A stretch of 63,977 bases of DNA, filler included, from Hyphochytrium catenoides (taxonomy: Eukaryota; Protista; Hyphochytriomycota), in NCBI GenBank assembly GCA_900088475.1. It is 5 parts of 5 records of this genome, joined end to end, with 100 filler letters (N's around TTAATTAATTAA, not from the genome) between each part and the next. Parts side by side here need not be neighbours in the genome. Positions count along the whole stretch, not along the records: positions 1 to 9,771 come from FLMG01001473.1; 4 more parts are not named here. One strand, written 5' to 3'. The notes below the pieces were generated by a model that did no database searches, was not told the DNA's origin, and saw nothing but the letters and a program-made list of their open reading frames with translations. The position numbers were made by a program, and so were the translations under genes. This document shows positions 1 through 63,977 of this stretch, piece by piece (the stretch's first letter is position 1; each line of letters begins with the position of its first letter).

Positions 1-1104
1 AGTTTGAAAGGCGAAGATGAACCTAGAAAGAAGAGTCCACGAAAGCCAGTCATTAAAGGTGCGAAGGATCCATAAGAGATGCCTGGCTGGGTGAGGGTCC
101 ACCACAATCCACAGTCAAACAAAGGGGGTTCCTTCACGTGCTAGACAGAGATGAGAGTGATAGGGGGGAAAGAGATATTTTAGATTCCCCATAACTGTAC
201 GTCACTAAGATCATAAACACTGACAAAAAGTGTGCAGTCTGGGAACTCATTTATCTCTCATTATTCTGTCTCTCACCCTACTCTACAATAGTTCTTTCCA
301 TCCATATCCCTGCCACTCTCTGTCTTGAGTTAATCTTCATGACGTCATGTTCCAATTTTCAGCCCACCCACCCCATAGAGAAGGAAAAGAGGAGGGGATC
401 TAAGGCAAACCGTCAAACGCAGTTTAGCAGGGGTAGAACTCCATAGGTTATGTGCTCACACAGCTTGTATCAGGTTTGCCACGATGGCCTGTCAACCACA
501 AAAAGTGGACCTGGTGCCTTTGTCTTGCTCCGGTGGGTGGGGCTCCTGGTCTCTCCAACATTATTCTCGGACTCGCTGCCTAATGTTCTCCATCTCTTCA
601 CCATCTAACTCCTCTCCTGTCCCTCTCTGTAGTACCTGTAGTCTGTCTCGGTCTCCAAGAACCTAGGTTTCTGTACAACTCAATAACGGGTTCTAGAAGC
701 CTCTCTTTCAAGCTCTGTCTCCAGAGCAGAACGTATCTCTCCTGGGTCTATTTTAGACCATAAGGGCTATTACGTACCTCCCACGCGGCCGAGATCAACA
801 CTCTGTCTAGTGAAACTCTCCCCCTCGTGAAAGCTCTGTCTCGACGCTTCTTGACTGACTAAGATCCTTTACACGGAGAGAGACAGAGTGAGGAAAGAGA
901 TGTACGTTGCAAAACAGAGTGAGGAGAGAGAAACATTGGATAAAGGGAATAAAGAGTGATGGAGGGAGGACGAGGATGTGAGAGATACGAGGAGAGTTGA
1001 CAGACTAAGAAAGAGAGAAGGGAAGGGCGTTATGAGGCTGGTGTGGTGGGGGCTTCAAGCTCCATCTCTTGTGATGCTCAACACACGTGTCCTACCTTCT
1101 CCTG

Positions 1105-1106
<2 letters not shown>

Positions 1107-1151
<45 letters not shown>
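1107..1151. repeat. (CT)n microsatellite, representative of many in the window
   Basis: Uninterrupted tc dinucleotide run; similar runs at ~8151-8196, ~11919-11979, ~23204-23274, ~58321-58382, ~63175-63211. Confidence 0.95.
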
Positions 1152-1159
<8 letters not shown>

Positions 1160-1878
1160 TTCTTTCCTTCTCTCGGTCTCTCTCTCGCTCTGTATCTCTC
1201 CTCTTTGCTCTCTTTCTTCTGTCTTTTTCAGCTACACGGTCTCTCTCTTTCTTCCTTTTGTGTCTCTTTATTGGCGTTTCGCGATCTCTCTCTTTCTCTC
1301 TCTCTCCTCGAGGTGTCACGTCGCTCCTGCCTCTCTCACTGCAGCGGCTTTCTTTCCCTCTGTCTCCCATCCTCTTATGCCAGTTGCTTGGCTTTTCACT
1401 CTCACTCCTTCCTCTATCTTCATCACCTATCAACCCTTCTTCTTCTTCTTGTGTCCTGTCTCCGAGAGGAGATAGTGAATGAGGAGATGGGATGATGAGG
1501 AGTCGTCAGCCCTGTCGCTCTTTCTCTCATCAGCCACCGGTCCAGCAGCAGTGGTTAGCCAAAAAGACGGAGAAGGAAGACCCCAGTCTCACTATCCTCA
1601 TGCTCTTCTTATCATCATGAAAAGCTTTGAAGGAGAAGAAGAGAAAGACCGAGAAGAAAGCGTTGCAGGCAGCATTCTGGCTCGTGGATGATGATCATGA
1701 CCTGCATACGCTTATGCACAGCTTTATGTACTGGAAAGGAGAAGAAGGAGGAGATGACGAGTTGATCTCTGGTTGCTTGTAGTTCCTTCGCCTGTCTCCC
1801 ATCTCTCAGGATGGAGCTGTGTTCTCCGTTTCCTATCTCTTCCGTCTCTCTAGCCTCGTGGCTTTCCATCTGCAGAAG

Positions 1879-1988
1879 CTCGTCTTCTTGTGACTTTCTG
1901 CCATAAAAGGAGAGGAGACTAGCGGCGGATGATGGCAGGTCGTATCTCTCCTCCTTTTATGGCAGAGGAACTTGCACAACATGACGAG
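1879..1988 (+). ncRNA. pre-miRNA-like stem-loop (candidate)
   Basis: Perfect 16-bp inverted repeat TCTGCCATAAAAGGAG (1897-1912) / CTCCTTTTATGGCAGA (1951-1966), extended by G-U pairs and outer stems TTGTG/CACAA and CTCGTC/GACGAG. The structure is seen; expression is unknown. Confidence 0.35.
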
Positions 1989-2380
1989 ACCAAGGGAAGC
2001 GTCGCCTCTCATTCATCACTTCTTACTGCACTACCGCAGGCACCTCGGGCTCTACAGCCAGTCCTGCTGCGGCTAGCTGGTATCGAGACTCCAAGAATAG
2101 TTGCAAAACATTACTATCTTCAACGCCTGTCCCAATCTCCGTAGTTGTTTCTATCTCTTCTTGCTCTTCATTCAATCTTGCCCATCTCACTCCCATGCAA
2201 TCTCCCCACCACCACTACTAGCCCGTCTCTCTCTCTCTCTCTCTCTCTCACTGTGTCTCTCTGCTGATTGTTATTCTTTTTCTCCTTCGTCACTTCTTTC
2301 TTCCTGATACGGTGCAAGGAGGAAAGTCAGTGCAGAAACAGCTGGTGCAGGAGGCGGCCCTCCTCTCAAGAAATGGTTCT

Positions 2381-3025
2381 GGTCTTACGAAATGAGTGCA
2401 CAGAGAAAGCGAAGGTTCTTGTTAGTAAGAGGTTGTAAGATATCTTCTAAGGTCAATGGTGTGACACTGTTGTTGATGTCATTGAAAATAGCGGAGTGAG
2501 CAGTGAAGGATAAATGGTAACCTCACGGTCCCTATACCTAAGGAACCTAACGTTGTGAGACTCAGAGGAAGTGTTGGAACATGTGGGACTCTCACCCTTG
2601 GGTTGCGATGATCAATGGGGCAAGCTGGTGACAGGCATTGCCTGGCAGCCAGTATAGGAGGTGTCACAAGATTTATGACACAAAGCCTCATCGTGTGACC
2701 ACACTGGCACTTACACGTGCCTCAGAGGCACTTTGGGCCAGTGAACCTGGACAGATTTGACCACATTCGTAGTTCTTTCCTTCTCCTTCCTTATCTTCTT
2801 GCTTCTATCATATTCTTCTTACTCCTAAGAACTCTCTATGAAGTAGGTACCATGAGTAGGACTCTTAGGTATAGGGACAGTGAGGTTACCATTTATCCTT
2901 CACTGCTCACTCCACTATTTTCAATGACATCAACAACAGTGTCACACCATTGACCTTAGAAGATATCTACAACCTCTTACTAACAAGAACCTTCGCTTAC
3001 TCTGTGCACTCGCTTCGTAAGAACC
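2381..3025. repeat. Long inverted repeat (~150-bp arms, ~320-bp spacer)
   Basis: 2394-2542 is the reverse complement of 2864-3011 with 3 substitutions and one 1-nt indel by manual alignment; weaker similarity extends to 2381/3025. Confidence 0.92.
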
Positions 3026-4368
3026 TTACTGTTCTTATGCTGCTTGATGTCAGAACGCTAGAAAAAATTAAAGGAAAACTCAGCACTATGTTTGCCTTCT
3101 TCTCCTTCTGCAGGAGCAAGAAGAGGCTTGACTTAGAACTACGTCTCCGCCTTTCATCCCTCCTCTTTCTCTATCTCTCTTCTTTCCTGTTCTTCTGTGT
3201 GTCTGTTTATCTATCTGTCTCTCTTGTTGCTTCTTTTCTGGTCCTGACCAGTTCTCTCTTTTGTTCCACCAGAACCTCAGCCTTCTCCTCTCTCTCTTCC
3301 GTAAGGTCTACGTCATTGTCATGATCAATCAGCACTATATTCTCCTTCTCCAGCATCGACCAGCGCTCTCTACATAGTTCTAATTCTGCTTTGTCTCTGT
3401 CTTCTCTTCTTCTTTCCTCTTCTTCGCTCCTACGAGGCGTCTGTCTCCCTCTCTCTTCCTTTTTTATTATTCTCCTTCTCCCTTTATTTGCTCTCGCTGG
3501 CTACTCTTTCTCCTTCCATCGTCGTCCTTTTCTTCGCCACTCATCACTCCTCATCATCATCACGGCCATCACGGCAACGAGACGTCTTCAGGTTGGAGGG
3601 GCGATGACTCGCCTTGAAGAATAAAAAAGACAATGTACTTTACCATGATGGGAAAGAAGATGACGTCCTATGCCGCCGTTTGTTCCTCGTCCTTTGGCAC
3701 CAGCAGCAGGCAAGAGTAGATTACCTGTCCGTAGTATGTCATCGAGATCTCCTTACTCTATTATGTGGCCAGGGGAAGGAGAGACTAGAGAGAGAAAAAG
3801 AGAAGAGAGAGAGAGAAAAAGAGAAGCGAGAGAGGGTAAAAGTAGACCTATAGAAGAGTTATGGGGGGAAAAAAGAGCAAACTGCAAGAGACAGAACCAA
3901 AAGAAGACCAGCTACTCATAGATGATAATAGATGTAATAGACAGAGCGCATCATTTGTATGCTTGCGAGCAGGGAAGACTGTAGAATTAAGTATTAGAGA
4001 TTGCTCTCTTTGTCAGCAGAAAGAGAGACAGGGAAAGAGAGAAGTAGAAAGAGAGAGAGACAACCATGTCGTATAGCAGCGGGAAGCAGCCGATAGCTAG
4101 TCCTGATCGGCAAATAATGTTGACCGACCTTCTCAGCTTTCTTTTCTAATCCTCTGGCCCCCTCCGCTTCCCCCTTACCTCGGCCAGTCNNNNNNNNNNN
4201 NNNNNNNNNNNNNNNNNNNNNNNNNNNNNNNNNNNNNNNNNNNNNNNNNNNNNNNNNNNNNNNNNNNNNNNNNNNNNNNNNNNNNTCTCTCTCTTTCTCC
4301 GCTCTCTCTCTCTTTCTCCTCTCTCTCTCTTTCTTTCTTCTCTCTCTCCCTCTCCCTTTCTCTCCCTC

Positions 4369-4411
<43 letters not shown>

Positions 4412-5129
4412 GTTCTTGTCGTCCTTTCAACTAACGTTGGTCATGCTGACAAAAAAGTACTTTTCGGCCTTACTCCTCCTTCCCCAACAGTCTACTCAAT
4501 CGTGATGAGAACTGACTCAGAGTGTAGAAAGGTTATACCTCCTCCGACGGACGGGAAGAGAAAGCGAACGGACACGCCACCCCTACACATCAAGGTAACG
4601 GTGGCAACAAAGAATAAAAGAGAAAAGAAGGAGATAATAACAAGCGGCTGAGCAGCCTAGTGAGGAGCAATGATACCAAAGCGGCTGAGCAGCGTGGCCC
4701 ACTTGTGGCCGAGTGCTTCTATGGGAGAGAGAGAAAAGACTTGAAAATAGATGATGAGTGATTGAGAGAAAAACATAGAAGAGGGAGAGAGGAGTGTAAA
4801 GTGAGAGAAGCTAGAAGACCGATTGAAGTGCTAAGTTAGAGAAAGAGAAAGAGAGAGAGAGGAGGAGAGAGAAAAAGAGAGAGAGAGAGAAAGAGAGAGA
4901 GAGATAAAAAGATAAAGAGATAAAGAGAAAGCTGATGGTATCGCAATTGTTTACAAGTGGAGAGAAGTTATAGACTAGTAGCGGACAAGGAGAGAGAAGC
5001 AGCAGCGCGTAAGCGCTTTTCAGTTCCTTGTCGTTCAAAGTAACCCTTTGCTATGTGAGAGAGAAACTAATAAAAGTGAGAAGAGTCCTTCTTTCTCTCT
5101 CTCTTCTTCCAAACAGGCTATATCCAACA

Positions 5130-6470
5130 CTAATGAGGGAACGGACAACCGCCGCCAGCAGCGGTGGCTGGCGGTCCAGCCATGGCCGAGGAGTTATTGA
5201 CGCTGGCCGTGCTCTGTCGTCTCGCGGCGTGCTGCCTGTGTCCATTCATATAGATCTTCTTCCTTCCAGGCAGTATATTCAGGTCCTTGAACCAAGCCGT
5301 CGTAGAGTCTCTGGCCTTCTCCATCAGCTTCAGCACTGAAGATCCGACGCCCTGGCTCTCCTTCTCTCCATCTTTCTTGTTGGTCGAACCATTTGAGGAG
5401 CTACCGGCAGAAGTTGTGCTCCTTCTCTTGTCAAGGTTCCCCTTCGCTTTTGTGGTCTGCTTCAAGAACTGCTGATAATATGGAAGAAGAAGATTGAGCA
5501 CTTCCTCGGTGAATGGCCTCCAGAAGTCAATGCGTCTGCCGTCCTTCTCATAGGTCTGCAGTGTCTTGAGCCTCAACTTCGAAGAGATATTGATCTCATC
5601 CGAAGCCCCTTCTTCTACGTGATTTCTCATTATGTCCAGCGTTAGCTCACCTCTCTTGTCGGGATCTACCTCTTCCTCGAACCTCAGGGCCAACTCTATG
5701 TACTTCATGTTCTCGGGGCAATGCTGCCTTACCATGTACTTTGTGAACTCCTCCTTGACGTCTGGCTTGTCTTTCAAGGTCTGATAGAGCATCAAGATCG
5801 TCGTCTCCTGCTCTGAGTAGTATCCATCCTCGTCTTTGACATAGTGCCGGGTGAAGAGGTCGTTCTGGATCCAGAAAACCTTAGTGATCGCCTCAAGAAG
5901 AGCACTCTGTGTCTCTGGTTTGCCCTTCAGATCAGGGCTGGTGATGATCTCTTTGACCAGCAGGGCGTGGAGAAAGCCTAAGAGAGCGTTGATGTGGATA
6001 TACTCGACGTGCAGATTGCTTTTCTTATTCGACTTGACGCTGTGCATCCTCCCTATCCAGTCCATGAACTGCACTGTCTTCTGGTCAATCTCTCCCGAGA
6101 AAATCTTCATGAAGTAGCTCTTCAAGAAGTCTTTCCGCACCTGTATCTCGTCATCTTTCCCTTCCGTCGTGTCAGTCGTGTCTAAGGAGTTCCTCTTCTG
6201 CTGCGTCCGATTGCGATGGTTTATAAAGACACTCTTTGTCGCGTCGTAGCTGAACAGACGGCGATAGGCATGGTCTAGCACAGGCTTGAGGCAGTTGTCC
6301 AACAGGAAAAGATGGTCAATGAGGCACTGACTGTCTGTCTTCGTGAAGCCGATGAACTCTGCAACGTGCTGATATCTGTACCAGAGATCCGTGTGCAGGA
6401 GCTCCCGGTTAACAAAGTGAAGAGTCATCACTGAGTCCTGACGGCGAGGAGGAGGAGACTTGGGCGTCAT
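5130..6470 (-). CDS. Protoglobin (globin sensor) domain + RGS domain fusion protein, 446 aa, intronless
   Basis: N-half has protoglobin-family motifs LHTDLWYRYQHVAEFIGFT, AYRRLFSYDATKSVF, IGRMH (proximal His), LHVEYIHINALLG, KVFWIQNDLFTRHY. C-half has an RGS pattern: FTKYMVRQHCPENMKY, GASDEINISS, EEVLNLLLPYYQQFL. Ends GGCPFPH. Confidence 0.85.
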   Translation of the reverse strand: MTPKSPPPRRQDSVMTLHFVNRELLHTDLWYRYQHVAEFIGFTKTDSQCLIDHLFLLDNCLKPVLDHAYRRLFSYDATKSVFINHRNRTQQKRNSLDTTDTTEGKDDEIQVRKDFLKSYFMKIFSGEIDQKTVQFMDWIGRMHSVKSNKKSNLHVEYIHINALLGFLHALLVKEIITSPDLKGKPETQSALLEAITKVFWIQNDLFTRHYVKDEDGYYSEQETTILMLYQTLKDKPDVKEEFTKYMVRQHCPENMKYIELALRFEEEVDPDKRGELTLDIMRNHVEEGASDEINISSKLRLKTLQTYEKDGRRIDFWRPFTEEVLNLLLPYYQQFLKQTTKAKGNLDKRRSTTSAGSSSNGSTNKKDGEKESQGVGSSVLKLMEKARDSTTAWFKDLNILPGRKKIYMNGHRQHAARRQSTASVNNSSAMAGPPATAAGGGCPFPH

Positions 6471-6804
6471 TATTGGTGTTCCTCTCTTTCCTGACGTCTC
6501 TGCTGCTTTTTTTCCACTCCTCTTGCAAAAGAAGTAAGGTAGCTCTGTGACTATATCTGTGCCTCTGGCGTCGCGCTACGGCAGAGGACTTCTTCTCTCT
6601 CGGTTGTTCTCTCTCTCTCTCTCTCCCTATTTCTCTCTCCTTCAAAAAAAATAATAGGAAATTGAGGATGAAGAAAATTCTTATCGATGCTCAGGCTATA
6701 ATGCAGGCGTGATGGCGGTGGGAATGAGTTGGTGAGGAGAGAAGTGGAAGAGGGCAACTGAAGGCTTGAAGAGAACATGAGAACGACCCAACTGTGACAA
6801 AGGG

Positions 6805-6840
<36 letters not shown>

Positions 6841-8151
6841 AAGAGCGGCGAGCGAGCGATGATGACACACAGGAGACAGACGTAATATTTTAAGCTGCTC
6901 TGGAGTTATAGAGGCTACTGGAGAAAGATGGCGGAGAGAGAAGAGAGGCGATGCACAGAGATGATGATGCTTAGAAGAGGAGGATGAGCACCGAAGAAGC
7001 CAGCTCCTTATTAGGGTTCCCAAGACAGCTCTTCACATCCAAGCTCTCTCTCTCTTTCTCACTCTTCCTTTCTTTTTTTCTCTCTCTCTCTCGCGCTCTC
7101 TCTGCCTTTTCTTTCGGCGTCGCCCTTATCAAGCTCTGCTTCTCCTCCTGTCCTTTCTCCCCCTGTTCCGTTCTTGAAATTTCCTGCTCTTACGAGCGCG
7201 AGAGGGTCAGGTAGCCCCTGACAACAACTGAGCACCAGCCTCTTAGTGAGAGACAGAAGATCTTTGTATTGATCTTATCAGCTGAACTCTGCTATAACTG
7301 TCAGTGGAAGGGGATAGGGAAGAGATAAGATCAGGGAAGACGGCAATGATAGGATAAAGAAGGGAAGAGAGAAAGAGAGGAGAAAGCAAAAGTGGCAGAG
7401 AGAAAAAGGGAATAGAGTAAGAGAACCGACAGACAAGTAAGAAGAGAGGAGATTGCCTCTGTCGACGACTTGGCGCCATAGGAGTGCTAAACATCGCACT
7501 GATTGGGCAGCTGGATGTTGCAAGAGAAGGCAAGCAACAAGGAGAGAGAGAAAACAAAAGAGGATGGGGAGACTTGCATACAAAGAACAAACAGGGACAG
7601 CAAAGAGAGAAACAGGAAAAGAGCAAGGGAGAAGAGCATTTCTTTCGAATGTAATAGGTATGGAGAGCGAGAAGCAAGCACGAAGAAAAGAAGGGAAAGA
7701 TGGGACGAGAAAGACACTGGAGGCAGCAGCAGCAGATGGAACTAAGGCGATCCTGTCATCCTTGTTATCCAGGCAAAAATAGGCAGGTATGGGGCCAGGA
7801 AGAGCAGGGCAGCTGGCGGAGAGGCTGTGGAAAGGATGACGCGGGCAGCAGGGCAGTAATCAACCGGGGACGTTATAGAGAAATGACGAAGCCTCTTTGT
7901 GTCATGGAGAAGCAGCCACAGGCACCAGAAAAGAACGTTGCCATAATAGGGCCTGCACCAGGAGAAGAGACAGAACAAAGAAAAGAGAAGTGTACTAGGA
8001 CAGCAGGTGAAGTGTTCACGAGAGAGAGAGAGAGAGAGAGACACAAACAGACACAGGCAGACAGACCGACCAACCAAGGCAAGCGATCAAGAAAGTGAAG
8101 AGAGGGAGGGAGCAAAGTCCCAGGATGGGTATGGACAGCGAGAGAGAAGGA

Positions 8152-8201
<50 letters not shown>

Positions 8202-8395
8202 ATGATGGGGATGAGGAGCAGAAAGAAACGGAGGGGACGTGCCTGACTGGCAGCAGTAATAATAGTAACGGTCGATTAGATCAGTTTACAAACCGCATAT
8301 TGTGAACACTTGGTAAGTATTATTATCGGGCAACCCCTTTCCAACAACGTTTCATATTTGGGCAGTGGGCAAAAAGAGAGACAAACAACAGACAG

Positions 8396-8430
<35 letters not shown>

Positions 8431-8500
8431 ACGAGAGAGAGAGAGATGTGGAGAAAGACAAGGGGAGAGAGGATGCACCAGAGAGAAAGGCAAGGTAGAG

Positions 8501-8540
<40 letters not shown>

Positions 8541-9815
8541 ANNNNNNNNNNNNNNNNNAGAGAGAGAAGCCCATCGGCGGATGAGCTTCCGGAAGGGCGA
8601 ACAACAAGGCGAATAATGAAGAGAGAAGCTGGAGAGCAAATGCTAAAAATAGTCACCACTCTGACTGCCAGTGCCCGTAGCACCTTTTGCAGGTTAAAGT
8701 TTGCTTTGCTCGTCTCCCCCAGCGCGCGGCAGGCCCAACGTAACACGACGGAGAGCTGGCAGGAGAGAAGAGAGAGAGGGAAAGAGGGGAAAGGTGTAGC
8801 GTGAGACCAGCAAGTACACATGAGAAGAAAGAGATGTTGAAAGAGACGAAATAAGAAGGATTGAGAGAGAGAGACACACAAAGAGAGTCAGAATAGGAGA
8901 GAGACAGACAGACAGTGAGAGAACGAAGACAGAGAGAGAGAGAGAGAGTCGGGAGAGGAAAACGCAGAGATCAAGACATAGAGAGACAGAACGAGGTAGT
9001 AGGGAGAGACAGCGAGATAGAGGTAGACAAAGCGTCCGAGAGAGAGAGAGAGAGGAAAGTCACCAAGAACGAACGATAAAGCGCGTCTCAAGACGTGTGC
9101 TGCCCTATCGCTCTTTATTCCTCCTGCTAACATCAATGCATCGAACTGGGTTGGCAGAACTCACAGCCTTTCTCTGCTGCTCAGACTGCGCATCATCTCT
9201 ATCTTGGAGCAGCCTTGGGCTGTAAGGAGGAGAACCGGGAGACATGTGACTGAGTTCAAAGTGGAAGAGAGAGGCGAAGAGATATGTGAGAAGGAGATAT
9301 GAGAGAAAGAGAGAGAGAGAGCAATGGATGTACGGCCGAAGAATGGTGCCATCAGGAACATTTCTTCCTCCCCCGAACAAGACAAATGACGTCAGCTGTT
9401 GGTAACCTTCTTTCTTGAGAAAGGTAAGGCAGCGGCAGGAGGCGAGAGGAGAACAAGCAGAAACAGAGAGAAAGAGAGAGAGAGAGGAGGAACAAGGGAG
9501 ATACGATGACCTAAAGCCGTCCATACATTAAAAGGGTGCGGCAGAAGCGGCAGAAGGCAACAATTACTATTGACAGGAAAGAGTGCATCGACGCTGAGGA
9601 GAGAGAGAAGAGGAGAGAGTGCGAGAAAGAAAGAGAGAGTGAAGAGAGCTTTGGAAGACTGCAGCAGTTCACGGAATAACGGCCGGACGAAGGAGGAATC
9701 TCCTCATCTTGGAAAAGCAAGCTAAACGCTTCCATTTATACACAGAATTTATCTCTTTTTGTTCTGTTTCCNNNNNNNNNNNNNNNNNNNNNNNNNNNNN
9801 NNNNNNNNNNNNNNN

Positions 9816-9827
9816 TTAATTAATTAA
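9816..9827. other. Artificial contig-joining linker TTAATTAATTAA within N run
   Basis: Six-frame stop linker flanked by Ns; identical copies at 30747-30758, 55973-55984 and 57236-57247. Confidence 0.95.
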
Positions 9828-9875
9828 NNNNNNNNNNNNNNNNNNNNNNNNNNNNNNNNNNNNNNNNNNNNAGAG

Positions 9876-9909
<34 letters not shown>

Positions 9910-10085
9910 AGGGCAATGGGGGAGAGGGAAGAGAAAGAGAGAGAAAGCGCGGGTAAGAGAGAGTAAGTAGAACAAAAGAGACAAACAAGAGAATGGCAGA
10001 AAAAGAGGAAGATGAAACGCCCCAGAAGAGCGATTAAAAGAAGACAGCTGTCAGAAGTACGAGATGATAGAGAAAGAAAACCTAC

Positions 10086-10606
10086 CGACAAACACCGTCG
10101 CTACTTCGTCCTCCTTCCTCTCTCTCTCCTCCTTCTCTCCAAGCTTCTCTCTTTTCTCTTTCTTTCTCGCCTCTCTCATAGCTTCCAGTTTCTCCTTCTC
10201 TTCTTCCGTGAGCTCTTTATGCTCAAAAGGACAGTTGTCTCCTCTCTGACAGCTTCCTTTGTTCTGAAAGTCAAAGCAAACCTTTGCCGTCTGTGCCTTC
10301 TTCTTCTGGTTTCTCTCCTTCCCTTCTCCTTTAAAGCGCTCCACCTGCACTCTGCAGCCTAACACTTCCTTGCCCGAGAGAGAGAGAACAGAAGAGATTG
10401 CCTCTTCTCGTCTCTTCTTCGAGAAAGAGACAAGTGTCATGCTTCGACGCTTGAGCTTCTTAGGGAAGGTCTTGACAAGGATGTCCTTCACCTTACCGCC
10501 CGAATCTTTGACACTTTCCTCAATGTAAGCGCGCACATCTTCGGTCCCCATCGTAGAAGGGAGACCGCCGATAAAGACGTCAAAGTCACGGCGTTGCGAC
10601 TGAAGA

Positions 10607-10675
<69 letters not shown>

Positions 10676-11358
10676 GAGAGAAAGAGAGAGAGATAAAGAG
10701 AGAGACCGAGAGACGAGAGGACAAGGTATTAGGGGGACAGAAGGAAGGATGGTCGAGACAGAGAAGAGAATAGAGGAATAACAAGAGAGGCACAGAGAGA
10801 GAGAAAGAAAGAGAGAGAGGTTGGGGCCGAACGGAGAGAGAGAGAGAGACCGTGCGGCGAAGAAGAGGAAGAGGTCAGTAGAGTTGTCAGCCTCCAACCT
10901 CCCTCCCCGTGCGATAGGGAAGCGCTCAGAAGACAGAGAGGTGCAGAGGTCTCGGCTAGTGAGAGAGCTTAGAGCAACAGTGAGGAGATGAGGGACGGCC
11001 AAGGACGATGGAGGATCAAAACCTGTCAAATCAAGAGAGAGAGAGAGACAGACACAGGAGACATAAAGGATGGGAGAGAGAGAGAGAGAGGAGAGAGAGA
11101 CAGACAGACAGACAAAGAGAGAGTGAGGAGATGGAAGATGCAGCAGAAAGAGGAGAGAGCTTCTGCTCATACCGTCTCGACCTCTCCCTGACTGCCCTGC
11201 GCTTCCTCCTCCAGCGCTGTCCATCCCCAGCCCGAGGACTCGTCTCCAGCCTTCTGTTGCTTCTCTTCCTTCACCAGCTTCCCAGCACCAAGCTTCTTCG
11301 CAGCTTTCAGTGCTTTGGGCTTCTTTAATACCGCGCCTCTCGTCTTACCAGCAGCCAT
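10086..11358 (-). CDS. RRM + CCCH zinc finger RNA-binding protein, 3'-truncated at contig end
   Basis: Exon 1 11358-11173 (Lys-rich MAAGKTRGAVLKKPK) splices in phase 0 to exon 2 10599-10086: RNP2 DVFIGGLP, CCCH CFDFQNKGSCQRGDNCPFEH, then the start of a second RRM (ATVFVG). Confidence 0.8.
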
Positions 11359-11411
11359 CTTCTGCGCTCTTCACCTGCTCGTCTCGGACAAGAGGCTGCC
11401 CTTGACGTTGT

Positions 11412-11450
<39 letters not shown>

Positions 11451-11918
11451 CAGTCTTCTGTAAGCCCCTGTCTCGTCTTAGCAGGTGATCTGTGGTGCGT
11501 CAGCCGCGTCAACCTCTTTATCGAGATTGTATTGTGCTTTTCCGTCCGCGCTGTCTCCACATTAACCTCGCGATGATGTTTTCTCCATCTCTCTTTTCTT
11601 ACTCTCTGTCTCTCTCTCTTACTCTCTGTCTCTCTCTCTTCTGTCTATGTGTCTCTCTCCCTTNNNNNNNNNNNNNNNNNNNNNNNNNNNNNNNNNNNNN
11701 NNNNNNNNNNNNNNNNNNNTTCCTATGAAGCGGTGCGGCGCAGACGGGTGTGGCCACCCATTCTCCAAAAGAACGCTGTCAGCAACAGGGACGGTCTAAA
11801 TTCGAATATCTGTGCATTTGGCGTTCACATCCCGAACAAAGAGGTTGAGCTTGTGAAGTTGATGCCACCATGATTCCAAGGTGAGAACCTCAGAATCCCA
11901 AGCTTTGATGCTTGCAGA

Positions 11919-11983
<65 letters not shown>

Positions 11984-12578
11984 TTCCTCCCTCTCTCTCT
12001 TTCTCTCCTTTCTTAGCCCAGTATCTCTCTCCTCTTACCACGCTATCGTTTTTCTCTCACTGCTCCCTTTCCCATCCTCTGTCAACTCTCTCTTGTCCCT
12101 GACACTGTCTCCTTCCTGGCCGCTGTTTTCTCCCTCTCTCTCCGCGTCTTTCTCCCGCTCTGACCGGCGTGGAATCTTCGGACCCAGCTGCCTATCATCT
12201 TTCTAATTCTCTGACAGGAATTCTGGACCTGCGGCGCGGAAGCCAGACCAGGTCCATGGCTCGGCGTGCCTCCCAATGAGGAAAAAGGTTCAACGGAGGA
12301 GAGAGATGGAGACAGATAGAGAGAAAGCAGAGATGCCCGGATGAGGAGAAGAGGCATGACCAAGAGGTAGAGCGGAGAGAGAAGGCATGAAGCTTTCATC
12401 CAGGAAGCACTTGTCAGATCCTCCAGGAGGAGAGACGCATCACGCCCAAAGGCCTGGTAGCGCAGGAGGCGGAGGATGGGAAGAGAGAGAAAGAGGGTCT
12501 CTCTCTTCTGCTTCCACTTCCAATCTTCTCTATTATGCGTCTGCGGGGAGAGAGAGAGCCTTGCGTCCGAGCAGTGCA

Positions 12579-13364
12579 ATGGATTTGAAGCAATTCTCTC
12601 GGCTGGTGGAGCAGCTGCACCGCGACGCACACTTGCGGCTGAGCGAGCGACTGGAAGACACGGAGATTCTCATCGATTTGCTGCAGAGATTCGTCCTCCC
12701 CAGATCATTGCTCATGGCGGTAGGGTGACTTTCTTCCTTGTCTGCCCGTCTCTGCTTCATCATCTCTTTGTGCTCCTNNNNNNNNNNNNNNNNNNNNNNN
12801 NNNNNNNNNNNNNNNNNNNNNNNNNNNNNNNNNNNNNNNNNNNNNNNNNNGATAGTTCGTGTCTGCCGCCATTTTGCATTCCCTTCCGCCCCCGCCGCCT
12901 TCTCTGGCTGGCCCTCCGCCTTCTTTGGCTTCTCCGACTCTCAATCATTTGCTCTCTCTCTCTGTCTGTCTCTCTGTCTCTCTCCTGGACTGTCTCTCTC
13001 TCCTGGACTACCTGTATTGATCTCTCTTGCTCAGCGCTAACCTTTTCTTTGTGTCGGGTATATCCCTTCCCTCTAAAGTCCTTTTCTTGGCTCTCGCACT
13101 TCTGCTTCTTCCTCCTCCTTATCTCTCATTCAGGCCGAGAGTTATCGCTCTCTCTTCTAGAAACTCGTCTGACCTAATGGGCTATTTCCCTTAAGGCATT
13201 AGCCGTCTCTCTCTTCTCTCTCTGTCTCTGTGTCTCTCTCTCTGTGTCTCTCTCTCTGTGTCTCTCTCTCTGCTGCCACGTCAGCTTTCCTGACCTTTCT
13301 TTCACTTCAGACACACAGAGTTGTTCCTACCAAAACAACCGAAGTCACCTTCTCACTGTTCTGA

Positions 13365-13409
<45 letters not shown>

Positions 13410-16400
13410 CTCTCTCTCTCTGTGTGTCTCTCTCTCTCTGTCTCTCGCCCCTCCTATTCCCTTCTCTCCTGTTGGCAGGCATGGGAATCCGTGGCAGACT
13501 TCTTAGGGGAACGTAACCCTGAAGTCCGACGGTCAGCCTTCCGCGTGATGCTGACGATCATTGAGTTTCAGTTCGAGCAGATGTCGCTCCTCCGTCCCGT
13601 CTTCTTCTCTGTCGTTCGCTCCCACGCCTCAGACTTCTCCTGGAGGCTCAGAGTTCTCTCAGCTCTTACGGCCAACGGGAGGAAGATCGAGCCGTTCACA
13701 GAGGAGCTAGGAGGGATGCTGTTGGCTTGGAGCGAAGAAGAGCACGAAGATCAAGAACAAGAGTTTATCGAGTTTCTGACGCAGGTACTTCGCAGAGGCT
13801 TCTACTGCTTTGAAGAAAGGATCTGCGCAGGGCTTGTCAGTGCCATCTGCCGCAAGTGCAATGCTGCTTTAGAGAAGAGCAGGCTCAAAGTGGCTGTGCA
13901 AGCTCTGTCGTTCTTTGACGTGGTCATCCGATATGGTTCTCTTTCCCAAGAGAATGTCTCGGAGCTGCTTCGCACCCTCTGTGCCCTCGTGAACTGGGAC
14001 TCGACCTGTTGGGTCGTCATGAAGTGTCTCCTCACGTCTGAGAGCGGGATCCAAGGCTTTTGGGGCCTCCTGCAAATCCTGGAGAACCCTGAGGAGAGTT
14101 CCTCCCTAGTTTGCAGAGGTGCCGTCTTCTTCGTTGGCATGTCAAGCTGGGGCTCCCAACGCATCGCTTCTCTTCCATACAAGTGGCAGACGATCTTGAC
14201 GTTCCTCCTCCATGTGCTGAGATGCAAGCAGGGGCTGGTGGTCTACGAGGTGTTACTGGCCGTGCACCGGCTGATCAAGAAGTATGGGGAGAGGCTGCGC
14301 TCGGAGTGGGACCTGATCCTTGAGATCATCGCACAGCTTCGGCCATGGCTCTCTCTCAATCAGCAGCAGCACGAAGGAAGAGTAAATTCTCCTTCTCAGC
14401 CCACCTCTGCTCCCTCATCTGCCTCTTCTTCCTCTTCTGCTGCTGGTACTCAACGTCTCAATGCCGCTGGCGCCGCTGGCACGGGAGAGGATGTAGCCCG
14501 CCGGTCTTCCTCTTCGTCCTCTTTGTCCGCCCTCCCTCACCCGTCCTCCTCCGAGGATCTCAGCGCTCTTGGCAGGCTCGAAATGGAGGCGCTGACGATC
14601 CATGACACCCGGATACCGAACGAAATATTAGAGGTCATCGCCCTTATTGAGGAGCTTCATAGGAGAAATGTATTCTATGGCCAAAGCGAACAGTTCTTCA
14701 CGGTTCTCGACCTATATCTTCCCTATCTCTCAGAGGAAACCCTGCTGGTGATCCTCAGGTACAAGGCCAGAGATGCGCATCCCGCGCGGCAGACCCATTG
14801 GCTTCGGAGTGTGCAATTCTTGACAGAAAACTTTTTCCTGCAGGACGCTCTGCCGCGCACAGTCCGTCTGGAGGCTCTTTCTGTCCTTGCAGAGACTTTT
14901 GAAGCCTGTCGCTTTGTCTGTGAATCCGGGATGATCGATCAAGTCCTGGTGCCCTGTCTGTTTGAGATCTACAGCGATTCTGACGCCACTGTTCGCGCTG
15001 AAGCGCTAAAGTTCTTAGTGCAAATTGCAGAAAGGGAGTCCGCTGGAAAGTTTGATGTGTTAGTGGACATTCTAGTCGCTGCCGTGTATCACTCCAGTCA
15101 GGAAGACACACAGCTGTTGGCCATACGAGGTCTGGTGTCTCTCTTCTATCATCACTTCGACTCCCTCCCGGTCAGCCACGCTCTCCGCCTGTACGAACTC
15201 CTCACAAAGTTCTTGTACGACCATGACAGCGTAACAGTGAGAAAGGAGGCGTTGCGGTGCCTATGCACGATAAGCTCGTGCAGTAAGGACTATCAGGTCC
15301 AAAGGAGAGGAACGGAGGAGAAGGGAACAGATGAGGAAGCAAAGCGGAGAAGCGGGAAGCTGATCACGTCGCGATTTCTATACTCCGCAGACTGCCAGGG
15401 TCTGAGATATCACCGCGGAGGTTAGGCAAACCTATTCGCCGGGGAGCTAGTCATAGCTCTTCTCTGTAGCTTGCTCCTTCTTATTTTGCTGAATCTGCCA
15501 TTCACCTGGTTTTTGCCTTCCAAGCGACCTGCATGATCTCATTTTCTCTGTTATAACACTAACGCTCCTGCTTCTTGCGGGACTATCTGTTGGTCCTTTG
15601 CTGCAGGCCTCGTGCCCGTTTTCCGTTATGTGAATGCCCTGATATACCGTCTGGAACACGAGATGGACAGTTCTCTCTTTATCCTGCTGATCCAATCCTT
15701 ACGAGATCTGCTTGTGGATCGTCGGATCCTGGCAGATGTCTCTCTTGATGTGCTGTGCGAGTATCTGCTGCCCTTGCTGAAGGAAGGGAAGCTTGGGAAA
15801 GGTTAGCATAAACGCATCGCGTAACCTGAGCCTCTCCGAACCGTCAGATAATGTGACGCTTCTGTATCTTCGCCTTCCTTTCCTTTCTCCAGGTGCAGCG
15901 TCTGCTGAAGTTGAAGCGTTGCGGCGCTCGGTGGGCAGCGGCGACCTCAGCGGGGGTTTCCAGGGTGAAGGCAAAGCCTCAACGAACACGTTCATGCTAT
16001 CAGATATGCCTATAGGCGGAGGTAACTCCTCAGCTCTCGGTTTACTGTTCCGCAAGAAGCTGACTAGCTTCTAGGATGTCTTCTTCCGCGTTATCGCACC
16101 CTGTGCGTTTCCTTTCTGTTTCCATAATGTTCTCTTACAAGCTAATCAGCTACTCTGTTCCATTCCGACTCTTCTCTTACACGATGTCCTCATGGAGGTA
16201 GGTGCCCTAGCACCGGGCTTGATTGGGCTTGCCAGCATAAAATCTCACACCAACGCCACCAAGAGGGCCAACGACTTAGCCGGTGTAGAGAGCGGGAAGA
16301 GCAGGATTGCGGGCTTTGTCTTAGGTGGGGCTAGCAAGAGCGGATCAGGCCGAGGGTTAAGCCATGCAGACCACTTGGAGCTAAAGACTAACCTCAGGCA

Positions 16401-19400
16401 GCTTGAGGCCAAGATTCACCGCAAGTAAGTGGCGCTGCAACTTGTAGGCACTTCTACTTGTTCACCGCTTATGAGTAGAGTCTCTTTGGTGTCCCAGCCT
16501 TGTCCCAACCTTGACGTTTCTGTTTTCAGGTACCTTTGCATGGGCTATGAGGTGCTTCTGTTGCTGGCTGGTTACGCCCACGAGCTCGCCGCTGTCACCC
16601 AGGAAAATATAATAAAGTGCTTCCTGACCGGACTAAGCCGTCGACGGCTGGAGGTCGGAAGAGGAATGGATAGAACGGTGACCCTAAAAGGAGAAAAGGA
16701 GAAGCGACCAACGAGCGGAGGGAAAAGAGATTGTCAAACGCCCTTCAAACCTTCAGGAGGGAAGACCGTAGCAGAGGAGAGTATGGAGAGCGACATAGCA
16801 TCCAAGGCGAGAGATGATGGCCATCGATCTCGCACTCCATCTGCATCTCTCGCAGGTATCAAACCTTCCGATGTTCCTCCTTCGGGCGTTGACTCTTCTG
16901 GCTCTTTCTTCCCGCAAGAGTCCTCTTCCCTCAAGCCCAGTCCCTCAGGCTCTCCTAAGTCCACGGAATTCAGTGAAGAGGTAAGGTCGCCGTTCCCTGC
17001 CTTCTACTTGGCTATCCCCATTTCTCCCACCACACGTCTCACTCTTGTCACGCTAAAAGAATCTGCCGTGGTGCTTCCTGTTAGAACCGCCTTATGATGT
17101 TTTTATCCCCCGGAGTTTTACCTATTTGCTTGTTACCGCCTCATCCCTTCTATCGTCCACGCGACTAGCTTTCCTGTCTAAACTGGGAATGATGCCACCT
17201 TCATAGGCAGTAGCACAGCCTAAAACTGTGGCGGGGATGCAACTCTCACCCAAAGCTCGGCAGGGTGGAGAGCCCCGCCCTCCACTGTTCCGACCTTTGA
17301 GCGCACCTGCTGCTTCAGAACGATCAGGAAGCCCCTCTGTCTCCATCCCACCACCCAGAGAAGGGCTAGAGATTTCGGAGGAGGATAGTCAGTTGCTCTC
17401 TTGCATTCTCAGGGGACTTAGGTATGCAGTTCCTCTCTTCTCTATTTTGCGGTCCCCTCTATGCATTCTTCAGTCCGTGGCTCCGCTAATGTCTAAGGTG
17501 TTTTAGCGCTATGGGATCATGAAGGCTACGTTTCTGCTTCCCTACATAGTCGGGCTACTGATAGTTGTACGCTTTTGGTCATTAACTTATCTCACTCCCT
17601 CAAAAGCACCGCGACTTTTATGTGACGCGCTCGTTGCTTTCCCTTCTAGCCTTTGTGCCCAAGCTATCCCTTCAGCTGTACTGAAGCAGTTTCGAGAGCT
17701 GGTCGAGCTTATAGAGGCTATATCCAACTCTATCCGTCGTTCCCCAATGGGACGAGGAAAGGACAAAGACGTTGTTTCTCCGCAGTCCATCACCCTCTCG
17801 AGAGGGGTTATAGAGTTACTGCAGTGCGTTATGCTGTCGCCTCGCATTGACCTCACGCTTAATGATTTTCTCAAACTGGCGGTAAGCAATCAGTGAGAGC
17901 TATGATGGCCAAGCGAATATTGTCATACATCTTTTAGACCTTTCTCTTAAGTGCTACCTATTCCTTGTGACGGTTGTCTCACACCCTCGTCCGGTGTGAG
18001 CAGGGCACTGACAGCTGTGCCTTGTTGCGTCCGTGTAGGCGATCATTATCCCGTTCTTGGATCTCCGCGGACCAGAGCTTGCTGTGGTTCTGTCATATAA
18101 GTGTCTCCTAACAGCGTTCTCACGCTGCCCCGCGCCGGACCGCCCCCATCTGGCGGTGTTCGTATACCCTCATATCTGCAGGCAAGCGAGACTGCATGGA
18201 CCGGATGACTCTCAAGCGCAGGTAGCAACAGGGCTTATTTTTGCTTCATAGCCAACTCTGTCCTAAGTATTCCTTACTAGATTATTTGGTGCCGGTTCTA
18301 CCTGTTCGAAGTTGGCTCCATTTTTAAGCTTCTCACTTGCCAACCGTGTCTCTGCTTGCAGGCGGCACTAGACCTGATTGTGCGTCTCTCGTATGCTGCG
18401 AGCGATGTAAACCCCATCAACCCACAGGGTAATTCGCCCTATGATTTCCTCTTTCCTTCTTCTCAGCGTAGCAAGACTTGGGCACAGAGGGGCAGTCTCG
18501 TCACGATTCGCACAGGCAGGAATGGGTAGGTAGACGGACAAGTTATATTCTCTGCTATCCCCTGTTCAGCGCTCAGCATGACGACCAGACATGCCAGCTA
18601 CTTCTTTCTAGGTGAAGAGTCCCTTACAGAGCTCACCTCCTCGTCATATCCAGGTATGCGGAGGTCACAGTACGTCGGATCACAGGAACCTCCCGATGGC
18701 TTCTGAGCCTCGAGAACCATGTGAGAGATCCACTCCCCTGCAGATGCTAGGCTCTTCTCCGATGTTGGTCCTCTTTTTGGCGCTCTGGCCTGTCGCTTTA
18801 CCGTTTGTACATGCTAGCCCAACCTCCGCACCGTATAATACTGCGCAATGGGGAGCGCTGGTAACCAACTGATGACTCAATGACTCTTTATTCAGGTCTG
18901 GACGCCTCTCCATCATCCTCTCCTAAGGATTCGACCATTAGTGGGATCTAGCCGTAAAGGTAAGAAGGAGAATGTTGGGAAGCAATGGACGATTTGAGTG
19001 TTAAGTAGTTGACGAGAGATTAAGTAGTTGGTGGGAGACGAGTCTAAGGAAAGAGAAGAGGATGTTATTGGCGATTTGGAGGGGATCTCATGCTCCTGGA
19101 GCTAATGCGCTTGGCATATACCCTTACTCCATGCCTCTATGTGCAGGACCTCACCACGTTCCCGCGCGGGAGGAGCGCGCAAAGGAGCTCGAGGGGACGA
19201 GACACACAAGAGCAGAGCCTCCGCATGCGATCTCCCCTCTGACCCTGCTAGAGGAAGCAAATGATGACGAAGCAGAGCGCGAAAAACCACAAGAGCAGCA
19301 GAGGGGAAGTCCTCCGATCTCTTTGGCATCTCATGCTTTGACTCCTCAGGAGAAAGAGAGACCATCATCGGTTAGCGTTCCTGTCTTTTCAGGTCATCCT

Positions 19401-22400
19401 CCCTGCAGTGTGGGCGCCCTGCAAGGAGATGACAAGCCGGAGGACCAGGAAGGCCGGCAGACGATTTCTTCTGAGACGATCCTGTCTGGAGATACCCCTT
19501 CAGGTAGCTACTTAAAGGCTCTTCTTTGTCATTCACCTTCTCCTTTACCTCTCTCCTTGTGTCTTCTCTCCGCTTCCCTGATCATCCACCATCTAATGCA
19601 CTTTAGGCGAGGCATCTCGAAGTCAAAATCAAGGGCCACGGTCTGGAGCGGAAGAGCGAGTAGAGGGCTCTCCTATCAGCGGGAGCAAGCTTAAAGGGCG
19701 GACAGAAGAGGCCCTCCCCAAAGATGTGAAGGACCTTGGTTCGTGGCTATTGCATTTTGGCTGTTGAAGCTTTAGTACTGATCGTGCCTGAATCGCTCTT
19801 CCTTGCAGAGCTAACTCTTACAGAGCTCAACCTTGTCGATCCGTCGCCCCAGTTTGGTCCTTCACTCTCAATTAAACCCTTGCCATCGTATGACGGAGCC
19901 GGGGGATCTCCGTCGTTTCTCCTGATGGACGCCAAAGGTATGCGGGTGTGCTATCTGTCCTTCATGACTGCTTAAATTGTGTGCCCACACTGCCACCGAT
20001 CCTGTCTCCTCGGATTGCGTGCCGCCCCAACTCTCTTCCAGACTGTTTTTATCTTGACTCCCATGTCCCTCTCCTTCCACCTGAAGGTCGTAAGGCACGA
20101 ACTTTGCCGGACTCCTTCGCTCGCTATCGAAAGGACTCGGGCTCCGTTCTAGAGGAAAGAGCGAGAAGGAAAGCAAGCATGTCTCTGACGCCAGAGGTAA
20201 GATTCTAGGCTATATAGTGCCGAGCAACCGCTGCTGCGCCGTTGCGAGCTTATCTTTCAATTCTACGAGCAACGACTTTCCTAGAACAGATAGTACTTTT
20301 CCTATCGCCTCGATTGTTTCTTGAACCTTACGCCTAAGTGCCTTGGTCTTCCCGGTCTTCCTTTTTGGACTCTGTTTCTAGATGAAGCCCCAAGCAAGCC
20401 CTCAAACGACGGGGGAAGGAAGCGGTCTCTACCGTCGCTCACCGCTCCTCTCCGCCCAATCAGAACCTACAGTTTCCGCCCTCCTTTGCCTTGACACCCT
20501 CTCCGCGATGGAGCCAGAAGGATCAACGACAAAAGTGCTTGGTGACGAAGTTGTCAGGTTAGATGATGGTTGCTGGTTCGGTCTCCCTCATATACTTCTC
20601 ACTTCACTCTTTTGAGGAATCTATCTCTTTGCACCCAGTAGCTTGTGCCTCATCTTTGATTTCGCCCTGTCTTTCCAATCTTCTTCCCCCACAGCTCGTC
20701 ACTAGATCAGCAGAAGATGCCTCATCCTCGCGCTGGTGACTATATTCCTTCCAGCGGTGCACTAGCAGAAAAATATCGCCGTCTTGCAGAGGCAGAGCCA
20801 GACGTTATAGACCCCGGCTTTGTCTATCTCCAGGTACTATGCCTTGCGGGCGATTATACGGTCCGACTCTCTCATAATAAGGGGCTTTCTTTTCCTCCTG
20901 TTGTTGTCCTCCTGTCCACTAATTTCTGCAGCAATTCCCCCTAGCGCCTTCTGCTCGTCTGACCGCTCTCTCAAAGTCCCATTTCCTCACGTTTGCTTCG
21001 TCTGTCTCACCATCACACATGGTGCGTCCCTTTCCTCGTAGTTGCAAGGTACTTCACCATGTCTGGAGCCTCCGCTCCTTGTGCAGAATGGCGAGCCCTT
21101 GCAACGAGCTCTGGCAGTGCTGGACCGGACACCCGGCGTAGAAACTCATAAAGTTGGGGTCATTTATGTCGGAGAGAATCAAAGGACAGAACAGGAGATC
21201 CTCAGTAACTCATACGGTACGAATGGGGCCACGTTGGTTCCTTTTCCCTACTACTACTCTTCTACGCTCTTCCTCAACTCAGCATTTAGGTGCTGAAGCA
21301 TCACTTCTAAGGACAAGAACCCTTTCTCCCATCGCTTCCCATGTCACCTCTTACACCTCTATCTCCTGGATCTGGAAACAACTGCTGGCTTGTCTAACAG
21401 CTCTGGCTTGTGATATACTGATGTCAAACGGTCTAGGGTGACCACTGCTAGTCGCCTGTGAGGTTTGCACTTCTCTAACGCCTTGTCTACTCGTTCTATC
21501 TATACACCAGGATCGGCACGTTACACTCAGTTCCTTCTCTCTTTGGGCGAGCTAGTCCTTCTTCGAGGTCTAGAGAACTATTCCGGTGGTCTTGATGTCT
21601 CCTCAGGGAGTGATGGTGAATATGCACTAGTTTGGAAGGACGATTGCACTCAAGCAGTGTTCCACGTGGCCACTTTGATGGAGCCAGCGAGCGGAGGGCG
21701 AGATGGCGATGGGGACAGCGCAGAGAAAAGAGAACCTGTCAGCCAACAGAGCAAGACGAATCATAAGAAGCGGCACATTGGAAACGACTTTGTTCATATT
21801 GTCTTTCTCGAGAGCTCTGAAGAGTACGACCCAAACACGATACCTGGGCAGTTTAACGACGTTCACATTGTGGTCCGACCTGTTGATGAGTTGGCAGCAA
21901 GGGTGCAGATTCTCTGCAAGCCAGGATTGCAGGAGTTTGGACCGCTGGCTGGTAAGTAACTCCAGATTCTCTGTAAAGCAGTCTCTTCTCGTCTCTCTCG
22001 GATCACGTTTCCATAGTATCGGTCCTTTCCTTCCTTTCATATCGTCTGCCTCGCTCTGTACCTAACACTCCTTAACTGAGATATCTCTTAAGTGCCTTTA
22101 TTGGGCACTTGAAGCACCTGCTGGATGGTGCCCTGAGTGCCCTGCTTCAGCTTGCCAAAAAGCTCTCTTTGCCTTGACCTCAGTCCTTTGTTCCGCACCG
22201 TGACTCCCCATCTCCAGGTACCCAGGTTGTCCCCACTTCAGCATTGGCGGCGCTGGTGCGGCAGACAGCTTTTAACGCTAACGTCGCGTGCAGAATCTTC
22301 CATGAAGGTAGGTCGAGCCCACAGAGTGTGAGAGAGATATCTTTGGAGCGCTGTTTGCCCTTCCAAATAGCTCGTTCTTGGCTCTTAGCCGTAGACTATT

Positions 22401-22700
22401 TCCCCACTCCGTAAACCTCTGGGTTTAGAACATCCGTCGGTCCAGCTCAGCTCACCGTTCTTCTATCACCTCCTGCGCTGCATTCTCTCCTGGGCAGCTG
22501 GGATATTGTCTAATTTTGCCCTGTCACATCCTTTCATCTCCTCAGGCACCGTGGAGTACATTTCCAACGCTGCGGAGCGCCTTTTACAGATCGAGCGAGT
22601 TCGCCAGCGGTTGACGCGGCACAGCTCGCACCTCCTCTCTGATATGAGAGCGGACCTGGTGGAAGTGATCTACACGGGCCAGCCTGACGGTTTTTCTTAG
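12579..22700 (+). CDS. TSC2: Tuberin (TSC2)-like Rheb GAP, multi-exon
   Basis: N-terminal HEAT-like tuberin region (AWESVADFL..EVRRSAF, RGAVFFVGMSSWG, VVYEVLL). C-terminal Rap/Ran-GAP domain: ALAVLDRTPGVETHKVGVIYV, GSARYTQFLLSLG, GGLD, VFHVATLM, KKRHIGNDFVHIVF (catalytic Asn). Start codon tentative; one N gap lies inside. Confidence 0.9.
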
Positions 22701-23202
22701 CAACAGAAGGATCATCGTCTCTTCCTTTCAGAACCTTGTATGTCTTGCATCCTGCCACACCGACTAGCCAATGGGCGGGGGGCAGTGGCAAAGTGGGAAG
22801 GTCATCTGATCCTTCATTTCTATGTGTGCCTAGATTGCCCAAGCTCACTTATCTCCTCCTGTTTCGTTGTATCTTCTCTTCTGCCCGCTCTGCCTGCTGC
22901 TGCTGCCAAGCGGGTTCTCTGCCCCAACGGCGTGAGCAGGAGGTGTGGCTCTGGCTGTGGCTGCTCCAGCTGCTTCTCTTTCTGCGAACACTCTCGGCCT
23001 GCCTCACGCCCTTTGCGAATCGCTTCTCTCCCTGCTGCTGATGACAGCAGAAGAGTGCGCTCTGCCTGTTGGCTCGGCGGATAGAGAATCCATTAGATAA
23101 CTGTCTGTTCATATTCCGTGTCCTTCTATTTATTGTCAGATAAAGCCCAGTTATAATTCGAACATATTCCGCACTGTCAGGATTCTGATGCAATCGCTTC
23201 GT

Positions 23203-23277
<75 letters not shown>

Positions 23278-23389
23278 CTAGCTTCTCCCTCTGTTTCCTC
23301 CCTCACTCTTTTTTCTCTCTCTCTCCTCACTTCCCTCATCACGTTTATAGGAAACGTCAACCAGAGATTAGCTTGAGATCATCGCCTAG

Positions 23390-26300
23390 GAAAGGGAGCT
23401 TGCAGAGAAGGCGGGCGAGGCGACGGAAGCCCATCGTATCTCGTGCGATGGGGAAGTAAGAGGGAGACATGAGTCATGAGACCGTCTGCCCTGCCTCTCT
23501 GTCCACTTAAGGAGAGTGGGCTGAGGCAAGAAGAAGACTGGGCAATGGAAGCTCATGTTCCCGGTGATAATGAAGTGAAGAAGAAACCTGAACCATAAGA
23601 CAATCTGTCCGTCCTCTGTGTCCGCTTAGGGAGGATGGGCGAAGGCAAGGCCCAGCAGTGCAACCCGAGAGAGAAAAACGGCAGTCAAGAGAGAGGGAAG
23701 AGAACGTTGCGTGTGTAGAGAGAATGGCTCTTAGGCTTCACTTGGAGTTGGACGCGCTGCAGGATCAGGGGATAGTTCTTGCCAAGATCGAGCGCTCAGT
23801 CTCTCGGCCCATTGTGCTGGAAGAGCTAGGACATGGAGAAGAAGAGAGCAAGAAGGTGCTTGAAGATCTACTCTCCTCGTCTGCGCCGCCTCGAGGAGTG
23901 CTGACAGATGCTGACCTCGATGAAGTGACGGCCGCTCTATTGAGGCTTCTGCCTTTCCCAGAAGCTTGTCAGAGAAGAGAAGGAGACGAAGCCAGGCCAG
24001 AAAGGGAAGACCAATGGCAGGGGGACTGTAAAAGGGCTGAGGGTAGGCAGACAGAGAACACACATGCTGCTGACAAGGTGCGAAGACACAGCGCCAGCAT
24101 TGCAGAAGAGACAGAAGAGGAAAGCAAGAGGATAGAGCAGGATGGAAAATCCCTTGCCATCCCATGGACTTGCCCTCTGCTGCGCGAGATTCTCGTTGAT
24201 CTAAACATATCCGGAACATTCCCTTTTCTCCTCACACGCATCACTGCCCAATCGTTCTCTTCTCTGCTGTATGCCGTTCAGGTCTTGCAATCAGCAGCCG
24301 CAGAGCTCTACGGTGTGAGCATCAGGCTGCGGCGAATAAGCATGAGTGGCCAAGAACATGGAGAGGCTCTCTCCGCCGTCCTCACATCTTTCTTGCGTCG
24401 GGAGCCTTTGACAGCTCCATCATTCCCTGCTCTTCCTGCTTGCCACTCTCTCCCACTCTCCTTCTCCTGCCCTTCAAACCATGTACCTCGAAAACCATTG
24501 GAACTCTTAGATCTTCGGTTCTCCACAATCTCTACCCACGGGTTCGTAGCGATCTTATCAGCTCTCCATCAGCAGTGGAGGGAATACCGGGACGACAACG
24601 AGAGGCGTCTGAGCGGTGAGGAGACTGAAGAGTTTGAAGAACCAAGAGCTTTGCAAGGAATGCGGAAGGGTCCAACTCTTTGCTGGGTGGAGGCAGCGAT
24701 GAACTTTCTGCACGTCCAAGAAGTTCTGGAGTTCTGCTCTCGCACTGGGCTCTCTTACTGCCTGGGAGGAAATGGATCAGATGATCAACAGCAGGNNNNN
24801 NNNNNNNNNNNNNNNNNNNNNNNNNNNNNNNNNTTCTCAGCAGGAGAGAGAACAGAAGAGGAACAGCTCCGAGGAGGGAAGATAGGCATGAAAGACTACT
24901 TGTTCACCTCCCGCAACTAGGAGACCAGCTCTCAACAAAGGAGACAGCAGCCACAAACACGACCCCTATCTCCCCTCCTCCGTCGGAGGCAGACAGAGGG
25001 GAGAAAGATGTAGTCTCTGCGTCAGCATGCGTCCTGTCATCTATAAAGCAAGTCAAAGGAGAGCTTGTTGACTTCCTGGCTCTGTCAGAAGAGGAGATAC
25101 TCCTCTTCGTCCTCCCATTCGTCATCGTCACCAAGACCGAGAGGGGAAGGCAGGAAAGTAGAGAAGCTAAGGAGGAAGCAGAAGTACCGGAGGAGCGGCA
25201 AGTCCTCTGCGTAACAGTAGGAGGCAAAGAGAAAGGGAGAACAACGCTAGAGATTTATCGCCTGGTCAACTATCTTCGCCGAATAAAGAAACAAGAGGAT
25301 GGCATGAAAAGACGGGTTGAGCTTTACGCTGAAGGCGAGTTGGCTCGCCTGAGCTCGGGAAGCCTGGATCTTCGCCATGGAGGTAAGGTACCTTATGTCT
25401 CATTATAATTTGGGGATATCCCCACCAGATTCTATGGGTGAGCCACTCATTCCGCCTTCGCTGCAATAGCGTCAGGGTTTTGGCTCCAAAGGATCCTGGT
25501 CCAGCGCGAAGCCGAGGGGCCGTCTCCCTTTCTCCACTTGTTGTCACACTCGCTCACTCTCAGAGGCCCGATAAACAAGGATTATCTCTTCCTTCCTCCG
25601 TTATTTGGTGATCCCGCCCATTTCCGCCTCCTTTACCAGCCCGCCGATTACTACGATGGGCTTCGACCTGCACAGGACCTAGTGAGAGGTAACATTAGCA
25701 CCGCGTTGTGTTCCTGCTCTATCCATTCTCTCTTCTTGTCCTATTCTGTACGGATCTCTTTTGATCTGCCGGTAACATTCCAACATCCTGCTGGGATGAC
25801 GGTGGTCACTGTCCACAGTTACGAAGGAGTCGAGGAAAGGTATTTTAACGCATCGGCAACGGGCGCTGGTCTTTGGACAATTTCTGGTCCGGGCATTTAA
25901 TCTTACGAGCAAGGGTCAAAATGAAGGAAGAGCGATGAACTGTCTGCTCGATGTGGCTGGAGGCTCAGGTTGACTTCTTCACCCCCTCTCTGTTCTCTCT
26001 TTCCTGCCCTCTTCTCTACCTCTTTTTATATAACTCTGTCTTTGTCCTTCTCGTCTTCTTCCTCTTCGTACTTGAATCAAGAGCATCAGGTCCCTGTGGG
26101 TTCAACGAAGCTCCTCTTTTGAGTGTATTTATAATAGCAGATCGTGACTTTTTGCTTATCGACCAGCATGAGCTTCGTCTAAAAGACCTACATTCTTCAT
26201 CTAGCGTTCTCTACGCAGCCAACAACCTGCTTAGCTAGGGTCGTCTTAGCGGTTAATGAATGCTAATGCTGTCTTCCCTCATATGCTTCTTCCAGGTGAT

Positions 26301-27137
26301 CTTTCGGTCTATCTTTCTCTTTTCTTCGGGATCCAATGCGTGATCGTCGACCCACGACTCATCTTATGGAGCGACCGAGAAGAGACCATGTGGATTGCCC
26401 ATTGTTCCATTGAAAGCCAACTCCACACCATCACGAACAGGCTTCTGGGAGCGACTGCGAGCCGCGTGATACCGAAGGTAGTCGAGAGCATTGGTGATTG
26501 AGAGTGTTTACCAGAAGGGACAGGTACTGATAGAGTATCTGTGTGCTCTTTCCTTTGCAGAGGCCAGTGCAGGTACGCTGCTACCTCAACGAGGAGCTGA
26601 TGCAGGATCAGACATTTCTTGCACTTGCAGCCGCGTCTTCTGCTTTGGTAGGTCTACATACCGACCAGGTACGACCAGAGAAGTTAGTCTTCTGCTTTAC
26701 TGCGGGGGATGAGCAGGATACCTTATTTTGTTTGAGGACAAACAAGGCAAAAAATTCTTTTGTTATTCCAGCCTAGAGTGAAATGACAAAAGAGTTAACT
26801 GAGGGGTAGAGGATGCTAGGAAGATATCCCACAAGGACCACAAATGCATCGTCTTGGATGTTTCTATCATATGCCCGCTTACAGCCCGCATCCTCACTCT
26901 TCAAAGGCGACAGACTTCATTTTCAAACTTGGGAGGCTCTTGAATAAGCGCATCGCTGTGGTGCCCTGCTGCGTGTATCCCAACCTCTTTCCTCTCCGTC
27001 GCACTGTCGATGGTGCCCTCGTCTTGCACTACTCGCAGCTCTGCAACTACCTTAAAGGAGAGTTTGGGCCGTTGGAGGAGGAGGACTTACCCTTGTGTGG
27101 AGCTCGAGGGAAAGTCTTCTATTCCGCTTTAACGTAA
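23390..27137 (+). CDS. Multidomain protein with C-terminal class I SAM-dependent methyltransferase; LRR-like N-terminal part
   Basis: Spliced reading RALVFGQFL...LLDVAGGS|GDLSVYL...IVDPR...LVGLHTDQ|ATDFI...IAVVPCCVYP; upstream LVDLNISG and LELLDLRFSTIS resemble LRR units. 5' end uncertain; N gap at 24796-24833. Confidence 0.7.
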
Positions 27138-27288
27138 TTTGGTGGGCAAGCGCTGTCAGCAGGCCCCTTGAGCAGGTTATCGATGCCTATGACCACCAGT
27201 GAGGATAGAAAGAGGTGAGGTAACAATTTTGGTTTGGGTGAACCAAACTCTATTATGTTAACATGTTTGTACAGGTCAGAGAACTCTA

Positions 27289-29521
27289 TCATGAGGCGGG
27301 GCTCCAACTGCCATGGAAGCCGTAAGGAAAGCTACAAGGCAAGTGGATGGTACAGACAGGCCCTGCAGGCACGTCCTTTGCCGAAAGGATCAAAACGTCA
27401 TTCGCCTGCCTCTCGGCATCATACTGAACAACCAGAAGCCAACCATCGTCCTCCACCATCTTCGCAGGCTGCTGTAAGCCTTTAGACTTTCTGGGTACGA
27501 AGATGGCTTCCCCAAGGAACTGCCTAAGGCCACAGCTCCACTCCCAGTTCTGCCCAGTCAGGGTGTCCACTTTGACCAGACTTTGAAATGGGCCGCCCTT
27601 TCGAGGATCGGATGCTGCAGCCATGTAGATAAAACGCGTCTCCTGCCCCTAATAAACAATATAGAGAGAACTAGATTAGAAAAGCTTCACGCACAGAGCA
27701 TAAGAACTGGAACGAATAATGGGCTTTTGGGGTCCGCCGTCTTTTTCCATGTTTAGCCAATCGCAGGAGAGAGGCACAGGTGGACAATGCGCGAGTGTGC
27801 CAGCAAGTGGTACTTGGGATTAGGCTAGGGAAAAATAAATGAGAATATTGCAACACAACCGGGGTGTCACGTACCTCAAGATCAGGATGCACCTCAGGGA
27901 AGTCACCTGACTTCTCCTCCAGGGCTACTTTCCTTTCCGTCTTGCCCGTCTCCAACGACAAGGAGTAATGAATAAGGAATTGCCGGCCGTTTGGCGCGAA
28001 GTCATTGTGCGAAGGGTCATATCGTGAGGGCTGATCAGGGTTGTAGCCGAACTCCCGACCAAACTTGAAGTTCTCAAAGTGGCAGGCAAAGTACTCGATC
28101 TTCCCTGTTCCTGACTCGAACGCATTCGCTGCATTGATATGGGTACCAACAGGGGCGAGACACAACGTAGAATGGTCGTCAGCCGTCATCTCGCTCGGGT
28201 TAACCCCACAACAGAAGGCATACCTGAATGTACCACCCATCCAGGCTTGCCGGAGTCGAACTCCATGGCTTTGTTCAGAGAAGAATCGAGATCTACTAGA
28301 CGAGGAATAACGACGATCTTAGAGTTCACCGAGAGATCAGGTTGTAGTGCAGCTGTTGCTGGGCCCAGCCCTGCCACTGTCTTGAGCAGATTCACCATGT
28401 GGACGGATGCGTAAGATGTCTGAACCACATAGGAGTTCCTGTAACAGCATTGTTGAGCAGGCGACAGACGAGAAGTCCACCATGAAGGTCGACAGGGGCA
28501 GGAAGTGCAAGGCTTAGCTTAGACAGTTTAGAATAAAAAAACGGAAGAAACGAACGGCATATGATTGGAGTTGTCAACACTTAGAGTCAGCAATTCAGGG
28601 TGCTTGAGTCATAGTGGTAACTCTCAACAGCGACTGCTCGCCAGGATTAGCTCTTATAAATAGAGCGAGGTACGAAAACCGGAGAGTGATAGAACACACG
28701 GATAGAGCTGATAGGAAGAGGCCCGAAATGGCAAGAGAGGTCATCACGGACATTATCAGGAAGCAATAACCCAACCAACCACGGCGTACATGAGTTCAGG
28801 AACCGCAGAGAGCTTACCGGGTAATGCAAAAATCATGCAGGTAGACTGATCCTTGAAGTTCGTGCTGAACCTTGTTCACTAGCCGACATTGCTCATCAAA
28901 CTCAAAAAATGTGAGCCCAGTGTTCCTTCCCATAGAAAGGCCAAGAGCAACTAGGCGATTCCTCTCTGTGTCGATGCGAGTGTGAGCGAGGAGAGTGAGT
29001 GAGGAGTCTTGCAGGCTTCCATTGAAGGAACACTGGCCCTCCGTCTCTAGCGTGTCAGGGTTGAGATAGTAAGGCTGCCCTACAGCCTCGTAGAGGCAGA
29101 GCAGTTTGCCTCCCCACTCAACGACACATGTGTTGGCCGGGTTGACAAATATCTTGCCCCATAAGTTTCGCCACCATCCTGTGGAGAGCTGACCAAAGCC
29201 TCGGACGTGAGCAGTGCCCTCCTCAATGTGCTTCCGATAGATTTCTGTGCGGACGAACTTGCTCTGGAAACGCAGCTTATAAGCCGCCTTGCCATCTTCT
29301 TGTTGATCTATTCTCAGGCACCGAATGTACCCGTGGCCAGAGAAAGGGTGAATGGCTTCACCTTTGTAGGAAAGGATCCCTGGCCCGTTAAGGTAATACC
29401 GGCCGCGCAGCTCTAGAGGAATCTCTCCCTCCACAGACTGCAGTGCATCTAGGTCCAAGTCAAACTCCTCCAGTTGGCTTTTAAAGAGATACTGATAGTC
29501 CTCTTCCTCCTGCGGTGTCAT
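27289..29521 (-). CDS. Carotenoid cleavage dioxygenase (RPE65 family), CCD7-like
   Basis: VEGEIPLELRGRYYLNGPG; four iron-binding His: LLAHTRID, YLHDFCIT, WVVHS|ANAFE (across an intron), FPYGFHGSW; EAIFVPR..EDDGWLL. Four exons. Confidence 0.9.
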
Positions 29522-29879
29522 CGTAGGTTTTGCTCGCTAATGTTTTGGGCGCTCAGCTGCAACAACCTGGACCGCGTGGTTTTTTCCCTCGACGGTGCGG
29601 ATCTCCTGCTGCGACGGTGAGAGTAACCTAACCTGTCGCTGGAGGCTGCTGCTTCGCCGATCCAGGTGGTTGTTCATCAGTGGGTTGGCTGCTCAGTTAG
29701 AGAGAGGAGACAAGCTCTCGAGAAACCTCAAAGGAAGAAGGACAGGTATTTGACGACGAGTAGTGCTTGTCCTCCTCAAGTAAGCCTTTATCCTCCTGCC
29801 CTCGCTGAGGTTTCATCGCTTTTGGCTGTCATAGCTGATACACTTCGACCACAGGTCCCAGGTCATACAATCTGCGATC

Positions 29880-30360
29880 TTTGTCCACGATGGTACGAGG
29901 CAGTGTTGGTAATTGACCGGTCCAGAAGGTTTTTGTGGATCTCGACCTGTCAACATGTCAATATCTTGTCAAATTGGTCAAATGGTCAACATGGTCCAGA
30001 TCATACTTGGCTTGGGTCAACACGACCAAGATCAGTACCACCGCACTACTGCAAGAGTATCACCCAGTTCCGATTACTGACCCCTCAGACCTTCAGTCTG
30101 ACACATCAATCAACACATCAACAAACTTCAGGCCTTTAGAAATCTTGAGCCCAGTACATCCCCCCATATGATCTTTTTGTGATTATTCATCTGATTTTAT
30201 CTACAACATTTGATGTTTTACTGATCTTTAAATGCTTTGATCTGGTTGGTCAAGATCCACAAGCAACAATCTGGATCTGGGCCTGGTCAAATTGGGTCAA
30301 ATCAATATGGTCCAGAAGTCAAATTGACGGACCTGCCAATCAGCCGATCAGTCAATCAGT
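29880..30360. repeat. Degenerate palindromic element rich in GGTCAA/TTGAC and GGTCCAGA motifs
   Basis: TTGTGGATCTCGACC (29933-29947) pairs 14/15 with GGTCAAGATCCACAA (30248-30262); many GTCAA copies; GGTCCAGA occurs three times. Confidence 0.55.
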
Positions 30361-31030
30361 CACGTATAAGTACACAGGCAGCTGGAGTCGCTATCAAGTA
30401 TTCCAGGGAGAGGTATTTATAGTACTTGCAAAACTAGTAAATAGGTAGGGCCTTTGGTATTATTTATTCCAAGTCTCTAAGAATGGGATCCACGCACGGT
30501 CACTCCTGTGACCCGCTTGGAGTTTTCGGTTGCCCTTTGGACCAGCTTCATCGGCGAGGGTGTCGAATTAGGGGCTCGTTATTATTAGCGGGTAACTTTG
30601 ACAATTACTGTACAGTAGTTCTACCTGTTTGAGGAGAATGTGGGAATGGCTCTTGGTGTAGGGTAGGACTCTGAATGTGTTGTTTGGGGAACAGTTCCTG
30701 GANNNNNNNNNNNNNNNNNNNNNNNNNNNNNNNNNNNNNNNNNNNNTTAATTAATTAANNNNNNNNNNNNNNNNNNNNNNNNNNNNNNNNNNNNNNNNNN
30801 NNGAGACTGCAGAGACGGAGACAGAGAGGAGCAGGAGAAACAAAAGGGGAACAAGACAAACAGAGAAGAAATGAGAGAAAGAGTTTGATAGTAAATAGAG
30901 CTCCGACGGGAAGCAGGAGGAAGGTGGAAGGTAATAGTGAGGCGAAAGCAAGTCAGAGATTGAGAGAAAGAAAAGAGAGATATGGAGAGAGTCTCCAGCA
31001 AAGAGGAGAGGAGAGGAGAGACAGCGTCAC

Positions 31031-34000
31031 CTTGTCTTCGAGCTTCTGTATAAGCTGTCTGGGCGCCGTGAGCTCCTCCTGGTAACGCGACTCCATCTCC
31101 GCAAGAGTCTGTCTGTGCTTTTCCTTCTGGTCTCTCATAGCTCTTGTGAAGATTAGGGGAAAGAGCGAGCGAGCGACAGATCAAGGGAAAATGCCGGAGT
31201 GAGAGGCACAAAGAGATTGAAACACAGAGAGAGAGTGAGAGAGAGACAGGCCGAGATAGAGGCAGATGGAGAGAGAGAGACAGAGCGAAAGAGACAGGAG
31301 TTCGATCCATATATACCGAGATGAGGCGAAAGTTAGGAAAGGCTGATTCCGACAGAGAAAGAGAAGGACTAACAGAGAGAAAGCAAGATCTAGAACTCAT
31401 AGTTCTTAAGTGGTGGTACTCTACGTCTTGCAGGTTCCTCTTTCTCTCACCTCTCGTGGTGGTGCGCAGTCTCTCGCAGCTCACTCTCCAGCCTCTCTAC
31501 GGTCTTTATGAGCTCATCCATCTGCCTTCTTTGAGTGAGAGAAAGCGATTCTCTGTCTCCTCCAGCCACTGCGGCCGCCTGCTGCTTGGCCAGCTTCTCT
31601 TCCAGTTCGAGTACTTTCCTTTGTAAAGTTTCTTCTTTCCCTTTCAACGTCTAGGCGAGCAAAAGGACAAGCTCTGAGAGAGGAAGGAGTACTCCAGGAA
31701 AGGACAACGCTAGCGCGAAGGAGGAGAAAGCGTAAGAGAGATACGAGACAGAGAGAAAGAGCGGCAGGTGCTGAGAGGCATAAAAACGATAGAGAAGAGA
31801 GGAGCGGGACAAGGAGAATCCAAGAGAAGAGAGGGAAGAGAGATAAGGGGAATATACCTGGGCAAACTCTTTTTGAGCTACTGCCATCTTCTTACTCAGC
31901 TCTCGGCTTCTCTCTTCCAGCGTCTCGTTCTGTTTGCTCAGTGCCTGGTACCGCTCTTTCTCTCTCTGAGCCTCTCCTTCTAGCCTAGAGAGTTGAGAGA
32001 CCAACTTTGCCTCTAAATTCCTATGATTTTTTTCTTCTGCAAAGCGTCTTTGTGCCTCTGCTTGAGAGACCTCCACCCTTAACCTTTCTACCTCTCCCTG
32101 GAGCTAGGTGTGGCAGGAGAAAGGAAGAGAGAGAGAGAGAGAGAGAGAGAGACACGAGGAAAGTATCAGGATACAGACCTGAGGAGAGGGAGAAAGAGTG
32201 AGGGGAAAGATGCTCTGCTGACCTCAATTAGCTGCTTTTTATAGGACTCTTGGCCTGCGTCTATCCTTTGATCAGGAGGCGTCTCTCCTCGTGACCTGGC
32301 TGAGCCTCCAATGTGAGGAAATGTTACACTCCCTTTTGCGCTTGTTGACGACTGAGAGGATAGCGGTCTCTCACTCTCCTCCGCTCTCGCTCTCTTCCTT
32401 TCCTCTAAGGTGAGCTCTGCAGACTCTGCAGACTGGTTGCTTTGCTTGGCATCCCCTCTCTCTTTGCCCATAAACTTGAGAAGTGCATCTGGCGTTATAC
32501 CAGCTATGGTTAGCAATTGATACGGATTGCTTCTAAATTAGATGGCGAGGCTAAGGAGTAAGAAAGGCCAGAGTACAAGCAGACAACGAGAAGTAGATGA
32601 TGGGATGATCTCTGAGCGTAGAGAGAGAGCGTGCGAGATAAAGTGGGACCAAGAATGAGAAAAGCGAGATGGAGAGAGATAGAGGAAGAGACAGAGGGAA
32701 AGAGATAGAGGAAGAGCCAGAGAGAGCCGGAGAGAGAGAAAAAGAGACCGGTGAAAGAGAGAAATAGGCAGAGGGAGAGAGACAGAGAGAGAGACCGTGA
32801 GGGAGCGAGAGAGATGAGAAGAGGAGAGAGGTAGAGAGGCAGAGAGTTAGGAATAACAAAGAGAGGGTAGCCAGAGACAAACGATGGAAAGAGTCGACAC
32901 CGAGAAGGTTTGAAGCCGTACCGGAGGCGCCTTTTCCCTTGGGCAAATTTCCTTCTTGAGGTACAGACTTTTTCTCCTTCCTTTCCCTAACTTTCTGCAT
33001 TATCTCTGCGCCTAACTCTTCTTCTCCAGGAAGCGATGACGAGGAGAAAGGAGTGATGTTCTCTCTCTTCCCACCTGTTCCCTGGAAGCCTCTCTCTCTT
33101 AGCTGGTCTATTTTCTTATAGATAGAGTAGCAGTTAGGGCAGACAGAGCTCTGTCTATAAAAGGTGGAAGGATTCTTCATCCTCAGATCTCCCTGCAGCT
33201 CTTCGTCAAACCTTCTCCACTCTTCGGACAAGTTTGATTCTCTCACTAAGGATAACACATAAATGATAAGAGATTGTGTGCGAGACAGAGAGGAGCTAGG
33301 GTATGACTGACAGAGGAGCAGATAAGAGAAAGAAAAGACAATGGTAGAGAAGTCTGTTCAGAGCTTTAGAGAACTTTTCCAATACATGCAGTGTCTAAGG
33401 GTACAGAGTAAGACCGGTGGTCACGTCTTATTGGCATGGAGAGAAGAGACAGCAACCACAAGCGAAGAGAGACAGAGAGAGAGAAGTGCAGGGATGGATC
33501 AAGTGAGAGGCCGCCGTCGGCTGTTCAAGATTATCTAGTAGCCGATAAAATAGAGAGACCGGAGAAGCGCAAGCTTAGCAAAGCATACCTGAGTTCTTGG
33601 TCTTGAACTTCAAAGTGAGAAACTCTTTCTCCAGCTTCGCAAGCTTGACTATCTTGAACATCACCATGAACCTGTCGCCATTGTCCTGAAGCGGACCGTC
33701 ACCATTCTCTGCTGCGTCTGCACAGTAAGGTGATATCTCAGGCAAAGGTTCATTGTGTCTTTTGGATCTCTTTGGCTCATCCTTACGTGTTGTTTGCCTC
33801 TATAAGCGCATCCCCAGTGGCTCTCTTATCGCTCCACCTCCTTCCCTCTATTCCGTTTGTCTATCCCCCTCAATCTGCCTCTCTCCGTCTTCTGTCTATC
33901 CTTCTTCTCTTCTCCCTCTTCCGATCTTTCATTCGTAATACTTTGTTTCCCTCTCTCTCTCTCTCTCGCTCGCTCGCTCACTCTGTCTGTGCCCAGGGGC

Positions 34001-35312
34001 GCCCGCCCCCTCGTCCGTATGCGTCATCCCTTCATCTCTTCCACTTATTTTTCTCTACCTTCTCTCTTTTACCATCCGCACCCTACGTCCGACGCCTAAC
34101 GTTCCCTATGTAACCTTTATATGCCTCACTGAACTGTTATCTTCAGAATAAACCCTTTCTTCTCGAACGGAACAGCGCTAGGTGTTCTCTCTTGTCTCTT
34201 TTTTTTTCTCTCTGTTGCTCTCTTTCTCTCTCTTCTGCTATTGCTCCGAGTGCCGTACCTTCGGCGAGGAGGCGGGTGAGTCCTTTCAAGCTTGCAATTG
34301 AGGTCGAGCAGAAATCTCCGGAGCACTTCTTGGACCCCGCGCCGCCTAGCCCTTGAGACCTTGCGCCAGTGCCCCCTTCCTCTCTCTCTTTCTCTTTCGT
34401 AACCTCTGCCGCCTCACTGATCTCCTCGGCTTTTCGTGGAGAGAGAGAGTTCTCTTCTGGGCGAGCAGTCCTCCTATCCTCGTCCGTGCTCCCCTGACGA
34501 CCAAGCTCTTCTGCAGGCCTCTCATACGTCTTAATGAGTGGAACGGGGTTATCTCTTCTTATTCCTTCTTCAGACGTCTTAAGGGTCGGCACGCTGATGA
34601 GCCAAGAGTCCTGATTGTCATCCACAGCCCAGTCAACGCTAATCTGGAAAACGTCCACATCTCTTGCTGCAGAGATGTAACCAGCTACCCGGAAAGTACT
34701 ATCAAGAAGGCTTTCTAGCGCTGCACTAGCCTGCACCTCCATTTGTGTGACCTCTCTAATGATATCTCCTCCTAAACCTAACATAAGTACTCGGCCTGCC
34801 ACTTGAATGCTCTCGGTCTCCTCGACGAAATCCAAGGTCACTCTAAAGACCACTGAGGATTCCTTGCTCGTAGCAGAGCTGTTAGGTCTTAGGTCAAGCC
34901 GATGAGGGTGGACAAAGCACTGCATCGCCGCAATCTCCTTAAGCCCTTGCTTTGAAGCTGCTTCGATCAGACGCTCGAAAGCAGCTCGCCCAACGAGCTT
35001 CCGGGCGCCATCAGAGGTGATCAGCCAGCAAAGATGTTGCGGACCATTTGCATTCTTAGGGTTGGCCAAGGCGAACTTCAAAAAGCGCTCTTTTATGTTG
35101 CTGAAGGTAATGTTCTCATCCTTCTTCTTAGCGATAGTTGAGTTCTTGGTAGTGAAGTACCAGCGCCAAGGGTGGCAGACTCCGCCGTCGTTCTTCTCAG
35201 GGAGGGGCTGAAGAAGCACTGTGTCAACCACGCGAACTCTAGGCCTTTCCCTAGCCCCAGAGCTATCCTCGCTCCATAGGCTGTGGATCGCCCAATCCCA
35301 GGAGCGATCCAT
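31031..35312 (-). CDS. Uncharacterised large protein: globular N-terminal domain, split Cys motif, C-terminal coiled coil; 3'-truncated
   Basis: Exons join in frame: VDTVLL..WRWYFTTKN; KKCSGDFC; FMVMFKIVKLAKLE; FYRQSSVCPNCYSIY; E/K/R-rich heptad exons to 31031. Confidence 0.7.
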
Positions 35313-36103
35313 ACTTCTGTCTGAGGTCTAGACAATGCCAAGCATAATGCGATCTAAGCGGCTTTGGTAGAGGCACATGCCAGCCTCTCTCAGATCTACT
35401 CGCCAGAGTGCTACCTCCTGAGCCTATAACGCAAGCAGAGAAAGAGAGACCGCCACCTCTGGCGCTGATCTCTATCAATAACGAGGGAACATCCTTGCCA
35501 ATACTCTTGGCTGTCTCTTGAGCTCTCAAACAGGATAGCCTGCAGCTTGTCTCCTGGGCCGGACAACGCGCTCAGGCTCGATGGTCGCCCTCCCACCGCA
35601 GATAATACATCAGTGTAACGACTATACTAATCTGTGAGAATCATATGCTCGCAGTTATCAGTCAATTCCTGGTTCATGGGTATCACACCCAGAATATAGG
35701 TAATATAGGTCGCCTATAAGCTCATATACAGATAAGACCTAGATAAGCTAATCGGTCGGATGTTACCCATGGGTCTCTTGGTTTGAGGCGAGACCATCAT
35801 CGCCTTGAAAAAACTCAATAAGACCGCACAACACGGCCGGAGATCTGAAGATATCATCGCATTGAAGGAGCAAGCTTAGCAGTAAAGAGCTAACAATGAT
35901 GAAGGTAAGTCCAAGCGGGATCTTGGCTGATGACCGAGCAAACATACAGAGAAATCTTGAGAAGGTTGTGCTCTGTTAATAATGACGAGATGGGTGTTGC
36001 ATCGGTGGCGGCTAGGGTTTATATAGCTGATGCTGTAGCCTAGCCTAGCCTATGAATATCCTACAGGAATGGAGAAATGGACGATTGTCGCCAGCCATTT
36101 ACA

Positions 36104-37645
36104 CTATTGCTTCTTAGCTTCCTTCTCGGGAGGCGTGTTGAGAGAGTTAGAGCAAGCTGAAAGCTCGTTGCCTCCCAAGAAGCTCTTGAAGTTGTTCAGA
36201 GTGCAGCTAGCTATATTCTGAAGCGCGTCATGGGTGAGGAAAGCTTGATGACTTGTCACCACCACGTTCCGGAAAGTGAGAAGGCGAGCCAGGATGTCAT
36301 CGCTGATGTTCTCTCCTGATTTGTCCTGGAAAAAGTAGTCTTGCTCTTGCTCATAGACATCCAGTCCCGCACCTCCAATCTGGTTCTGCTTCAGAGCATG
36401 AACAAGTGCTTTGGTGTCGACCAGACCACCTCTAGAGGTGTTGATAAGAATCACATGCTTCTTCATCAAGCCCAAAGTATTGGCATTGATGATGTGCTTG
36501 GTAGAATCCAGCAGAGGGCAGTGCAGGGAGATCACGTCCGATTCCTGGCAGACGGTCTCTAGGTCTACATATTTGACCTGAGGTACATTGTCGTACTTTG
36601 ATGCCTTGTAGACGTCATAAGCCAATACTGTGCAGCCCATTCCCAGCATGATGTCGATAAAGCACTGTCCAATCTTGCCAGTACCAATAACTCCAACCTT
36701 CTTGCCATGAATGTCCATGCCAACTAGCCCATTGAGAGAGAAGTTCTGGTTCCGAACACGGTCGTAGGCCAGATGGAGGCGTCTGTTCAACGTCATTAGA
36801 AGAGTGAGAGCATGCTCTGCCACTGCATAAGGAGAGTAGGCCGGCACTCTGGCAACCGTAATCCCCATCGCGTCACATGCCTTCAAGTCCACGCGATCGA
36901 AGCCCGCGCATCTTAGAAGTATCATCTCAACGCCAACTCTTTGAAGCTCCAGGACCACCTTAGCATCACAAGTGTCATTCACGAAGATACAAATAGCCTT
37001 GTAACCAGCAGCCAGGTGGGCCGTGGAAGGGCCGAGCCGCAGCTCTTGATATTGGAACTCGAAGCCATAGTCCCCACGCTGCAACTCTTCCTCAAAGACT
37101 TTCTTCTCATATGGCTTGGCATCAAACATCAATACTCGATCAGCAGAATCTCCAGCAACAGTCTGTCTATAGTTTGGAAGAAGATTTCTCTCCAACTTCA
37201 GCTGGCGAGACATAAACTTGAGAACGGCATCCAGTAGCTCCGGTAACTCTTGTAGGGCCTCCTTGAAGGCCTTGTGACTCAACTTGTAAATGACTGTCCC
37301 GTCTTCTGCAGCCTTTACTGAGGCTGAATGAGGCTTCTGGTCAATCATGCTGCCCAAGCCACCAAACTCGTTTCGGTTGAGAGAAAGAATGTAGATCTCG
37401 CTGTCTCCAACTTGTTTGTAGACATCGCATGAGCCTTCCTTTACAATGAACATTTCGCTGGTTGTCTCATTCTCTCTAACCACAATATCTCCCTTCTTAA
37501 GAGTGAGCTCAGTAACTCTGTCGGCAAGGGACTTGTCGCCGGCTGTGCCGAACAGGCCGATGCGGTTGAAGGTCTCCAAGACCTCGTCAGCATTGCTAGT
37601 CGCCATTGGTCTTCTGCTTGGCTTCACAAGATCTTCCCCTGCCAT
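36104..37645 (-). CDS. cNMP-binding-like domain fused to NAD-dependent D-lactate dehydrogenase (LdhA-type), 513 aa, intronless
   Basis: N-term KKGDIVVRENETTSEMFIVKEGSCDVY..EFGGLGSM..PHSASVKA; C-term LRCAGFD, RVPAYSPYAVAEH, NFSLNGLVG, GVIGTGKIG, INTSRG, LDVYEQE, TSHQAF (Arg/Glu/His catalytic set). Confidence 0.92.
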   Translation of the reverse strand: MAGEDLVKPSRRPMATSNADEVLETFNRIGLFGTAGDKSLADRVTELTLKKGDIVVRENETTSEMFIVKEGSCDVYKQVGDSEIYILSLNRNEFGGLGSMIDQKPHSASVKAAEDGTVIYKLSHKAFKEALQELPELLDAVLKFMSRQLKLERNLLPNYRQTVAGDSADRVLMFDAKPYEKKVFEEELQRGDYGFEFQYQELRLGPSTAHLAAGYKAICIFVNDTCDAKVVLELQRVGVEMILLRCAGFDRVDLKACDAMGITVARVPAYSPYAVAEHALTLLMTLNRRLHLAYDRVRNQNFSLNGLVGMDIHGKKVGVIGTGKIGQCFIDIMLGMGCTVLAYDVYKASKYDNVPQVKYVDLETVCQESDVISLHCPLLDSTKHIINANTLGLMKKHVILINTSRGGLVDTKALVHALKQNQIGGAGLDVYEQEQDYFFQDKSGENISDDILARLLTFRNVVVTSHQAFLTHDALQNIASCTLNNFKSFLGGNELSACSNSLNTPPEKEAKKQ

Positions 37646-40203
37646 TTTTGAAATAAATACGTCAGTGCTGCTAGTTTAGCCAGTAAGATAGCTTATGATG
37701 GATGATGGAAATGCAATAATGGGCCCTAGAGTTGGCAACGTTGTACCTTCTTGTCTTTCTGCTCCGCTGGTGGTGCTGTTCGCCGCCTACTGGGTTTCTA
37801 CGTGTCAGCTTTCACTTTGTCTCCGGTGGTAACAGATTGATGGTCTACCTTCTGGCCCCTTATAGATTCCCTGAAGGGTGCCTGTCTTTGCAATCGTGCA
37901 ATTTCTGACTCTTGTCCTGTCTGTCGTCGGGCCGCAACCGAAGTGTCTCTGTGCACCAGCGAACTGTCGACTTACAGTGCAATGCGCTAACTACATCTGT
38001 GCTTCTCTATGTCTTCCACACGGATGATGAGAGTAGATAAGACAGCGGGAAGGCGGCCCGCAGTAGTGATGGATTGTCGCAGAATGTTTCCTGGGCATCA
38101 AGGCTGGACAACAGCCAAGCCGGGAAGAAGAGAAAGATCGCTGCAAAGACGCATCCAGAAAGGATCCAAAAAAAGATCGCTTTGAGCGAACAATCAAAAC
38201 AGTGGACACAAAGCTGTCAAACGCACTCTAATATCAGACCCACAACTTGTTTTAGCTGTAACAAATACCCCTACTGCTTCCTCTGACACAGGTAGGCCTT
38301 AAACCCACTCACTCCGGGATCCAAATATATCATCTACTGGTTTCCATTCTGCCCAGCTGCCAAGGTCGTTGGATCAGGAATATGATGGAGCCCTTGATAG
38401 TACATTATCACTGTTATTCCGGATAATGGCAGTTGTTCTCTTGTTCTGACCTGGCTGAGTTGGTTTCTTCGTGACCGTTTCCTTCCTCCTCCTCTTGTGT
38501 CACCAAGTGAGGCTCAGCTCTTTCCAAGGAAGTCTGTTGCCTCACGGCTTGGCTGCTGCTGTTTGCTTTGCTTGCACCTTGCACCTCTTCTCTAGTTAGA
38601 GAGATGTGAGACAGGGCAGCAAGCCTAGGGGAGAAGTGATGATCGGTTGGAACCTTGGATCACAAGCGAGGAGGAGGAGCGTGACCACTGGTGGTGCCTG
38701 TTTGATGCCTGTCAGGAAGAAGTGAGGACAAAGACGCTGCAGGAGAGATGCGACAGGCAAACAAGCGACAAAAGTAAGTGCATCCAGTTTCACCAGGGTA
38801 CGATTCGCTTCACGACATCAATCACTGGCTATTCTCATGAGAGTCTTATACCAAGATCGAGGAGGGGCCAAAGCCCAGGGTCCAGGTCCTGGATGAAGAG
38901 TTAAAAGAGTCATATCGCTAGGGCCCTCGCCGGCTATCTTTGGACTAGCCCTCTATCACGTTTCTTGATGTCTCTAAATATAGAGCCAGTAGTTACATAT
39001 ATATTTGATCTTGCTGAACCTTCGTTCTCGAGTCTTTCGGACTGTCATCTGAAGTTCAATTCCTGCAGGCATAACCATCACAATTTTCCGGAAAGTGTGA
39101 GGTGCGACTGAAGCCTTTCTTTGGCCTTTTCATCTAAATAGGGCCTTGCCTCGTAGGCGTAGGCCTCGTCAGCACTCTCGAGCATTGGTGAAAGCTTCAT
39201 ACATTGAAAAGGTCTAGTGCGATACTTGTCAAGGACAAGGGACGAGGAAGCGTGGAGGAGATAAGACAATATAGTAGAACTGTCGACGTTGGTAGAGCTT
39301 TGTGTTTTATAACTAAAGATTGAGGAAACACCGGCTGGTTGTCGTGCCAGAGACCACAGTCTAAATGATAAGGAAAGCGTATCGATGTCACGAAATAGAC
39401 ATGAATTAGGAGCCTCCTGGTCGCATTAGGTTTGAGGGGTATTCTCACCTTCGGCAGTCATCCTGCCCGCCCCTGAGGACTTCTCCTCCTTCGATCGCGC
39501 AGTAGCATCGACTGAGCGTCCAAATCCTGAGGCTGCAGGAGTACTATGCTTCTCTTATCTTTGTGCCGGCACCGGTAAGGTTAGTCTTGTTGAGACTGCT
39601 CCAAGCCGCTACACATTTATGGCTGGACTCGGTTTAAGACATACTATTTTAACTGTTAAGGCTTACAGGGCTGGAGACTTTCGGCTGGAGAAAAATCAAC
39701 TGAGGATGCGGACGAGCAGGAGTGATACCAGAGTAATAACTGGGTCAGTAATAGGTCCTTTCAATGAGAAGGAACGAAGGTACAAAGGGAGCTGCTTCAG
39801 AAGGTCATAAGCGTGGCAGCAGTACACAGAAAGAAAGATGAAGATAACATCTTACGCTAGCTCAAGCGCTAATAGGCAGATATCTACCACCATAACCAAG
39901 GGGTAAGCTTTGTTATGACCTGCCGGGTGGCATTCTCAAAAATAATAAAAATACTTCTTACCTTGTTCAGTAACGCGGATTGCTGGTGGCTTGGCCTCTA
40001 CTACTATATCTGTAGACTGAGCATCGAAGCTGTATCTTACTAAAGAGCGACAGCCGAACTACTAGGGTTTGCCATTTAATCAAGGCGCTGCTCGTCCCTT
40101 AAAAGACAACCGGCGCGGGAGAAATGCCATCAGTTCGATAGGAAATAAATGGCCCTTTGAAGTATCTTTAATGTATGCAGCGGGGTAGACCCTTTTGCCC
40201 TAC

Positions 40204-40248
40204 TGACAGCAGCAATGACAGGCAGCAGCAATGACAGGCAGCAGCAAC
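40204..40248. repeat. Short tandem repeat, ~16-bp unit (TGACAGGCAGCAGCAA) x ~3
   Basis: tgacagcagcaa tgacaggcagcagcaa tgacaggcagcagcaa. Confidence 0.8.
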
Positions 40249-40960
40249 GCCCGTTACGCTAGGCTCGCACGGTAAGACTCCCTTCTCAATCTTAAGATCG
40301 GAGGGACATGCCGGCGCCTCTGTTCCTACGGTATAGCTGTCGTCATGTAGAACAAAAGGGTAATAAGGACATCTCTCTTGCCTCAAATGTCGTCCAGCAC
40401 CGAGAAGAATGGATCGGAGTTAAGCAGCCAACTCTGCGAGGATGGGAAGGGATTGTGATGACTTTGGAGGGTGTGTTGAAGTGGGACAGCAGCATAAACA
40501 GCTATGTGACAAAAGAGGTAAAGGAGATCTTTTCCAATAGAACCTTCTGCTTATTCTTCTGAAGAAGGGATGATAAGGAAGAGCTGGTTAGCAGGAGTTG
40601 CACAAGATTGAGGTCGTCTGAAGGAGGAGCGAGCAGCTAAAAGTTAGGGCCAACAACACTTCGGTGTGTACGTTTCAATAGCATTATAAGGTAGGGATTA
40701 GGAGCACCTTTCTCTGTTCTGTACGAACAGTTAGTGGAGTCAGTGGAGAGAGATCATTCCCTCTCAGGCTCCACTTGGCTGCTGCCAGTGCTAGTAGAGA
40801 TGTACCTTTGCTCAAAACTCTATGGTTCTCGACCAAGCTGCTGGACTTCTTTGAGTGGCTTTTCATCGTACCCGGAAAGTGCAGATACAGAGTATGGAAC
40901 GAATCAGTCCGCGCGGCCTACCTCTGCTCGGCTGACTGTCTAAAGCTTGGGAACTTATTC

Positions 40961-41447
40961 TTAGTGTCCACCCTGCTGCTCTATCATGCAGTCTACAATG
41001 TCATTGTCTTCCATCTCAAACTGCAGAAAAGTGACCAGTGTCAGTTCTGAGGAGAGTAGAGGAGTGCATGTTGTGGGATGTGAACGGAGCCAGCCTTACC
41101 ATTTTAGGTGTACTGTCTCCAGCTAGTCGCTGGCCGTCAAAGAGGAATTTAACTGAATTGATCGAGACTGACTTCCTTGTGCAGTAGGCTGTAAAGACCT
41201 GGCGAAGGGAATAGAATAGTAAGATGTCTGTTTAAGAGCTGTAGTCATCCAGAAGCTTCTTATTTTCCAGTGTTCATTGGTCGGCCGCATCCCTCGTTCT
41301 TACCTTTTCAAAGCGAGTAGTCTTCTTCACTTTAAAGTGCATCTTTTCATCACTGTTCTGATCCCTTACAACGATAGTAATATGCTCACTCTTAGCATCT
41401 TGAGCTTGCTGAGGAGGAGTGTTCTCGTCAGGAGTGGTGTCTGCCAT
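40961..41447 (-). CDS. SUMO: SUMO (small ubiquitin-like modifier), 100 aa, 3 exons
   Basis: Exons 41447-41304, 41198-41100, 41020-40961 with GT-AG introns give MADTTPDENTPPQQAQDAKSEHITIVVRDQNSDEKMHFKVKKTTRFEK|VFTAYCTRKSVSINSVKFLFDGQRLAGDSTPKM|FEMEDNDIVDCMIEQQGGH*. Not in the ORF track. Confidence 0.95.
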
Positions 41448-42503
41448 TTCTTTCTCCGCCTAAGTCCTAATGATGCCAAACTCTTGTCCACAACGAGAGG
41501 TTGCTGATGTTGATTGACTTTCTGAAAACGGTGATGGCAAAACGGCTCAAAGATAGCCGTCGCCAAGTGAGGACAGAAGGGTTCTGATACTAAGATAGAG
41601 TGACAGAACCACTGCCACTGAGGTGTTCAAGGGTTAAAGTGACTGCGACAAATGCACTCTTCTTGGGGTTTCTTAGAACTACCTTTCTTCATCGCAGATC
41701 CTGCATCAGCTTGCGCTTGTCTCAATCCTCTCACACCTTGTTTCGCGCCAAATTCAAAGCTTTTTTCCCGCCAAACCAGAAGTGAAGATGGGTGGGCGAT
41801 AAGTTAAGAAGCAGCGGGTAGGCCGTCATCCGCGACCATCTGCTCTGTCTTCCGTGTGGGTGCGAAGCTGCGATAGTAAGTGGCGCACGACGGGAACTCG
41901 GCCATCTGTGCACGTTTGGGCTACGTCTATCGCCCCTTCTAGTTGTCAAACGTCCGTGGTGGGAGGTGTTGGTAGATCCGACTGTAGGGCTCGGGGACTG
42001 GGGCTATCTTGTTTAGCCCGCCAGCGGATGGGCTCAGTGAAAGGATTAGGTCCAAAGCGTTCGGCCGCCTTCAGGTACTGAGATGCGACAGAGTGCGAGA
42101 GATTGTACGATAAGACGTGCAAGACAGACCCTCAAGACAAAGTCATTTTGACATAGGGGGAATGCTAGAGAATGTTGGGGGCTTAAGAATGATAGTTGCT
42201 GAACCATACGCGCAGAAAGAGAATGGTGAGACCCATAGATCGACAAGGTCGAGATGGATTTGCGAGCGCTATGTTTTGCTCGCCATGGAGGCAGAGAGCA
42301 GCCACAAGCTGTCAGCCGAAATATTGGGCGCGAGGATAATTAGTTCAACCTAGTATACCACTCAGGCACTGAGACGCGAGTAGCCGAAAGTCAGGATGTG
42401 ACCGTACAGGGGCCATGATAGCCTCCAACTCCTTGCTCTATATACATGCACAAAATTAAATATAGTAAGGTCAAAACGTATGAGACGGCGCTGCCGCGCT
42501 TTG

Positions 42504-44138
42504 TCATCGCCTAATAGATATGCTGGAGAATAACCGTCTAACATAGTGCTCCGCTGCCCTCCTCACTGCTGCATTGCCGTCATGACACTCATTTCTCTTT
42601 TTCTTTCCCTCTCCCCATTGGTTAAGTATTGTTTCCTGAGTAGTTGATGGTAGCGGCGCTCCTAAGGAAGTCAAGCCCTCATTATAGCACTTCTGCAAAG
42701 TTTGTGATCGGGTATCCGAACCTACTGAGACGAGACGGAGTGACTCGGCGGCGACAGAGTCAATTCCATCCCACGTTGTGGCGGTCCTTTGCTTTAGCTT
42801 GTCATCCATGGTCTCGGAAGAGGCATCTCTAGCAGCCTTTGACCCAGCTGTTACCTTTGCCGTCCCTTCGTTGACCGCAAGCAACACCGCGTATGGATCA
42901 GCGGCAAGACCTGCTTTTGGGTTACCTCTATTCTTAGCCTTGTTGTCCCTCAGACGTTTATGAAGCCTTGATTCATGAGAAGTTTGACTAAATCCCGGAC
43001 CTTGCTCCTCATGCGGGCGAAGATAGCTAATTGGGTCTGGAATTACTGTCCTCTTACCGCCTGAATCACCGACTATTGCTTGTCGAATCTCAGGCAGCTT
43101 TGAGTTGGTCAATCGCTGGATCTCCTTGGCGGTAGAGAGGTGGAAGAGACTATCTCCTGCTCCTGGGAAAAGGTGCTCAGATTGAGATCCAGTTACTCCC
43201 TTCTTACGGTCAGTTGAAGGTTCAAGGCATCTCTCTCTCCGTCTAGTAGGAGAAAGGGTTTCTAGGAGTCTCTTCTGCTCTTGAGCGCCAGCCTCAAAGT
43301 TAGTATTGCTGTATGACGCTTTCTGTTTGCTGATCCTTTGACGGTAGGCCTATTTCCCAAGCACAAGAAAGTAGGACTTAGTGCATGACCACAGACGAGC
43401 AAATAAAAAAACGCACGCGAGGCTCTGGGTGGAGGCTGATAAGGTCAGGACAAGTACCAGGTAATGAAACACTAGCGTTTACATACGAAGCCAAAAAAAG
43501 CAAGAGAAATCAATCTTACCTTATTCTCCGTGACAATCCGCTTCTGCTCCTTCTTTTTGAAGGGAGCGTTCAAGCTTTGAAGCTTTGGTGGTGAGGAGGT
43601 CATGGCCTTCATTCTCTCATGAGATTTCTTTTGAATGTCAAGGATATGCTGTGCCATCAACTCATTTTGGTGTCTGACACTCTTCTCATAGTCTAGAGAG
43701 ACAACGTACAGCGCCGGCAATGAGCAACACTTAAGCCGAGTATATTGTAAGCTCCGGTTATAACGTAGCAAGGAGGTGCTTGAGACTCAATAGGAAGATT
43801 AATCGAGAGTCAGACGATAGACACTACGGAGTCAGCTATAGACACACGCACAGAAACTGATTATCGGCCAGAAAGTGCGACTAGGTAAGAACATACAGCA
43901 GCAGCAAGGCCGTAGGGTAAATAATATGTCATTTCTTACCCGCTTGAGCTCGAGCCCGCTTGGGACTAATGTGATGTGAGGGTGCTCCTGCTCCTGGTGT
44001 GTCAGAATGTATGGACATGGTAGCCTTGGCATTGTCAACCTTTTGTCGATGCTGCAACCTCTGTCTGGCAGCTTCCAGGTCTTCCATCGCACGCCCACCC
44101 TTTCGGCCCCATGGAACTGCATGGTCTATTGCCTTCAT
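42504..44138 (-). CDS. CFAP97/hemingway (KIAA1430)-domain protein, multi-exon
   Basis: Spliced LQHRQKVDNAK..HISPKRARAQA|DYEKSVRHQNELMAQHILDI..SLNAPFKKKEQKRIVTENK|AYRQRISKQKASY fits the SLN..RKKE..RI..EN..RI..K..Y pattern. The 3' end may extend to ~41940. Confidence 0.6.
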
Positions 44139-45186
44139 GTCTGCAACCCTTGGGTTTTACAGCTAGGGACTCATTGGTTTCGAGGACTATCCTGGAACCG
44201 CTGGCAAACCTTGTGAACCTAGACTACATTCTGTCTCGATGGTACTAATATCTTCCAGGACTTCGTTCAACTTGAGCCCTTCTTACTCATTAGCCTTATC
44301 CTAAAATGACAGCCGCCAGCGTTTGATTAGCAACCATGATGGCAATGCATTGCAGGCTCCAGGCTCACTCCTGAACTTTTATCTTTTCGTCGAAGAGCTT
44401 CGTCTAACGCTTTTCTTCCTTCCTATCGGAGGCAAATATATCCAAGAGGAGGAACTCCTTCTCAGGACAGATGGATGCTTCGCACCAACAGCGTTAAAGA
44501 GTAGGAACTAGCTCGTTGCGGACTTGTCGACAAAGAGACAGAGTCTTGCCAAACTTTTCCTTGTAGGTCTACAAGCTTGTCCATTACCGCCGCATCCTTG
44601 ATCAAGGAGGCGCAGCGCTGGTAGAAAGAAAGTCTTGTAACAAGAAAGCTCAAACCTCAGAACAAGAAGTAAAACGGACAAAGGCTGGGTAGGAGCTGAA
44701 GCTAAGAGTCATTACAATAGGGATGGGTGGGCTCATTGGCTTGTTGGGTTATCCTCAACCTTGATACAACAGGGCTACTTCAATAGCTGGTTATCGCACA
44801 TCATGGCCTATCGATAACTAGTCTTAGCAAGGGATCATCGGATCACAAAAATCCAATAATCTGCGAAAAAGATCCTCATTATGGAGATCTCCACCCCTTC
44901 CAAGATACCATCTGTAGAACCATACTAAGCCAACCAGGAAGCCACTCCTGCGCGTAGCATAACGTTTGCTGAAAGCCGATTACGCCATTGGACTGCATTC
45001 TGGCTTCAACCTTGCCTCTTCGATAACCATTGGGCTTTCATGATGACTTTGACGTGGCTAATATTGGTGCGCTAGCTACTTTCTTGGTTAAGGCACCCTG
45101 TACCGCGACAGCCCTCATTTTTACAAGGTTGGGAGAAGTCAGGACCGCCGAGGAGACCTTCGCTTTGCACAATAAGACGGGAAAGG

Positions 45187-46336
45187 ATGACAATTGTAGT
45201 GGGCGGTACCAGCGCGAAGCGCAAGCTGGAAGCCGGAAAGGAAGAAGCTAGTGATTCAACACAACAACTCTATAAGACACACCCTATTCCTCAAACCCTA
45301 AACGCAGCTAAGACTTCTAAGAAGCCTCGAAGTGCACCCAGTAGTGCCTCTAAAGAAAGCTCTAAGGGAAACCCGCTCAAGAAAGGCGCAGCTTCTGGAC
45401 CTAGCTCTTCTCATACGCTCAAATCTCATGAGACTGTATCCGAGTTTCGCAGAAATGAGAAGTTTGCAGGCATGGTCCAGGAGTTGGTAGTCTCAGAGGG
45501 ACGGGACGATGACGGAGGAGATGCGGCAAACTATAAGCCTGGTGACTTAGCAGAAGAACGTAAGGAGAAAGCCTGGCATCTTACTACTCAGAAGAGGAAT
45601 AGTTCAACTTGCGCGAGCCGCGGTCATGAACTTCGTTCATGTTGCCACTATACGATTGCTGTTTCAATCTCTATCCCTACTTTTTCGCGCTGCATTGATT
45701 CTTGTTAACCTTTTACCGACTGGTAGTTCCTCCTGATGTCTCGCTATCACTCTGAACCCTCGTATCCCACCCACATCCCTGTAAGTCTATCATCCTGGCA
45801 GATGTCGCAAAATCCTTCAGCTCTCACTGGCCATTGTTTCCCTCTTGCTGTCAACAGTGAAACTCATGATGTTTGGCTTTGGCGATGCATGGGAACCACT
45901 CGATGAGTCTGTCAAGCTGATGGAGGAGGTGACAGTGGACTACATAAGAAGAATGGTAGGCACGGAGAGGTCCAGCATTGAGCTTTGAATGACTTTCTTT
46001 GACTTCGTACCTATCTCTCGCCTCGCCTCGTCAACAGACTGCTTCATTGGTTCTTTCTTGAAGGCGTGATGCCTCAAACTTCCCTACCTTCTTCCTTTAC
46101 TGGGGTCTTTACTTACGCCATCCCTCTGGGCACTCACTCTCACACAGACGGTCAAACTCTTAGAGGTCGCCCAGATTCGCGGCCGCCTGGATAATGACTG
46201 CTTCACTTTTCTGGTGCGAAAGCCTAAAGACCAAAAGAAGAGCAAGCGAATCCTGGAGCTTAATCGCGCGTACGCGACGGTAGAGGAAGTGTGCAAGAAT
46301 GGCTTTGACGTGGAAAACGAAGACGTCTTCCGTTGA
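45187..46336 (+). CDS. TAF13: TFIID subunit TAF13 (histone fold) with long N-terminal extension
   Basis: Exons 45187-45559, 45858-45955, 46148-46336: LKLMMFGFGDAWEPLDESVKLMEEVTVDYIRRM|TVKLLEVAQIRGRLDNDCFTFLVRK..KSKRILEL. Confidence 0.85.
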
Positions 46337-46992
46337 GACGCGAGCAATCACGATAGCATCATATCTGAACAGGCTTCGGGAGATCCATTGTACTCCTGGG
46401 CGTTACCTGTGAGGCATCTCATAGAGGCGTCGTCCTGACCCTGGCCCCACCAGGGCAGTCCGTGTGGTTGTCACCAATGAATTCCCGCTATGGTCTTGAT
46501 TAGGCTTTTGTTCGCTGGAGGATTGGTGACTTAGGCGCCATGGACGGCCAACACCCAGTCATCTTTACGTATTCACTATTTATTGTTGCCGTCGGTATCA
46601 TAGCACTTTCATGTTAGACCTCGCTGCCATATAACTCCCTGTAGATATACTCATAAGGCCCCTACTGCGTCTTTAAGTCAGAGAGAGGTAGTTGAGAGTC
46701 CACCTTTTTGTAGGCGGATGTTCCATCTTATCGTCCTGTTATGGAAATAGCTTGAAAAGAGTAGTGCTAACACTGATGGGCTTGTCACTCAATCTGACTT
46801 GCTCTGAGTTTTGATAAGCTCTAAATAAGGCATCGCTTTGCCCGATAGGTAGCTCTATCCCTATGCCCTTCTGCTCCGCAATTACCGTTATGTCAATAGG
46901 ATTAATGGTTATCAACCCCACAGGTCTATGGGGCCTTTGAAATAAGGAGCAATCTCTCTTCATTGAACTCTACTTCCAACTGAGGTCTACGC

Positions 46993-49900
46993 TTAAGCGT
47001 CGATGATCTTTCCAGGGTTGAGAATATTGTTTGGGTCCATTGCTTTTTTTAGCTCTCTCATCAGCTGGACAGCCTCTTCCCCCAGCTCTGACTTGAGGTA
47101 TTTCTTTTTCCCGAGGCCGACCCCGTGCTCGCCTGTGCAAGTGCCGTCCATCGCAATAGCGCGCTTGACCATAAGGGTGTTCAGCCTGTGGGCCTCGGCA
47201 GTTTCCTCAGGACTTTCGGGATCAAACATTATCACCTGTTGGGAGACAGACGGGGCCGTGAGGAGAGTCAATCGTTCGGCTTACAGCCAGAGGCGTAAGG
47301 GCGAGCTCGAAGACATAGGCGTAAGGGCGAGCAAGACAAGACGGAGACAGGTTGATAAACAGGCACAAATGAGAGAAAGCGGGGGAATGACACCACGCTG
47401 CTACCCAATGCAGTCAATGGGAGAGGCAGCTAAATATAGCCAAAAACCTTCCTTGTTAGGAAAGTAACGGGGCACGCTGCGCCCCCTCAATACAGCCAGT
47501 CAGTGGATAGAGTACGATCTTGTCGTCCCTCTTCTAATACTCACACAATGGAAGTTCCCATCACCCACGTGGCCAACGATCGGTGCATAAAGAGAAGAGG
47601 CATCCAGATCCATCTTTGTTTCCTCTATACAGTCGGCCAGCCGAGAGATGGGCACACAGACATCGGTCGCCATCAAGGATCGCCCACTTTCCATGGTCTG
47701 AGCGGCCCAAAATGCATGTTTCCTAGCTCCCCAAAGCTGGTCGCTCTCCTGTTTGTTCTTGGTGAACTCGAACTTGTATTTACTATAGTCTGAGCAGATG
47801 CGGCCGACCCGCTCAATGTCGTACTGCACGTGCTGCAATTAGGAAAGGAAGTCGAGTAAGTCCTAAGGCGACTGGCGACGATGCTACTCGATCGTGGTCT
47901 CTGCGGACACCTACCGTTGGGGGCCCAGTGAACTTGAAAAGGATACAAGGTGACTCCGGAAGAGAGAGGCCACTGTACTGATTAACCGCTTTAATCATCT
48001 TCTCATCCATCAGCTCAATGGCCCCTAGGATAACGGTCATAGATAACGTGAGGACATCCCTGCCAGAGTTTCCCTTCCTATTCCCGCTTTCTTTGCTGTC
48101 TTGCTTTCCCCTATGGCTATCCGCAGCTGTTTTGCTAAGTGTGTACAGGTTGGAGTTCATGCTACGCCTGTCAGTAGCTTTTCGGGAACTATGCTTCCAT
48201 CCAGGTCTGGCATACCTAGCTCTATGCCATGCTGCAAGATTTTGATGACGGCGTTGCAGGCATCGTGCACCGTCTCAAAGTTCATCCTTGCCACCGCTGT
48301 GTACTCAGGGACGTTTCGCAGACGCAGAGTGGCCTCTGTGACAATGCCCAAGGTTCCTAAACGTAATGTCAGCTACATGGCCCTCATGAGCGTTCTGCAC
48401 GTCTGTACCATAAAAACGTTTTCATCCATAAGACTAGTCTCTCTCACTGTGACTCCTTCTTCAACAGCCAATCCCAGCATCGAGGCATGATCTTGGCACG
48501 CAAAGGAGCCTAGTAGTGTGAGCCCAAAGAAATTGTACCTACCCTCTGAGCCGACAAAAAGCCTGGCTAGATCATAGCCTGCAGAAGATTTTCTAGCTCT
48601 CTGCCCAGTCTTGACGATTCTCCCATCTGCCAGGACTACAGTTAGGTTGACTACCTGATCCTTCATGGTCCCATAACGAACAGCATTGGTGCCTGAGCAT
48701 CTGCCAAGAATTGAAAAAAGATAATAAGGGACATATAAGACTCGTTGGATAAAGAGCGATTGCACCAGAATACTGCCAGCCTTCATCGAGCCATTTGCTA
48801 TCAGTAAAGCAAACATATCTGAGGTTATACTCACCCTAACCCGTAACAAGAGACATAGACAAAAGCAGAGAGAAGAAAGAGGTTAAGTTCAGAGAACGAG
48901 ACAGAGGAAATTAGTACCTAGTTCCGCACATGCCCCCGATGCAGGCACCTGGCGCCGGATCCACTCCTAAGAACATCTTGTAGGGCTCACAGTACTCATT
49001 GAGCTCCATCCAGCCCACTCCAGGCTGGACTATGCAATCCATGTCTTCCACATTGACTTTCAATACCTAGGACTATATGATTAGTAAGGAAAGAGGTGGA
49101 AAGTGACAGAGTGTGTTGACGAATGATCCCAGGGTCAACACATGTGTGTTAAAGATGGTTCAGAGAGGGGAGCTCTAACATCTTGGTTTAGATAAGAAAG
49201 AGGCGGTGAACACCGGCAGCACAGAGAGCTTTAAAGGCCAACAGATGCACAGAGATCAAGTATGGCGCCACAATCCTTCTTTACCCGCTAACCTTGTTCA
49301 TCCTTCTGATGTCTATACACACTCCTCCCTTAGGCGCCGTAGTGTGGCCTTCTAGTGAAGTCCCTGCCGCATAAGGGACAACCGGTATGCGATACCTATT
49401 GCAAATCTTTAGAATCTTCGACACCTGAAGAGACAAGCAGTATGGTGAGACCTCAGGCGCTGGCAAACAAAAATGCCCAAGCATCTAAATATGCCAAAGC
49501 TGCATGATGCGGCCCTAGCCATACATCTACGACTAACTTAAGGATGGCGACTGAAGGCCAAACACACGGCAGACCCACCACTGACCTCTTCCGTCGTTTC
49601 GGGCCAGACGACCACCTGCGGGTTATTGGGTGGTGCATACCCTGATGTTTCTTCTCCGTAGACCTCCAACTCCTCTGCAGCAGAGAAAGTTAGACCCCCA
49701 GTGTCTCTGTCAATGACTCTGGGTTCACAAAGAACCTCTGTCTGTTCACAGCGCTCCCATTTAACCAGTCTCCCTACCCTTTCTTACCTTTCTCTAGCGA
49801 AAGCCTATCACCCAATATGGCCGAAAGCTCCTTAAGGGCCTTAGGATATTGACTTTCAAATGGCTGCTTCCAGGGATTATGGTGAGGCCCAGCTACAGCT

Positions 49901-50208
49901 TCGGTCTCGCCTGGCTTTCTTCCCCATGGCCACCAAAAGCATTCTACCGCCTGGTCTGAGGTGGCCATTCCTCCAATAAGCAGAGAAGCAGTACCAATGA
50001 GGGCAGCTGCACTTATTAGACCCGAGGAACTGTCAGAGCTCTCTGCTGTAGCGCTTGCTCTAAGGAAGACGGCAGCAGGAGCCGAATCCTTGGCCCCAAA
50101 TTTGGCATTGGTAGCTGCATTTGCGGAGAGCAAGGGGCCCTGTTGCCTAAAGCGTAATGATTTCACCCCGTGCAGGCCGCTGGAGGATCGCAGCACACGA
50201 CCAAACAT
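46993..50208 (-). CDS. DLD1: Mitochondrial FAD-dependent D-lactate dehydrogenase (cytochrome), DLD1/LDHD-like, multi-exon
   Basis: Arg/Ser-rich presequence plus hydrophobic stretch; [70 protein letters not shown]. Confidence 0.92.
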
Positions 50209-50840
50209 GATCAGCTAAGATCGTCTCCCACCAGGTCGACAGAAGGTCCGCGATCAATCAGGAGCAGCAAACTTTACCCAGCAGCCACGCACCGCCGCCT
50301 ACAGGTTACCCTAGTGGCAGCTTCTGGCCCCTACTACTCTCTAGCAAATACCCATTGCCTCCCTGCCTACCACTATGCTAAGTCAGGCCTGCGGTGACGC
50401 CTGGGGACGAGCTTCACAATGACATCGGATTCTCCGACGTGACCCTCTCTATGTGGAAGCTTCAACAAGTACAGCAGAAAAATCTTCAGAATCCTTGTAC
50501 TCAACAACGGAGAAACAGTATTTCCTACCGCCCGCATAGTCTAATCGCCATTATGGTTAACACCATTAATACTTCCTTAGCGCTGGATAACCAAAGGGCT
50601 CCTAGGGTCGAGTAAATCTCTACAGGGGTGTATCTGTGGAGCCTCACCATCCTAATCTGACGTAATAACCCATAGACTCTAATATCCAAGCACTAACTAG
50701 GGTTTCTACATTCTTCAGCCTCCGCCGGAATTAAAAGCCGGATTAAGGAAAAGCAATCTACTTCTGGAGGATTACAGAGTACTATTATGAAGATACATCT
50801 GGTGAATTCTGATTCATCGCCACTGCCATCATCGCGATCG

Positions 50841-50875
50841 CCATCGGCCATCGGCCATCGGCCATCGGCCATCGG
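50841..50875. repeat. (CCATCGG)5 tandem heptamer in divergent intergenic region
   Basis: Five perfect copies plus degenerate flanking CATCG units, ~100 bp upstream of the transporter ATG. Confidence 0.9.
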
Positions 50876-50974
50876 CATCGCCAAGGGCATTGTCACTTGC
50901 CTGCCATCATAGGGCCTAGTTGCAGATGAGCCCATCCAGAGGAAGGGTCACTAACTACCTGTGAGCTTTTCGGA

Positions 50975-53900
50975 ATGCGGGTCAATCGCTTCTGGATGGC
51001 TTGGGCCATCTTCTGCCTCTTGTCATGTGTGTCCGTACTCGGCCAAGCAGTTGGCAATGAAGGTTCCTATGCTGAACTTCAGGTTGGCTAATTCTCTGCT
51101 CATGGGTAATATACGGTTCTTTACCTGTAACCTCTCTTTTACTTCCGCCTAGCTGCCCAAGACAGCTCTTGCCTCTGTTCCCTTCAAAGCCACCGCGAAG
51201 GGATTTCCTCTCAAGGATGGTACGTGCCTATACCTTCACGGCAATGAGGTTTTACCTGCCATCTTTTCTCCAACTCATAGTGCCTGTCGCGATAGAACTC
51301 TCTCCAAGGCTCACTAAACTTACCGTTATCTAGGATTGCGATATCCAGCTTACATAACGGTCCGCGTTGAGCTTACCTCGCCCAAGTATGCTTTGCTGCA
51401 TGAGGCAGATATCTCAACACTGGATAGCAAGGGCTTGCACGTCGTGGAGTTTAGCTATGAGATCCCAAATCTGGTAAGTGTAAGATATCTGGAAAGCAAT
51501 TGACTTGGTCATTTAGCTTTTTAACTCGTTAAGGTCGGCCTACTGTCGCCGTTAGCCTTTATCCTTTTGTCAACTTCTTTAACCGCGTGCCTTGTCTGTT
51601 CTCTGTCGTCCGTCGCCACGTGTGTTGGTTAGTGGCCCATTTGATCAGCCTCTCTTGTCATCACCCGATTTTACTATGTTGCGACAAGAATTTGTCTGTT
51701 TCTGGGTCTGCGGCTGCTATCTGCCTCGGTTTCAGTTCGAGAATCTCCGAAGACTTGAACTATCCATCACTGACGTGATATACTCTAGATGCTGAACTCT
51801 ACAGGCACTTCCTCTCTCCGACTCAGCATTACAGGGGAAGATAGTGTGGTAAAGATTAGAGAGGCCGCTACCGGCACAATCTTCACGATTCCAGGGGTCC
51901 TCTCCATCTTGCCTCCAGTTGCCACGATGGTCATTGCCATCTTACTTGGCCAGGTAAATTAAGAGTCCTCTTTCCTTGACGTTTGTCCTGAGACAGCTCC
52001 TCTTCTTCCTCTTCTCTCTTCTACTAGATCTTTGATGACAACATTGTACCACTTCTTGGCACCCCCCTTAAAGTATCAGCCTTTGTCTTTGCCTGTAATG
52101 GGTTCCACGGATTCTGACTCAATTGTGTCGCCGTATTGTCTTACTATACGACTCTCCTTGCTTTATGTCAATTAGGTCATCGTGGCACTACTTGTCGGTG
52201 TCTTTATGGGATCCATGTTATCCCACAGTCTGAATCCTCTGACAGGACTTCTTCGTACCTTTGACTACTATCTTCTTGGCGCTATCAGAGATGGGGATCA
52301 CCCTGCAGTTATCCTCTTTACCTTTCTTTTAGGTGGACTTATTGCCCTAGTGCAGAAGAGTGGCGGAGCCCAAGGATTGGCTCAGCATGCCAAGGTAATG
52401 GACAAACCGTCCAACTACTACTTGGGTCCTGTTTGAGGCTTCTCTTTGCCGGGTACCCCTCGACTCTTTTTTACTCAATTTCTCAGCTTTCCAGTCATAC
52501 CACCATTCCTCTTTTCTATTGATCTCTCTGCATTTCAGAGGCAGCTTTATCATTGCGCTCACGCTCTTCACGCTTGCCTCTCTCCTAGAGCTTGATGACC
52601 TCTCCCATTCGCGGTCAGCTCTGTGTGTGGCTCCTGAGTCTTGTCATCTTCTTTGATGACTACTCGTGTATACTCATCGTTGGATCCTCATTAAGAAGCG
52701 TTGTTGAGAACTGTGGGGTTAGTAAGGAAAAGTTTGGCTTAATCATCCACACCTTGGGCGTCTCTCTGGCATCAACCGCTCCTGTGAGCTCTTGGGTTGG
52801 AGTTGAAATAGGTGGGAGCACCATTCAGAATGCGCCTGTCCTGCAGCTACATCCCGCCATGCCCTATTGTGCTTTCCTCTGTTCTTTATTGTAGCAGTGT
52901 CATAGGCGAGGCTTCTCCACCTGTAGTCTATTGGGTAGATTTGGCTTGCAAAGGTAGTGCCCTTGTCTGACTGTGTCTCTCGTTTTTCTATGGACTTGGT
53001 ATCTCTCCAGGTTATATTGGAGGACAACTGAAAGAGCTGGGTTTAGATTGGGATCCCTTCTTCACCCTGCTACGTTCCATGCAGTATCGCTTCTTTCCCG
53101 TTCTTATGGTACTTTTCATGCTCATGGTTATCCTCACGGGTAAGGACTATGCCGTTATGAGACCCTTTGAAGCGGTGGCTAGGCAGGACCTTCGGTGGAA
53201 GGAAGAGGAAGAAGAGCTTGAGAGGAGCGGAAGAAGTGAAGAGGGTGAGGTCTGTTCTCTTCACTATTTTTTCACGCGATGCCATACGTGCGTTCCTCAG
53301 CATTTGGCAGTTTGATTGCTGCGCATGTCCAGAAGATGGCCATTGCGTTCTTAGAGAAGCCAGAGTCTGTTGCCTATGCCAAAGTTCCTAATAGCTTAAT
53401 AACCCCTCACATACTGGCGTACTGGCGTCGGGTCTTCCTGCATTGTTTCCTTATTTCTTATTTTATTTCGACTACAGCTGCATTGGAGCGTCGGGACCAC
53501 CACCATGAGCCGGGTCGCCTGGATCCCGCACCCGGGACACCTTTACGATGGTACAATGCGGTTGTACCTTTTGCTTTTGTGGTCGTGGCCACATTCGTTG
53601 GAATGATCGTTGATGGGAGAGCGAAGGTACTTTTTGTGGTCTCTTCCACTGACTGCGCCCGACTCATAACGTCTTGGAGTCTTACCAATACGTCGCCCTT
53701 CGAATTGTCTATAGATCTCACAAATGCCTCCGGAAGATCGGCCCCCGATGACTATCGCCAGCGCGCTGAGCCACAGTGACTCTATCACGGCTTTAGTACG
53801 GGCCACGGCGGGAGGTTGGCTTCTTTCTTTCTGTATGATACTTCTCCAGGGCCTGCTGACCCTCAGAGAGGCTATGGAGGCCTGGATGGAAGGGATGAAG

Positions 53901-54691
53901 GAAGTCCTTGAGCCGCAGTTCATCCTTTTGATGGCTTGGGCCTTAGGCACGGTGAGTTAACGATAGCCTGCGATTAATAGTCACAGAAGGTTACGCGAGA
54001 GCAAGTCATTGAGAGGTTGTGATAAGTTCCCGACAGTATCATGACTTTTGTTGTGCAGGTTATTGGTGAGGTGGACACTGCTGGATATCTGGCATCGACC
54101 ATAAGCTCGAATGTGCCATCTGCTCTGTTGCCGGCCCTCACCATGATGGTCAGCAGCACCGTAGCCTTTGCCACAGGCTCTGGCTTTGGCACCATGGGCA
54201 TAGTCTTTCCACTTGTAAGTGTTTCTCTGCAAGTTGGACATTAAGGAGCACTTTCGCTGCCCACCTCGTCTTTGGCGCTGACCACGTGTCTCTTCCTGCC
54301 ACCAATGTAGATCTCACCCCTCGTTTGGACCATCAGCAAGGGAGATGGTACCATTCTTCTACATTCCTTCTCGGCGATCATAGCAGGCGCTGCATTTGGC
54401 AACAGTTGTTCTCCCATTGCCGACACTTCTATTCTAACCTCTTTAGCAGTTCACTGCTCCTTGCAGGACCATTTGAAAACCCTTATTCCCTATGTTTTGA
54501 CAGTGGCGGCTGTCGCACTTGTCTTCGGTGACCTGCTGGTGGGTCTAGGTTTATATCCTGCCTGGATAGCCTTTGTTGTTGGGGCTGCGGTACTATATGG
54601 ACTGTTATGGCTTTTTACCAAGCGGCTCGATCCCATTCTTTATAGCAGCGACCAAGATGAAGAGTATCCACTGCTTGCAAAAGAGTATTAG
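50975..54691 (+). CDS. NhaC-family (ion transporter superfamily) transporter with signal peptide and N-terminal soluble domain, multi-exon
   Basis: MRVNRFWMAWAIFCLLSCVSVLG signal peptide; LSILPPVATMVIAILLGQ|VIVALLVG; LGGLIALVQKSGG; IFFDDY; PVSSW; YRFFP; AFATGSGFGTMGI; GAAFGNSCSPIADTSIL; DHLKTLIPY. Confidence 0.88.
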
Positions 54692-55046
54692 GCGATACTG
54701 GCAAGACGACACGCCATCCTTCCAAGAGTGTACAATAAACTTCTTTGAAATAGTGACAGGCTCTTTCGTCAGTAATTCGTTATTCGTATAATATATAGCA
54801 GGAACCAAGGTCCTGCACTCTATTGAAGGCCACCGGGACATGCTCCTGGCTGTAGTGATCTCACTCAACTCCTTGACGTCAAGCGCCTACATTTAGCATT
54901 ACGACAAGGCATTCACTAGGAGCTTACCAATTATAAAGAAGAAAGGTTTGATTGCCTCGGTGTGCATTCGTCATACATTATCCTAGATAAATGGAAAGAC
55001 ATATCCGCCCCAGGGTCAGAGCTTTCCATTGCAAGGCCTCAGTGAG

Positions 55047-55384
55047 ACCCCGTTCCTTAGTTAAGTCGTCTACAAAGGATTTATCTTTCCCAATATTTGA
55101 AATTGTGTTTCAGCGTACACACACCCGTCGTTTGGTAACGAGCGTGGGCGCCGCAATTTTATGATGTTGGGCCCGAAGGCCTATCGCTACTCGCGTTACA
55201 TCAGGAAAGGTGAATATCGTCGCTTTCCAGCATGGATTCTGACTTAGAGGCGTTCAGTCATAATCCTACAGATGGTAGCTTCGCGGCACTGCCTTTTCAG
55301 GCAACCGCATTTACCAATTATCTGAACCAACGGTTCTTCTCGTACTAAGTTGGATTACTGTCGCGACAACGACCTCATCAGTAG
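55047..55384 (-). rRNA. 28S (LSU) rRNA 3'-region fragment, pseudogene
   Basis: Reverse strand reads CTACTGATG..AGTACGAGAAGAACC..GCGAAGCTACCATCTGTAGGATTATGACTGAACGCCTCTAAGTCAGAATCC..TTTGTAGACGACTTAA..AACGGGGT; truncated at both ends. Confidence 0.93.
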
Positions 55385-55618
55385 ACCACGGGGTAGAGCC
55401 CCAGGGGCAATGTATCTAAGCTTGACCTTCTCAGTTTTGAGTCTTCACATAGTTGTTCAAGGTAGCAGCACTCACACCACGGCCGGAAAGATTTAGCCTT
55501 GGCAGTAAGAATGCGTAGGTAGTCAGATTGCTAAACAAGAACTTGTGTTAAGTCAGCAGAAGCAGAGCTTTATTTCATTTCAATGCTTATTGCTAATTAC
55601 ATTCCGATGATGGATCGT

Positions 55619-55928
<310 letters not shown>

Positions 55929-56028
55929 NNNNNNNNNNNNNNNNNNNNNNNNNNNNNNNNNNNNNNNNNNNNTTAATTAATTAANNNNNNNNNNNNNNNN
56001 NNNNNNNNNNNNNNNNNNNNNNNNNNNN

Positions 56029-57191
56029 GTTCCAGACTGCAATGAGAGAGGGCACCAAATGTCTGGCAGGCGGAAAGGGCCGACCCTTTTCTTTTACCTT
56101 TTTCGACAGCTCCTTCCATAGACCCAGCGTCTGCTTGACTGTACAGGCGTCCACCGCATGACCGAGATCCGCATTCTCTCGCTGCAGGATCTCGGGCCAC
56201 TCAGCATCTGGTTGGTAGACCCAAGAGAGATAGGTTTGCCTCACGAAGGCGAGAGCGGCTAGATAATGGCCCACATCAGCCATTGATATGGTAACCTGAA
56301 CTACCCTGATGATGTTAGTTGATGAAGCCGCAACATAGAACCAGCTTCTTAGTCCAGAGCATGCCATGGAATGTAAGATCTGGGTCCTATAACGAAGATC
56401 TGGAAGCACCTTCTTGAGAAGATCAGGCTGCTGGGAGCAGCTCACCACTGTGAAAGCCCCATACTTGGCAGCAAGCTGTCGTTCTTCATCTTCGGTAGTG
56501 TATGCCCTCGTCTTCGTTTTGATCTCAATTCCAGTCAGAAAAGCCCTTTCACGACGAGTGCGCACCAAAGCAATGCCATCTGGAGAAAAGGCTGCCTCCG
56601 GTTGGCCTCGTCTGCAGAGCAATCCGTATTCCTTTATGACCTCTACTACTAGACCAGTAGCGTGGCCTCGCCCTTCAACGATATTCTCATGGTCCTCCTG
56701 ATCCACTTGCATAGCCTCTTCTTCCGGCTCCTCATAGTGGACAGCAAGAAAAGCAGGAAGATGCGCCAATACTCTGGATTCGTTCTTCGAGCCAAGCTTC
56801 AAATCAGATGACGACCTCTTTATCGGTTTCATAAACCAGGCATCAAGCAAGAGAGTGTTTATATCCTCGACCATTGATGTTCCTGGTCGGCCTGTCCCAG
56901 TAGCTTCTTGAGCCTGAAGTATGCGGGCGATAAGTAGAGGCTTGGTCCCTGACACTGCCAACAATCGCGTTCTGCAGATGTCCTTCAACTCTGGAATCCT
57001 CTTCTGATGAAGCATGTCCTCAGTATATACCGTCTCAGTTGGGTCAGTACTGGGAAGAGAAGACGTAGGGAGATAAGGAATGTGGAGCAACTCCAAAACT
57101 CGTCGTTGAGAAGCGTTTAGATGGTCCTCAGGGATCGACAGTACTTGCGGTAGCCTATCCTCTTCAACAGCTCTCTCTTGCTCTTCTTGAT
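56029..57191 (-). mobile_element. SAP domain + YqaJ/lambda-exonuclease-like ORF, open at both ends; probable DNA-transposon protein
   Basis: SAP: LHQKRIPELKDICRTRLLAVSGTKPLLIARIL; PD-(D/E)xK nuclease motifs GSKNE, EYGLL..AFSPDG, GIEIKT, YRTQILH. Whole contig is one intronless frame. Mobile-element status is inferred. Confidence 0.65.
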
Positions 57192-57702
57192 NNNNNNNNN
57201 NNNNNNNNNNNNNNNNNNNNNNNNNNNNNNNNNNNTTAATTAATTAANNNNNNNNNNNNNNNNNNNNNNNNNNNNNNNNNNNNNNNNNNNNACAGAGAGA
57301 GAGAGAGAGAGAGAGGGAGAGAAAGACATTGTGGATGAAGAAGGACAAGAAAAGAGATAGTGAAAGAGAAATCGGGAAGAAGGGAGAGCTCGAAGGATAG
57401 CAAGGAGTGAAAGCGGTAAGAGCGAAGGAGAGAAAATTGGGATAAGAGGGAGAGAGAGGGAGTGTAAGAGAGAGAGAGAGAAAGAGAAAGGAAAAGAGGG
57501 AGAGGGGAGAGAGAGAGAGGCATAGAAAAACAGAGAGAGAGAGAGGCACAGAAAAACAGAGAGAGAGAGAGAGAGAATAAAACACCAAGACTGCCGCCTT
57601 CTAACTTTTCCTTTTCCTCTCTCTCTCTCTCGCCCTCTGCTTTTCAATCTCTCTCTCTCCTCCTCTCTTTCCATTGCGTTTTCTCTCATCATTGTCCTGC
57701 AG

Positions 57703-57900
57703 AAGCGTCAGGACGTAGGGAAGCTGGTCTATCGCCTATTATGTCGAAAGCGAAAAAGAGAACTTCTTTCTTGTCTCTCTTCCTGGAAAGAGAGACTCTA
57801 CGAAGGACAGTGCCAGCAGCTGGGCGGCCAGGGAACTGTCATGGAGTCCAAGCTCAGGAAGAAAAACATAGAGGCCAGCATAGAGGTAAAGAAGAAAGCA

Positions 57901-57932
<32 letters not shown>

Positions 57933-58312
57933 CTCTTTCCGTCTCTCAATCTTCGTTCTCGCTCATCAGCCGATCGCGTTCTATGTATCTCCGCTTGCCG
58001 ACACCTTTTTCACTTTCCTTCTCTCTCTTGAATATTGAGTATAACTTCCTATCTCTTCTTTCTGTCTCTCTCTGCCCCTCTCTCTACATTCCTTGCTTGG
58101 TGCTCCTCGCTCTCCCCTCTTCTCTCTCTCACACCCGATACGTCTTCTTGGTACATTCTCTTTCTCTACCTTTCCTTGTTCTTTCTCCCTCGCTGTCTCC
58201 CTTTTTCTCTCTTCTCTTCCTCTCTCTCCCCTCTCTCTCTCTCTCTCTGGGTGTATGTGTGTGTCTCTCTCTCTCTCTTTCTCTCTCTCTCTTCCCGCTC
58301 TCTCTCTCTCCT

Positions 58313-58388
<76 letters not shown>

Positions 58389-60608
58389 CCCCTGGAGATT
58401 CGGCATCTGAAGCGGAAGCTGGCGGTGCTGCAGCTCGGTGATGAAAGGTAATGAGTTTGATGACGTTTTATGAAGCTTTTAATGCAGTTTAATCGCACTT
58501 TTTGAACGTTTTTTTCTCTCGCTTAGAGATTTTAATCATTTTCTTTTCACTTTGTCAATCTTCCCGTCTTGAATCCCTTAAGGCATATCTCTCCTGCTTT
58601 ATCGCGTCTCTAATCTACATAACTTTTATTTAGAATTTACTTGTAAATTGTAGAGGAAAATTATATGTTCTTATTTCCCGCTTTTATATTCTATGCAGAG
58701 CTCATCGTCTTGTGCAACTGGAGAAGCAGCTTGTCTCTTTGAGAGAGACACTGAGAGAGAGAGATCGCCAGATAAAGCGACAGGAGAGAGACATCCGAGC
58801 GTGGGTCAGACGAAGAGCAGAGGGAGAAGAACAAGGAGAACAGAGACAAGAGAGAGTCTCTCCTTCGAGAAGGAAGACAAAGGTTGATCCAGTGCTGGAC
58901 GACGAGGAAGAGGAAAGAGGAGAGAGAGAAGGAAAGAGTGGAAGAGAGGAGTCCTATGACTCCTCTAGCGAAGAGGAGGAAGAGGAGGATGAGCTGTATT
59001 TATTTATGGAAGAGAGGAAGCAAGTGATGGAGACCACGGAGAGGAAAGTGAAAGAGCTAGAAGAGAGACTATGCCTTACACAGCAAAAGTGCTCTCAGTT
59101 CAAAGAGGTAGGGCTTTCTCTTTCTCTCTTTTTTCTTTTTGCTTGTGCATCTTAGCCCTCTATCAACTTTCTTGGTTCTGTACATCCTTCCCTTTTTGTC
59201 ACATCGCTTTCTTCCTCTCCTTCTTTCTCCCTCTCTCTCTGTGGCCACTCTACTCATGCTCTCCTGTCTCTTCGCTTGTGTTTCTCCCGCCTAAAACGCT
59301 TACCTCATTGTTCATCTCTTCCTTCAAAATGCTGAGCTCACGCTTGTCCCTTTCTTTCTCTCTCTTTTCCCCTCGGTTTCATATCGGCGTCAGCTCCCTT
59401 TCTTCTCTCTGTCAGATTGGTTCTTCTCCCCTTCTCCTCGTTGTCTTTCTATCACTCAGTTCCTGCGCCTTCTCTCTCCCTCCGCCATCGATTACTTAAT
59501 CTCTGCCGTTTGCTGCTTCCTCTTTGCTTGACTGTCATTGCGTTTCTCACACTTTATATTTCTCTCTCTCTCTCCCTGTCGCGGTTCCCTCTCTCTGTCT
59601 CTGTTCTTCCCCTTGATTCTCCCTCTCTCCTTCGCTTAGGAACAAGAGCTGCTGCTGACACTCATGGAGGAACAAAAGAGGGAATGGAAGGAGAGAGAGG
59701 AGGAAATGCTAAAAAGTCTGCAACAGGTCAGAAGGAGGTTTCTCTTCATTGAATATTGTCTTTCTCTAATCACCCCTTAGCTTCCCTCTCTGTCTTTCTT
59801 TTCCTCTCTCTCTTTATGCCTGTCTCTCTCCTTCTCTTTATCCTCTAAGGCCGCTCTTGATCCAAAATGTCTCTCGCCCCCTGAAATCGCTCTCTCTCTC
59901 TCTCTCTCTGCCTCTCTTCCTTTCTCTGTCTTACCTTTTTCTCTCTCACTAATTTTGTCATCTTCCTGTCCCGCTCTCTGTGTGCCGGTCCCTGGATCCA
60001 TGCACCTGTAACATATGCCACCCTCTCAATCCCACTCTCTCTCTCTCTCTCTCTTCCCCTCCCCAATTCCCTCTCTCTTATTCTCCCCCTTCCCTCCCTC
60101 TCTCTCTTCCCTTCTTTCTTTCTTTCTCCAGAAGGACCAGCAGGTAGAAGTTCTAGGCTCACAGTTAGGGCAGCTCGCTTCCTCGGTGAAGAGGAGAAAC
60201 ATAAAGCAAGATCCTACGAGGGCGAAAGCAGCAGAGGTGAACCTTGGGGACGCTTTTACCTCACTCTTTCCTTTTTCTCTCTCTCTCTCTCCCTCTCCTT
60301 GTATCTCCCTCACCGTTTCTCTCTGTCTCTTTCACCCTCTTTCCCTTTCGCTTCTCTCCTCTGTCTGTGGCTCTTGCTCGTTCTTTCTTCTGATACGATG
60401 TGTTCCCTTATTCTCTAATTCTCTCTCTCTCTGCTTGCTGTCTTCTTTCGTCTCTACCTCTCGTACCCGTCCCACAACCTTGCTGTCTCTCTGATCACTG
60501 TTCAGTCTCCTTTATACAAAACGCTTTCTGGTGCTCTCTGTCTGTCTCTCTCCGCCTTCTCTTCCTGCTATCGCTCTCTCACACGCTTGGCTTCTCTCTC
60601 TACTCTCC

Positions 60609-60661
<53 letters not shown>

Positions 60662-62080
60662 AGTTGTTGATCTCGGCCTTGAGGTCCTCAGAGGCGCACT
60701 ACAGAGAGCGCCTCATCTCTCTCCAGCGGCTCCTGGGGGATGCCAGACAACAGCTCGCACTCACTGCGCAGAGACTGAAAGAGAGAGAAAGTGAAGAAGA
60801 GAGAGAGAGAAAGAGAGATGTCCCAGGAGAAGAAAACCTCCCAGAGTTTAAGGAGGAAGCAGAGAGATTAGATAATAGAAATGCCTTAGAAGAGAGAGAA
60901 AACGGAAGACTTTCTTCAGGGGAGGAAGGGAAGAGAGAGAAGGAAAAGAGAGACAAGTCTCGGGACAATAGATCTTTTCCGGAAATAGCGAGATTGAGGC
61001 AAAGAGTGAAGGAGCTAGAGGAGGACGGAAGGTGGATGGCTCTCTCTCTCTCTCTTTCTCTCTCTCCTCCCCTTATCTGTTCATCGTTTTTCTCTGTGGT
61101 CGTCTCTACTCATTTCTATTTCTGGGTCCTGCGTTCCTTCGCTCTTGCTCTCGCCTTATAGTATTAGCGTAGTCGTCTTCTCCTCTTCTCCCAGTCTTCC
61201 TCTCACTCTCTCTCTCTACTTAGTTCTCTCTCTCCCTCTCGCTCTTGTTCACGTCTCATTTCTCTCTCTCTCCTCATCTCTTTTTTCCTGTTTCTGACTC
61301 TTCTTCTCGTCCTATTCCCTTCTCTCTCTTTCTTCCCTTGACATTTGTCGGCAGTGTGGTCAAAGTTATCGAACTCAAGAGTATGATCTCCCAACTTCAG
61401 GTGGCAACCTTCTCTCTCTCTCTCTCTCTCTTCCTCTTCTCTCTCCTTCTCTCTCGTCTGTAAGTGTCTTTTTGTGTCGCTATGTCTCTCTATAATGTGT
61501 TTCCTCCCTCTCTACATGGGTCTTTTTCTCCTCTTCTTTCTTTCATGCCTTCTTCTTCATTTTCCCTCTCTCTCTCTTCTTCCTCCTCTCGTCTCTCTTG
61601 CTCTCTTTGTGAGAATTGGCCTCTCACTGTCTTGAGAGAAATTGCCTGTGTTTTCCTTGGGAATCTTCGGGACTTTTACCGAGAGAGAGGTCGTTCTGGT
61701 CACACTCTCTCTCTCCTTTCTATATTCCTTCGCCCTTTTAAGCTGTTCTCTTTTTTTCAGATGGCTGTCCTTTCTCTTCCTCTCTCTCTTTCTCTTTTCT
61801 CTCTCTGTCTAAGAATCCCTTACAACCTATGCTCAAGTATGTTTTCTCCCTCCCACTCTCTCTCTCTCTCGCCTTTACCCCTTTCTCTGTCTGTCTCTCT
61901 CTCCCTTCTCAGTCTGAAGCTGCAGAAAGAGAAGGAGAGATGAAAGAACTCCTCTCTCTCCTTCGAAAGGAAACGTTGCACAGCAAGGCACTGAGGAACA
62001 AACTCTTTTCAGGAGAGAAAGAGAGACAGAATAAGGGCGAAGAGTCTTTCAAAGATTCACCACCAGCTGAAGTGTCCTAG
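57703..62080 (+). CDS. Coiled-coil protein, multi-exon, 5'-truncated, unknown function
   Basis: Purine-rich exons bounded by AG/GT between (CT)n introns: LEKQLVSLRETLRERDRQIKRQE, EQELLLTLMEEQKREW, LRSSEAHYRERLISLQ, ending KDSPPAEVS*. Confidence 0.6.
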
Positions 62081-63170
62081 TCCAAGAAACAGAGAGAAAG
62101 ACAGAAAGAGAGAGACAAAGAAGGAAATAGATAATATGACAACAGGGAAACAAAAGGAAAACAAAAGGAAAGGAAGAGAGGCAAACGAGAGAGAGAAATG
62201 ACCAGAGACAACGGAAAGATGTTCTTTATTTTAGAAAAGGGTTCCAATGGCTTGACCTAATTGACTCTCTCTCTTCCTCTTTTCCTACTCTTTTCCGTAC
62301 TTTTTTTGTTCCCTCGTCTCTCTTCGAAAGAGAAAGAGTTTTACTGCCGTAGAGAGATTGGTTTAGAGGAGAGAGAGAGAGAGAGAGAGGAGACACAGTC
62401 GTTTTGCCCAAAGCCGCGTGTCTGGTTGACCTCATATTGTTTTTCTCTCTCTCTTCCTCTCCCCGCGTGTGTGTCTCTCTCTCTCCTTAGTCTTTCTCCT
62501 TTTGTATCTACTTTTTCACAAGATTGTGTAGGAGAGAAAGAGACAGAGAGAGGACTTCTTCCTCTCACTAGCTTCAAACGATACAGCGATTAAGTTCCTC
62601 TCCGCAGTCATACTGGGTACCTTTTTCTCTCTCTCTTTCTCTCTTTGTTCTCTCTCTTTTTGTTCTCTCCCTCTGTCTTTTCCCCTTAGACTTTGTTGTC
62701 TGTCTGTTTCCTGAGAAGCTGTTGCTGCTGCCGCACATCCTCTGCTCTTTCTTCAGACGAAGAGAGAGAACGCTTGGAAGGAAAGAAATTCCATGTTCTT
62801 TTCTCTTTCTCTCTCTCCGTCCCTGCTCTCTTGTGGCTGAGAGAGAGAGGAACAGGGAGAGGAAGGGGTATGTTTCCTCTCTTCTCTCTCTCTCTCAACA
62901 CTCGTCTAAGTCTTTGTGTTACTCTGACTCGATTGGCGAGGATAAGAAGATTGAGAGAGAGAGGAAGCTGCAGAAGAACTGTCACGAAGGTGAACCAGTA
63001 GAATCCTGAAACAGAGAGAGAGAGAGAGAAATGAAGCGAGAGAGTGAGAGGCAAGATGAAGCGAGAGGAGGAGAAGAGAGTTAGAGAAGAGAACGAGATT
63101 CACAAAGAGGGGAAGAGGTCATGAGGAGAGAGAGACAGAGAGTGACACAAACAGAGGGAGAGAAAGAGGG

Positions 63171-63214
<44 letters not shown>

Positions 63215-63738
63215 ATGGAAAGAAGGAGATCAAACAACTACCTGACGCTACGGAACAGAGTGGTAGAAAGGGCAAAGACAGCCAGGGAAAAAGAACATGA
63301 GACTTTATCAAGCAACCGAAGCAGAGAGAAGGAAGAGAGAAACAACAGAGAGAGAAGAGAGAGAGAGACTGACCTTCCAGTCTCTCACAAGGCACTTGGG
63401 CGAGGTTCTTTTCTAGTTCTCTCTCTCTGCAAAGCGTCTCAAATCCTCCCAGTCCCCGAGCGGTGAGGCGAAGAAGAAGCCGGTAGAGAAAGAAAGACGA
63501 AGAGAGAAAGACTCCTCCACCTTCCAGAAGAAGAAGGAGAAAAAAATAGGAAGAGAAAAGGGAAGAGAGACATCTTCTCTTCACCTTCTCTCTCTCTTCT
63601 GCCTCGGCTAAACAACGCCAACAGAAGCAGTCCTTGCAAGCCATCCCAAGACTTTGGAGAAAGAGAGATTCAGACATAGAGAGACGAAGGAAGACCAGAA
63701 GAGAGGTAAGAAGTAGAGGGACAGGAAGAGGGAGAGAG

Positions 63739-63774
<36 letters not shown>

Positions 63775-63977
63775 GAAACGATGAGTGCCTGCAACCAAGA
63801 GCAAATTATACCCTAAAAGTGCTTTCCTTTCGAGTCCGTAGACTGCATTTTCTCTCTTCGCCTGCCAATCTCTCTGCTCTGCCTCTCTTTCTCTCTCTCT
63901 CTCTTGCTTTCTGTGTTTCTCTCTCTCTTTTTCGTATCTCTCTCTCTGTTCCGTAGCCTCTCTCCCTCTCTCTTTCT

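Follow-up and report, generated by a model that had tools for sequence, protein, structure and literature searches.

A new variant of globin-coupled sensor in Hyphochytrium catenoides carries a predicted, divergent RGS domain

The window, a stretch of 63,977 nucleotides from the Hyphochytrium catenoides genome (assembly GCA_900088475.1) in which five parts are joined by filler, carries on its minus strand a complete single-exon ORF at positions 5130-6470. This ORF runs without interruption from an ATG to a TAG (5130-5132) through 446 codons, and the encoded 446 amino acid protein is referred to here as the globin-RGS protein. The frame is already closed 35 codons upstream of the ATG, and both the N-terminus and the C-terminal motif of the protein match the full-length ends of relatives. 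The codon composition of the ORF shows a GC content of 0.68 at third positions (GC3) versus 0.36 at second positions (GC2). An earlier note on this DNA had given exactly these coordinates without naming a strand, and had proposed that two domains, a protoglobin-type domain and an RGS domain, lie within one ORF. Both the reading of the ORF and a Pfam scan bear this out, and the HMMER check that the note suggested, using the Pfam Protoglobin and RGS profiles, placed both domains above their curated cut-offs.

The gene has no companion in 9.7 kb of microsatellite-rich DNA, in which GA/CT microsatellites occur. The sense strand of the locus is rich in polypyrimidine, the gene is intronless and the locus has a match to an Hsp83 UTR. 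A kinetoplastid-like origin, considered on the basis of the last three features, was rejected on account of the low coding density and the fungal-type globin, and a plant origin, considered on the basis of rhizosphere reads and the GA/CT microsatellites, was rejected for lack of a plant orthologue in protein collections. Rfam and tRNA scans returned only sub-threshold matches on (CT)n tracts, which were dismissed as low-complexity artefacts.

The scaffold contains N gaps at 4190-4285 and 8542-8558 as well as numerous simple repeats, features that would be compatible with an assembly chimera in which a globin and an RGS sequence from different loci were mis-joined. However, the interior of the ORF contains zero gaps and zero repeats, and the junction between the two domains, at about 5780-5830, is crossed by two separately assembled contigs from two samples, each with its own allelic differences (X1, covering 4919-6495, and X2, covering 5332-6600). 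We regard a chimera as an exceedingly remote prospect: the globin-RGS fusion is real and not an artefact. An independent metagenome, from the rhizosphere, contributed pieces that match at 98-99%, and the differences in this environmental sequence are all synonymous (3 of 3). Six of the ten variants are synonymous, on approximately 21% of sites, and the other four are conservative non-synonymous changes. The sole indel, present in both the X1 and X2 contigs at position 5377, removes 3 nt around codon 365; it is allelic and keeps the frame.

The N-terminal half of the protein (residues 32-214; 5829-6377) is a sensor globin of the S-family, or protoglobin type, as indicated by Pfam, AF2, Foldseek and VIA. 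It matches Protoglobin (PF11563) with an E-value of 1.2e-31 and 110.2 bits (cut-off 25) across profile positions 4-156 of 158. The haem-pocket motifs named in the earlier note could all be placed. AYRRL begins at residue 68 and contributes Tyr69 (TAT, 6264-6266), the distal B10 tyrosine according to the codon read and alignments of relatives. FINH begins at residue 82, where Phe82 is CD1, lying 13 residues past B10 as in protoglobin and conserved across the family. GRMH begins at residue 140 and contributes His143 (CAC, 6042-6044), the presumed haem iron ligand, which pairs with the proximal F8 residue His93 when aligned with the Geobacter globin-coupled sensor (GCS) globin 2W31. His143 and Tyr69 are both invariant in an alignment of 22 sequences and at least 90% conserved in an alignment of 92 relatives. 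The latter level of conservation applies to the whole R32/F39/D46/Y69/H143/Q202 signature, which is common to fungal sensor globins; the invariance of D137, D204 and Y210 is limited to the 22-sequence alignment. All family-invariant globin residues are kept in the globin-RGS protein.

Structural modelling agreed with these assignments. AF2 run with an MSA gave pLDDT values of 94-98 for the globin half; a model from the single sequence had a pLDDT of 38 and was not usable. A Foldseek search with the AF2 model returned TMt values of 0.78-0.91 across protoglobin, AfGcHK, Geobacter GCS and HemAT, including 0.91 to the AfGcHK globin and 0.85 to 2W31. VIA aligned 152 residues to the AfGcHK globin with a Z-score of 19.5 and an rmsd of 1.7 Å, and its Z-scores to GCS sensor globins were 19.5, 19.3, 18.3 and 17.3. 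The model for the globin half is that of a 3-on-3 sensor-globin fold.

A short inter-domain linker (residues 215-230; 5781-5828) connects the globin to the C-terminal module. Its AF2 secondary structure, at a pLDDT of ∼71-83, consists of a loop at ∼211-219 that leads into the first helix of that module, and the linker is ∼10-15 residues long. The module itself (residues 231-337; 5460-5780) matches the Pfam RGS profile (PF00615) with an E-value of 2.7e-7 and 31.4 bits (cut-off 23.9), over profile positions 5-110 of 117. Alignment with RGS7 and codon reading placed Glu253-Asn254 (5709-5714), within a CPEN motif at 251, opposite the S-E-N of RGS7, and Asn294 (5589-5591), within the EINI motif at 292, opposite the Asn of its INLDSK motif. 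The former pair corresponds to E87/N88 of RGS4 and the latter residue to N128 of RGS4, a switch-region contact. Of the three elements with which RGS domains classically contact G-alpha, the protein keeps two, the Glu-Asn pair and the Asn that touches the switch region, as the earlier reading of the sequence had it. That reading had also described the DSYxRF motif as degenerate, and PYYQQF (residues 330-335; 5466-5483) is indeed found where canonical, GAP-active RGS domains have the D-S-Y-x-R-F patch; it is placed at the last RGS helix by the span of the Pfam match, as the RGS7 alignment stops just short of it. In the same alignment, the conserved RGS residues FW are replaced by YI.

A rival view takes the C-terminal half for a different all-helical module, whose RGS score would be due to chance or to convergent composition. 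Pairwise comparison with solved RGS domains gave insignificant E-values of ∼0.4-0.8, and a designed helical repeat scored equal to or above those domains in the same search. AF2 modelled residues 220-351 as all-helical, with a pLDDT of 40-83 and without alignment depth, and model-based fold searches recovered no RGS fold. Globins filled the Foldseek and VIA lists obtained with the whole-protein model, though, and these lists are uninformative on this half of the protein. A word-based search with the RGS region, both within the protein and as a stand-alone piece, gave zero matches, so no RGS alignment was built. The best three neighbours in an ESM Atlas feature search are three independent RGS clusters, albeit with scores of 0.77-0.78 that fall below the trust level of 0.9. 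A chance match also has to be set against the Pfam result, which exceeds the gathering score by 7.5 bits and spans 90% of the profile, and against the presence of both signature motifs in register with RGS7. A non-RGS module is consequently very unlikely, and the C-terminal half is predicted, on profile and motif evidence, to be a divergent RGS domain.

The RGS domain is followed by a Ser/Thr/Lys-rich linker of ∼100 residues (338-441; 5148-5459), which AF2 modelled at low confidence (pLDDT 33-56) and which holds the 3-nt allelic deletion, and by a terminal Cys442-Pro-Phe-Pro-His446 (5133-5147). Comparison with the tails of relatives identified this as a 'CPF' tail that resembles a haem regulatory motif: C442-P-F lies in a flexible, predicted-disordered C-terminus and conforms to the CP[FVIL] pattern of such motifs. 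The CPF tail is present in 29 of 115 sensor-globin relatives, with the consensus x-C-P-F-S/T-G, and CP dipeptides were observed 32 times in the tails of relatives compared with 5.3 expected. A hydrophobic, tail-anchor-like C-terminal segment was found in 34 of the 115. As the CPF tail recurs among relatives, the RGS module looks to have been inserted into a fungal sensor globin, between the ancestral fungal-type globin and its CPF tail. The recurrence of this tail suggests a second Cys-Pro site common to fungal sensor globins, which is a new proposal that is open to test.

Fungal sensor globins are the nearest sequence relatives of the protein, with an identity of at most 38% by phmmer and 36% over tree columns. 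In the tree, the globin is sister to a Dikarya clade (support 97/85) on a branch of length 1.66, compared with a median of 0.49. This very long branch could mean relaxed constraint, and we count it against our best explanation. An exhaustive phmmer search, run against 1.84 billion representatives, produced 272 matches, and each of the best 150 is confined to query residues ∼3-252. Ten of the longer phmmer matches were scanned with Pfam and showed no RGS domain, and a phmmer comparison of the RGS and tail region with 196 retrieved proteins returned only noise. All five matches from a word-based search with the whole protein were globin-only, as were the nine loci from a metagenome scan, where a six-frame phmmer search for RGS was negative. 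In the ESM Atlas, a whole-protein feature search gave no usable match and the sole find of a structural search was an ascomycete globin-sensor cluster, while an exact-protein look-up showed that the globin-RGS protein is not on record. No second example of the fusion was thus found in very large sequence databases or in the searchable literature, which is consistent with the earlier suggestion that this architecture had not been described.

With the fusion known from one organism only, function cannot be argued from conservation of the architecture. This isolation, the long globin branch and the solitary position of the gene within 9.7 kb of DNA rich in microsatellites would all fit a recent fusion confined to this lineage, one that is decaying or silent and that arose as an accident of evolution without function. 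Such an accident would nevertheless have to account for an intact frame of 446 codons with a GC3 of 68% versus a GC2 of 36%, for variants that lean synonymous (6 of 10 on ∼21% of sites) with the only indel in frame, and for the presence of every family-invariant globin residue. We consider it quite unlikely.

In bacterial GCSs, haem state is passed to fused outputs, and the known outputs are MCP, GGDEF, His-kinase, STAS, cyclase and HD-GYP domains (PMC7475203, PMC10882959). Neither the reviews nor our searches revealed an RGS domain among the described output classes, which comprise these and gene regulators (PMC7475203). The globin-RGS protein has the defining arrangement of a GCS, in which a sensor globin is N-terminal to a signalling output domain on one polypeptide. 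Bacterial and archaeal GCSs (HemAT, AfGcHK, EcDosC, BpeGReg, Geobacter GCS and GCS-HD-GYP) likewise join an N-terminal S-family globin, which has the F8 His and B10 Tyr, to an output in one chain, and the folds of their globins are nearly superimposable on the modelled globin (Z 15-19.5), whereas the globin-RGS protein differs in its RGS output, its eukaryotic host and its extra disordered tail with CPF. The earlier note had stated that GCS outputs are normally prokaryotic. This calls for some qualification, as eukaryote-type outputs already exist in the oxygen-sensing adenylate cyclases of trypanosomatids, which are eukaryotic GCSs that feed a second-messenger pathway (PMC7719234). Their output is a cyclase rather than a G-protein regulator and those organisms have no RGS link. 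Because these globin-coupled cyclases exist, the novelty here is the RGS output and not a eukaryotic GCS as such.

Fungal single-domain sensor globins (SSDgb, or 'Globin-sensor domain-containing proteins') have the residue signature and CPF tail in common with the globin-RGS protein, but they have no recognised second domain, whereas the globin-RGS protein carries an RGS domain ahead of the tail and has a far higher rate of evolution. A 2012 census listed the C-terminal extensions of these globins as 'unidentified', and their function is itself unknown (PMC3287990). The only established connection between a globin and G-alpha in the literature searched is that of human neuroglobin, a redox-dependent GDI for G-alpha-i/o whose ferric form binds G-alpha-i (PMC4842972). 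Haem redox state controls binding to heterotrimeric G-alpha in that system (PMC4842972), as it may in the globin-RGS protein, but neuroglobin belongs to a different globin family (M/F lineage) and acts in trans via the globin surface, as a GDI and not as an RGS/GAP, with no domain fusion. The globin-RGS protein resembles the canonical R4/R7 RGS proteins (RGS4, RGS7 and RGS10) in its match to the Pfam RGS profile and in its E-N pair and switch Asn, and it departs from them in having neither the conserved Trp nor the Asp/Ser/Arg patch in the last helix. We know of no canonical RGS protein with a haem domain.

The explanation that we favour, with a probability of roughly one half, is that the protein is a eukaryotic GCS with an RGS output, in which haem state tunes G-protein signalling. 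The globin, probably a dimer by analogy with bacterial GCSs, would bind haem b via His143, and it would be altered either by the binding of O2, NO or CO, stabilised by Tyr69, or by a redox change of the iron. This change would pass via the short linker to alter the docking of the RGS domain on activated G-alpha, and oxygen, NO or redox status could thereby tune the G-protein signalling of the organism. The bacterial GCSs, the trypanosomatid cyclases and human neuroglobin are precedents for such a logic, and RGS domains are widely shuffled (PMC3971589). Given the loss of the D-S-x-x-R patch, GAP activity may be weak or specialised rather than strong, or the RGS half may instead be a module that binds G-alpha-GTP as an effector-antagonist. 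A second haem or redox site, of a transient kind, may reside in the C-terminal Cys-Pro motif.

RGS-homology domains without GAP function occur in GRK, axin, AKAP10 and sorting-nexin proteins, and a domain of this kind could instead serve for targeting or as a scaffold that parks the globin beside G-alpha, GPCRs or membranes, in place of the hydrophobic tail anchor. The parked globin would then have a chemistry of its own, such as NO dioxygenation, O2 buffering or peroxide/redox reactions. Inactive RGS domains that serve as scaffolds are a well-known precedent (PMC3971589). PYYQQF in place of DSYxRF and YI in place of FW would both suit this role, and the tail-anchor-like ends of 34 of the 115 relatives imply that membrane or partner targeting is a theme of the family. 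What makes a scaffold somewhat unlikely is that the residues most used to define the G-alpha interface (the E-N pair and Asn294) are kept, that the role of the fungal single-domain sensor globins is itself unknown (PMC3287990), and that the very short linker of the model fits conformational coupling better than a loose tether.

The globin-RGS protein is thus a real new variant of globin-coupled sensor, for which the mechanism of an RGS output tuned by haem state is inferred. GCSs are the model for the conversion of haem ligation into a signalling output, and RGS proteins provide the chief brake on G-protein signalling. To our knowledge, no RGS protein is gas- or haem-regulated, and the GCS outputs described so far that we are aware of are all prokaryote-style enzymes or cyclases. 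We tentatively suggest that this could be the first haem-based gas or redox sensor coupled directly to heterotrimeric G-protein signalling, with the haem state of the globin, possibly together with a Cys-Pro haem site, switching the grip of the RGS domain on G-alpha. If true, this would represent a receptor-independent intracellular O2/NO input to G-protein signalling and a new class of GCS output. As is often the case with domain fusions, the natural joining of globin and RGS predicts a functional link, and it offers a compact two-domain system in which to ask if O2, NO or redox gates G-protein signalling. It would also provide a first functional handle on the fungal sensor globins, for which no role has emerged since the 2012 census.

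The 9771-base piece FLMG01001473.1, at positions 1-9771, holds one convincing gene, an ATG-to-TAG ORF of 446 codons running from 6470 to 5130 on the minus strand, which is the sole long frame there that is not of low complexity. Its composition is of coding type (GC3 0.68, GC2 0.36), and upstream of the ATG the frame is closed at 35 codons. The earlier note had located a globin-RGS protein at exactly 5130-6470, omitting the strand. Elsewhere the sequence is non-coding and eukaryote-like in character, interrupted by assembly gaps at 4190-4285 and 8542-8558. (CT)n/(GA)n microsatellites are spread by the dozen across 1-9771, and strand asymmetry flips near 4500: CT-rich sequence lies on the plus strand at 1000-4500 but on the minus strand at 4500-5000 and 6500-9500. 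About 300 nt upstream of the ATG, a long CT tract runs into an AG at 6808-6839. In non-coding DNA, a long inverted repeat at 2383-3022 (arms 2383-2549 and 2857-3022, ~167 nt, 95-96% complementary, loop 307 nt) resembles a MITE or foldback element. A sub-threshold Rfam match to the Leishmania Hsp83 3'UTR element at 914-1193 on the plus strand (27.5 bits; gathering score 90) lies on a (CT)n tract and was rejected as a low-complexity artefact.

Pfam analysis identified Protoglobin (PF11563) at residues 32-214 (E 1.2e-31, 110 bits) and RGS (PF00615) at residues 231-337 (E 2.7e-7, 31.4 bits, cut-off 23.9, profile positions 5-110 of 117), so that both domains proposed in the earlier note exceed their curated gathering scores; the prokaryotic NCBIfam models gave no match. 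The top solved-sequence match is the Geobacter globin-coupled sensor (GCS) globin 2W31, whose proximal His93 aligns with the GRMH histidine, His143. This residue is invariant in a 22-sequence alignment, in which Tyr69 (B10), Phe82 (CD1), Leu116 and Trp200 are nearly invariant, and both His143 and Tyr69 are at least 90% conserved among 92 sequences. An AlphaFold2 model built with the 92-sequence alignment has a pLDDT of 94-98 over residues 20-215, and its Foldseek matches are protoglobin and GCS sensor globins (TMt 0.91 for AfGcHK, 0.85 for Geobacter GCS and 0.84 for HemAT). VIA-align likewise ranked AfGcHK first (Z 19.5, rmsd 1.7 Å over 152 residues), followed by the Thermosynechococcus, Geobacter, HemAT, protoglobin, DosC and Bordetella sensor globins, with ordinary haemoglobins well below at Z ~11-12. 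Profile, conserved residues, model and fold matches thus place the domain firmly in the sensor (S) globin family, and we infer that it binds haem.

Exhaustive searching of 1.84 billion representative proteins with phmmer returned 272 matches at E 1e-3 or better, the best 150 of which cover only residues ~3-252, the globin. Among the matches listed, chytrids, Blastocladiomycota and Basidiobolus supply the closest sensor globins, at 35-38% identity; other hosts include Coemansia, Rhizopus, Dikarya, Physarum, Naegleria and Cyanophora, the last with a four-globin protein. A Pfam scan of ten longer matches found no RGS domain, with tandem globins, other partners or unannotated extensions instead. 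Two of the retrieved relatives are unusual eukaryotic sensor-globin fusions: P0008 from Entophlyctis sp. (MoCF_biosynth, MoeA_N and Protoglobin, so that a gephyrin/molybdopterin-synthesis-like protein ends in a globin) and P0001 from a JGI metagenome (cytochrome-b5 and Protoglobin). Maximum-likelihood analysis of 92 globin domains places the Hyphochytrium sequence as sister to a clade containing all labelled Dikarya sequences (support 97/85), an uncertain position because its branch is very long (1.66 against a median of 0.49).

The C-terminal tails of the family fall into recognizable classes. A Cys-Pro dipeptide follows the globin domain in 29 of 115 relatives, mostly Dikarya where labelled, and such dipeptides occur 32 times in the tails against 5.3 expected from tail composition. 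Nearly all of these tails read x-C-P-F-S/T-G (P0002, P0004, P0038, P0041, P0044, P0046, P0048 and P0092 among them), a motif for which we found no description in the literature searched. A separate 34 of the 115 relatives, mainly from chytrids, Blastocladiomycota, Zoopagomycota and Mucoromycota (P0007, P0010, P0011, P0016, P0018, P0025 and others), have a hydrophobic, tail-anchor-like end, which suggests membrane tethering. The Hyphochytrium protein ends in G-G-G-C-P-F-P-H, with C-P-F-P-H as residues 442-446 (5133-5147, minus strand), and so groups with the CPF tails, consistent with its place in the tree. The RGS domain and a ~100-residue linker therefore look like an insertion between an ancestral globin and its ancestral tail. 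Because haem regulatory motifs are recognized by Cys-Pro followed by a hydrophobic residue, it is a testable idea that the CPF tail provides a second, transient site for haem or redox chemistry; the literature searched yielded no link between protoglobins and such motifs.

By its sequence, the RGS half is divergent, and its assignment rests on the Pfam profile and on motif register. Taken alone, pairwise alignments to the solved RGS7 and RGS10 fall short of significance (E ~0.4-0.8), although in the non-significant alignment to RGS7 C-P-E-N-M-K-Y lies in register opposite S-S-E-N-L-R-F-W, and S-D-E-I-N-I-S-S-K opposite P-S-A-I-N-L-D-S-K. On this basis, we take Glu253/Asn254 and Asn294 to be equivalents of RGS4 E87/N88 and N128, which contact the G-alpha switch regions. 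A language-model feature search with residues 218-350 ranked three RGS clusters top (scores 0.77-0.78), as a lead only. Homology searches retrieved no homologues of this half, which was therefore modelled at a pLDDT of only 40-83, and the fold-search lists for the full model were filled by globins and hence say nothing about it. A false RGS call would suit the pairwise scores, yet given the profile match and motif register we consider it quite unlikely. Tyr-Ile replaces the Phe-Trp conserved in RGS domains, and P-Y-Y-Q-Q-F (residues 330-335) replaces the last-helix D-S-Y-x-R-F patch, whose degeneracy the earlier note had correctly flagged. These changes would fit an RGS-homology domain that has lost GAP activity and serves only to target the globin, a minority possibility to be set beside the presumed G-alpha contacts in register.

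Two samples of the source study, X1 and X2, each yielded a separately assembled contig across the domain junction (~5780-5830), covering 4919-6495 in X1 and 5332-6600 in X2. Both contigs have substitutions of their own and share a 3-nt deletion at 5377 that keeps the frame and falls in the low-complexity linker near codon 365. This deletion and a cluster of 5'-UTR substitutions at 6496-6546 belong to a haplotype that differs from the window, which points to allelic or strain variation within the source organism. The globin part is also matched, at 98-99%, by two 150-nt pieces of an unrelated metagenome from the rhizosphere, and all three environmental differences in the ORF are synonymous. Of ten ORF substitutions, six are synonymous and four conservative (R>K, E>A, T>A and V>I), giving a rough dN/dS of ~0.18 from ~283 synonymous and 1055 non-synonymous sites, on small numbers that may include sequencing errors at low depth. 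The spanning contigs, mostly synonymous variants and in-frame indel speak against a chimera as well as against a dead gene; mis-assembly is accordingly very improbable, and a young, non-functional fusion, as a single occurrence might suggest, is unlikely.

Further fusions were sought in several ways. A JGI/ENA metagenome scan gave nine loci, all with globin alone and none with RGS in six-frame searches. Several carry tandem one-strand arrays of 5-6 sensor-globin ORFs on eukaryotic contigs (L001 at 1384-9049, L007 at 867-7999, also L002-L004, L006 and L008), recalling the 2207-aa Cyanophora protein P0006 with its four protoglobin domains. An ESM Atlas structural search returned an ascomycete globin-sensor cluster alone, with no fusion, and the RGS and tail region gave only noise against 196 retrieved proteins. 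We found no protoglobin- or sensor globin-RGS fusion in the literature searched: a fungal globin census describes C-terminal extensions merely as 'unidentified' (PMC3287990), a globin-diversity review gives no RGS output (PMC7475203) and a GPCR/RGS survey across eukaryotes makes no mention of globin (PMC3971589). That no such fusion has been described is only probable, since InterPro and the Anantharaman 2011 RGS survey lay outside this search.

We give a probability of about 0.5 to a globin-coupled sensor with an RGS output, in which haem state alters RGS-G-alpha access. Haem ligation or redox state at His143/Tyr69 would change the globin, and a short linker, modelled as a loop at ~211-219 leading into the first helix of the RGS module, would relay this change and alter access of the RGS domain to activated G-alpha. 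Bacterial GCSs provide precedent for this globin-output logic, as do trypanosomatid oxygen-sensing adenylate cyclases (PMC7719234); the only globin-to-G-alpha link found is human ferric neuroglobin, a GDI for G-alpha-i (PMC4842972). Occurrence in one organism, divergence of the RGS half and the gene's status as a prediction temper its significance. The earlier note's gas/haem sensor switching off G-alpha is thus partly supported: the architecture holds through Pfam and the contigs, and the apparent uniqueness through the searches. The Hyphochytrium protein may represent a globin-coupled sensor with a new, eukaryotic output.
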